This document shows positions 1 through 64,000 of a stretch of DNA of 64,000 bases, one piece after another. Each line of letters opens with the position of its first letter. Position 1 is the stretch's first letter. A program made the translations under genes and the position numbers. The notes under the pieces were generated by a model, which was given only the letters and a program-made list of their open reading frames with translations, did not search any database and had not been told where the DNA came from. Source of the stretch: Tubulanus polymorphus (taxonomy: Eukaryota; Animalia; Nemertea); contig NC_134035.1 of the NCBI RefSeq assembly GCF_964204645.1, positions 3,534,001-3,598,000 on the forward strand. Reading direction: 5' to 3'.

Positions 1-752
1 GCAGCCTAGACGTTCAGGCAAGTACCGCTGTCGTGATGTCAAATCTTATGTTTCTGGCGTTTCTAGTTCATTGTTAGTTGTTAATTTTCGATATTCAACA
101 ACGTACCGGGTGAAGCCCCGAGGTTTAGCCGATCAATGATCGTATTGTTCCGGTATATAGCAAACATTTAGAACCATGATAACGAGTAAGCGGAAGTCTA
201 CATAGATTAATGAGCGATGGTGCGCATGAAATCATCGGTTCAATTAAAAAACCTAAAACCTAAACCGTCGTGAATGTACACAAATCATTATGATTATGGG
301 GGGGGGGGGGTGGTGTTAGGGTGCTACTAACGCTGAAGTTGAATTTCTATATTCTATATCCAAAATACACGTTTACATAATATCTAATTTCTATTCATAT
401 TGAATTTACAAACTTAATTAACAATGATAACAACCTATAACAAACGGCCTTGTTTATAAAAAGGCCATCGGCAAACATAAACTGAAACCTTTTTTGCCTT
501 TTTATATTTTTAACGGTAATAATTTCAAGGGCCTGAACATAAAAATCAACGATATAACTGACTGTATAAATAGGACGTAATTAAAATACTATGCGTATGG
601 ATACTTGATTATCACAATGTGGAAAGTTCGAATCGAGGAAATTCGGTGCATCGCCGATTCATCGCGAAATACTAGCGAAAAAATCGAGGAAAAACCAACC
701 AACATTATTAACAACTAGGAATATCATGAAACAGATAGAGTAGAGTGTTAAT

Positions 753-885
753 GGGTCAGTTGCTCAAAAGTTGGTTAAAGATAACCGGCAGATAAATATC
801 ATAGTAACAACGAACTTTTTCAAGTGTCTGTGTGTCTACTATCCATTGGTTAACTCTAACTAACCAACTTTTGAACAACCGGCCC
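753..885. mobile_element. MITE (PIF/Harbinger-like)
   Basis: TIRs gggtcagttgctcaaaagttggtta / taaccaacttttgaacaaccggccc; related half-copy at ~5898. Confidence 0.75.
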
Positions 886-2189
886 TATATAAATAATTTC
901 GAGTTAGAACTGGGCTTAGATCGGCCGAAAGCTGTCCAGCAGCTCGACTTATATTTAACCAAAGAAAATCTCCGTTTATAAACCTCGGTTTCTATCCAAT
1001 TTCTAGCCAATTTCTGAGATTATATACATTGTTTTTTTTTCAACTTTCGAAACTTAACAACAATTTCGTACGAACGATTACTTAGCGATGCACCAAATTG
1101 TCAAGTTCTTCTTTTTGTTTTCAAACAGAAAATACTGCAACACGAAAATGATAGTTTTAATACACAGAGAATCTATATGTTTCGTAACCGGTCATCTAAA
1201 CCCTTATCGTGAAAACATTTCATGACTTGTGTATCTCATATTTCACTTGATTGAACATGATTTCGTATATGTTTGTACATGTAATGTATTTACACTAAAG
1301 CTGGAATGTTAACCTCTGGTTAGTTTTAAATTTATAATACTAGAAATAAAACGACATTATTTACAACACTATGATATTACTGATACTAAATGTTTTCTGT
1401 CGCTTTACACTGCGTTTTGGACTTTTAAGATATTATTGAACATCGTCCTTGACACTTGGCCACGAAAATGTGCGTCGAATCATCAGTTATAAGTCCATAT
1501 GAAAATGAATTTCAAAATATACTTTGACTTTGAGACCTATATCTACGAGCGTGCGTCGACTCACAAAAACGGACCTGATAAATCGATATAAAGAAGTCTT
1601 CAATTCTGTAAGGAACAGTGACATTTTTGCTAACAAATGACCGTCCAATCGTAGACCACTGCATAACCTCAAGCCTACGATCGAGTATATTTGTAATGAT
1701 ACAGAAAACGTATAAGATAATATACGGACGTCACGCTTATCAGTGACTCCGTCATACTGGACGTGATATAGCAGTGAATATTCTACTTCGGTTAACAGCT
1801 ATGGCTTGACGTCCAATGTGACGTATTGTGACGTAGCATGCATTAATTAACCCCGTAAGCGATAAATTACTCAATCAACACATTTTTCGACAAAACGTCA
1901 TATATACCTCTATCTATTGCATATACCGCAAAAATTCACAGCTACGATTTAGTCACCCTGCTGCTTGTACGGACAGCAAAGGCACTGTTTTTGTAAGACT
2001 AGATTATTTTTCCGAAGCACCATAATGAAAATAGGTTTCCGCGACTGATCTGCGAAAATGAATTCCTACTATATAACGTAACGGCGCAGAATCGATCGCG
2101 ACTTGCTTTACCTTTCAAGATGATTCGACATCTGAGCGAACGCACTTTGATCGAAAGATGTGTAGAGAATCCCTAAGCACTGATAAAAC

Positions 2190-2347
2190 GAGAAAGATGA
2201 AGCGCGAAATGTTTCGTTTAAGCTCATGATTTATCGGTTCGACGTTTTCCCGAGTTTTCCCGAAGACGACTATCATGCTATGTAGCCGAAACGTCGAATC
2301 GATAAATCATTAGCTTTAAGGAAACTTTTCTTACTTCACCATTCTCG
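2190..2347. repeat. ~60-bp imperfect inverted repeat (hairpin) with a degenerate hammerhead-like motif on the + strand
   Basis: cgagaaagatgaag...aagctcatgatttatcggttcgacgttt pairs with aaacgtcgaatcgataaatcattagcttt...cttcaccattctcg; internal CCGAAGA-C-GACTA..TAGCC-GAAACGTC. Confidence 0.7.
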
Positions 2348-2436
2348 CCTTGTTAGTGTGCGATTCTCTATATATCGTCACAACACGGACTCGCAGTGTT
2401 TCATCAATGTCTATTTGATCGAAAGACGAAATAGAA

Positions 2437-2439
<3 letters not shown>

Positions 2440-2511
<72 letters not shown>
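2440..2511. repeat. (TA)n microsatellite
   Basis: ~35 perfect TA units. Confidence 0.98.
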
Positions 2512-2515
<4 letters not shown>

Positions 2516-2851
2516 ACCTATTATCTTCATTAAGTACAATGGTACTTATATATATGTGTGTGTATAGTAAATGATGATTCGAAAGAGACGATTTTAATTT
2601 TAAGCGACGAGTATTTTTGCGGATTTAAGTTTCTTATTTTCGTTTCCTGGCTATTTTTACTTACACTCTACTCTACTCGACCGGATCAGATTAAGAAAAT
2701 GCATTTTTTTGAAGTACTCATTTTATACTTTAAGAAAAATTGTCCCTTCGCTTATCTATAGGTCATAGAGCGATGGTTTTCGGCTCCGTGTCCGTTTTAC
2801 GTTTTTGTGCTTTATTCGTGGACGAGTTCCACCGGTTAGACTGAATGTATT

Positions 2852-2954
2852 CTACATATTGCAGCAGGATTTCTTATCCGATTTTTCCAGACTCGACTGG
2901 CCTAATTGCATACCGGCACTTTGGACTTCTATATCTTCGTTTGTGCGTAAAATC
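2852..2954 (-). CDS. RASEF: RASEF last coding exon (hypervariable tail and CCNM prenylation motif, TAG stop)
   Basis: ttgcag|G acceptor. Reads (R)[33 protein letters not shown]. Phase 2 matches the previous exon. Confidence 0.9.
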
Positions 2955-5900
2955 CTGCAATTTAAAAAACGAAATTAGACGCATTAACGAGGCCTCGTTC
3001 GACGCGAATACTGTAAAGAGGACGTTCATATGTAGAGAATCCCATAATGAAAATAACAAGAAATAATACAAGTCAAGAAATAGTTCCCGTGAGCAACGTT
3101 TCGACTATATTCTAATAGTCATCTTCGGGAATACTGTATTCCTTGAGCAAGTGTAGTTTATTCAACGTTTCGGCTATATTCTAACAGTCATCTTCAGGAA
3201 TACTGTATTCCTTGAGCTAGTAGTTTATTCAACATTTCCACTATATTCTAATAGTCATCTTCAGGAATACTGTATTCCTTGAGCTAGTAGTTTATTCAAC
3301 GTTTCGACTATATTCTAATAGTCATCTTCAGGAATACTGTATTCCTTGAGCTAGTAGTTTATTCAACGTTTCGACTCTATTCTAATAGTCATCTTCGGGA
3401 ATACTGTATTCTTTGTGCTAGTAGTTTATTCAACGTTTCGACTCTATTCTAATAGTCATCTTCAGGAATACTGTATTCCTTGAGCTAGTAGTTTATTCAA
3501 CGTTTCGACTCTATTCTAATAGTCATCTTCGGGAATACTGTATTCCTTGAGCTAGTAGTTTATTCAACGTTTCGACTCTATTCTAATAGTCATCTTCGGG
3601 AATACTGTATTCCTTGTGCTAGTAGTTTATTCAACGTTTCGACTCTATTCTAATAGTCATCTTCAGGAATACTGTATTCCTTGAGCTAGTAGTTTATTCA
3701 ACGTTTCGACTCTATTCTAATAGTCATCTTCGGGAATACTGTATTCCTTGTGCTAGTAGTTTATTCAACGTTTCGACTCTATTCTAATAGTCATCTTCGG
3801 GAATACTGTATTCCTTGTGCTAGTAGTTTATTCAACGTTTCGACTATATCCTGATAGTCATCTTCAGGAATACTGTATTCCGTATTCCTTGAGCTAGTGT
3901 TTATTTAACGTGGTAGCCAATTCTGATATGACTGCTAGTATAATTGCAAAAAGTTTTAATTTTGAGAGTTAAGAAGCACCTTAAAGAAAATAGAAGGGGG
4001 GAGGAAAAATATCTTACCTCGCTAATTCGGTGACGCATTCTAAAACATTCTCCCCGTCTTTGGCACTGGTTTCGATAAAGAGGGCGTCGTATGTCTGAGA
4101 CGAGAAAAAAAAATAACGAATCAGATTATCTTTACTAAACTGCTTAATACGAGTACCATATTCGAAACTGTGTAATGAAGTATATAGCTACCTTGGCAAT
4201 TCGTTCACCGTCTTCGTATTTCACCGTTCGTCGCCCGTCGGCTTCGTATTCCGTCCTCAAATCCGTCTTATTACCCACCATCATTATAGGTATCTTCTTC
4301 TGCGATCCCTCCTATGTAAAGCAAACGCCGGGTGAGTTAACGCAGTGTACGCGTATTCATAGGTATGATCATGGACTCTAAAACAATTCGTTTCAGAGTC
4401 CATCGTTTTAGAGTCCATGGTATAATACTTTCTGACGAACTGATAATTTTCTAGCAATTATTTTCTAATCAATTGCACATGCGAGTCAATACAACGTGAC
4501 AAGTAGTACTGATACATGTTAACTAGTTTATTAGACGCACGAGTTTTCGCTACTATTGTATCGTAGATTCATCTCCCATTCACCTGGTGAAGCTATTATA
4601 CTCTGGTAGCGCAAGCTCTTGCATCTGATAAACAAGTTAACCGTTAAAGCGCTGTTCTACACCCGGTTAACACGGCTCCTCTACTAATCTTCTCATCGTG
4701 TCTAATACTAGATTCAAGAATGCTTCGAATACGAACGAAATTTCGATACAATTTTTCCATATCTCGTACGGGCTTTCTTTCCATATTTTTCCCCATTTTC
4801 CACGACGACAAAAACGAACAAAAAACCGTGCAGTCGGTGCAGAAAGATGTTAGTGAATAGATTCAAGGTATTATTCTACTAATCTAATTATCATGCAAGC
4901 GACCAGAGGACGCCTAAATCCATGCTATGATGCAATATAGTCGTATACAAAGATGTTTATATAGACGTGACGTATACATATATGATAGGTGTGATAGGTT
5001 TTTTTAAACCGGATACCCAGTGAGATGAAACCAATTTATATCTGGTCGTACAAATTGGCACTTGTGATTGCTAACACAGCAGACAGTATAAGACGTGAAG
5101 TGTTTGTATATGGATGTATATACACCTACCACTATTCTAATTATGACGGCCAGTACTTGCGAGTAATTTGCGATTCGTTCCCTTGGCGGCCACTGTATAC
5201 GATGTATTTATAGACCCCGGGGGTCAGAGTAGACTGGTTTTAACTTTTCGGTCGCTGGAGAAGCACATCTAATGATGGCTTCTCTACTGAGAGACCGAAA
5301 CATTGTTTCTATGAATTCTCTGATTCAAATGCCAAATTTGTGAGGTTTTTTGGAGCAAATAAGAGGTTATTCTTTTACTAAACGCCTATTTTCATATGCG
5401 TCACATCGACCGTCAACTGGCCGTCAATTGCGACTCCAGTTATAGCCATAGCCCAACGCACATGATGCGTGATCAATACGTCATAGTGACGTCACGCATT
5501 GTCTCTATATATCGGAGTTAATTTCGGGGCTCGAACACCGGGTACTGACCGTCAAAATGCTGCCACCGTACCGAGAGTAGCGGAGCATGTATTAATAGTT
5601 GTCTAACCTGACTCACCTCCACGGCTTCCACCCATTCTCGCACGTTTATGAACGAACGTTCGTAGGTGACGTCATAAAGCAGCAGCACCCCGTCGGCGCG
5701 TCGGAAATACGATTTGGCGATGCTGCGGAATCGTTCCTGACCGGCAGTGTCCCATAACTGCAACGCGATCACTCTATTGTCGACTTGGAGCGTTTTCGTT
5801 TGGAAGTCAACGCCTGAAAACGAACGGAGACAAGAGAAATTGAGAACTTGTTGCCGTGAAGTTAAGCTGACATTGACCAAGTACAATTGATTACCCAGGC

Positions 5901-8900
5901 CCCAGTTGCTCAAAAGTTGTTTAGAGTTAATAGGTGGATTAGTGACAATTCACTTCGCATTGCTACACATGGTATTTCTCCATCGGGGGCTAGTTGCACA
6001 GTCATGACTTAAGACCACGTTAGTCTTAAGACTGGTCTTAAGTTGTTAGATTGGCTATAGAACTTTATAATTATTTCCCTGCGTCGTTGAGCTAAAGGGG
6101 CGCTCCTTGAAATAAAGTGCCAGTGTAAAATAGCCTATATTTCGGCGCCGGCCTTTGGCAAACGTCACGACACCCCCGAATAGCCATTTTACTCCCGGCG
6201 CTGATATAACGTTTTTGATTTAGAACACGCGTTTACCTAACGTTGAATTAAGATTGTTGACGAATTTTCCTTTGCAAAGTCTCATTATAAAACTGGATTT
6301 CCCAACGGCCGCGTCTCCGCACAATACGACTTTATACATTCGTTCCGGTTCGGAAGTTATTTGTTGTGTGCTGAGCGCCTGAAAATTAGAAACGTTGAAA
6401 GCTGATTCGGTATTTTCATTTTCATAAGAAAAGTAACTTGGTAGTTTATTGACGCCTTGAAGAAGACTAACGATGGTTTTTACAGCGTCGAAAAATCGAC
6501 GGTTCGGAAAGCATCTCTAACTACGGGTATCTCGAAGATACTTACATTTTTCGGTACGCTCGGTAGTTGTCTGCGATGCCGACCTTTCGTCGATCTTTGC
6601 GACCGTTGACTGCTCCGGCTACTAGCCGACCCCGGTCGACTGGGCGACCGCGAAACCGACCGCGACATCGACGGCCTCAACGACTCCAACTCTACCTCGG
6701 TGTCCATGTCATCGTGCGACTCCGCCACCTACAACGATGCCATCCAGAGATAAAATAGATTCCCGCACTTTGATTTCTTTGCATTTTTATTATCTATGCC
6801 TTTTTATGATAAAGAAATAGCTTAAACACGTTGTTGGTGCTGTATACAAGGTCGAGAACATTGATTTATCAAATATCGACGATCAATGCCTATTGTTTTG
6901 TAGCCGGCTTACTGTAGCGTGTCAGTATTTCAGCTGTCGCTCAGCACCAGGTCACAAAGTTAATGAATCTACTTCAATGCGGGGTTCGTCAGCAGTTCAA
7001 TTAGAAATAAGCAAATGATTTGACTTTTGTTCACCAAGAACATAAGTGTGTTCCACAGGTGGTTACACTAGCGCAATGGAGATTATTGTGGATAAAACCA
7101 CTTCCAGGACTGGATGAAGACCATTGCTGCAACTCCCGGAGGGGAATGCAGGGCACAATGATTTTGAATCCTCTCACCTCTGTTTCTGTCTCCGTATCGG
7201 CGCCGAATCTCGAGTTTCGTCTGTCCGCGTAGTATTCTCCGTCGTCCAGTTCCGACTCGAAGTCGTTCACGTCTCGCATCGTCGAATGGCCGCTATCTGT
7301 ACGAAAAATCATACCGAACACGTGTGTGAGTCGTATCATCATAGAACTCAGGGCCGGATCTAGGGTCTCAGTCAGGGAGGGACGCCCCTCCGTGAATAGG
7401 GCATATCATTAGAATCAAAAGGGCACCACCGATAGAAAACTCATCGGAAAATATTCATCATTCGATTCATTCATATTGAATAATTCATATAGACCAATGA
7501 AATACCATAAAACACGCTTCACAAGTTGTTTTTTTTCAAAAGCAGAAGAAATGACCCAAAGTAAATGGCAAAAAATGGCGGCTATAGCAACGGTAAAACG
7601 GTTCATTAACAATCGATATTAACGAGGTTTGCATTAACGTCGGTGCATAATTAATAATTCATTTCTAACGCTGATATTTCCATCCGACGCAATACAATGA
7701 AATATACGTACGAGTTGATTAATCATTGCAGCTCTACGTTCATATGTTTAAATGTCGTTGTATTTTATATGATTGAGCGAAATGCACTGGTAGGTATAGG
7801 GCCTATAATTGATTCATCTGATGAAATAATACAGTCTCGAATTCATCGCTACCTAATTCACTTGATTTGTCCAGTTTCCTCGGGAAGGTCTTTAAGGACT
7901 TTGAAATCTCAAGACAGGTCTCAAGTTGTTAGATTGGTTATAGAACTAAAATGAGCTCAGACTCGTCTACGGTTGTTAGATTGGCTATAGAACCAAAATG
8001 AGCTTTGACTTAAGTTATTAGATTGGATTTAGAACTTAGATGGTCTTTAACTGTCCAAGCCATGACTGCGAAGCCCGTCCCGGGTCACACTGCAGGGGTC
8101 CAGTACTGACAGAAATACATTTGATTGTGATGGACCTTATGCTAATGCCCCCTACCGAGAAAGCCTTCCCTCGCCGATAGAGAACTTACCGAAATCCTCC
8201 GGTAGACTTTCTTTGTCGTACGATCTCTGATGTCGTAGAGAACGATTCAGCGTCGGGTCGCACAGGGCCAGACTCTGGTCGTCGACGAGTGTCGGTGAAC
8301 ACAGGCTTCGAGGCCGTTTTGCGCTGATGAAAATGAAAAACATAAGCAAACATTAACACGGTGTGGCCACTTTCCACCAATCTACAAATTCCTGGAATTT
8401 TGCCTAATTTTTCGGGCCATAACACAGAATTCCCTGAGTAAATCTGTGGATTTCTTGATAAAGAAACGCGTGGTCAACAGCATATCCAGATACTATGTGC
8501 TTTCCAGGTTTTTTTTGTGCAAAATTTGTCAAATTCCCAACCGAGTTTTCCCTGATTTCAAATAGATGTTTCTAATTCCCTGAGTTCTTCAGGGTTTCCA
8601 GGCCAATGCAGTGCCACCCTGACAGAATTTGACTCGAGGAAAATAAAACAGATTTTTATCGAAACATTGTGTAATCCATTATAGACGTTAATGCCCGTGT
8701 ATGATTATAGAGGACAATCTGTTTCACGTTATAAGAGATCGAGTGAGAACATTGACGTTTTGCCACCGACCCAATCTATCAGTGTAATAACCTATCAGTT
8801 TGATGCGATTTTATTACAGGCCTCAGTTGATCCCGTAATCTCGATACTACGAAGCGGAGGCCTCGAATAGATTCATAACGCTAGCGAACAAAAATTTTCC

Positions 8901-11900
8901 ATCTCGTTTTGACATACGGGAGGGCGGGTGGAATTAGAAAATTACTAATATCCATGGGGTTTAATTGGTTTTCTTAAAAGCGTCATAAATAGGCTCTAAT
9001 TCGATGGATGTATCATATACATGGCCAAAATTGAACTAAGTCTGGTCTTATCAGTGCGGCTAACACCAGGAACAATGTTGCGCCGGAATAGATAGGACTG
9101 TTCTTAGATTGGCTATGAGACTAACTTCCAAACTACTTGAAGTTCATTGGCGAATTTGGTAGATACTATTTATAACGATAATTTTCAGATTCCTGGCTTA
9201 TATATCCATATTTCCGTCATATCCTTGACAAGCACTCGTTCCGATAGGGTAAACGACTTCTGGGTCCAGTTCCACAGTTCTGAGTTAGGATTTGACTCTG
9301 AGTTAAAACATTACTCGCAACTGTGGAACTGGGTCCTGAGTATCCTGAAGAATATTGGAATTATGCGGGAGTACTTGTCTAGGGGACGATAATCCATAAA
9401 TGTTGATTTTATACCGTTGCCCGCAGTATCAGTTATAACGATGTTCCAGCGGTATGGAAGTTCAATTTTTGTCGGACCTCGCCAATGGCTATACATCGTC
9501 GAACTTACCCGCTGTCGATGACGTCCAGTTCCTCGAACGAGCCTCTGTTCGGCTGAAATGTAGAAACGTTGAAATGACTACGACTCAGACGGTACATGTG
9601 CGAGCCGACCTTCGTGAACGCGGCCGGTCCTCTGACGGACGACCTGTGCCTGTGCGGACGGGGCGAGTAGAGTTTGTGTAGCGTGTAATCCGGATATCTA
9701 TCCATCGTCATCGGATTCGTGTTCAAATACATCCGCTGGTCGGCCATTTCTTTCGTCAAACGATATTATTACTTTCCGATTCGATGCCACTGATTACTTT
9801 TTTTCGCTCGCGAGACCGAAGCAACTCTAACTACGTTTTTGCCTGTTCTTTTTCTTTACTGCATATATTGAAACCGAACAGGCGTGAGGGTACGAACACA
9901 CGTATCATCCAAACGCATTCCGATATCGACACGCCGCCATTTTCTGTGAAAACTTGCTAGTGAAAAACCAATTTGTCCGACGTGCCTCCTACCTATCTAT
10001 ATATTCATATATACATCCACTGTGAAATATTGTTTTTTTTTTTTAGTATAGATATTCTTTACAAGCGGTCGGACGCTATTCTCGATGCTGCTGCGGTTTA
10101 AAGCGAGATATCGCTTACTAATTCATTATTACCGCTATCGGATACACCGTATATACACGATCCTTTATGAAAGCAATTGAAAATCGCGCGGCTCCAATAC
10201 AACGGTATATTCCCGAATAGATATCATTTTTCTAAAACATCGATCCGTCTGCGAAGTAGGTATTGGCGACGTTTGAATTCGCGCGGGACGGCGGCGGCGA
10301 TCGCGGTCGCTTCGCGTTAAGATCCGAAAGAAATACACGCGCCGTCGAACGCGTATTTCTGGATGGCGAAAATGCGACGCAAAACGCGTAAAACTATAGA
10401 CGTGTAGGATATTAACGATTTAACAAGTGAAAATCCCGCAGTTTTGATACCGAAACGTCGACATCGTCTGACAGTTTAGGAGTTTATCTCTAGTCCATCG
10501 TCGGAGAAATTAGAAAACAGAATCGGACAATAAACGCGTGCGTTTTACTCGTTAAGTCTAAATACTGAGATTAATACCAGTCTTCCACAGTCGCCGGCGA
10601 TTTATGCTAAGTCATTTTTTCTACTTCGTCCATAGCGGCGTATCTATGCGAACCTTCCTATTTCCTATGTATAAATATAATAAGCCGGCCCGTATATCGC
10701 GAGCTAAAGTCGGAGTGTTAGCGGAATGTGATAGTGTAGCCACCAGTACGTAGGGTTGTAACGGAGCGACGGGGGAATTAATTAATAAGTAAGTAAAGTG
10801 ATAAATGTGACGGACTCAAGCCCCGCTGCGTGACAGTCCATCAAACGAGTTTTATCGCCGATAAACTCCCTCGTACTATATACACAGCTTTCGCATTGCA
10901 ACTGACGACGGATACCGCAGACGACTCGCACGAACTCGAAATAAAGCATTATTCGAAAATCGACAACCAAATCAACTACCAAATTCATGATGAAAATAGT
11001 AATAGTATTTTGATTTCTAATGCGCCCTTTTCACAGTGGTGTAATGTTCAACGGCGCTTTCCATCCCCCCCTATAACTCTATTCCATGTATCAGCCATCT
11101 CTCCTCGGGGAGAAGTAACATCCGAGCAGCTACTAGAGGCGCTCAGGAGTCATCTATCACGCCAGGTGCCCATTTACTCCTGGGTGAAGAGAGGCGATGA
11201 GTATAAAGTGTCTCGCGAGGCCGAACACTACGGTAATGTACGGGGTTTGAACCACGATCTGGCTCCCGGAGTCGAACGCTCTAATCACTCGCCCACACCG
11301 CTCGACACCGGCATTTGAATTGAATTGAATTCAATCGATATGCCCACCGTAACAACATACGGAGACATTCATATAAAGCGATATTTATAAAGTAAGGTCG
11401 TATTTAGTTTGTTACTTACCTCTGATCTGTTTCTCCTGTGAGACAGCCGTGCGTTGTCTAATGCCGCCCTTAGATCGTCATTCGTGTCATGTAATTTTTT
11501 ATTGGCGTCGCTGAAAAATATTTGAAAGAGAATTCTTATCTTGCACGCGTGTTAATTCTAACGAGACGAGGACGGCCACGCCGACTAATAGTAACTGTTG
11601 GATTTGGCTGTTTTTTTTTCATTTGACAAGTGCACTTTAAGTATTGCAGAACTTTCTGCACTATGTGTTCAAAGCGCTGACCCTTTACATTGAGAATCAA
11701 TTCGCTATCATTCCACTGCAATTATTTAATTGTTATATCATTATTATGAATATGGAATCGAATCAATATTCGGTATCAAGTTTAAACGTCGACGACGGTA
11801 CAAAATTTGAATATATGCAAATGGCGGCTATGTTACGAATTAGAACAGACCAAACTGGGGGAAAAATTACGACATTTTTAGAAAAGAACTTTTAAAAAAG

Positions 11901-14900
11901 AATCAATTGTTTCGTTTCTATATCTGGAGACTATCACAAGGTCTATGTGCCTAATATTACTATCGATTAACGAGGTATTTTATGATTCTAATTCTTTTCT
12001 AAAACGTCGTGGTATTTTCATCCACATTCTAGTTCCTTGGCGAATTGCCCAAAACAACGTTAAGCAATGTTATATTATGTTAGATATCAATATGTTCGAA
12101 TTCATGGTTTCGATCTAACGTTTTCAAAAGCTGAACAGTTAAATCGACGTAAAATGACATTGGAGAAGTTGTGGTTTGTTGGGAGGAGTATGACAAAACT
12201 TTCTGCATATTATATAGTTTAATGATTAAGTAGGGAAAAAGCTGTTAAGTCTTAGATATAACCCGTAATGATAAACAAACTATGATATCGAATTCATAAA
12301 GAATGGGTTAGTTAACTACATGCGAAAAAACGATGAACAATGAACAAAGGAATTTTGAAAGAAAAGAACTAGAAATTGTGGAAGCGATTTAGTGTGTTAT
12401 TGGTCGATGATAACAAAATTACAGTTCTATTCCATGAACAGGGGTAAAAAGAGTATAACACGTGAAAAATATTCTAAAGCTTGAGTTGATATATTATGTA
12501 CGTAAATGGTAATAATTATCGTTAATACGGTGCGTGGGATTAGTAAATAGTTAATCGTATGGACACGGTATGCAAAGGATTGGCATGCTTTGAATATTCA
12601 CGGTTTTAAGGCTAACTGTTGGTCTTCTATTAATGACTGTATCGGATTCCAGTTTATTGTGCGGCACCTTTTGCAACGTCGTCGAGGTTTCCTTGACCTG
12701 CGCATTATTATTATCATTTATCATTATATCACACTAATAGATTCAATCATTAAACTATTTCGGTTTTATTTTGGTCGTTTGAACACACGCGACCGTAAGA
12801 CACTTCAGTACATGACTAAACACGTAAACCTAATAGGAACTAACTACTAATGTCTACAGTGAATATGATATATAGATTTTAGCTACCGCGACGTAGGTAG
12901 CGGTTTTATGTGGCGGTAATGTAATATTGCGAAAAAAAGGCACACAGACAAAACGACAACAAAGATAACGCCATAGATTACACTTAAATACCTTCCATCA
13001 CCGACAAGCTTTAAAAATTGTAAAATATCAGCCTATATTTATCGTCTATTTCATCGATGGTTTTTCTAATTTCTAATAAGCATTTTATAATAATTCACTC
13101 GAGTATCGGGAGCCTATATACGAAAATTGAACCTTTTTTGAAATGAAATGGTTGCGGGTATTTCGTAGATATAGTAACGCTGCGTATATAGTCAACTTAC
13201 TGTAATAGATGTAACTGGCGAGTCAAGTTGTCTTGTTCCCTGATGTAGTCCATCAACGTGTTCTTTTGACGTTTGAGCTCGAGGCTTTTCTCTTCGTATT
13301 GCGTCCTGTAGCCGGTCAGTTCGCTGCGTACCAACGCCAGGTTGGTCTGTGCGTCGGTCAGGTCGCTTTTTAAGTACCGGTTTTCCGTGCTCATATCTTC
13401 GATGCGGTCCTTCAGCGTGGCGACCATTTCTTCCGAACACTCGCGGTCGGCCGACCGAGATTCCACCTGTAACAAGCGACACGATGTATTTCTAACTATA
13501 AATAGGCAAAAACGATTATTCTGCAAATTCTATAAGTCCGAGGCATTTTTTACCTGTTGCAACCGACGATTCGAAGCTTGTAACTCTAAAATCTCCATTT
13601 CCATGGCCCGTTTTAAGTCACCTTTTTCCATTTCGGATTTTTCGCGTTCCTTGAAAAAGAAAAGACTCGTTATTTACATTGGATTAGATAATTGTCAGCC
13701 GACAAGGAACATTCAAAAGTTTAACATTGTTAGTCCAGTTATACAGGGATATCGTTAATTGAAGTAATGTATATGTAAAAAACACAATCGTCAGAAAATG
13801 CAAAATGTTCGAATATATTTCAAAATTCAAATACATTCCCTGTAGATAGGCCACAGTATTCTGCGTTGGAAACAACGAGTTCGTTCTTTTTACGATTGTA
13901 GATTTTGCTTCTACGATCGATTAATTCTACAATCTCATAAACATATACTCGTATACATTACGATGTACACATATTTTACCACTACCTCTTTTCGAACCCG
14001 AGTCTCCGTTTTAATCATCTGATTTTCCATCTCTTCTTCCAACTGTCGTAGATGTTTTTCATGCTGTTCTTTTTCTCTATAGAAAAAAACACAATGATAT
14101 CGTCACGAAAAACTAACGCGTACGTGCACTTCAATTTAGGAATATGTTTTTTTTGCATATAGGAAAAAACAACTGTAAAATTTTGCCGTTTTTTGCCGAT
14201 TTTGCCGTTTTTGCCATTTTCTACCTTTTGAATGATTGTTCGAGTCGTTCATTTTCGAGTTGGTGTATTCGAATGTCTTTGATGACGTCGAGAATTATCT
14301 TCTCGAAGCAAGGAAGTAGTTGAGGGTACTCGGTGTGTATCGACTGGTAGAGCTCTACTACGTGTTCTTGGCTGAAATGACACATTCATTCGAAAATGTA
14401 CGTAGATTTCGTCGAAACATGCAAAAATGACGTATATCTAGTATTAAAAAACGTGGACCCTTATTGCGGCCGAAAAATTATGTCAGTTTTAGTAGTAGAT
14501 CTTAATGAGTTCTTATTATATTTTCCTATTCTACAAATACAAAAAACCCCAGAATAAACCTCCGAAACTCTTGAGTTTTTTTTTCTAAATCAAAATACTA
14601 ACAGCTCTGGCGATATAGTCATATCCAATATATTCGAATCGGGCATCGTTATGGTTCCTGTATCCCAGCGATCGATAAAAATCTATTTTTCCATATATCA
14701 AGAAATTCCGGTTTGTAATATCAATCCTAATAATATCGTTTTAAGCCATATACGTATCTCAGAACTTGTTGATGTCACAAAACCATAGTCGGATATATTT
14801 CGTGTACGTATTTCGGTATGGCGCAGACAGTACTGCGTCGAGGCAATCCCTGCAAGACTAATATACGTGTATTTAATTGCGTATATATTCATATACGCCG

Positions 14901-17900
14901 CGTTGTGCACCGTTTGTTTCGCATAAAAACGTATTTAAATCAAATACCGACTCTCCAATAACGCGCCGTAGGATTATATTCCGAGGTAGTGTTTCATTAG
15001 CAGATTTTATTGATAAGGCGTTATCAGCAATCACAGTCTGGCAACATGCGCGATTCTCCTACAAGTTCTAACTGTTATTCAAAACTGATCTATACCTCGT
15101 AAACCATTTATACAGTCTCTGATATTTCGAATAACCTTATCGTAAATTCAACTAAATTCCTTATTGCAAATTATAAGTTGGTAGATGGAAGGATATAGGG
15201 CGTGCGGGAAGACGCATGTCAATTGTGTAATAATGGAATTGGGGACGAATCTACCGTACATATTTAAACGATAGTAAGGGATTATATCTGGATTGAAGAT
15301 TTTCTACGAACCCAAACTTTTTCAAAATTTTTTATTTTTGTTGGTAAAATGGCGAGACTTTTCACTTAATGATTCCCTACAATAACTCTGCGCTCACGTG
15401 TATACAAATGTTCAACTGTACTGTAGGTCGTATACAATGTCTTTCTTTCATGTACTGTAACACTCGAATTTTTATTCGTATTTAGACCAAGTATTTGTCG
15501 AGTAAAGTGAAGTAAAATTGAATATTTTTACCGGATCGTGCAGTATAATGCTCTGCGTGCGCCTATGCGTATTATGATCGTTTGTCTGTTCTTTTCATTT
15601 CTCGGTCACGCGTAACGGTCAAGGTCGTTTTAAGTTTTCATTAACTCGCTATTGTCGAGTGTGTATTTCGTAAGGAAATTCACATAATCAACGTTTACTT
15701 TTGATCCGCCTTTTTTTGTCCCGATTACATCCGCGACAATCATGGACGATTCCACTCATGGCAAGCGAAGGTCCGCCAGATTCGCTACTAGCTTGTGGGC
15801 TTTGTTTTATGTAAACTTCTTAATTGAAATCGAACCGATTTTTCTTGAAATTCATCGATTTCAATGGAAATCTTTCCAAACACTCAGTAGAAAGGTCTAT
15901 CATAAATATGTTCGGTAACTTAAGATGCGATTATGTATTTAAATTCTAAAGGAACCTTAGAATCTTTATCAAATTTGATCAAAAATGAACTACTTCCCAC
16001 TACGCGAGTAGCTGCGAGGTGTGGCGGGTTATCCGCATCGGAATTAACTAGCGAATTTTACCAGAGAATATCTCTTTTTCCGAGTCGACAACCGCGCATA
16101 TTTCAATTCGATCGAGTCGCCGGTGTATGAAATACCTGCCTGGAAGAAGAAATGACGCTCGGTATAAAACAGGGATATTTTACCAGCGCAAACACGCTGG
16201 CAGCGATAATTTCAGCAGTAACAGCTGGCTTCATTTTCAGCTCCACCCTACACGAGCAAACAAAGCCGGTCCAGGCTGGCTATATACGTTATTATGATTA
16301 TAAGCTTTGCAGCATTATAGCGAGATCTTCGCTTCGAAGCTCGGCCTACGCAAAATCCGGGCAAAACTAACGGTGTCATTTTTATCCATATGCGTCGTCG
16401 ATTGTGTGTCATTTGTTTTTCGTTGAGACGAAGGTTGTTCGTCACGACAATATAAAAACGAGCTTTTGACGACAGTAGAAAAACAACCGTTTTATTCTTA
16501 AATGTAAAATGAGAGACTCGCGAACAAGATTTGTTTAGATTTAAGTTCAGAGTTATGTGTAATATAATCATGACTTATAGATTTTTTTGTTGGTTATAAT
16601 TTCGACTGTTAACCCGCAGCAGCCAAAGGAGTCTACACAAATTTGGCAGCCAAATCCGAATCACCCTTTTAGAATTCCATATACATCTATTATGTAATAT
16701 AAATTTTTATTATCATTATTATTATCATTTTCATTATTGTTATTATTATTAATATTATGATAATGATAATTATTATCATTATTTTCATTATTATTATTAT
16801 TAGCTATTTCGTCATCAAAATTCAATTCTACAAGATACTTTACATGATATCTATAAAAAAAACAAGCATTGGTGACGATTGCCCAATGGAATTGTGATAA
16901 GTAACTGTTTATTTTAACTGTTAGAAACACCTATAATGAAAAAGACGATCAAATCATTTTTGGTCATTTTCGAAACGGACCATTGTGAAAACCTGAATTT
17001 CCTAGTTAATTCATATTTCGTTTTAGTTGTTTGTACTGCTTTGTCGTTATTCTTTAATGTAGGTAGTTTTGCTTTGAAACGACACCGTGACCTAGACTAT
17101 GACGTCACCTGCGACGTCAAACCTGGCCGTTTCCTTAACGAACGCGCCATGTGTTAGCGTCAGTGGTGCGATGAATTAATTTCAACTGTCAAAGAAACAC
17201 CAAATTTAATTACAGTAATAATTCTCATTCTCAAATAGCAAATTGGAAGATCGCGTTTTATTTCATCGTTATTTTCGAATTAGGATTACTAGAAATTTCG
17301 CCGTGATGTAATATATATTTTTGAAATTGATAAATGATTCATATACGTATTTTGTCGTACGGTTCAGCACGGCACAGTGTATCTAAGAGGACACCTGTTG
17401 CTGCTTTACGTAGCTGAGTCATCACGGCAGATGTACTCGTTGATAATGTATGCTAAATAATTCTACGAAAATGCTAATATTATTTCCAGTTTTTATTCGA
17501 TCAAAACGCGGTTAAATCTAACCCCGCTGTTACACCAGCGGGAGTTGGGTAATCCATTGAAAATACGATACGCCCCGTGATGGGCATCTGCGCTAGCTAA
17601 ACACACGCTTGGAAATAGGCCCACTGCATGATTGATCTGAAATTCCATCCCGGGTCAAAGGCCCTATAAGTATGAAATACCATCAGCAATTCAAGCTCAT
17701 TCATATCATCTCTGAAATTGATAATTTTGAAAATTTTATACCGAACATACAGAGCCATACCTATGATTGAGATATCCGACGTTACACATAACATCCGTGC
17801 AAAAACCTAGTTTATCACATGTCGGCAGTTCAAGGCAGATACTGTGCCGCCTGCGGATCGGGAAGTGTCTGATGATATTCGGTGGGTTGTTTTCGTCTTC

Positions 17901-20900
17901 GAACAACGAGTTTATGGACGGTGGGCGGCTACATTTACCCGACGCGCCCCAAGACGCCGACCTCCGCACGGACGGCGGGAAGTGGGGACTATCGTAGAAA
18001 AGACTGTCCGTACTTTTCGTACTATCCGCGGATATTTCTTTCATGTCTTTTAAGTGTATTCGTTTCGATTTCGACGCGCAGCACGGATTTCTAGCCGCCG
18101 ATTCGTCGTCGAGGAGTTGGGGACTTTCCACCAGCGCCGTCAGAGACGACGACCTCGACGACGAAACTTCGGCCAAAGTTTGTTTGAAATCGTTTTCGCT
18201 GATTTTTCCGTCGTTATCGTAATCTAGACGGTCGAATATTTGATCGATGTCCTGACTCGCCCAGTCGGCGCAGAACGCCCGCAAATCTTCGCGCTCGATG
18301 AAACCGCTTCCGTTGACGTCACAAGCGCCGAACAGCGCTCGTTGCTGTTCGGAATCCTTCGCCGCTTCCGCGAACGCCGAAAAGTAGTCGGCCGAATTAG
18401 TCCTCTTTTCGGCGGCATCTTCGCCGATCTTGTCGCGATCTTTCTCCGACTGTTCCGGTGGTTTCGCATGTCCGTCGCCGGTAGAAGCCGCCTCCCGATA
18501 CTCGGCGGCCGCCTCGTCGACTATGGCCAGTAGAGATTTCTCGAAATCCGTTTTGCTGATTCGCCCGTCCTTGTCTTCGTCCAAAGTTTCGAAAATCTCG
18601 TCGATATCGCTCGGTTCGAGTCCGGCGCAAAACCGTCGCATGTCTTCGCGTTCGATGAATCCGCTGCGATTGAAATCGCACGCGTTGAACAGCTTTTCCC
18701 GCTTTTTGGCGTCGGTCGCGGCTTCGGCGAAGATCGTGATATCCCGCGAATCATCGGCGAAGATCGTGACATCTCGGGAATCATCGGCGGCGGCGTCCAG
18801 CTGAGTCGTCGATGTCGTCTGTTTCGGGCTGTTGACTTCTTCAGCCTTTTGAAGACGCTTCCTTTTATCCTTAGTTTCGTCTCCCTTTTTCATAATGTAT
18901 TTCAATATCGTCTGCTCACAAAGCGTAACGGACAAAGACTCGCGTTACGGTCACCAGGTGACGTCACCGGAATTCGCCGTCGTCCGAATATCAGACGAGA
19001 CTGGATCAGATAATCGGCACCTTCTCGCGACGTAGAATCCATCGCTGATAATAACTCTACCACCATAACGCTCAGCGGCGATAAAACAATACGACACTTT
19101 CTCGGAAATCCGTCGTAACCGAAGCACATTCGTCGAAAATATATGATGATAATGAAAATAACAATAATGTCGCACGTGCGTCTTGCGTCGTTTTATGTGT
19201 ATATCTCAGTTATAGAGAGATCCGTTTTGATTCGTCGCCTAATGGTAACTATACGCCGTTTAAAACACTGATACTATACGTCCCATAGTCGCGCGCAATG
19301 CTCTATAATGCATTATAATATCATCAGTCGTCGCCTAAACTATTCCTAGGCAAAACAGCTGCTTGGATATATGTATATATGTACATATTAATCATCGCTT
19401 GTGCGCTAGCGCTCTGGATGCTTGAAAAGTTGAAAATCTATAATTATCGCCGTCCATATGTTCAAATGTTATAGTTACGAAACAATGGAATTTGAATAAA
19501 TGCTAAACACGCGCGGGCCAATTATAAGCCTCTTTACGAATCGAACCGCGGTTACGCCACACGATTAAAAGTTGGAAAAACGCGTTTTTGGGATTTGGCA
19601 GCGTTGAATGTATAACCGGAATCTGCGTGCGTAGAATCGGTTTAAGCCCGGCCACACATCACTACAGTGTAGCCTACCCTTACTACTAGCTACTAGCAGC
19701 AGCAGTTCGAACAAAACGTCACAGCTCGCCGATTATCCTGCCACCAGCTGCTGTCTCCCTGTCTGCGCGTCCCTCTCGCTGAATAAGTCTCTAATCGTGA
19801 GGTCGTACAAGTCACGTCAATCGGTCTTTGCGAGTTGCAATCACATAACTCAAAAATCAGAGAGTTTTATGTCGTCGACTCGGCTCGTTTCTTTTTTCGC
19901 ATTATAGTATATCGATAGAATATATGAAATGATCTCGGTCCCACCACCTGCTCCAGCTATGGATACTCTGTTCTACTAGCGCGCACTATAATTAATAGTC
20001 CACTGCGTGCTAAAAAATGTCGATTATCTTATCGCGAATTTTTCGTGTTTGTTTAAATCCCGATATTTGCTTTACTCGCACGATTGAGGTCTGTACTAAG
20101 ATTCGGTTACCGACGACAATGCGTCCGCGGCAATCGAGTATTCCTCGTGGTGCGAGCGTAGAACCGCTTGTATAGTTAGTCGGTCCGGCTCCGGGTCAAT
20201 GTCTCTTGAAATCGAACCCAACTCATCGCAGAAGTGAATATAGATGAAAACCTAACCAAACATCGGGTAGAAAGTTCGACGGTGTTTGGCATTCGAAAGC
20301 CTACGAAAGACCCATTAATTCGTTTGATGGGCAAACGGGTTTTCCGAACGGCAAACTTTCGAACGGCGAAATATCTATGTCCTTTTTGTCTTCGTTGTTC
20401 GTGTTTCTTATGATATCGTATTTCTTATTGTAGTTCTCTTGACATCGACTGGTTTTCGGAGTTGAAATATCGAAACGAAATCATCTTTCATTCTCGCTCC
20501 CAGTGTTGTTATTGTTCCAGCATATGCAGGCCAGCAAGGCTGTAACTGCTATATAAGTATTGAATCATTGTCGATTGGTGAATTTGATGTGCTCACGAAA
20601 ATCAATCGCGTTGAATTCGAAATAAGTTGAATTCTAGTTCAAGTATAAGAAACATTTGTCCCGAGGATACTTAATAAGGCACATCGAGCCTTCCATAGTT
20701 CCCGACATATCAGATACTGTATGCAAATAGGCAGGCAGCGAGAAGTATAATTGTATATTTCAATGATCCGATTAAAATTCGTATCTAAACCGAAATCAAT
20801 AGTTTTAAACTTAAAACGTGTGATGCCCAATTTCAACTATGAATTTCCCAATTCATAGTATAGGTTAACATTATGCTGATAGGAAATATAATCATCAATA

Positions 20901-23900
20901 TCATCGTTTCTAACATCATTAGCATATCATTCCTTTCAAATCCTTCGGTGCAATACACAATACACGATGCAACTCGAGCGGCTTATTTTTCAGCTATCGA
21001 TTTTCCCAAGTTTATGGCGAAATGATTACGAAAGACTCTTTGCGTCGACGTCAGCATAAATCGCTGGTTCCACGTAACTATTTTCTTCTTTATTTCCGAC
21101 TTCGATTCAAAATTACGTAATGCTATGATATTCTTCTTCGATACTGTTTAGCTCGAAAGTCGATTTTGACGATGTCGTTAGGCTATGTGACAATACGATT
21201 TGCGTAAGCGTTGACCGCGCTACGTTTTTACGGTCAATAAACCTAGCAATAATAAATTTGCACACGTATCACACAACGCATATAGATATCTATGTACATA
21301 ATGCGTAATTTGAATAAATTTGACGGTTGAAATTAGCATCGATCCGAAATTGCGTAAAGGATCAACGGCAGCTGTTGAAATTGTATTTTTGAAATGCTCA
21401 ATACGTCACTGCGTAGGACGTGCGTGACGTCACCGTTACGAAGTATAACCGCCACCTGGTGCAGGGGTTAGGTGTTCTAGTTACAGTCAGGTAATGAATA
21501 TTCGATTTTCTGAGAATAGGTTGTTTGTAGTTTTTCTCCTTCAAAGAAGACCGGATTCAGAATCTGCCTTACGCATACCCCAATAATTATTTCGTTCAAG
21601 CAGGTTTGACGTCACGATGGCATAAGATATTATCCTATTAAACGAAAGAGAAGCTAGTCCGAAAAAGTAACTTTGAGGTAATATACTATTCGATGTTTGA
21701 ATTTTATATATCCTGTTAACATCAGACTTGAGTAAAGTACTGCATTGGCGAACATGACTGTTAGGGTCGAATCCGATATATTAGCTCAAAGTTACTTTTT
21801 GGACAGTAAAGGTCAGGATCCGATTTCATAGACTGGTATCAACTTTAACCTGGGGGTTAACTCAGTTCATTTTCGATTAAGCTAGCCGCCCCTTGGTTTA
21901 AGTTGATACCAGTCTATTATAAAACCGAGTCCTATGGTGATCTAAATTTCGCTCATAATCATATAAAATCGTCGATAAATGTTCGTGCTTGTATCATGAA
22001 TTAGTCGAACGATGGAAAAACTGTTAACGACAGCTGCTGCTGATGTGTGTTCGATTAAGAACCCACTTCATAGCGCTGAAAGTAAAGACCTACCTACGCT
22101 TTGTGAAAACATAATCATAGAATCACACGCGTGTAACATACATTCGCGTACATAATGAATATTATCGAATTTTCTAGTTCCAGCTTTACAATAATCGGGA
22201 AGATCTATCAATTAGAAAGATGGATCAGATATAATAATTGCTGAATTTGTTTTTTTCGATTTCAATTTTCCATTATTTTCTTCGCTACGATTTAAGAGAG
22301 TAAAGCAATTCATTGGTCAGGTTAACATTATGCAAATGATAGGAAATATACTATCATTATTTTTACCATCATTGAACATATCATTTTTTCTACTCCTTTG
22401 GTGAAATACAAAACAATGAATTTATTCACGTTCCCGAAAACGTTCGTTTTCAATAGACTTATTTACATAAGTTGAAAATGAGATTTATCATGTGTACGCT
22501 TCTGTGGTTATTCATTTACCCCAACTCTCAACCGGAGATGAACTTATTCGGATCGAATGCGCAATACAATTTCCCATTTCCCCTTGTCGGCACAGCTCTC
22601 GACTACATTCGATCGGAAATACCGAAAACTATTCCGCGAAAGTAATTGTCGACTAAAAAAGGGACATTAAAGGAAACGTATCGATGTGTAAACCTATATT
22701 GAGGTGAAGATCCTATTGAATTGTTCTCCGATATCGATAAACGCTTCGGTGGCGTCGTGTTCGACGACTATTTCAGGTTAAACAAACAGTTGATTTAATG
22801 ATCCATTTCATTATCCGTTCAACACGAACACACGAATACCGATATCTGGTTTGATCAGCTGCTCGATCAGGAAGCACAATCCGACATTCGATATCACGTA
22901 GGCGTATGTCGAAATCATTAAGAAAAATACATAAGTAATTGTTACGTGATATATTCGTTTGAATAAATATATTTGAAGGGTTTGGGCTGTCCGTATGAAA
23001 GGTGTCCAACGTCGAAGCGGAGGGGGGTTTGTGAACTTCGGACTTTTGTGAACAAGGGGAACGGGGATGTTGGATTTGGGCATCCTTCTTCGAGGGGAGG
23101 GGTGATCACCAATGGGACAACTTTTATGGATAATAATGTATAGGCTCTATCCGAGTTCTCTTAAGTCAAGTGCTGCATTAAATGAATGACTACTTCAACT
23201 TTCATATGAATGTTTTCAAGATAATGTATGGAATAACAAACTGTGGTCCAGAATGTATAATAGATGATTAAGTGAAAAAACGATTTATTTTGCATAACTG
23301 GATATCCGAAGTCTTAAACTGCTTTTTGTCCGACGGACAAGTGGATGGGGCTAGTGCAATAACAATGTGGACATTCTGTGGACACGGGGAGGGGAGTTGG
23401 TCAAAATCTTGCTGTTTTGTGTGGACGCCTTTTATGGACAGCCCCTTGAGATGTCGTTAAGGTCGGGATGGGACAAATCATTTACTGGCGATATTTGTAT
23501 AACCTTCAACTTCTGAATTTCTGTGGTTCTTTCTATCGATAGTTTTCTCACTACGTGCTCTAGGCTTTTAAGGACTCAGAATGGTCACTCGAACGCTCGA
23601 TGAAGTCAAGCCGTCGCATAATCAATAGATTTTTAATAATTAGTTCTGGAAGTATGCCAATTACATTCATTTGTTTGCGCTAAATTCGTACGCACTAGAA
23701 CGACGCGCATACTCCGGAACATAGCCCCGACGAAGCTGACATCCTGAAGACGTATTGCGAAAAACCTCTTATTTAACGTATACGAATTTCTTATTTTCTT
23801 GGGAAAATCAGAAAAAAGTCGTCGTCGTTGGAACCGGTGTTTTTGTTCGATTATTCCGTAATCGTTTTTTTTTCTCGCACGGGATTACGTGACGTAGCGA

Positions 23901-24984
23901 ATCGTGCATTCCAAGAAAGTCAGCAGGTGTTCACGCCAGAGTCAATCTGATGAAGTATAGGCACACATTTCAATAATACGTTTACCGGCTATGAATAATA
24001 ATGCGCGAGGGCGAGATAAAACAGACGTTAAAATCAAATAAAATTAATCAAAGTCTCTCATGTGTCGCGGGCGTATGTATTTCGGTGCATTCAGAGAAAT
24101 TGCATTTTTTTTTGTTTCGATATTTTCGTATGATCTACCACACTCTACAGGGTCGACGGAAAAATGTCATATAACTAACCGTTGATGTAGCGGAATAAAA
24201 AAATACCATGTTAGGTATCAGTATTGACATGAGAAGGGTACTTTTACATGTAAACACCTAATTATTTTCCTTAAGAACCGCATCGACTTCTCTCACTTCA
24301 AAAGGCTACCATTTGCTTTACTTAACCGATTTAATGATTTCATCTCGAAGATCTTATTTTTCTATGGCACTATACTAATAATTGTCCCAGTCGGTTAGGA
24401 ATATGCTACCGCATTTTCCCGGACACCCTGTATCGACCGACATCTTTCTTCATATCGGAGATAAATCGATAAATCCATAATAAAATGCTTTTCTTCGTGA
24501 ACTAGAATCAATAGAATGAATGTTGAATATCTACTTACCAAGATAATGCGGCGAGGCCATCTTTGAGACCGTGCACTGCGTATACTGTTTCATCCTCCCG
24601 CAAGGCGTCCAGACTTTCTCGACTATCCAAAGAATCTCTGCTTCCGTTTCTACTCAAGGCCGCCGTCGACATACGCCGCCTTTTGCGGCTAATGTTCAGC
24701 AACGTCTGGCTAATACTCTTAAAACCCTCGGCGAACTCGTTCACGCTGATGCGACCGTCTCCGTCTTGGTCTAGTTCGGAGAACACGTCGGTCAGTTCGT
24801 CCGAAGACAGTTCGGTGCAAATGCTGGCCAGTTCGGCCTGATCGATGAACCCGGAACTGTCCAAATCGCACGCCGAAAACAACTGCGCGATGTACTTCTC
24901 TTCTTTTCCTTCTTCGGCGCTCGAACCTGTCGGAGTTGCCTCCGGTTTTTCGTGATTAGGCGGCATGGCGGCACTTTCAGACAT
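2852..24984 (-). CDS. RASEF: RAS and EF-hand domain-containing large Rab GTPase (RASEF/Rab45-like), isoform A, 15 coding exons, ~751 aa
   Basis: Manual splice model: complement(join(2852..2954,4018..4094,4192..4311,5617..5813,6237..6378,6546..6728,7178..7296,8190..8323,9509..9552,11420..11510,13201..13466,13554..13649,13986..14076,14225..14371,24539..24984)) = 2256 nt. All introns are GT-AG with matching phases. Architecture is EF-hand pair, coiled coil, linker, then a Rab domain with [40 protein letters not shown] and C-terminal CCNM. The linker motifs SLALCDP and DSGHSTMRD resemble vertebrate RASEF. Confidence 0.92.
3094..3911 (-). repeat. 67-bp tandem array (12 units); each unit carries a minimal hammerhead-ribozyme motif on the minus strand; lies in the last RASEF intron
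   Basis: Unit tagtagtttattcaacgtttcgactatattctaatagtcatcttcaggaatactgtattccttgagc; period 67 (e.g. ctagtag at 3351 and 3418). Confidence 0.95.
3293..3336 (-). ncRNA. Minimal type I hammerhead ribozyme motif (Penelope-like), representative intact unit
   Basis: RNA: UAUUC CUGAAGA U GACUAU-UAGAAU-AUAGUC GAAA CG UU^GAAUA. Stem I UAUUC/GAAUA, stem II 6 bp, core CUGANGA/GAAA, palindromic ACGU in place of stem III. Activity untested. Confidence 0.7.
4018..4094 (-). CDS. RASEF: RASEF exon, Rab G5 (ETSAK)
   Basis: ctcag| [27 protein letters not shown] |gtaag. Confidence 0.93.
4192..4311 (-). CDS. RASEF: RASEF exon, Rab G4 (GNKTD)
   Basis: catag| [40 protein letters not shown] |gtagc. Confidence 0.93.
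5617..5813 (-). CDS. RASEF: RASEF exon, Rab switch regions/G3 (WDTAGQE)
   Basis: tttcag| (G)[65 protein letters not shown] |gtgagt; lies within ORF 5518..5913. Confidence 0.96.
6237..6378 (-). CDS. RASEF: RASEF exon, Rab P-loop (GDAAVGKS)
   Basis: tttcag| [48 protein letters not shown] |gtaaa. Confidence 0.95.
6546..6728 (-). CDS. RASEF: RASEF exon, Ser/Arg-rich linker
   Basis: ttgtag| [61 protein letters not shown] |gtaag; phase 0/0. Confidence 0.88.
7178..7296 (-). CDS. RASEF: RASEF exon, linker (DSGHSTMRD)
   Basis: gtacag| (D)[39 protein letters not shown] |gtgag; phase 1/0. Confidence 0.9.
8190..8323 (-). CDS. RASEF: RASEF exon, linker (SLALCDP)
   Basis: catcag| (G)[45 protein letters not shown] |gtaag; phase 2/1. 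Confidence 0.9.
8357..8621. mobile_element. Degenerate hAT-like MITE with ttccctga internal repeats
   Basis: cacggtgtggccac ... gtgccaccctg ends; repeated aattccctgag. Confidence 0.5.
9263..9335. mobile_element. Short MITE with CTG target duplication (family also at ~26881, 37688, 45542, 50220-50410, 53379)
   Basis: ctg|ggtccagttccacagtt ... aactgtggaactgggtc|ctg. Confidence 0.75.
9509..9552 (-). CDS. RASEF: RASEF small internal exon (44 nt)
   Basis: tttcag| [16 protein letters not shown] |gtaag. Needed to bridge phase 0 (exon 11420) to phase 2 (exon 8323). Confidence 0.8.
9509..9747 (-). CDS. Possible alternative first exon C giving a short Rab-only RASEF isoform (~437 aa)
   Basis: The frame stays open 65 codons upstream of the 9552 acceptor to an ATG in strong context (gaaATGG): [46 protein letters not shown]... 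Confidence 0.45.
11020..11311 (-). mobile_element. tRNA-derived SINE (in RASEF intron)
   Basis: Minus strand has A/B-box-like head (gggcgagtgattagagcg...ggttcaaacccc) and central ctctcttcacccaggagtaaatggg; homologous to copies at ~41360 and ~59808. Confidence 0.8.
11420..11510 (-). CDS. RASEF: RASEF exon, end of coiled coil
   Basis: tttcag| (H)[30 protein letters not shown] |gtaag; NxKLHDxND motif as in RASEF/CRACR2-type proteins. Confidence 0.92.
13201..13466 (-). CDS. RASEF: RASEF exon, coiled coil
   Basis: ttacag| [50 protein letters not shown]...[10 protein letters not shown] |gtaag; lies within ORF 13197..13526. Confidence 0.93.
13554..13649 (-). CDS. RASEF: RASEF exon, coiled coil
   Basis: ttcaag| [32 protein letters not shown] |gtaaa; phase 0/0 (AAG acceptor). 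Confidence 0.88.
13986..14076 (-). CDS. RASEF: RASEF exon, coiled coil (LEEEM)
   Basis: ctatag| (R)[30 protein letters not shown] |gtagt. Confidence 0.92.
14225..14371 (-). CDS. RASEF: RASEF first common exon
   Basis: tttcag| [51 protein letters not shown] |gtag; phase 2/2; can accept either exon A or exon B. Confidence 0.92.
16705..16802. repeat. (ATT/ATC)n low-complexity tract
   Basis: tattatcattattattatc...; source of the spurious poly-Asn ORF. Confidence 0.85.
17761..18893 (-). CDS. RASEF: Alternative N-terminal exon B of RASEF with four EF-hand-like loops (isoform ~980 aa)
   Basis: Lies in the 399-aa ORF 17736..18935. First ATG at 18893. Two duplicated EF-pair modules ([17 protein letters not shown]...IFxxLDxDxDGxISxxDF). 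The phase-2 donor AG|gtatgg at 17761/17760 joins exon 14371 in frame (...YLNHS-QEHVV...). Confidence 0.8.
20861..20962 (+). repeat. Dispersed repeat (copy at 22320..22415)
   Basis: aggttaacattatgc..tgataggaaatata.tatca...catatcatt...cctt.ggtg.aataca. Confidence 0.75.
21816..21932. mobile_element. Palindromic MITE
   Basis: atagactggtatcaactttaacc...ggtttaagttgataccagtctat long inverted repeat. Confidence 0.7.
22984..23445. mobile_element. Harbinger-like MITE
   Basis: TIRs gggctgtcc / ggacagcccc with internal gtggac and gggg motifs. Confidence 0.55.
24148..24430. mobile_element. Tc1/mariner-like MITE with TA target duplication
   Basis: TA|cagggtcgacggaaaaatg ... cattttcccggacaccctg|TA. Confidence 0.75.
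24539..24984 (-). CDS. RASEF: RASEF N-terminal exon A (two canonical EF-hands)
   Basis: ORF 24535..24984; accATG start; loops [12 protein letters not shown] and [12 protein letters not shown]; phase-2 donor TG|gtaag. Confidence 0.92.
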
Positions 24985-25201
24985 GGTGCTATCGCATCCG
25001 CCGTTTTCTTACTATCTATTTAGCAGTTTGTTCGAGATAACGTCCTAAACCGCTTGGGCACAGGACGGAAAATGAATTCCGACGTTTATTGACGCTAATC
25101 GCTAATCTACATCCAACGCCTGTTAACCAGCGGTAAGCTGGCGAAAAAGCGTCGATCTCATGGCTAAATTATTATTGAATATTTCTTCGATGAATTGTTA
25201 C
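24985..25201 (-). other. 5' UTR part of exon A, preceded by a splice acceptor
   Basis: Strong acceptor (T-run)gtttcag| at 25202-25220 on the minus strand implies at least one further upstream non-coding exon. Confidence 0.55.
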
Positions 25202-25687
25202 CTGAAACAAAAAAAAAAACTAAGATGTTGAAACATAAAATATCATCGATTGATATATGAAGCTTTCGTCGTTTTCGTTAGTTTCATCAATAAAACAATG
25301 ATATAATTCATATCAATTTGAGAACTCATGTCAACCAGAATCCCTCTAAACGCCATTCTAATCACAGTAGGAATCATTTTGGTGACTGTGGTACATATCT
25401 AACCTTATGGTATTAATTTAGATATACACCGTGCCATATTTTCATTCTGTTTTTCAGGATCAAGTTCCATCATATTTCGGTAAAGATTAATTCTTCGAGT
25501 TGAAATCAGTTAATTTTCAATGCCTTATATCTTAAGAGTCGAACATTAGCAGACAGCTAGTGTACTGGATTCCGATGTACACAGCATATCGTCAATGGCT
25601 TTTCTATTTATCATCAATTCCGATCATAGATTAAGAAATGATTATTTTTGCGATTTTTCGCGTTAGGTTTTCAGTCAAGTAACCGTC

Positions 25688-25850
25688 CGATATCGATAAA
25701 GTGAAACCCACAATAATTTGAAAAAAACCAGGAGAGAATCTGACGAGTTATTTTCGAATTCTGAATTTTGAAAATGGCTCGTAGATTTAGTCGAAGCGTC
25801 AGATTCTCTCCTGGTTTTTTCATCTAATTGTCGGTATTCAACGTTATTCT
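25688..25850. mobile_element. Palindromic MITE-like element (partial copy at ~29905..29995)
   Basis: aaaaaaccaggagagaatctgacg ... cgtcagattctctcctggtttttt. Confidence 0.7.
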
Positions 25851-27916
25851 TCGTGTTACTGCATCGCTGTTCAAAAAAGCGAGGGAGTAAACACCAAAAC
25901 AGAGCAGATTTTTTTTCTACTTTCAGGACCGAAGAACCAATCTAATCGGTACCGATGAAGATTATCCGGACAATCCGACTATAATCCGCCGAACCATAAA
26001 AGACTTCAAATAATTCACGTATATACCGTGTCGTGATTAATTTGAGAGTAATTAGATATATTCGATATCGTCGTCAATACGATAACCGCCATTAACGATG
26101 ATGATTAGATTATCGACAAGCCAACGACATCCAACGTTCAATATACAACGTAATCATAATAACTCACGATTTTTCGTCGACGTGAAATTCTACTTCGAAA
26201 TTGCTGCTCCGCGTTTTTTTTCCCACGCGCTGACCGTTAAGTATATATACACTTACGCTAGGCGATCATCGGCGTCAAACCGTAGTAAATTCCATACGTT
26301 ATTATTATGTCATTTGTAGCGGTTACGGGTTTAATTCCGGATTTGAAAATGAACTGCAGATGTGATGATGTCGTGTATGTATTATGCGAGCGGAGCTATA
26401 GGTCTCCGACGATGACACCTGTTGCTGGCTACATAATTTGCATATGCTAATGAAGTATCTCGCCGCCGGTCGGATATGGCGGAACACGCGCGCACACACA
26501 TAGATATCTGAATATCGAAAGCGATTGATTTTACATCTGTATAATAATGCGCTGGCCCCGGCTGTGTGTACGTAAGCGCGTGCTGAAAATGCGATAGCAA
26601 TATATCGTTTTTTTTTTAAACTCTGGAGGATGATTAGGCTTATAAAAAAAAACGTCCATTTACGGTTCTGTTTCCTAGGCCCGGATCGCAAATGATTTTA
26701 CGACCTGAAATCCTGCGATAAAGTGATGAAATCGATTTGAGGATTTAATCTGTTTTAAGCTAGCTCGTACGGCCGTTTATCGTTTCGGCTCTATTTTCCT
26801 TCTTAAATATTTGAAAATTATTAGATTGGATTCTGAGATTTAGGACACGCAGTTGTGAGTTAGAGTTCACTCTGAACTAAGGATCCAATTCCACAGTTGT
26901 GAGTTACAGTTAGCTCTGCGTTGAAATCAGTTCATTTTCATTGCGTAAATTCTGAGTCAATTCTCAACTAGGAAATGGGTCCTGTATCCCGGCCGATACA
27001 ACGTTATTACTACCGACAAAAACATGTAATTAATCTGAAGTCAATTTTACTGAAATACGATATATCACGATTATCGTTTATTCAGCGGGTTTGATTTATT
27101 GCGAAAACCTATGTTCACGGTTTTACGGGTTGTTGAAATAAAAAACCGATCAAAAACAACTGTTGGAAAAATTGATCGATTCTGTCGACGGTTCGTTTCA
27201 ATATCCGGGGAAAAAAACCACGTAATTGTAAACTTGAAACTCGAATTTGTAAAACGAGTATGAACTGTAGACGCACTAGCGACTGTTTTATTGCGCGTTA
27301 ATTTGATTCGTTTTGACATTGAAACCGAACAAAAACGCGGAAGTTGTTGCTGCACCGAAAGACTCGGGCAGCTAGAGGTCGGATCAAATTTTTGTGTCGA
27401 TTCGAGGGAGGTGCACACGTTTAAGGGTTATGAATAGTGAAGGCATGTGACTACAGGCGGCACGAGGAGGGAGGAGTGAGGGTGAGGAACGAGGAGTGAG
27501 GAGCTGGAAGTGACCTCACTTGTCTATACTACTTTTATGTACAGACGTCACTTGTATTGTTTATATGCGTCAACTTACTGACCGTCAACCGCTTGCGCTA
27601 GACGGTCAATATGACGTCACGTGAATAACCTCTAGCTCACGCGGGCGACGTCAGAACAGTCTGTTTATCAGTTAGTGTTGGAGACATGCCATAATACATA
27701 ACAACCTGTCATAAGTTCGGGGATATGTCGTCTAAATCTTTCGTTGAGTTTGATTATCGATTTGGCGTCTGGCCACACGGCCTGATATCAATCGAATTGG
27801 AAACTTTAACAAGAAAACCTGAAAGATGACGCCTTGAGAAATAACACACTATATTGCTTAATATCGTCGACAATAATCAATATGAAATATTATGTAATAT
27901 TATACGTAATATTATG

Positions 27917-28018
27917 GATCAATGAAGTTGTTTTGGATTTGAATATATCGATAATTGAATTGAATTGACCGGTAACCAGTCTAGCCCCGATATATTGATG
28001 ACGTGGTGCGCATCCTCT
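27917..28018 (+). repeat. Dispersed repeat (copies at 34346..34440 and 44095..44200)
   Basis: gatcaataaa..ttt.gatttgaatatatc.at.attgaattgaattgaccgg.aaccagtcta...tgatgacgt.g shared by three loci. Confidence 0.85.
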
Positions 28019-31000
28019 AAAAATTATCATCAAAATTTATCAATACTAAAATAAGAATTATGAAGTGTATTTAACTACAAAATAGATGCCAAAACTATAA
28101 TGTTGTTATTTTGAAAGGCCAATGAATGGCGTAGTGCACATCGACTTACACGGAAGCTCTTGAATAACGCATACTAGGTATTTGTAGACGGTTACAGTTC
28201 GAACATTTCGAAGCGAAGAGATTTTTTAATGACTTTTTTGATTAACGATCGAAATCGAGCTCGTCATCGAAATCGATAATGTAGAACTAACGACAGCGCA
28301 GACGATTCCTGGAAGTCTATTGTCGCGAAACGAGCGGCAGCTGGTCGCTGTAAAAATAACCCGTTTTCACCGCAGACCGCGCCGAGCAGTAATAGGAATT
28401 CATGTTCGGAATTATCAACGATCGTATAGTGGATTTAATATTGAAAAATGTTCATCAATTTAAGTTCGATTTTAATTCCATGTAGTATAAAGGGATTTCT
28501 TGTAGACATGGGATTTGCTTGCTATCAGCTTCTTGTCGGGTATTCGTTCATAGTCGAACCGTGGAGTAATCATACTGAGTAACATGATTACTCCAAGGTC
28601 GAACCAATGACATTTAACCGAACTCGCTAAATAGTTCGGTCGTAACGAATTTCACAGTGTCGGCCATCCCTTACCAAACTAGGTCCGAACTAAATACAGC
28701 GACCGTGCTCAATTCCGTGGTCGACTATCTCTGGACCATAGTTCCAACTACAGCTCTAACCGACATTCGGTTTCGACATACGAGTTCGCAAATAGTCGAC
28801 TAACTCCGATACCCAGAAGTGGTCCGGTCTAGACAATCGCTTAGGCGACTGCTCGACTTTTTAAACAGTAAACCTTAAGATATTTTGCAAAATAAACTGA
28901 ACAAGTTTTCATTACTCTCCTTTTGTCCGTTTTCTTGAAATTGTTAATTTTATTTGACACAAGTGCATAGGATATAACACATGACACAGGGCATACTAGA
29001 ATGTTCTACTTCATGCAAAGATTTATTATTTGACAATGTCATTTCTGATTATACATACCTGTAAAACTCTATCATCTCGTCCATAATCCATCTTTAATTT
29101 TTGTAATAAAACGTTCGTCCATATTCAGCCATATACGTGCATCGTTTATACATAAAAATGTGACTCGTGTCGACTGTGTATTATTACATACCGGAGCTAT
29201 AGATCTCATAGAACAAAACAACTATACGTGGCATATTTATGATATGGGAAACACGGTTTTCTTTTTCTTCGTCTTTAAAACGTATCGAAATTCCTCGCCG
29301 TACTTATGCATATATACCATGCTCTAATTACCCATATTTTTTATGCTCGCTCGTCGGCTTTATTTCGTTTTCTTTTATGTTGCCATTACTTTGAAAAAAA
29401 TAAGATCTACAAAACTACATTCGTGTGAAGCGTAACCGTTATCGAAGTGTTGAGAAATTCAACGGGCTTCTTCAAACGGTTGTGTGTTTGGCCCTGATGC
29501 GAGCTCCAGTGACGAATCGACGATTGCAAGAAGATAGAGCCCCAAGGAGAGCTTTCCTCAGAAAAAAATTATACCATTGCTGAAAACGTTTTTGATTTTC
29601 GAGTTAACTTTGTGAGATTTTGAATAAAATTAATGTGGAAATCATTTTGTTGTGTGTCACGTTTGTCATTTTCAGTCAAATCTGCGACGAGTGTAAATTA
29701 GAGTCTCTATATTTCTAAGTAATTCTTGCCCAGTCACATGTGTAAAACCATTAAACCAGTTCAATACGATGAAGTGAAGCTGCCGATGACCTGATGCAAT
29801 AAGATACCAAATTAATCACTTAATATATTTTTAAAAAAGTGACATTTATTGCGTAATCATAACTACCATTTTCGGTTCAATTCTAATACAGAATCTATTC
29901 TTTTTTATTTTGAAAATGGCTCATAAAGAATTGAGTCGCAACGTCAGATTCTCCGTATTTTCATTTTATTGTGGGTTTTTTACTTTATTGATATAAGATA
30001 GTCACTTGTCCACGGAATCTAACAAATCACTTGCGTTGTCCGCTTCGGTCCGTGGAAGGACGGTATTCGTTAAACCAATTCATCGCTCGTCCTGTCGTCG
30101 TGGGTCACTCGGCATTGTTCGGCAAAGAAGAGAAGCCACCATGAATCAATCGCGATTGGTTATAGAAAACGTTTAGAAATCGATGAATGCAACTGTCCCA
30201 TTTACGTCAATCAAATACGTTTAATCTGGGCCATGGCGACCTACGCCATCCCCCGCCGTATACCGCAGTATACGCATACATATGGACATGAATCTAACTT
30301 CAAGACTCGTCTAAAGACACTTCTATTCGGACAGCGCTTACTAGAGGAACGCACCTGAACTGTTTTAATAGGATAAAAACATATTAATCATATCATCATC
30401 ATCATCACGAAGCTAGTCTGAGCTCATTGAAGTTCGGCAGACGCTTCGAAAAACTACAATTAGGACCAATGAACGGAAATGAGCGAGAGAGGGTATAATG
30501 GAAAAGCAATCAAGGTTGGATTTACATTTTATAGAAATTATACTTTAGAAAACGGCCATCACGTGCAGCCGTTTTTTTTCCGCGGCAGCTCTCCATACAT
30601 TACACGGATGTAAGGCGCGGAATGATGTAAGTGAAAACGTATTCTGGTTACGGGTAAGTTTATCATTTTTACTAAATTTTTCTGAAGAATAACCTCTCCG
30701 CGGAGATACACATGTCGAACTAACATGCCCCGTTGTCATTGCGAGTTCTGACTGACGTTTTCGATCCAGCGTCGATTCGTCGCTGACTTTCTGGCGAAAA
30801 CCGTCGAATATGCAATTTCTATCGAACATTAGCCGAAGATACCATCCAAATACCAGCGTTTTTTTAAAGATTAATTTGTGCTAATTTGGTATGGATCGGA
30901 CCACTATTTACTCAATTACACAAGGGATTTAATTAATGATTTTACATTCTTTTTGGCAAATCTTCGAATACCATATATGGGCATACAAATCCATCGAGTA

Positions 31001-32400
31001 TGGTGAATCAGTTAGATCATTATATGGTGAACCGTCGAATATGCGTCGAATATGGTCACTCCATCTCACGTGGTTTTCTTCTGTACCCGTCGAATATGGC
31101 GACCTCTTATTTCAGTTTATATGTATTGGCAACTTTTTAGTCATTTTAGGTATTTGCTCGTAAGCTAGAGTTTATCCCTGTATCATCGCCCCTTCATCAT
31201 ACCCAATCGAAGTCATCGTACTTGCTTTTGATTTCGGAAATTGCTTTGTACAGTTACTGCGGACACCCTAACATTTTATAGCGACTGCGAAAAACGACCG
31301 TTTGACAAACGTCTTCAGACTTCTAGCACTAAAATTGCCAATTAGAGACATCATGAAATGTCTTTCGTCGGCAAACATCGCGGTTATCGACGGCGGGGAT
31401 GGTTTATATCAACACTCTTAAGAAGAAAATAAAATACCACCGGGTATTCGTCATCTCAACAGTCATGTATATGTCTAACACTTCATATTCAAGTATATTG
31501 TATATAGAGGATATATTCTTGTCCTCACGCCCGACGATAGTCTCCATTGTAGGTCCGGGATATGTCGTGCCAATGTTCTTAATAATTTCTTATCATAGAT
31601 TTAACTTTTATTTCTATCATCGATTAGTTTGTAATAGGTTATGTACATTATCTATTCGCTACGCGAGAGGCTATTTTACTTGATTGATTAATAGTTTGAT
31701 TGCTTGCTTGGTTGATTCATTTAGCTCAACGCACACGGAGCAACGTTATTCTTCGATGTGTTTCGTTTCGCCGTGTGCGCGTTGAACGTTTTATCGTGTG
31801 CGGGGTTGAAACTTTTACTCCAGACGTTTACGAAAAGCGTGTCGTGTTTTCCTTTCAACGAAAAAAGAACGTTTTCACCATGTGTGCGTCGGGTTGGATC
31901 ACATGTTACCACTTGATACAATAGTTAAAAAACGATTGACTCCGGGAGTTCAATCTTCCGTTCCCTTTTGGGGTTGAATATTTCTTTTTTTTCTCTGTGT
32001 GAAAGTAACAGCGGACATTTCGGTAATACGTGATTGGTTTAACCATCTCCTGTTGTTTTTTTCCTTCCTTCACATCGACAGTCACCTGACGATACGGATC
32101 GCTCAGTGTTGGTCGTCACGATGTGACACGTCGCACGTGGTTGTGAATACAAATCGCTCGTATCGTCTGCCGTTCAGAACCTGGGCTCCGCGGTTGATCA
32201 GTATTCGATTTTCACTTTATTTCACGTCGTAGCGGAATACCCCCGCTCAAACGTGGAGAATATAGAAGATATGAATAACAAAAGGGTTTATTTTCTGACA
32301 GTTTCCGAGTTTTAATTAATAAACTCTATTAGTGGCACAAAATTACCAAATTTGTTTCCTGAAAGTGACGAATTTCTTTTAATCTCTTTTAAATTGTTGA

Positions 32401-32595
32401 GCCCAACGCACACGGCACCGAAAAACGTCTGTTTCCTCGTGAAATAACGTTTTCGATGTTTTTTTGTCATGCCGTGTGCGGGGGAGGCAAAACAAAAAAC
32501 GCCGAACTGAAAAACGTTTTTGACGAGCAAAGAACGTTTCTGAAAAACGTGTTTTCTGTCTCGGCGAAACAAATATTTTACCGTGTGGGTTGGGC
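32401..32595. mobile_element. Harbinger-like MITE (second copy ~31724..31895)
   Basis: TIRs gcccaacgcacacgg / ccgtgtgggttgggc, flanks tga/tta, internal aaacgtttt repeats. Confidence 0.7.
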
Positions 32596-32773
32596 TTAAC
32601 TGTGTCCGATTGTTGCCGGTGAGATAAATGAAATAACCACCATCAGAAAATAGAAATGGTTACCTTTCTAACGATTCATAATTTTCAATCTTGTGCCAAA
32701 AGAGGGATGGACGACAGTATCAACCGCGCTAGAAGTTTTAGTTTTAGAAATGTTAAAATCTGTCCAAAAATTC

Positions 32774-32822
32774 GGGACCTGTGGGACCGCCTCAAAATGG
32801 CGCCTGGTAACTGGAAACTTCA
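32774..32822 (+). repeat. Short dispersed repeat (copies at 58989..59037 + and ~63836..63876 -)
   Basis: gggacc...gggaccgcc.caaaatggcgcct.g.aactggaaacttc. Confidence 0.75.
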
Positions 32823-33333
32823 CAATTTATTAGAAATGAACTCAACAGTCGATATATCTTAGGGTAAGGGTCTAGCTCACAAATATGGCGAAATTTTTGC
32901 TCGTTTTTAATACCATCTTCTTCTTCCACTTTGAAAGTTCCATTCCTTCGTCCTGTCGAAGATTCCAAGAACTATCAGTGTCACCAAACAACCTCTTTTT
33001 AGTTTTTCGGACCTTTTCAATCATTGGTTGTGCGAGGACCTATTGTGACAAGTGCTTCGAAGGCCCCAGTACTTGTTTGAACATATCATTAAGTTGCGCT
33101 GTTGATAACGGGAAATGTATATTTCACCGGGAAAAGTCGTAAAACGACTTTACGACCAGAGCGAGTCACTTTTTATTTGTCGTACGGCAAAACCGAGGTT
33201 TACGCCATGTGAACGAAGGCGCACCTGTGGTAACACCGCCAACCTGGCATGACAGCTGTAGCTGTGTGTAAACCAGTGACGTCACAGCATGACTTATACA
33301 AGTAATATATGAAACTCGATTAATGCGTCTAGA

Positions 33334-33562
33334 ATTCTAATTGTCATCTTCGGGAATACTGTATTCCTTGTGTTAGTAGTTTATTCAACGTTTCGACGAT
33401 ATTCTAAAAGTCATCTTCGGGAATACTGTATTCCTTGAGCTAGTAGTTTATTCAACGTTTCGACTATATTCCAAAAGTCATCTTCGGGAATACTGTATTC
33501 CCTCAGCTAGTGTAGTTTATTCAACGTTTCGGCTATATCCTAATAGTCATCGTCGGTGATAC
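33334..33562 (-). repeat. Second array of the 67-bp hammerhead-motif repeat (~3.5 units, CCGAAGA-type cores)
   Basis: Same unit as 3094..3911; flanked by 17/20-identical direct repeats at 33310..33329 and 33563..33582. Confidence 0.92.
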
Positions 33563-36339
33563 TGAAACTCGAATCATGAGTCGGTTTCGTGTGTGCGGGA
33601 AAATTCTACGAGATGTATTAAGAGAGAGACGAGATGTGAGCCGGTCCCTGTCAGGTTGAAATGCATTATTCATTAAACACGAGCATAATTAATATGCGCT
33701 GCATTTAATAGGTTGTATTAGACAAATTGCACATTTAAACCCCGCACCCGACGTAATTGTTTTAATTGGGCTGATTTATGCAGTGGCTTGCTAGTGGCGC
33801 TGAGTGTATGTTGTGCCAGTCGGCGGCGGGCGGCGGTGCGCACAGCGGCGGCGGCGGCCTACGCTAGTAAGAAACAATTTTCATTCAGTCGAAATGAAGC
33901 CCCGACCAAACGAAAATGAATTATGTTATGCACGTTTGGCGAGAACGTAATTACGGTAATTATTCATCGCGCGCGAATCATGTTCGGACGCTCGGAGCTT
34001 CTTCTTCCACACGAACGTCATACGGATATAGGGCGCGGTACCACGTAAAAACCCGATTCGCTATGGCTGCCTCCAGGCTATCAGCGCACCGCACATACCG
34101 TCCACGCTTACGTGATGGCGAAAGTCGCCCGTGACCTTTTCAAATCAGTTAGCCGTCTGCGCTTGACGGCCAATGTGACGTCAACTGAATACCGGTGACA
34201 ATTGGTGAAACTCTATTCCGTATTGTAACGACATATAAAACAAGAAAACTAACTTGTAAGTGTATTGACGCTTTGAACAACAACAAACATATTGATTAAT
34301 ACTGAAAAAAAGATAATATTGATTATATACACATGTAATACCGAGGATCAATAAAATTATTTTAGATTTGAATATATCAATATTGAATTGAATTGACCGG
34401 CAACCAGTCTAACTCCGATGTATGAGATTGATGACGTAGCATTCGTTCAGTCATTCAACACGAACGTTAAATCGCGGCTTTTGAGTCTAAGACCATCCTA
34501 GTTACGTAGCCAATCTGATGAATTATGACCGGTCTTACGATTTTAGACTACTTCGGACATAAATCGCGGGACTTAACCATCGCTTTTAGGTTGTGTAACG
34601 TAAATCCCTTATCGTCACTAATATCAATCATTTGCCGATCGATACGGTGTAGCCAAGTAGACATGTAAACTGTTATCCTTTTGCTTACTTCAGTCACATT
34701 CGATTCATCGTATGACTTTTTTACTGAATAAAGTTTTGAAAACATTCTTAGTAAAAGTACGCGGTTGCAATGGGCCTTTATTCGTTTTATGTGCGCGATC
34801 ATAGTAAACAACAACTTAGGACAGATTTTTTTGTTGATCGGCCGCACGGAAAATTCTTTTTGCGACACCCCTCGAGGTGGAGCATATTATGCCGACGAAT
34901 CACTTATCCAGTGGCACCGTCTGGTGGGCTCAATCCTCTCCATGAGCTCTGTCTAGCGGGACAAATTCAATTCAAATTCAGTTCAATTCAATACAATACA
35001 GTTAATACTTTATTGCTTTCTCGAAACATTACATCAGTTTTCGCACTCCTCGTGGCTGATATTTTATCCGAATATAATAAACCCGGAACAAAAACCTTTG
35101 AACCGTTTGATCTTCGTTGAGGCATTAAATTTCTTTCCTAGTAATTCTATTTTAACCTAGTATATTTCTACATTTTAGTCGTCGAATGAACAATAACCAG
35201 TGTATCCTTTCAGTGATAAATTCTATCATATGAAATTCAATTGTGGGACATTGATATTTCTCCATGTCTACCGCAGCTATAATTATTGGAAATCTTAGTC
35301 CATTTATTAACACCTTGATGGTCTGAAGAGAGCGTTCGAATTTGATTTTAATTTTCAAATAATGATATTCGTTTTTTATCTTTTAAGCTGCTCATCTATG
35401 CTGGTTCTATTAAAACCTATATCAGGTATGTACTTCCAAAACTGTTCTGCGCCACCGTCCTCAGCAAAAGCTGAAATCCATATTCGAGTCAATTTATTTT
35501 TAAAGCTTTTTGTGTAAACTTCAAGAACGGACAATAATTGGTTGCGTATGGATCGTTTAACTTTCCATTCAAAACATTTTTTTCGTACAATATCGTGCAT
35601 ATAGAACTCTATAACTTCTCAAGGCGTCGCAGGATATTTCTTCTAGAAATTGACCTCGTTAGTTTTTGTGTCATCACGTCTAGGACTCATCTTGTTTCTT
35701 ATAACCTTCGCCGTCTCGTACTGTGTATATTTTGCCCTATAAATCTTTATTGGAAGTTTGTACTAGATATCCCCTTCAATAAACAAAACCATCGAATGAT
35801 ACCCGCACAGATGTTCCCAATCTAAAGACAGCTGAACCAAGCATAATGCGACACCGATCGGTTTCGTGCATTCCGACAGCGACTAGAACAAATCGCCTCC
35901 GGCCTCGTGAAGCAACTTCGGTTTAACACCGCTGTTTAGTCAGCAAGACGTTAGTCATGTAAAATTTGTCAACCGCGTGCGGAAATTCGACTAACGTCAA
36001 GCGACCTGCTGCCAATCTTTTATCGGATGCATCTCGTGTTGTTTTAAGTTCGTGCGTAGAACCCTATACGTATTCACCACTCATTTACCCGATGAAGCTA
36101 CTGTTCATCAGTAGCGAAAGTTCATATCTTAAAATGAAACTAGTTAACCTATAAAGTACTGCCTCTCTACGTTTTACTGATTCGTATCCATAATGAGAAT
36201 AATAATAATAATAACTAATAAATGATGATAATAATATTAATAAATAATAATGATAATAAAAGTGATAATATATTTTCGTACATTTTCGTACAGTGCGGTT
36301 AAACAAGTTTAGAAATCTGTTATCAGATTCGGGAGTGCA

Positions 36340-36444
36340 AAAATCCGGTTCGAAGTTCATTGAAAATGAACCAATTTTGACAACGGACGACCTTCTGCTC
36401 GTCACGCCGTCTGGTGGAAAAGCTGGTTTTGCGGGTTCCCCATT
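36340..36444 (+). repeat. Dispersed repeat with inverted copy at 61142..61250
   Basis: ttttgacaacgga.gacct.ctg.tcgtcacgcc.tctg.tggaa.agctggttttgcgggttccccattt versus its reverse complement at 61142. Confidence 0.85.
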
Positions 36445-39044
36445 TGAATAATATTACGTATGCGAATCTTCTACAGATCGAGTTCGATGGTGGTTGAATT
36501 CAGTAATGCCATAGTAAATAGAAAATATTAAGCCTACGGACAAATATCGTCATTTTTAGGCTAAAAAAATTGATACAAACAAGGTATCATTTTTGTTTAG
36601 CCTTATCTTCAAAACCTAAGAGATAATACTTGAAATTAGACTTTAGAATGCTCCATATGAAATCAAGGACAGATTGTTGCGATGAAAATAGCGAAGCTGT
36701 AAAACGACCAAAAAGGAGAACATAGCTAACAATACTTCAACTGGATAGCGCGGAATCCGCGCGTTTATCCTAATAGGGGCGGCTCCGAGAATATGAAAAT
36801 CACGGCATCTCTATCTAGCTAGGATTTCTAACGCTACGGCCCGAGATGATATTCTTCTTTCACGCGCGCGTCTATCGAATATCAATTACATTTTCAAAAA
36901 GATAAATTGAGAAAAACTCAGACAAGGCGATTAGGTAGAGGCGATCACCGATTCCGTTGTACGACTCTCGTCGATAATTTAAAAATGTCGTCGCCCGGCG
37001 GGTCGTCTATTCGACAGGCTGTGCGTATATACCTATGATAAAGCACCAGTTGACTCGATTTATCATATCTGTCGGTGGTGTTTCGCCCACGGCTAATTAA
37101 AAAGGCGACGACCACCAAGATTCTAGGAGGACAGTGCTGAGATTTCGTTTTCGGCTGTTTTTCACAAACATCCTCGAAACGCTTCGGAACACATTCTAAC
37201 ACTGGCGCGTTTAGGTCGTCTCGTCGAGTGTGGTCAATAGCAATCTCCATACATATTGTTGCTACCGATACCTTTCAATCCCATTTTCCGTTGTCTCGTC
37301 GTGACGCAATTATATACATTACCGGATGGCAGACAATAAAGATGAAAAATAGTCGAAAAACCTTTTAAAATGATCATACTTAAAAGCCTTTTAAAATGAT
37401 GATACTTTTATTATGAAGTGGACTAATAACAATATCGATTACATATACATATATACATACATAAAACCCGGGTTTTTAGTATGGTTAAGTAATTGATGGT
37501 CTTACATTACGTTGAATATTTTTCTATATATTTCCCTTAACCTTTTGTCATTTTGATGTATAGATAACGCGGTAAAGATAGAATATTTGGCTTGAGTATT
37601 GGTATTAATGATATCTAAAAAAAATTCGGTAGTTAAATTCGCTAGATAGATCTTGTCTATTTTTGCGCATCACGTAGAGCTTCCGTCTGCTGGTTCCACA
37701 GTTCCGAGTTAAAATTCATCTCATGGTGAACTCGAACTCATAACTGCGGAACCGGGTTGTGATGTATCAGATGTATTCATGTGGATATTTAGAAACGAAC
37801 ACGTATCCAAGTTGGTCACGCTTATCCTACGCTTAAGACCAATCCTCAGCGATTCGGCCAATACTGACGTATGGTAGCTTCACACCAGGGTAAATAAGTC
37901 TCATTTCCTGATGAAGCTGCTACACATTAGTATTTCATTGTCACCTTGAGTTTGTCAATTTTGAGTTAAGGTAAGATTATTCAACGGCCCTAATATGGCG
38001 AATAGATATTATGTAATATTATATTATTTCTAAGAAATCACGTACATTTGGTAATATCAAGGTAACCGTTATAATATTCTCAATATAGCGCACGTACACG
38101 ATGAATCAGTGTTGTTGAATAATCTTAACTTAACCTTTACTTCATCGACAAACTCGAGTTCGGGATAGTAATGGCAATCCAATCTCGTGAGTGCAGTTTG
38201 GTAAAATAACGATCGAAATTAACGATGAAAAAACACAATGAATTTTTGAGTGGCGGCAAATTGAATATTAAATTTCACAATATGGAGCACGTGCACAATA
38301 AATACGTCTGGGCCGTTGAATAATCGTAACCTTAACCAACTCAAGGTTACAATGATAGTAATGGCAATCATGGGTGCAGTGGAATAGTAACAATCGAAAT
38401 CAAAAAAAGAGAAAAAAAAACCATAATCGCGATATTTTGATTTGGTGCCAAATGAGTAAGTAGTTGTAAGTTCAGTCTCTGAATTGACTGAAAATATGAC
38501 CTAGGAACGCTCCCCCTGTTATACTCCAGATACTTTCATTAATCAGCATCGCTCGTCTTCGTCGATGGAGTTTAATTAATTGGAAATTAACTCGGTCTTC
38601 TAAAGTTCAATCCAGCTCGCAGCAGCGGCTCGTGGTTCCTGTAATTCATTTTATGAATTGCGCATATCATTCGGTCGCGCTGAATCGTGTAATTTCGACA
38701 ACGCGTGGGTGACACCTATGACAGATATGATTTAGCGTCTCGGATTCGACGATAATTTCGTTCGCCATTTCGGCATTCGGTAAATACGAGTGTAATATTG
38801 AAATTATGGGTTTCCGATTACGAAGAGGGAAAAGCGAGAAAACTGCGCTAACGTTTGGAATACAAGTATATATGAACCTTTTCATCGCATTCGATACCTT
38901 TGATTTAACCTTATGAAAAAGAACGATAAAATCGTTAGACACCTCGTTGTTATCGCGATTGATAAAATACTATGGATCCGTGTTGAAGCGATGTGGAGAG
39001 AATTCCATAATAATGACGAAAAAACAGTCCGAAAATGTAACTGA

Positions 39045-39440
39045 AGCTAGTAGTTTATTCAACGTTTCGAATATATTCTAACAGTCATCTTCAGGAATAC
39101 TGTATTCCTTGAGCTAGTGTAGTTTATTCATCATTTCGACCATATTCTAATAGTCATCTTCAGGAATACTGTATTCCTTGAGCTGGTAATTCATTCAACG
39201 TTTCGACTATATTCTAAAAGTCATCTTCAGGAATACTGTATTCCTTGAGCTAGTGTAGTTTATTCATCATTTCGACCATATTCTAATAGTCATCTTCAGG
39301 AATACTGTTTTCCTTGAGCTAGTGTAGTTTATTCAACGTTTCGACTATATTCTAACAGTCATCTTCAGGAATACTGTATTCCTTGAGCTAGTAGTTTAGT
39401 CAACATTTCGACTGTATTCTAATCGTCATCTTCGGGAATA
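39045..39440 (-). repeat. Third array of the 67-69-bp hammerhead-motif repeat (6 units, 5 with CUGAAGA)
   Basis: Same unit, same orientation as the other two arrays. Confidence 0.93.
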
Positions 39441-41359
39441 ATTCTCTCTACACCTTGTTGTATTACACCTTCTCGGAGCCACGGCTGATTTTGATTCTTT
39501 TCGACAGACTGGTGATCGCCGCCGCCTCATAAATTATGTTCCTTCGATATATCTGTCGACGCGAGAAAAAGTCGCTCGTCGATACCTTTCACTCGGCTGG
39601 CGGTGCGCTAAATCACACTCGGACACGGCGACCAGTCTTATCCGCTTATCGACTATCTGTTTACCTGCTGGGACTTGTCATCGATCATGACTTATTTCGT
39701 CTGAAAAATTGCCTTGTCGTTCGTTTTTCGAGGCCATTTGCCCTTTCCGTTCCGCCGTGGTCGCGCGAACTTTTCTGATTTTCTGTATCTAACGCGGGAT
39801 GTGTATTACCTACCGGAGACTCCCTTAGAAGAATTTCTGGTTCGACGATGTCCTGAAAAATAAAAAGGTCCGATTATAATTATTAGAATATCAACCACGC
39901 GCTAGCGATAGATTCTTTATATTTGCTGACGTAAATCGGGCGTCAGGCTTTTTAAAGTTTGCTCACTCCGCGTGATCCATTACGAGGTGGATCTATCAAA
40001 CTTACGGTAGCCTTCTGTTGACTCTATTTCAACCAACTGATTTGAAATCCAACGTAATTCGGTATTGGGTGCGTCGGTTTCTTTTTTTCGTTTTAATTTG
40101 CTCGCTACCATATCGTAATATCGATTTCGAGTACAGCAAGTGCATCAGCGATCTTCAATGGGTTGCGGCAAAACCGATCGTAGAATTAGAGAGAGAGAGA
40201 GAGAGTGAGAGTGAGAGAGAGAGGGAAATAGTGAGACATGATACCCGTGCAAGAAAGTCCTTCGGCTTTTCCTATAATGTGTTTGCTAATGATTTCGATG
40301 CATCCAGCGTCCATTAGCGTAAAAATAAACATCAATACGATTAATTATTCAACGCGAAAGTAATTGGGTTGCCAAAAGTCTCAGACATAGAAACGCGCGG
40401 GCATTCGCCGCGGAATTGAATTGGGGACGATACGGATCCCGGCCCCTTGATAACCGCTATAACCGACTGAAAGCAGTGCTTAATTGTCAACCCTGATACA
40501 TCCCACGACCGCTAGTCAATTTTCCAGTAAATCAGCCGCGGCGATAGTTCCTTTGACATCATTTAACGCCCTTTCTTTATGGTATAGAGGAAAGGTGTTG
40601 ATGAATGTAGAAATAACCTATTCATAGAAATGTTTTTTTTCAAGTCAGATCGGACGTTAAAAACTACTTATTTTCCCGCTGTTGGTTCTTTCACTATCAG
40701 TAGACCTCTTTCTCTATGGGCCGGTTCCATATAGTCGGTTCCTAAACTGCGAACATGGTCTTAGATCTTAGACTGGTCTTAAGTTGTTAGCTTGGTTATG
40801 GAGATAAGATGGTCTTAAGATCTGACAACGGAACAATGTTTTTGATATATAAAAGAGGATCCGAAATGTTCGCCATGGCAATTTTGTTAACTACTGACAT
40901 CCAGAAGAATATTTTGAAGTCTTTTAACACGAAACCAATTTTTGTCCAATTAAGAAAGGTATCAATGCTTTTGAATTCATGTCATTCGCCGATATCATTC
41001 AATTCAATTAGATATAGTTTATTTCTCAATTTAAAGTAAATATAATCAGTACAGATATTAAAGTATATTCAATTACGATTATACAGTGACAAGATGGCTT
41101 TGAAGATGCAGCATAAATACAGACATTTACCTTCACCTACCAATCCAGATATACATGTAAACATACGTACATATTCGTATTAACGATTAGATTTCACACC
41201 TGTTTGTCCTATCTATATATTGATAAACCGTATTCGAATTTCTTCGCATTTGAAATTGTTTGCAAGGAATATAAGCTCCATCTATTTAAGAAATATGCAG
41301 GGAGGTAACGTTGCCTTATTTGGCTGTAAAAGTCGGACTCGAAGAAAACAATCATTCGA

Positions 41360-41581
41360 TCGTAGTGTCCCCGGACAAGACACTTATCCTCGCTGCCTCT
41401 TTCCACCCACGAGTAAATGGGTACCTGGTTTGATAGATGACTCCTGATCGGATGTTACTTCTGCCAAGGTAGAGATGACTGACAAATCGTTGGAATTATA
41501 GGCTGGGGGTAAAAATACCAAATTTTAAATGGACAACGCCGTTGAACACACACAATGCACCACAGTGAAAAGGCGCCATAT
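41360..41581 (+). mobile_element. SINE copy (5'-truncated), same family as 11020..11311
   Basis: gacacttatcctcgctgcctctttccacccacgagtaaatgggtacctgg...gatagatgactcctg...cagtgaaaaggcgccatat. Confidence 0.8.
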
Positions 41582-41610
41582 GGTAATTACAATTAATATA
41601 TATTGCTATT

Positions 41611-41996
41611 CAGTGGAACCTCGTTACAGCGAACTTCACGGGACCAGAAACGATAGTTCGTTATATCCAGTATGATATGCATCATCATCATCATCAATAT
41701 CACGGACTTATGGAGGCCTGTTGAGGCCTATTGGTGTCCGGCTCGTTTGGTAATTTACATAAATTTAGGTGATATTTAAAATATTTCTCAATGCTCATAG
41801 TTTGATCTGCACCTAGCCCATCTGTAAGATGGGCGTTAAATGTCCTTTAGATCAGTTAGAATGGTTGCCAAGTATTGTAACATTACATGACTAGTTAAAA
41901 ATATTGATTAATTCTTTTTACTCGGGACGAAAGTCTTTATTTATCATTATCCGACGAACCGTTGTATTCGAGTTCGTTATCACGAGGTTCCACCGG
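41611..41996. mobile_element. pogo/Tigger-like MITE
   Basis: cagtggaacctcgttacagcgaact ... agttcgttatcacgaggttccaccg. Confidence 0.7.
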
Positions 41997-42880
41997 TATT
42001 AATATCGCAACGGAGTCTCGTCCCCATCGCTTTGACGGTGTCGCCCTAATTAAACCATACACTCTGCGGCAAATATCGAAACGAACGTCTAGGGAGCGTC
42101 CAGAAGGACGGCTGTGGGTTGACGTCGTCTTCATTTACTGCACAAACTGAAAACAAATAGCCGACTCTCGTCGGGGCGACGGTGGCAAATATTATTGCCG
42201 TTTATGAGTTTCAACGACATCGCAACCGGTTCGTTACATTACGAAATATCAATATTAATTGGCAGCGACCCCGCCGAGCGTGAACCGCCGTATATTCGAT
42301 ACGTATACGATATTACGTACCACGAAGTCTCTCCGTTCATCAGCAGCGCGCTTTGATTCTTAATCAAGTGCAAATTTACACGATTTTTATCGGTGTGTTT
42401 ATTCCAGTTTATATAACGAATGCCTAACGAATGTTGGCATTTTTAAGACGTGGAAAAATCGACCCGGAACTATATACATTCAACTGAGGCGCCTTCGAGA
42501 TATTTCTCATTAATCGAAGTTTCGAATTTCGACTTTTTTTTCTTTTTATTTAATTCGTTTATATCGAAACTCTCTCGCTCGATTCGATATACGTTTTCTG
42601 AACATACGTTCATTCGCGCGTCGATGTAGGCGTGTGGACATTTTGTCGAGTTTATCCGTCGTCCGCCGTGGTTCGCGCGCCCAACGTACAATAGTGTACT
42701 GTTACAATCATAATCTGGCGCTCAGAAACTGGCCTCGTACGGCTTCCTGGCTGTTTATCGGTGTCGGTTAAAATCAAAATATGCAATTATGCGGCTTCCG
42801 CATTAAGCCGGGAACGAAAACACGGGTTTCTTATTGAAGTCAGACGTTCCATTTCTGTGTGATTTGTTGGATGGCGATTG

Positions 42881-43068
<188 letters not shown>

Positions 43069-43237
43069 CCCGGTGTCCATTGCTATTTGCTATTCAGTGT
43101 CTGAAATCGACACTCCTGTGGTCTGGCGTATGTTGCCGCGCTCGGCAATATGGCCGTGACCCATTCCAGAAAAAACCAGGTCATATTTTCTGATTAACGA
43201 GCCCGATTTCGCCTTAATCTTCTCAATTTCTCAACCG

Positions 43238-43273
43238 AGACAGAGGGAGAGAGTGAGAGAGAGGGAGAGAGAG
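43238..43273. repeat. (GA)n microsatellite (similar tracts at 40188..40225 and 61877..61925)
   Basis: Imperfect GA repeats. Confidence 0.85.
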
Positions 43274-46200
43274 AGAGCGAGAGAGTGAGAGAGCGGCGTT
43301 TATCTTCTTCTTATTATTGCTCTTCTTTCGAAGAGAATTCATTTGATATTCATGTTTTCCGCTCGTCGACACGCGCCTGATTGTTAAGGCTCGTTCGATC
43401 GGTAAAAATTGCGAATCGAATGCGTCATGCGCGCTGCCGGTGACAGTGTTATATCGTCCCCGTCTTCGCCTAGTCGTTTAAACGGCCGAATTAAAGCGCA
43501 ATTCTCTCCCGACCGAGCCCTGAGTATCAAGGGACAATACGTCGAGGCAGACGAACGCGTTGATTGATTTCGAACAACAATTTTACATCTAATTTTCCGG
43601 CCCGACGGTCCGCCGTGAAATTATAGCGCGCCATGTTCGCGGCGACGGCGGTGGCGGAGGCGATGATTTAAAACTATCATTTATATTCGAAAAGATTATC
43701 ATTGCCTGTGCCGCGTCGTCGTCGTCGTCGTCGTTTCGACACGGCGATGAAAAAGTGTCCGCGACGGCGGCTTTTCGGGAAGCGACGCTCGAAAAACGAC
43801 GAAATCATCGCTCAACGATTCATCAAAGCTTAGGTGATATGGAAATACCGCGCTCAGAGAGAACGAAGCTAGAAAACTAACTTGAAAGTTGATCGTCGCC
43901 TTGAAAATGAAACACATGTATTACTGAATATCACCGACCATAAATTATTTCATATTTTCTTCTTCTATGACATCACCAACGCCGCTGCATCACGATGTGA
44001 TGTACAAGGGACCTCAGATTATCGCGGTCTATAGTTAGTTCCTGCAGGAAAGTCATAGTCGAGGAAATTTCATACGAAATTATATAATATCAATGATCAA
44101 TAAAGTTAATTTTGATTTGAATATATCGATTATTGAATTGAATTGACCGGCAACCAGTCTAGCCACGACATATTGATGACGTAGTGCACATCCATCCTCT
44201 CGAAAAGATTTTTAGAATTTATCAAAACTGAAATATATGTCGGAAATATAGGTATTTCCAAAATAAACGCCATAATTGGCAATATTAGTTGTTACTTTGA
44301 ACAATTTTATATAAGTCGTAAGGTAACCCAAAGGGCGAAACATGCTTTCACGCTTTTCGTCGGCCTGACCTTAATACGACTATAACGACATAGAATCTAA
44401 TCGACATTCTGCTTAGATACTTTTATACCAATGCGTTTCGTGACTACGATGCGCACGACTACAATATACGTTACATAATTTCCCTTAGAAGAAAAAAAAA
44501 TAAGAACTTTAATGTAATAATATATATACTTCTGGTGTATATCGTGGAAGCCCGCGAGGCGATTAGAAACTCATCGATACGCGTATACACCGTTCGCCCC
44601 GCGCATTTTCAAAACGAACTTGCCATTTTTATTAATTAATATTGCGCAGCTCGACGACAAGAGTCACAGAGTCACATTGAAGGGTGTGCTTGTGATTTTC
44701 TTGCGCGAAATTTCTCGAATCGAACTGTATATCCCCCGGCGGCCGTGCAGCAAATTTAACTAAACAAAAGCGTCGTTGTTCCTGTATTCTTTTTGTCGTT
44801 GATCGTTCAGTAATGGAGAGCCACAAATTTCACCACAATTCAATACGTAGTTGTTTTGTTTACGGCCACACCCATCATAACTGTATGAAGAGATCCCATT
44901 ACCGTCTATTACCGTCTATTATTATATAAGCTTTTTAGCGTTCAAAACTATCGATTCGAAAGTGGATCTGATCGATTTCGAATTGAAAACTGCCGCTATT
45001 TGACATTTGTTAATCGGGTAAAATTACACGAAATTCAGTCGTTGGTTATTGTTTCTTTTTTTGTTGTTCGCATCGATCGCCTTAGAAAAATAATTCGCCG
45101 CTGCCGAAATCGTTATTGATATCCGCATTCAACCCGTGGCACTTTAACAGGTCACGGGCCCTTTTTATATATACAGATTACAAAGATTGAATCCATTAAA
45201 ACAAAACGGGTGTATTTATTGATAGCGAAATATTTTTACACTCTATAAACCCGTAACACGTAGTAACTTAGAACGTTGGTGCGGATAACGGCGACTTTTC
45301 CGGCAATATTCTGTTCAAATTCGCGCAGGGAAGCACCTAGAGCCGCGTAGTTTTGTTAGTCCTAGGTAGACAAGAAATTTTTGGAAAACTTGCGTGTACG
45401 AAATTTGCTAAACGCAGCTGGTCAAAGTTATCGTATATAGGTCTTGTGGCCCTGCGCCTTATCGACGTGACCGCACCATATTTGTTGGTAAATTCAGAAA
45501 GTTATCATACCCGTAGGACCCTCGACGTTTTCGAATACCTTGGATCCAGTTCCACATTTGTGAGTTAAGATTTCACTCAGAATCAACTAATTGAAAATGG
45601 GCGAATTTTAACTCTAACTCACAACACCGTGGATGAGCTGGATCTGATAGATATACTATGATGACACTCGCAAGACCTTTTAATAGGTTGGGCATAACAC
45701 GTATTGTTCACATGCCTCATGTACGTCCAATGGCCACATTTTAACTTCTGTTAGCCGCTGGACACGGGCAAATGACGGTCAATATATAACGTCACTCATA
45801 GCGTAATCTTTTCTCAATCTTTGTTTTTCGTGAATTTTTTTGTCTCATACGATACCGTTTTGTAAACGTATTGCTATGACGTTTTAAATTGTAAAATCCT
45901 AATATTGTCAATAATAAAGATTGAATTTGATTCGATTGAATCTAATTGAATCGTCACGTGAATGAGGCCTGTAATGAGGTCTATAGGCAAATGAAAATGT
46001 CAGCGGTTGATCGCTGTATGAATGATTAGCAAGCGCTCGTAGAAACATCAACCGAGTCTTTGACTTTTGACTCATTTTCTTCTTTCATTCGCCGCCTCCG
46101 TCTCACGAGCAGTCGGTGTGTGCACACAGAAGTTACGCCGTTTGACTGACGTCGATGGCCGCGAAATCGCGTATCATTGTAAATTAATGTCACACAGGAA

Positions 46201-46530
46201 CGGCAACGAGCTCAATTTTAAATCATCCTGCGAAATACTCGAATAGACAGTTTCGACTTCGCCGTTTATTTCCGACGGCATAGCTCTAGTACATTATTGA
46301 TGCGTACGAGCTTCAGAAAAATAGGCGATATTTATTAGACTCTCTCTCTCAATCTCGATATGGAAAACATGATGATATAGCCTTGCGTAACAGGTCTTGA
46401 TACGAATCAACAAGCACTATCGGCTCGGCTAGATAAAATGTCTCTTAACAGACAATTCCACACTCAACTGATATACAAATTTGTGAAATGTTTAAAACCC
46501 GATGACTATTGGCATAAAACGAGTCTTAAA

Positions 46531-46678
46531 TCCCAAATTATGTACTTCGATTTTAGCAAAATATTCCGTAAATTCGACCGCCGATCGCGCAACTATATAT
46601 GTACTTCGAGATTTCCCATTACAGAATCAAAACCCCTGTTTCGTTCCCGGCAGGTGTGGTGGGTTTGTAAGGGACACT
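46531..46678 (+). repeat. Dispersed repeat (copy at 51662..51812)
   Basis: aattatgt..ttcgattt.agcaaaa...ttcgaccgccgatc...cccggcaggtgtggtgggtttg..taagggacac. Confidence 0.85.
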
Positions 46679-49600
46679 GGGTCGTAAACGCCGTATCCTT
46701 TGATTTTCCAATCTTTCGAATGTGTTTATAGCAGTGACTTTAAAATTATAATTCATTTATCATCGAATTATAATTCATTTATCACCGATTGCGCAGGTTA
46801 CCCGGATTAAACCGACCGGGCTGCTAATTCCTGCTATAGTTTCGGTGGTAAGTGTGCGCGGGGGCACTTAGCGCTAAAATCTCGTCTACCAAAACGGGTT
46901 ACGTACGTGTTAAATCAAACAGGCATAATCCGCTAAAAACACCGCGTTAGAGTAGCGCGTTCAACCGAACACTCTGCGCGTCAGTTAAAGATTATTACGG
47001 TCTTGTTTTAAAGCCATTTAAAACGAACGGCGGTCCCGGCGGGAGATCTTCTCACAATCGCAGCCACAGTTAGTCGTCTCGGCGCGTTCATCAATTTCCG
47101 CAGGCTTTCTAATCGTCTCACCGGGCGCGAACGCACCGCGCCGTCTTGTTCACCGCCGTATTTGCCTTGCTTTCAAATTTGTTGTAACAACTTTCTCTTC
47201 CAACGCGTGAATACGTAGATCCCTTTACATTTGCGCGTTTCTGAAAAAAAGTCTGCGGAAAACGTCGCGATAATTAGATTTGTTTGCTTTATTGCTCGCG
47301 TAGGAATCGGAACGATGATTCAGTTGAATTCTAACCATTGACTCTAAAACGTTGTATAGTCAATGATTCTACGAAATGTGAATGTTTCAACGAAAACTGT
47401 TTAATGTTTTTTTCTATGTATATCGATATCATACAATAAAGATTGAAATACGAACTTTGAGAACTTAAAGAGAAAATCTTGTATCGTTAATGACGCATGG
47501 GAACTCATAAGCCCAGGCACGGTTCCAGGGCCAATGCTAGACTGTATTGGAAAACAATTTTCGGCACTTTTGTCAAATAAGGGCAGTTCACAAAAAACGT
47601 TATAGCTGAAACCAATAGCATGTTTGAAACTAATGGGTCTAGCTAGACAATTCTGAAAGGACAGTTTGATAAAATATCATTATAATCCGTCATTTCATGT
47701 CATTTAGAGGTTTTTACAGACGGTTGTGCTGAAAATGCGCCGTCGAAAATTTGTTCGGAGAAATTTCAAAGGACACTTGAAATTTTATAGTCCGTATTGG
47801 GCAAACGGCTGATACGGCCCGGATCCGCCCCTATATTCATGGTGTCCTGATCTGGAATCACGCGCTTTATTGGGAAAGGATCTTTTCAGTCTAGTTAAGG
47901 ATTAACAACATCCTTATATATATATATAACGTTGTTTACATGTACCGTGTTTTTCATCGAACTAAAACCGTTAATATGAAATGCGCAATTTAGCATATTT
48001 TTGCCAGATAGAAATTAGGTGGAGCTTTGATATAATATTCCCCACTAAGAATGAAATTGTTTCCTTGACCAAATATGTTTAGTACAAACTAATAAGTCAT
48101 CTATACGTCAAATATAGAATAAATGCTTTAGCTCAAGGTAATATTTCAGACTATTTCTAATCATAGGGAGGGACTTGTCTTGGAGTAATCATTCGACAAT
48201 CGATTACTCCAAGGTCTTACGTATTAATAGTTGTCGTTTAATCATAATCCGTACTGACGATTCTCAACGATTCGAATCCTAATAAATGCAGTATCTTATG
48301 GAATTCTCGTGCCAACGGCAAAAAGATCAATCGCCTTAAGATCTGCGCTCATCGCCGAGGGCGGCTATTATTTGTTTTTAAGACATGTTTTTGAGACAAA
48401 CACAAACAACACGAATAACGGCTGATCTAAAAGGCGGCGAATTAAGACACCCGGTGCGCGAAGCCGGTATCGCTGAGGCTAACGCGGATGCGTAGTACGT
48501 CACGATCGCGGGAAATCAGCCGGGATACTCAGAGCTCAATGCGATATCCTTCCCGCCGCTGACGATTGACGTGCCGTACACGAATGCGCATTTGTCTTCA
48601 TCATCTACCGCAGTCTCGCTTTCCCCCCTAACCAAAGGATTTTTTAATTCTACCGTTTGATGTCCGCATCTCTGACTATTAGCGCGGCCATTTATTCGCC
48701 GGCTCCGTGTCCTTGCTTAACAACCGTTATAAGTGTCTTATTTACCGAATAGTTCGAATGACGGCAGCTGTAATATCCGCTCGCTCGTCTGGGCGGCGGT
48801 GATATTATGTCTGACGTAACTACGCGCTGTTTAAACCCCAGTTGATACCCATATAGATTCGATCGTACATAGAAATCGAATACAGCGCCTGTAAGGTGCG
48901 TTTATACGGAAACGTTAAGTTCAGTTTAGGTTTCTTTTTCTTTTCGCGCTGTAAAAACCGTTTCAATAATGTTTGTTTGGCCAAAATTTCATCAAGGCCA
49001 ACGTCTTTATTTCGACAGTTTATTTACACGACACACGTTTTGATTGCGCGTCACACAAGTCTTCTTCATTCGGGTTCTGTGCGAGTCGATGTGAGCACTA
49101 CGTCATCAATATTGGCGATTCGAATATCAATTACCGAATTGAATTATTCAATTCGAATATCGATTATCGATTACAATTTCGAATTTTGGAGTTTATTGCG
49201 ATATCACATATCATATAACTCATATTTCATTGATGAATTTTAAGGATTATTTCTCAGTGGATGTACACTACGATATCGAGCTGGAATGGTCAAGTCTAAA
49301 TATTATTGATCTGGGTCACCACTTCTCAATTTGGCGATACGTCAAAAAAGGCTGGCAATTATTCTATCAATATCTGTCATGTTCGCCGTATTTCGTTTTT
49401 ATGTCTACGAGGTTATTCTTTTTTCTTTCTTTCTTATATAACATATTGTATGAGAGTGTGAACTACTCGTTTAGGGGGAGTTAGCTCTTCTCTTGGGATC
49501 CCATTTCGCAATCTTCGGCCGGACGAAACCCGTACAACCGATCGGCAAACCTCAAACATCGGCGCGTTGCCTCTTTACGTTCGTTCTCTATAACCAACAA

Positions 49601-50641
49601 AAGACCGTCTAATTTCAACAACGGCGGAAGTTCATTAATAGATTTTGATCGATCGGCCGTTTAGCCGAGTGCGAATTACGCGCGGTCTTCCGATGATGTT
49701 ACAACAAAATGATGACAAAACGTAGCGTAGTAACATTGATAACGGGAAACAACAGGAACACTCGCACACACTCACACACACACACTCATACACACTCACT
49801 CATACGGTGAATCCTCTCTCGCTACGACTGCTGGAAAATGATTGATGCGCTCAACACGATACACAAAATACTCATCCGTCGTCTATATCAATATTGAGAT
49901 TATCAACGCGAAAGAGTCCCCTCGGGCAGCCGCAAACTCGAGCCGAATTACCATTTTCAGGTCTTCCAATCAAAACGATATGATTCGCGAAACCGTATTT
50001 TGTCCGCGCGCGCGCGCGCTGCACGCCGAATGTGGAAAATTAGAAATTTTGATTTTGCGCCGAGATGGGGGAAGCGTCGCTTAGCCGGTAATCAGACATT
50101 TTAGCAGCGTCTGAAATGGAAAATTAGTGTGCGACGATCAGGCACTGCCGTGTCTGTCTTTCGCAAATGGCAACCGCCGTGTAAACTTACATATATTTTT
50201 CGGAATTAAGCCCCCAACGGATCCAGTTCAATTGAGTGAAGATTTGACAACGAAACTGAACTGATTTTAACTAGCTACACTTCAAAGGCCGTGGTCACGT
50301 CGTAAGGTTAAATGTAAAATAAATATACAGGGTTCGTTTTGGGAATTCTAGGTTCATAAAACAAAAAACAAAACAAACTACCCTGAGTTAACTCCCCGCG
50401 CGAACTGGATCCTGATTTTAAATTCTAAATTCAACAAATACGTCAAACTTTTGCCTTAATTAAAAACATTTTTGCTAAATAGATCAGTGAAATTATGGGC
50501 TTTTGCCTTGTATTCAACTATTAGACATTGATGCGGACGAATAATATGAATAGTAAATAATTTTCATAATTCGATATCCTAATTACTTTATAATATTCAT
50601 ATCTATCATAAGTACAACAAGACGAGTAGTACTATACAGTG

Positions 50642-50863
50642 TAACGGTACACGGTAATAATGCCAGAGGTTAAAATGCCATAGGTAATAATGCCAGAAGT
50701 AAAAATGCCAGGGGTAAAAATGCCAGGGTTGTAATAATGCCAGAGGTAAAAATGCCAGACGGATATATGCACTATATTTGTTTATTCATATTCAAAATAA
50801 TTTAAAACCGGAATAAATGTCACCTCATCTTATCATATGCGTGTATTAGTTTAACGGTACACG
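50642..50863. repeat. ~15-bp tandem repeat (ggtaaaaatgccaga, ~7 units) within a segment bounded by 12-bp direct repeats
   Basis: Units at 50653..50759; taacggtacacg at 50642..50653 and 50852..50863. Confidence 0.8.
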
Positions 50864-52679
50864 TCTGTTTAAGGTACTTGATCTTTTATCAGTGTCGGAC
50901 TGACCACTGTCTTATCAGTGCCTACAAGAGGACATGTACTCGTTTTTTCACCCATTCTCTCATCTGGAACTATATAAATCTTTTAATCATTTTACTACAT
51001 ATTATAAATAAAAATCCGGATTACCTGGTCGGGGAACTATGAACTCATATCATGTTTGAACTTGGTAAACAAAAAAAAAACTTACATTGTTTCGATCTAT
51101 GGATTACCAGTTATAGTGAAGGAATTAAATTGATTTGTATACTCGATAAAAATACAGCTTTTAGCAAAAGCACAGAAGTTGCTTTGACATTCGAGCGTGG
51201 TGATGGATGATCTAATCGGATCGATAGCATAACACTGCGAGTCACCCGATGACGTACTACGATCAAAATGATGATATTCAAATGAAAAACGCCGGCTTTG
51301 TTTATCGCACGCGATTTTTGGAAGTTGCCTGATGTTGTTTTGCGCGATATACGCTTCGCCTACGCGCGCATCGTTTGATTTGTAAATGTCAAAATTCTAA
51401 TAGTAGTCGGTTCGTTTCGAAAAAACATTCGATCGGTGGGTCGGTTTTTTCGTTTCTGGAGAAAAACCGCCGCCGGCCATTGAAGTATTAACTAACATCC
51501 CTTTAAAATTAAAACTGAACTTAACGTAAAAATGATACATTTTTGTCGAAAGCGAAGTTCGCTGTGTTAGAAGTATTTCAATTTTACCAAGCTTCTATCC
51601 TCGTTGTATATAGTATGTATTCCATACTGCTAAAATTAGAATTAAAGTTTATTCCGAATTTCCCAATTATGTGTTTCGATTTGAGCAAAAAATTCTGTAG
51701 TTTCGACCGCCGATCACAAAACTATGATATCTGCATGCTTGGATTTCCGATTTCAAAATCAAACCGCCGGTTACGCTCCCGGCAGGTGTGGTGGGTTTGT
51801 TTGTAAGGGACACCAAATGAAAAATATATCAAACGAAATCTAACAATTGAACGGGGAAAATTCCTATTTTTAGATCAAAATCTAAGTTTATAATCAAGTT
51901 AAAGGTTATGTGGTTCTTATTGTTGTTGTTTTAGCCAGAAAATTGAAACCGAAGGAAATAGCTACCGGTAATAGATTATTTTGGACAAAAAAATGCCAGG
52001 CCATCAAAGAAGAATGACTAATTTTCTTACATAAATGAACATATTAAGTGTTTATATGACTTAAAAAAACTTTGATAAGAAGGAAAATGTCGATCCGAAC
52101 ACGAAAGACGAAAAACTTCATTACTGGCCTTATTGACTTTGTCCTACACAGTATTCGGTACTGCGGCGATCATTGATTTGACAAAAGTAGCGAACTAACC
52201 ACCTAGAGATGGCAGTTCAATTCAGGGAATCACTGCAAATAATTTTCTGTTTATGATGGTAGTACCAAAAGTATCAATGATAGATATGAGTAAAATAACT
52301 TCGCGAACGCCTTGAGTCAGGCGATGCCATCCCGTACGGGAAGGATACATCTCGGCAACAGAAGCCACCGGTAATTCGCACCGCTGATATCAATGCGATG
52401 ATGTTCATTCCCTCAATATTCATTACACGAAAATCCATTTCTCTTATCAATTGTTTGTCACTAGATTATCGATAATGAATTGAAAAAGACTCCGATTATT
52501 CGTTAAATGTAAAACTATCGCCATTAAAGAAATAGCTTTTTGTGTGTGCGCGGGAGGGAGGAGATAAAGCGATATCGTGATCACTGATAGTTGGCTAGGT
52601 TGGAAATATATATCTGTTCGGAGTGGTTGGTGGAGGTTGCAAATTCTGTAGAAACCAGACTAGATTTATTAGGGAGAGG

Positions 52680-53240
52680 TCACGTGGTTAAAATTTTTTA
52701 GAGGGAGAGAGTAGTTAAGTTGGGGAACCAGTAGAGAGAAAGGGAGTTCGAATTTTGGCAGCCACCAGTACAGTTGTTTGTAGATCCCATGAGATCACCA
52801 GTATCATCAGTATGTTGTTAGATTATTTTTTGGAGAACTTCATCTAAGAAGCGATCGATCGTCACGTGTGTCTTTAGTAAATATATGCAATTTTAAATTC
52901 CGTCATCAACACGTTCACGTGTACAGTGGAACAGCACTCCTTGTTAATCACGTGTGTTACGAGTCACGTGGCCACCTCGCACTCATTCTAAATTTTCTTC
53001 GAGACTTCCTCAAGGATCCCGTGGGTGAACAATTAGCTAAAACGCTCGGCTAAGATTTCAACCATTGTTTCCCGCAGCCAGACGTCGGTTGTTGTTTCAT
53101 TCCAGTTGTCGACGACGGCTTCGAGTTTGAGTTTCCGTCGCGCTATTCGACGACACAAACCATCCACTTTAAAGGCGGCGTTGACCGGAAGTGTGCGTAC
53201 AAGTCATGTTCTCCGAGACACCGCACTCTCATCACGTGAC
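52680..53240. promoter_or_regulatory. Candidate promoter/enhancer: cluster of six TCACGTG E-boxes plus an ETS site
   Basis: CACGTG at 52681, 52863, 52916, 52949, 52965 and 53233, each preceded by T; CCGGAAGT at ~53185. Confidence 0.45.
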
Positions 53241-53434
53241 TAAAATCCACGGTCATCGTGTGTTAGTTACATTTAAAACCGTAAACGATAGATATCTGCA
53301 AAATATGGTTTACAAATGATAAAAGTAGAAATTAAAAAGACATAAATTCATTACCGAAATATTTTAAAACACACCTGGGCCCAGTTCAACGTTGTGAGTC
53401 AGAGCAAACTCTAATTTAAAGTAAGTTCGCAACG

Positions 53435-53818
53435 TCAGATCATCTATTCACCTACTCAGCCATCAGATACTCTATTCACCTACCCTGCCATCAGATCATC
53501 TATTCTACTATTGTGCCATCAGATCATCTATTCACCTACCCTGCAATCAGATCATCTATTCACCTACCCTGCCATCAGATCATCTATTCTACTATTGTGC
53601 CATCAGATCATCTATTCTACTATTGTGCCATCTGATCATCTATTCACCTACCCTGCCATCAGATCATCTATTCTCCTACCCTGCCATCAGATCATCTATT
53701 CACCTACCCTGCCATCAGATCATCTATTCTACTATTGTGCCATCAGATCATCTATTCACCTACCCTGCCATCATATCATCTATTCTCCTAATCTGCCATC
53801 AGATCATCTATCCTACTA
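53435..53818. repeat. 28-bp minisatellite, ~14 units, two alternating variants
   Basis: gccatcagatcatctattc followed by either acctaccct or tactattgt. Confidence 0.95.
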
Positions 53819-55268
53819 TGCGCTATTGTACTAGGCCTATCCGTTGAATTTACCAAGTTCCTTTTTCAGAAACAAGGCTTTGTTTCTGTTCTTTTTTGAC
53901 TTTTCAACCATGAAATTTGAGATGAATATCAGGACTATCCCAATCGAAACATCAGTACATTTTTCTACGTTGTTGTTCTGATTGATTCGATTTAGACACA
54001 TCCGCGCGTGATCTATCTATCTGCGTAGGGTGATATGAAAGACATCGCGTATCTTTTAGGATAGTAATCTGACCTTCACGCTGGATTATTTTCGGCTACA
54101 CGATAACAGTATATAAAGTTAGGGCGTTTAGAGTTACATCGTACTCGTCGTTTGCCCCTGACGTTCGCAGTCACGTGCACGTGCCACTTTTGACACGGCC
54201 AGAGATCCTCAACCTCATTAGTCATTCGCGCAAACAATTAGTTTAAGTTGGCGGAACTGTTACGTGCACGTAAAATCAACAGTATACTTGTTATGATACA
54301 TAATTTTTCGTTCCATTGTCTGTTGATTAATAGTCTAGAAAAAAGGAAAAATCTAACGCGGCCTTCAGACGTGAACGAACAAAGGATTATGCCATCCTGT
54401 TATCTTTTGCCTCATATTCGCGATTTGTTTGCGACACTCACAAAGAAGCATTGAGAAATGTGAAATACGCCAGGTCCGTGCCGAGCTTTTGTGGAGCAGT
54501 TCCATTTCATTAAAAAGGGCACTTTTTACCACGAAAAGGGGAACTTTCCTGTTGAGTAATCATTCAATAATGGGTGATTTTTCATATCCATTAGAAAAAC
54601 ACGAGAACTGTATCTAAACTTCGAATAATCCTGACACAAATTTGTTGACACTGACTTTCTGAAGGGCCTTCGAAAATTTACGGGGGAAATATCGGCATCG
54701 ACCTAAATCACGAGGAGGCTTGACTCGATTATAGTTTTTAGAGGGGGGATGAGAAAGGATCTATATTCTCACGCGTTCTAACATGCCGTATTAAAGTATA
54801 CCCGCTGCCGGAGAGTTCAAACGGTTGACGATAGAACAACACCCTGAAACCCTACAAGAAAACATTCACTGTAATGAAACTAATGAAACGACAACTGATA
54901 TGTATTAATATATGTATACATGAAATTGAATCTCGTTTATAGATTCGAGCATTTATCATTTATTCAACGCGTCATTGAGCGTTTGAATATTTCTGACATA
55001 GAATATATCAACACAGGTCTCATACTTCGATATATCTGCATTGCTAAATGATCCGTGGTTCATTTTCCGTCCGAAGCAGAGCGTAAACCGTCTGATTTTT
55101 TTCTAACGTAAAAACCGTTAAAAATGATATTTCTATATACGATGTTAACTATACAGGATCCGGCCCCATACAGTTCTAACATTTGAGTTAAATCATTTGC
55201 AGTTAACTCATTGAAATTGAGCTAATTGTTACTGCCTTTCATTGACAACACTGGGGAACTAGCTCCTG

Positions 55269-55395
55269 GGCCCAGTTCCATAGTCATGGCTTAGACTTAA
55301 GACCATCCTAGTTCTCTAACCAATCTAACAACTTAAGACCAGTTCTAAAATTTAAGACCATTTTTGGACGTAAGTCTCATCTGAGGAACCAGCCC
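55269..55395. mobile_element. MITE with CTG target duplication (internal cttaagacc motifs; relatives at ~5985, 7868-8080, 40719)
   Basis: ctg|ggcccagttccatagtcatggcttag ... ctgaggaaccagccc|ctg. Confidence 0.7.
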
Positions 55396-56042
55396 CTGAG
55401 CGGTATTTACGGAAACATTTCCGACTGAATATTATTTATTATTTTGGGATTCTCTGAGATTCTCGCGTTATGTTTTAGTTCCCTTCTTTAACGGTGCGTG
55501 CCGTATATCGAGCGAGCGATGGGAAACGTCGACTTTTGCCCGTTCGTCCTTAACATCTGTATATCAAAGCAGCCCCCCGCTCGCGTTGTTTCTCGGCAAC
55601 TTGCGAACTCAGTCAATGGCCATCGGGGACGATGATCCATCAGTGTCGCGCTGAGAGCTGTATTATAGGGTGCCTGAAGCCGATACGGCTGCATACACAC
55701 ACACCAGAACAAAGCGCACGGTGCGTCATATTAATCAAACGAGAAACAAAATATGGGATAAAGACTGGGGCACTTATCCGAGTTTGAAGAGTGAACGGCC
55801 GGCCCTCTTAAATAATTACAGATAATGGTGACATTAATATGGAGGTCGTGTTTGTGATGTCATATCATCTTAATGTTTGCCCGTCAGTTTGCCCGTCAGC
55901 GATGCAGTATCAACAAAATATGTTGATAGTCGTTCATAGATTTTGGGGATCTTTCATGTACATCTCTGATTTTAACGACCGTCAGTATGGCATCGGTCAC
56001 GGGAAAAAACGATCATTGCTGCAAGACCTTCTGCCATGTCTT

Positions 56043-56105
56043 TGTGGCTTGGTGGATGTGTTCGACGCGCAACCGAGAGGTGGTGGGTTCGAACCCTGGT
56101 TAATC
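56043..56105 (+). mobile_element. tRNA-like SINE head (Pol III A/B boxes), degenerate
   Basis: tggcttggtgg ... ggttcgaaccc; no complete cloverleaf seen. Confidence 0.5.
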
Positions 56106-57940
56106 CCTGCTATTCGGTCCGTCGTATGTGGGCACCGGAAATACCTATTTCACCGCACTTTAGGCATTCTGTCACATGGCACATCTTATAGATCCATTTC
56201 AATGGGCTGAAAAAAACTTGATTCCGCCTAAACTTCCAAAGTCAATTTGCCATTGTGGCCATTGTCTATGAAAGTAACACTGTACATACGACTTAAGAAC
56301 TTCAGTTCAACCGAGGCCATAATGCTGCCTGTTTTACCTATGCTCAGAGGGTCTAGTTATCGAAGGCCTCCAGGACAGGACCCAAACCGTGTCAGATGTA
56401 TAGTCAGTTAATCCATATCAGCCCCGCCCCACCCCACTCCTTATACAAAATATTAGGGTCCGTCCCTGATACGTTGAAATAAGCCGGTGTACTTTGGCAT
56501 CAAAAACTCGGTACCAGACAAAAATAGATCGACGTTAGTTATTGCTATTTCCAACGAATGTAGGCACTAAACTCCTTCCGCCAGCAGCTCGTGTTCAGCC
56601 GATGATGCGGCGGCAGTTTTAACGCGAAAAAGTGCCGAATGTTTTATTTAACGGCGTCGTGTCTCGGCGAATTAGTTTAGGGGCGGCTCGGATGAAAATC
56701 AACTCAATTTCTTTATTGCTTACACGCGACGAATTATGCCATAAAAGCCGCGTGAATTGCGAGGCCATCAATCAGTGGAACTACTAGTTTGATTAGGCAT
56801 TAAACGATGATAAGCCGACCGACTAGCTGCAATAATATAGCCGAATATCGTTCCCCCGGCGAACGCGCGGTCCCATACCGGACCAGAAGTCGGACTAGAT
56901 ATCTACGCCGTAGCAAATTGAATTATCTATTAGGCAACGCGCGCTCGACGAAGAGCCAATTGATGAAACTGGCGAGTGGAAGTACTCGACGACACATTCA
57001 GTGCACGTGGATGAGTTAAAGTGACACATTTATTACTTATCTCACGATGTCCTGCGCATCGTGCTCGCTCTATCAAATCCTTCAATTGGCATTAGCAGTG
57101 AAGGTTTTTCTGTCTAATTGGACGGACTGCGCATCGTTTTTTTCTGGGTCAAAATCGTCGTCTTCCAGCTGAAATACGCCTCGCACATTTTTGTTCAATA
57201 GCCGAAATGCGCCGCGCATATTTTTGTTCGCTAGAATAGTCCGCCCGTTAGCGCCGGAGATAGCAATTCTCGGTTCGAGATACGGATTCTTTACTTCAGT
57301 CTATACATTGAATATATATAACATTAGAATTCCCGTATCTTTCCTGTGATTCTTATCAATTACAAAAAAAAGATGTACGAATGACCAGTTGCCTATCAGC
57401 ATTTTTGCGACAGAAAATTAAGTCCTTCTCCCGGCGGGCAACATAGCACAAGCCGGTGGCGCCGCCCTCGTGCTTTTAGCCAACCAGCCAATCAACGCGA
57501 AGTAAACACTTCCTTTTCAGTTCCGGAACTCAGGCCTTTCTGATTAATGTCAAATTTGCAATTAATGCAGTGAACAAAAATGCGTGCGCCGGACTACAGC
57601 TCGACGTCGACGATTTTGACCCGGAATTGCGAAATGCGAATTTTCAAGTTGGGACTCGTCCCTCGACGACGTCGGCGTCTCGACATGCTCCATCGTTTCG
57701 AGATATGATGAGAACGCAATCATATATCATTACTTTCGATCATTCATTCCAGTCGCAGAGAAGGGACGACGACTCGCAACGGCAAAATCAAATATGATAA
57801 TGAATTACTCTTGTCAAATATGTCGTGATTCCGATGTAATCAGTCGATGAAAATCGATGGCTAGCAAATTCCGAGACTTTTCAAAGTACAATCGCTCATT
57901 TGAATTTCGCCGTCTGTAGATCGGCGAATATGACAGTTAT

Positions 57941-57944
<4 letters not shown>

Positions 57945-58015
<71 letters not shown>
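57945..58015. repeat. (TA)n microsatellite
   Basis: Perfect TA run. Confidence 0.98.
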
Positions 58016-58019
<4 letters not shown>

Positions 58020-59081
58020 AACGGACGAGCTTTCGAAGTATTGAAACAAGCGCGCGGGAAAGTTCGTTTATTCCGAGAAACTTTTGCGCGCCCGATAAAC
58101 GCCTGGATATTTATTATTATAGGGTTCGTTTTGCGTTCGTATCGAAGGCAGTGCGCGACGAATTAAACTAGAGAGCCATTCGATCCCGAAATTCGTCGTT
58201 GCAGGCTTTCCTGGCTCATCGTGTTCAAGCCGAAATTGATAACCCGGCTACCCGAGCGATACGTGCGTACAGAATTATCCGCGCGCGTCTGTCATCGTCA
58301 CGCGTTTTGCAACTTGATATTCTCATCGCAAAGAACCCGGACGCCTATATCAGACGTTATTCTACCCTCTTCGAAACGTTTCGACGGGTATAAGATCGGT
58401 TTACGTTCCGGCGGAAAGCACGACGACGAGTGCCTCTTTCAAGTACGAAGTGTCCACTTGTAACCTATAATCTGCGAGCAAACGGGCGTTAGGTGAAGGG
58501 GAGTTTTCATCGCCGGAGTGAGAGTCGAGAAAACGCATTAGCGTTTGGTAAACACAGTCTCCGGTGGTGCTGCAGCGGCGTCGAGTTTTCCACCAGAGTT
58601 CGGTTTCTTGTTCGTTGCGCCTGCCACGCCGTGTAAACGTCTAGATTCTTCGCGATCGGTTTCGTCGTTGTTCTGTAATTCTGTCATGATGAAACTTGCG
58701 ATGAACGTTGAACGACGGGCGAAATACGAAAACTCGAAGAAGATATCTAAAAATTAATAGATATTGCGGTTTCTTTTACGCACGGTTAAGATATGCGGTC
58801 CTTGGTTTCACATCGTCACTGTTCTCAATTGTTGCGTTCAAAAATTCCAAGAATCGCCAGCAAATATCTGCATTTCATTCCTTTAAAATGCTGTATAACT
58901 TAAGTTCATCGAGCGAGGGGCTGCAGAACTATATGATATTCAATCTAAACTTATGTTTCAAAAATGAGCGCAAATCATCGCAACAATGGGGACCTCGAGG
59001 GACCGCCACAAAATGGCGCCTAGAAACTGGAAACTTCTTTATTAATTATAGACGAAATGATAATAGGTTTAAATCGGAATG

Positions 59082-59370
59082 TTTGAAAATGGCTTAAGAA
59101 TCGAGTCTAAACGTCGCGACTCCCTTAGAATTGATCCCAGTTAGTTCTGAAAATGGCTCATATAGAAATGAGTCTAAACGTCACTGCTCTCTTAGTTTTG
59201 GAAATGTCTCATAGAATAGAGTCTAAACGTCACTGCTCTCTTAGTTTTGAAAAAAGGCTTATAGAATTGAATCTTAAATTCACCACTCTCTTAGTTTTGA
59301 AGATGTCTTATAGAATAGAGTCTAAAGGTCACTGCTCTCTTGGTTTTGAAAATGTCTCATAGAATTGAAT
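59082..59370. repeat. ~49-50-bp minisatellite, ~5.5 units
   Basis: tttgaaaatggctcatagaatagagtctaaacgtcactgctctcttagt-like units (atagaa at 59162, 59211, 59261, 59310). Confidence 0.9.
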
Positions 59371-59807
59371 TCAAACTTCAAACTAACCTCTAAAACTCTA
59401 ATAACTAAACATTATTTTACTTCGCATCGCGGTTTTTTGTTTCTATATTGAACCAGACAAAATGGAATGTCGAAATCAATCGAGTCTATCGTCGACGAGA
59501 CAAATCATGCCGAATTACGCCGCCGAAATTGTAATAGAATTACGCATGACGTCACAGTTGCAGACGATGATACTATGTTATACAGTAACGAGCTTTTAGC
59601 TCAGACGCGTCGTGAGGCCATAGACACGAAACACCGGCTTCAATGCATGTTATTAAATGTTAACGAAGGGAGTAATCATGTATGATAAGATATGATTAAC
59701 CAAACTGAAAATTGTCTTGTAAGGCGTGCTCCGATGCTGATGCTGATGCCGAAGTTCGCAAAATATTTAAGTGCATAAAGTTTATTAACACATCATATCG
59801 AGCCTTG

Positions 59808-60052
59808 TGCGAGCGGTGTTGGGGAGTGGTCGTGGGTTCGAACCCCGTTCATTACCCTAGTGTCACTTATCCTCCATGCCTCTCTTCACCCAGGAGTGAA
59901 CGGGGTCTGATAGATGACTCCTGGGCGCCTAGTAGCTGCTCCGATGTTACTTCTCTCCAGGGAGAGATGACTGATGGTTCAAGTTGTAGGCTTGGGGTAA
60001 TAATACCAATTTCAAATGGAAAGCGTCGTTGAGCAGTGTATCGCAGTGTAAA
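59808..60052 (+). mobile_element. SINE copy, same family
   Basis: B box ggttcgaacccc, ctctcttcacccaggagtgaacggg, gatagatgactcctgggcgcctagtagctgctccgatgttacttctc. Confidence 0.82.
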
Positions 60053-62657
60053 GAAATTGAATACCTAAATTACTGGATATCAAAGGTTTTACAAACTGGT
60101 TATGAAGTTAAAATAAAGAGTCACGTCAACCTGGTGTTGAATTAGTTAATTGTAGAAAGGCTCCTTTACCCGATGAAGCTATACTACGCATTCAGCAGTT
60201 CGAAAGCTAGTTAGCCAATAGAGTTGTTATACACTCCGTACGAAATAGGAAGTACATTATCTCAGATCTACCAGATGGTAGTTTATTAAAGAGACAGACA
60301 TATGTAACCCAGTATGAAAATATATGTCTAAATACATATAGAAACTCAACGGCTTGTTGCGCGCCTCGTGGCAAAATATGTATGTATAGATAATAGATAT
60401 GAATTGCGCTATTTATTAAATTGTCTCCCAAAGCAACCACGAAGTGCATCGAAGTGCCGCATGTTAACGCCTGAATGAAACGTCTAGGCATCTCTGTATC
60501 ATCCGCAGTCCGACGAAAGGAAATAATCTTTTGTTCCACGAGAATGAAAGGGAATATGATTTTCCCTTCGCGCTAGATCTAGACTTTCGATTCGATATTC
60601 GGGGTATGGGTACTTCAGAAATTGGTACTACACCATACATCCATACGACGTATACTATTCTCTATATGATGGGAATACATCGTAGTGAAACGGTGTCCAT
60701 CAGTCCGTGAGATCCAATTGTTTCCGAGAAGCGTTGATGAGAATTTCACGTACAGAACACTCACCTAACCGAGAATTGGGCCGTGTAATTTATCCGCGGG
60801 CCAATATAATGCTATCTTATCCCGGTTGTGATGCTCGTGCGCATATCGCAGGTGGCTAGTAGTACTCGCGTTATAGTACAGTAGACGCGTCACATATCTG
60901 GGTTCGTCGGCGCTTAAATTCATCTTGATTATTATCGCGACGGCAATGATTGGTTCCGAATTAGGACACGGAAAGCCCTGGGTATAATATATCGTCAATT
61001 CGCGCATAGCTAGCTAGCGATAAGTACCGCTGTATACTGTAATTGGCTCTTCCTAACTTCGTTTCCGATTCGCTTTACGCCGGCGATTCCCGTGCATTCG
61101 CCAAAATCCGTCGGTAAAAACTAAACGATTGTATTGTCCGTAAAATGGGGAACCCGCAAAACCAGCTATTCCAACAGATGGCGTGACGAACAGTAGGTCT
61201 TCCGTTGTCAAAATCAGTTCATTGTCGCTGAACTTTGAACAAGATTTTTAAACTACTATTACAGCGCCTACCAAAATACACGTCAATACTTTCATTCTTC
61301 TACTCAGATATCGGTTTTGTTTTCATAAACAAGTCATTCATTTTGTAGAGAAAAGTTCGTTCAGATTTAATCGAAAAGTAGAAGAAATCGAACGCGCTCG
61401 ACCAACCATCTACTAGCGAACCTGGCGGATCCTCGCCTGCCATATGCGGAATCCTCGATTGCCACAGGTCACCATTGCCAACATTAATCAAACGCGTAAT
61501 TTTTGTCTTTTAAGTTCGTCCTTGTCGAAACATGGGGTTATCAGTGGGTAAATCTGTGTCAGCTGAAACAGGCGCTCAGCTGTGTGTATGTCTGTATAGG
61601 CCTGTGCGTGATAGCGATGTCTTTGCTAATACGTACGTCTAGTAATTTTGAGGTGACATAAGACGAGCCTTGGGGATGCCATCAAAGCTCAATCGGTTGG
61701 TTTAATTGGATTGCATCTTGTGATATTGCCTATCATGGTGCGGATTTGAAATGAACCGGTATATGCGTGGAAGCTCGCTTGTGTGCGCGCGCGTTCGTTA
61801 TTGTTTTATGACGACGCTCTGATGTACCGCGCGCAAGAAGACAAAATTCACCTCCGGGCTGCAGCGGTGAGAATTTAGAGAGAGAGAGAGAGAAAGAGAG
61901 CGATAAAGAGAAACAGAGAAAGAGAATCGAAGAACAAAGATCAAGAACAACGGTCGAAAACAGTAGAGGATGAAATCAGGCGTTCTATCGCACAGTCGCA
62001 ATGGTATACGATCATTATCGCATATCAGAAAAAGCTTCGAGATCCCGCACTTCTTTCATTTGTTTTGACTTTCATCGTATACATAAGAAATATAACCCGA
62101 CGATTGATCACTGCCTCGGCATCTGAGAAGACATTCAACACTATATTGTGGCGCGCGTTAAAAATTGCGATGCGTATTTTTAAATCTGACGTCTCTAATC
62201 GCCTCCGCGTGCTTTCGGGTTGAATCGAAATTTTCTGCGTTTCGAATAAGAAGTCGTCTCAGTCTCGCATGCGTAAGGACATTGATAATTCCGAGTTCGG
62301 AGAATTGTCACTAATTAGCGTTACGGGACACCGGCAATTGAAATATACTGCCTGTCGCTGTCGTATATACCACGTCGTCGTATTGTACGGCGGTTGATTT
62401 AGATTTAAAGACCTATAAACGGGATGTATTTGCGTCTCGATTCGGTTCTCTTGCGCAACGTCTAAATCGTCTCGAACGTGTGCGAGTGAAGATTTAGCGT
62501 GGCTGCTCGTGACGCGCACAGATTAGCGCCGGATTATCCGTCAACCGTTTCTGACATCTCGCTTACTAATCCTTTTTAACGGCGCGCCATATAGCTTTCG
62601 GATAAATCCGGCTACCGCGTGTACGGTATTTGCAAAAATGAAAGTGGTTCGGTTACT

Positions 62658-62931
62658 GCGGCAAGGGAGTATCCGCCGGGGTCGCTAGTGTACAAAAGGG
62701 CATAAACTACTGTGGTAATTGAGGATATCACTTGTGGCAAGTGAGGATCCCCCAGAGGTCGCTAGTGTGCAATAAGTCATGAACTACTGTGTATATATAG
62801 AGTATTCCACTTGTGGCAAGTGATAATCCACTAGGAGTCGCTGGTGTACAATAGGACATGACGACTGTGGTATTGAGGTTTCCACTTGTAGCAAGTGATA
62901 ATCCAGCAGGTGTCGCTAGCGTGCAGTAGGG
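62658..62931. repeat. ~75-bp diverged tandem repeat, ~3.5 units
   Basis: gtggcaagtgaNNatcc...gtcgctagtgtNcaat...actactgtg...ttccactt repeated. Confidence 0.85.
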
Positions 62932-64000
62932 CCCCTCCGTGATAATGTAAACGAGGACTGAAAATTCTTGGTGGAGATAATTGAAGCTAACTAGGGCGCA
63001 ACAAGATCCATCCATCAGCCCATCCATCCACTCATCCTCGCTAGTGGCGCTATCTGGTGGGATAACGATCTCGTTGATACGGGGATTATCGGAATATTGT
63101 CAGGCGTAAAAGGCCATCGCGGCACTTTTTCGGATTGTCTCTGTCCTCGTCGCGGAGGAATTCATACGAATTCTTGTTGTAAAATATCTAAAAGTTAAGG
63201 CGTAATTCTATTTCGTCCGGCTTAAATAGACCACACGGGGAGAACAGTTTTTAACCTATAACCGATAATAGAAATCACGCTAGTACTTTATATTTTTTGT
63301 TATCTACAAGCGAAAAAGGATCGAGAATTTTTACAATGCCCTAGACCCACGATTTCTGATGTAACGTCACCTTCAAATTCAACCATTTTTCCATTTGAAC
63401 GTCCTCGTATGCGGTGTGTTATGATATATTCCCGAAGCCCGTATTCGAGCGTAAGTTCACAGGTAACGAACCGTTTTTACCTGCAAAATTCTCAGAAAAC
63501 GAAAACTGATACCACCAAGGCGAAGTCGTCAGAAGTAAGACAACTTGGCTTCTCTTCCCAGGAGTCGCATATCCCGCGTTTAAGGTTGAAAGAGTCTGCT
63601 TTCACACAAAAGCGGAGTCAAAAATATTTTTTTTCCAAGTTAACCGTGCTTTATATTTATCGAAATAAAATGTCAGTTGTGGTTTCGGGTGAGGTTTCGG
63701 AGAAACTCGTTCGCTGTTCGTTAATTTGAATCGGTCAAAGAACTTTATATGATAGTTTTGAATGTTAATACCGACATTCATCTGATTTCGTCAAATCCTC
63801 GGGGTCTAATATCTCATTTTTGCCACCGATAAAGACGTTTCCAGTTTCTAGGCGCCATATTGTGACAGTCCCTCGAATTCGCATCATTGTTGCGATGATT
63901 TTCGCTCTTTTATGAAATATACTTGTTTTGATTGAATACCAATAAGCTTAGCAGTCGTTCGCTTGAAAAACGTAAATCACAAATCATTTTAAAGGAAATA

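Follow-up and report, generated by a model that had tools for sequence, protein, structure and literature searches.

The 64-kb window of the Tubulanus polymorphus genome analyzed here contains, on the minus strand, an EF-hand/Rab (RASEF-like) gene whose exons, each searched on its own, matched the Ras family (82 bits) and EF-hand. Its last intron (2955..4017, minus strand) starts with GT at 4017-4016 and ends with AG at 2956-2955, the junction being judged by eye. The coding portion of the last exon (2852..2954, minus strand), read directly, terminates with KSCCNM and a stop codon at 2854-2852. The last intron and the CCNM-ending final exon described in an earlier note on this DNA are thus both confirmed by reading. 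About 880-920 of the 1063 nt of the intron are derived from a Penelope-like element (PLE).

Most of this material is a tandem array (3094..3911, minus strand) with 12 units, each of 67 bp except for unit 11 (69 bp), and a 5′ partial unit, by which the array reaches ~3911; each unit comprises a minimal hammerhead (min-HHR) motif and a 24-nt spacer. Tandem Repeats Finder placed the repeat at 3094-3881, with a period of 67, 11.7 copies and 95% matches. Read along the minus strand, which is the sense strand of the EF-hand/Rab gene, all 12 units show the order UAUUC, CUGAAGA or CCGAAGA, U, GACUAU, loop, AUAGUC, GAAA, CG, UU and GAAUA, which provides an unpaired U, a stem II of 4-6 bp, the palindrome ACGU, a GUU site and a stem I of 5 bp. 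The layout that the earlier note had described, 12 minimal hammerhead motifs in tandem and in sense orientation at 3094-3911, was therefore recovered in every unit.

Units are numbered here along the minus strand, so that plus-strand units 4, 6, 9 and 12, previously listed as intact, are units 9, 7, 4 and 1, respectively. All four retain the conserved boxes. In unit 1 (3809..3875, minus strand) and unit 9 (3273..3339, minus strand), stem II is perfect (6/6), the covariance model described below scores 52.5 and 52.7 bits, and cleavage is predicted at 3834/3833 and 3298/3297, the latter being the position that had been proposed and, under the hammerhead model, the correct one for unit 9. In unit 4 (3608..3674, minus strand) and unit 7 (3407..3473, minus strand), stem II contains one A.G mismatch. 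The list was incomplete, since the 69-bp unit 11 (3137..3205, minus strand; formerly unit 2) also keeps all boxes, with stem II paired at 5/6 positions. The conserved boxes are thus intact in 5 of the 12 intron units, and an invariant position is lost in the other seven: units 2, 3, 5, 6, 8 and 12 (6/12) carry the inactivating U4-to-C change, and unit 10 carries C11.1-to-G and C15.2-to-U.

Next to the array lies a diverged PLE-derived 3′ terminal region (3034..3093, minus strand), which terminates ...TTTTCATTATGGGATTCTCT and has a counterpart trailing both independent arrays and the autonomous PLE. What follows it (2993..3033, minus strand) is probably left over from the 30-40 nt tail of the PLE; the similarity there is weak and the boundary uncertain.

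Hammerhead identity of the repeated motif

The earlier note had proposed hammerhead searches, and their outcome was divided. Rfam hammerhead models gave no match at the gathering threshold over the whole window and none at E up to 10 on 2900-4100; these models miss the motif because helix III is absent. A covariance model built from other PLE families only, run on both strands of the window, retrieved 12/12 units at 41-53 bits (E 1e-12 to 2e-9), and a related descriptor found 1,390 sites genome-wide versus 15 for a backwards control (~90-fold). The whole min-HHR class thus escapes the Rfam hammerhead models, with more than 1,300 such sites in the other families of this genome alone.

Copies of the unit were collected from the genome with nhmmer, and a consensus was derived from 234 units. 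As can be seen from it, every core box is present: C3-U4-G5-A6-N7-G8-A9, G12-A13-A14, A15.1/U16.1 and H17. There is no closed helix III; positions 15.2-16.2 form part of the self-complementary ACGU in 11/12 intron units, and the 15.2-16.2 dinucleotide is CG, GC or UA among other families of the genome. The unpaired U between positions 9 and 10.1 is found in 12/12 units and the G10.1-C11.1 pair in 11/12; the alignment columns corresponding to this feature (19 and 36) are invariant across PLE families. An alternative hammerhead, in which the stronger GUAUUCC/GGAAUAC helix serves as stem I, was considered and, on inspection, rejected, as it puts G or A-A at 17/16.1 and consumes C3.

Judged by sequence, the array units are PLE-type minimal type I hammerhead motifs, matching the published hallmarks point for point. 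Like the min-HHRs of metazoan PLEs (Cervera & de la Pena 2014, PMC4209133), they combine CUGANGA and GAAA boxes with palindromic 15.2-16.2 positions and lack helix III and loop 3; they share the G10.1-C11.1 pair, and helix II is long (6-7 bp in the published motifs) and helix I short (4-5 bp). They also agree in lying within the terminal repeat region of an element that codes for reverse transcriptase (RT) and GIY-YIG endonuclease, and in being represented in a genome by many consensus families that differ by compensatory changes. Unlike in the published cases, the motif here is cut from its element context and amplified as tandem arrays of 67-69 bp.

One could argue that the hammerhead likeness is a chance trait of an ordinary satellite or DNA-transposon repeat: Rfam models are silent even with E values of up to 10 admitted, conservation is uniform along the unit, and inverted flanks initially pointed to a MITE. 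Within the 67-bp family, however, neither conservation nor covariation is informative, because nearly all columns are 91-100% conserved, the exceptions being two polymorphic stem-II/loop columns. The comparison between autonomous PLE families is of a different kind. In sister families with 68% and 59% protein identity, the motif is kept 229-338 nt after the ORF with its stems rebuilt. Across PLE families, 85.7% of alignment cells are paired versus 29-49% in slid controls, both sides changed in 10/14 pairs of helices I and II, and 0/500 shuffles reached the observed covariation values (the alignment excludes families seen only in the descriptor listing). The covariation of stems I and II that the earlier note had asked for among genomic copies exists between autonomous families; within arrays, there are no compensatory changes. 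In the autonomous families, the hammerhead is probably under selection. The chance explanation is contradicted by this covariation, by the E of 1e-12 obtained with the independent covariance model, by the 90-fold excess of descriptor sites over the control and by the origin of the unit from the 3′ region, with its hammerhead, of an element coding for RT and GIY-YIG. We regard it as already refuted by these comparisons and leave it a practically negligible probability.

Descent from a resident Penelope-like element

The autonomous parent PLE is found elsewhere in the genome as 2.86-kb head-to-tail tandems. It has an 802-aa ORF with RVT_1 (5.8e-10) and GIY-YIG (9.2e-6) matches; its hammerhead lies ~316 nt after the stop of this ORF, and its tail runs into the next ORF. 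Many copies retain open frames, and the parent is abundant and looks active in T. polymorphus. The 67-nt unit is composed of three parts: the min-HHR of the PLE 3′ region, the ~22 nt that follow its cleavage site, and a junction formed by a short palindrome. The earlier assignment of the motif to the PLE type has thus held and become more specific, the unit being a piece of the 3′ region of a resident PLE.

The unit family is dispersed over many contigs (154 scored matches of 872 candidates). Independent arrays end in a common PLE 3′ terminus, and several also carry the 30-40 nt tail; for the 3′ end that bears it, 1059 candidates with 99-100% identity were obtained. On their 5′ side, arrays are variable, starting at many phases of the unit and not at the cleavage site, and some adjoin an inverted 5′-truncated copy. 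A complete element was also found, with a target duplication of 13 bp and with an inverted, truncated copy that lacks the tail. Taken over the genome, the insertion signature comprises 5′ truncation, partial tandems, an inverted truncated copy, a one-sided tail and a target duplication, the last being read only at arrays and short elements of a young subfamily (e.g., L021). In the intron copy, 5′ truncation and the 3′ terminus are the only clear traits; no target-site duplication of this insertion could be identified, and its tail is diverged.

The inverted flanks had made a MITE or foldback DNA transposon a candidate. It was rejected. The inverted copies are tailless and the target duplications, 11 and 13 bp in the two that were read, are long and of variable length, which is a signature of PLEs and not of terminal inverted repeats (PMC8557442); moreover, the parent encodes RT and GIY-YIG. 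Canonical EN+ PLEs (Craig et al. 2021, PMC8557442; Mob DNA 2024, PMC11167929) likewise have an RT ORF with C-terminal GIY-YIG and a hammerhead near the 3′ end, occur as partial head-to-tail tandems that form pseudo-LTRs, and show 5′ truncation, an inverted 5′-truncated copy and a 30-40 nt tail at one end. The window copy differs from them in being non-coding: it has no RT/GIY-YIG ORF and consists of a hammerhead segment repeated 12 times and a diverged 3′ end. On these grounds we consider the array to derive, as a non-autonomous element, from a canonical PLE, the link being one of descent, not analogy. The insertion of such arrays would have been carried out by the reverse transcriptase and endonuclease that the PLE encodes. 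A second satellite, with a decayed 49-bp unit, is likewise min-HHR-derived.

Dispersed non-coding tandem hammerhead repeats that are derived from or mobilized by PLEs also include the metazoan non-LTR retrozymes (Cervera & de la Pena 2020, PMC7229834; Li et al. 2026 preprint, 10.64898/2026.07.22.740005), and the array shares with them non-coding tandem repeats with a type I hammerhead in each. Retrozymes have monomers of 150-450 bp with canonical type I hammerheads and loop 1-loop 2 contacts, cleave efficiently and accumulate circular RNAs. The array, which is known here from DNA alone, has a 67-bp unit, a minimal hammerhead and a PLE 3′ terminus with a tail; neither a canonical hammerhead with loop 1-loop 2 contacts nor a monomer of ~150-450 nt was found in it.

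The arrays could nevertheless be ultra-small retrozymes, in which self-cleaved 67-nt RNAs circularize and are copied as rolling circles by the PLE reverse transcriptase, so that arrays arise and spread. The unit length does equal the spacing of successive cleavage sites, the arrays are numerous and retroelement-borne, the 49-bp satellite has a min-HHR origin too, and rolling-circle copying has already been proposed for PLEs and retrozymes (PMC4209133, PMC7229834). A 67-nt circle, however, could not template the non-repeated PLE 3′ terminus and tail found at array ends; the 5′ ends at many unit phases do not coincide with the cleavage site; variants private to single arrays speak for local amplification at the DNA level; and known retrozymes are 150-450 nt long with canonical hammerheads and loop-loop contacts (PMC7229834). 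We therefore find this route very unlikely, with little probability left to it. The same small weight is given to its extension, according to which the 67-69 nt arrays would be the smallest retrozyme-like elements yet seen, dimer-cleaved ~67-nt circles would feed the PLE reverse transcriptase, and sense intronic copies would occasionally cut host pre-mRNAs. If this were true, PLE-derived satellites would directly affect gene output.

Derivation from the PLE end, to which the evidence above points, is an already-described phenomenon, a satellite arising from a hammerhead-bearing PLE end, of which the array is a clean worked example. What is unusual is the shortness of min-HHR-derived tandem units (67-69 bp, and 49 bp in the decayed satellite) that still bear the PLE 3′ end; these short units support the view of animal hammerhead repeats as non-autonomous PLE derivatives.

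Decay, predicted folding and proposed effects on the host gene

Units 2-7 (3407..3808, minus strand) share with unit 8 (3340..3406, minus strand) a stem-II G variant that is private to this array (7/7 in units 2-8, 0/223 units elsewhere), and U4-to-C is present in 5/7 of these units, unit 8 included. Since the private variant is common to units 2-8, they must stem from local expansion, mostly of a dead-core (U4-to-C) unit. The pattern indicates that the block was amplified locally after insertion, for which unequal exchange or replication slippage may have been responsible. Over the 234 genomic units, divergence is 3.8% in the core versus 2.9% in the spacer. Array copies in general thus drift neutrally, with catalytic positions no better kept than the spacer.

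Folding predictions point in the same direction. For a dimer, the minimum free energy (MFE) is -29.4 kcal/mol versus -21.9 kcal/mol for the hammerhead-competent fold, a gap of 7.5 kcal/mol; these are equilibrium values, and co-transcriptional folding and protein chaperones lie outside their reach. In the predicted fold of tandem units, the probability of stem I is near 0 and C3/U4 are sequestered: the 24-nt spacer, which would be loop 1 in the dimer, pairs instead with the 5′ strand of helix I. The palindromic unit junction, in which the array unit differs from the PLE min-HHRs (PMC4209133), is predicted to compete with helix I. RNA of tandem units would accordingly be expected to fold mostly into a unit-closing helix that hides stem I.

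The earlier note had suggested that the array could make the pre-mRNA self-cleaving, and that this could limit full-length prenylated Rab or release 67-nt RNAs. As a selected device, this would require that adjacent units dimerize via ACGU and cut the pre-mRNA at a distance of 140-880 nt before the last acceptor, tuning the amount of prenylatable full-length Rab. The sense orientation and the five intact units are compatible with it, and the dimer concept is established for min-HHRs (PMC4209133); the intact units adjoin partners with an intact ACGU, and some dimeric cleavage is therefore possible. Nevertheless, seven of the 12 units are defective and the locally expanded variant is the dead-core one, the core shows no excess conservation across arrays, and the hammerhead-competent fold, with its hidden stem I and C3/U4, lies well above the MFE. 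Published min-HHRs cleave weakly in vitro and only as multimers (PMC4209133), and for the hammerhead of an anole PLE no RNA-seq read ends were found at the cleavage site (PMC11167929). Moreover, the 67-bp unit is present at hundreds of unrelated loci, so that its presence in the intron is expected from insertion alone. On this evidence, none of the three proposals, self-cleavage, limitation of full-length prenylated Rab or release of 67-nt RNAs, finds support, and we hold a selected regulatory role to be highly improbable. The five intact units might cleave at most weakly, as dimers.

What the data very probably record is a PLE-derived non-autonomous array that landed in the last intron of a RASEF-like gene and was locally amplified there as a decaying passenger. 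In the host gene, the insertion would play no role that is under selection. A sense intron can thus harbor a ribozyme motif as a neutral passenger, which calls for caution in gene-level readings of such motifs; the importance of this array would rise only with RNA-level cleavage or 67-nt circles. Another sense motif inside the intron of a protein-coding gene is provided by the amniote hammerheads HH9/HH10 (de la Pena & Garcia-Robles 2010, cited in PMC7229834). These are single, canonical, ultraconserved and Rfam-recognized, whereas the intron array is a decaying piece of a transposon, present in many copies and without an Rfam match.

Three further copies lie in the window. A second array of the same 67-bp unit (33334..33564, minus strand) has 3-4 copies with U4-to-C in all, and a third (39044..39445, minus strand) has six copies, in which 67- and 69-bp units are mixed, followed by the PLE 3′ end and tail; both have the same sense orientation as the intron array. 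A solo diverged unit followed by the PLE 3′ end (2250..2322, plus strand) is located downstream of the stop codon of the EF-hand/Rab gene, antisense to it.

The 67-bp array and its host gene

Tandem Repeats Finder placed the main array at 3094-3881 (period 67 bp, 11.7 copies, 95% matches), and a partial unit extends it to ~3911; the window holds two further arrays of the 67-bp unit (33334-33564 and 39044-39445). The main array lies in sense orientation within the last intron (4017..2955, minus strand, GT...AG ends) of a gene whose last exon encodes the C-terminal KSCCNM*. The exons were searched singly and unjoined, with the exon junction read by eye, and matched the Ras family (82.4 bits) as well as several EF-hand families. 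With these matches on the same strand, the host gene encodes a Rab GTPase with EF-hands, of RASEF type.

Every unit, read on the minus strand, carries the layout described in an earlier note made from the sequence: the stem I 5' strand UAUUC, the core box CUGAAGA (C3-A9), one unpaired U, stem II (GACUAU, a 6-nt loop and AUAGUC), GAAA followed by CG, UU (U16.1 and U17), the stem I 3' strand GAAUA and a 24-nt spacer. We numbered units from the minus-strand 5' end; units 4, 6, 9 and 12, called intact in that note, correspond to our units 9, 7, 4 and 1 and indeed keep all conserved positions, and the cleavage site predicted there, 3298/3297, is the correct one for unit 9.

Minimal hammerhead motif and its covariation

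No Rfam hammerhead family reached the gathering score in the entire window, nor was there any hammerhead match at E up to 10 in region 2900-4100. Because the Rfam hammerhead models expect a closed helix III, this blank is a property of the models and no argument against the motif. Hallmarks of minimal hammerhead ribozymes (min-HHRs) listed as descriptor-independent are the G10.1-C11.1 pair, a palindromic 15.2-16.2 and families with compensatory changes (PMC4209133); every one of them was found for the motif of the 67-nt unit.

The Penelope-like element (PLE) family parental to the unit, family A, has stem II GACUAU/AUAGUC and stem I UAUUC/GAAUA. In two sister PLE families, B and C, at 68-72% and 59% protein identity, the motif lies 229-338 nt past the ORFs, with stem II GGCUAA/UUAGCC and stem I CGC/GCG in B, and GGCUGUU/AACAGCC and CCAC/GUGG in C. 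As can be seen, CUGANGA, U, G...C, GAAA, CG and UU are invariant across families and the helices are rebuilt. Covariation was tested on eight instances, taken from five PLE families and aligned without gaps. In this alignment, 85.7% of cells were paired, versus 29-49% when partners were slid by 1-3 columns. Covariation of stems I and II was found between PLE families: both sides changed in 10 of the 14 pairs, and none of 500 shuffles equalled the observed pairing or covariation.

A genome descriptor with N7 fixed as U, which left out family A, retrieved 1,390 sites versus 15 for a reversed-pattern control; the sites split into several further families with differing stem II sequences. A covariance model built from non-A families only, and run with filters off on both strands of the window, recovered all 12 intron units (41-53 bits, E 1e-12 to 2e-9), units 9 and 1 scoring highest. 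All sequence-level features of the PLE min-HHR class are present in the intron motif, and we assign it to this class on sequence grounds.

The genome also has at least five more min-HHR families, each with its own stem II sequence (e.g., G000:C1:767967-768001 and C1:5120313-5120346); their palindromic dinucleotide is GC or UA, and one has an unpaired A for U, and C17. Frequent among the descriptor sites are opposite-strand motif pairs ~40-60 nt apart, which fits inverted-copy junctions of PLE insertions. Another family, with CUGACGA, U or C, GAUCUC...GAGAUC, GAAA, CG, UC and stem I CAC/GUG, occurs near family-A PLE copies on the plus strand of three loci (L061:2308-2341, L039:1589-1622 and L045:960-993), a placement that hints at PLEs of different families inserted into, or next to, one another.

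Descent from a Penelope-like element

A two-unit query of the 268-Mb assembly showed that the 67-bp unit is dispersed over many contigs (154 scored matches from 872 candidates). The 5' ends of 23 arrays differ in unit phase, and their flanks are unrelated; the 3' side is a common ~44-nt sequence ending GGGATTCTCT, followed in several arrays by a further ~40-nt tail. One locus, L021, holds a whole element with a 13-bp direct target duplication, comprising an inverted 5'-truncated copy without tail, four units, and then the 3' end plus tail. The tail-bearing 3' end alone gave 1059 candidates at 99-100% identity in the genome; in every case the same hammerhead motif comes before it, there with stem I AUUAUUC/GAAAUAA, and longer copies extend into an ORF that encodes a GIY-YIG domain.

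Family-A copies form head-to-tail tandems at 2.86-kb spacing. The full unit contains an 802-aa ORF with RVT_1 (5.8e-10) and GIY-YIG (9.2e-6) matches, the hammerhead lies ~316 nt past the stop codon, and the ~40-nt tail coincides with the start of the ORF in the next unit. Open frames are present in many copies, many of them uninterrupted over 833 aa. Dozens of copies are 98-100% identical, e.g., on the minus strand of L076 (G000:C2:15724500-15734499). Family A is very young. It shares the published insertion signature of canonical EN+ PLEs (PMC8557442; mechanism, PMC11167929), namely copies truncated at the 5' end, partial tandems, an inverted and truncated copy, a tail of 30-40 nt at one end and a hammerhead close to the 3' end, and we classify it as a canonical EN+ Penelope-like element. 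At L062, on the plus strand (3647-4099), a weak DNA_pol_B_2 match (E 8.9e-5, below the Pfam cut-off) falls in an ORF that lies upstream of a PLE copy; this could be a piece of a Polinton/Maverick-type element.

The intron copy consists of the array and a diverged PLE 3' terminus at 3093-3034, perhaps extending to ~2993. Since both parts are PLE, about 880-920 of the 1063 bases of the intron are PLE-derived. On the opposite (plus) strand, a short way past the stop codon of the gene, a single diverged unit copy followed by the PLE 3' end occupies 2250-2322.

Metazoan non-LTR retrozymes are likewise PLE-derived hammerhead tandem repeats; two of their defining features, which the intron array lacks, are a canonical hammerhead that makes loop-loop contacts and a monomer of 150-450 nt (PMC7229834). 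The array moreover runs out into a PLE 3' terminus, an end that a monomer circle could not template. The most fitting description is a satellite of short min-HHR units on non-autonomous PLE copies. In the literature, min-HHRs of PLEs date from 2014 (PMC4209133) and hammerhead tandem repeats derived from PLEs from 2020 (PMC7229834) and 2026 (preprint 10.64898/2026.07.22.740005); specific to the intron array are its very short unit, its intronic sense position and the decay of the local copy.

Decay and activity of the intron array

Every conserved position is kept in units 1 and 9 (perfect 6-bp stem II), 4 and 7 (one A.G mismatch in stem II) and 11 (stem II 5/6). An invariant position is lost in the other seven of 12: units 2, 3, 5, 6, 8 and 12 carry CCGAAGA (U4 to C), and unit 10 has C11.1 to G and C15.2 to U. 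A stem-II G at alignment column 30 is found in seven main-array units versus none of 223 units of 23 other arrays, and therefore units 2-8 arose by local expansion at the DNA level. The U4 to C change is present in five of these seven units and in 15 of 223 units of other arrays, where just 62% of units keep all boxes.

Over 234 units, mean divergence from consensus was 3.8% at the 15 essential core positions versus 2.9% in the spacer, or 2.7% versus 2.9% with two CpGs removed, and every stem change was one-sided. Array units thus give no apparent sign of constraint on essential positions. The two CpGs of the unit, C11.1-G12 and C15.2-G16.2 (alignment columns 34-35 and 39-40), are both in the ribozyme core; CpG columns diverge ~2x faster than others (6.8% vs. 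3.6%), mainly by C-to-T and G-to-A changes, a pattern that fits decay of the array copies through methylation.

In predicted folds of two- and three-unit RNAs, the unit-specific junction makes a GUAUUCCU...AGGAAUAC helix that closes off every unit, with C3 and U4 base-paired. The dimer has a free MFE of -29.4 kcal/mol versus -21.9 with hammerhead helices enforced; predicted ensemble probability is near 0 for stem I pairs and 0.87 for stem II. Equilibrium folding would not be decisive for a co-transcriptional ribozyme and points in the same direction as the other evidence. Decay, history, absent constraint and folding all speak against the last intron holding a ribozyme that is under selection or efficient.

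Among related elements, a schistosome min-HHR cleaved weakly, and as dimer or trimer only (PMC4209133). An anole PLE hammerhead cleaves in vitro and is dispensable for insertion, and public RNA-seq has no read ends at its cleavage site (PMC11167929). Xenopus introns are depleted of hammerhead tandem repeats (preprint 10.64898/2026.07.22.740005). We consider it very improbable that the array yields self-cleaving or circular RNAs of 67 nt and now and then cuts the host pre-mRNA.

Another intron of the Rab gene holds a solo decayed min-HHR in antisense orientation (5259-5314, plus strand; covariance model E 2.9e-4), with CUAAUGA, U, GGCUUCUC...GAGAGACC, GAAA, CA and UU. A 49-bp satellite of 4.5 copies at 59141-59365, plus strand, has CUGAAAA or UUGAAAA, UAAA in place of GAAA, and then CG and UC; its first unit forms a 7-bp stem II (GGCUCAU/AUGAGUC). 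It gave weak matches to the non-A covariance model (E 0.008 and 0.055), and its unit is a further min-HHR derivative, independent of the 67-bp one and dead in its core.
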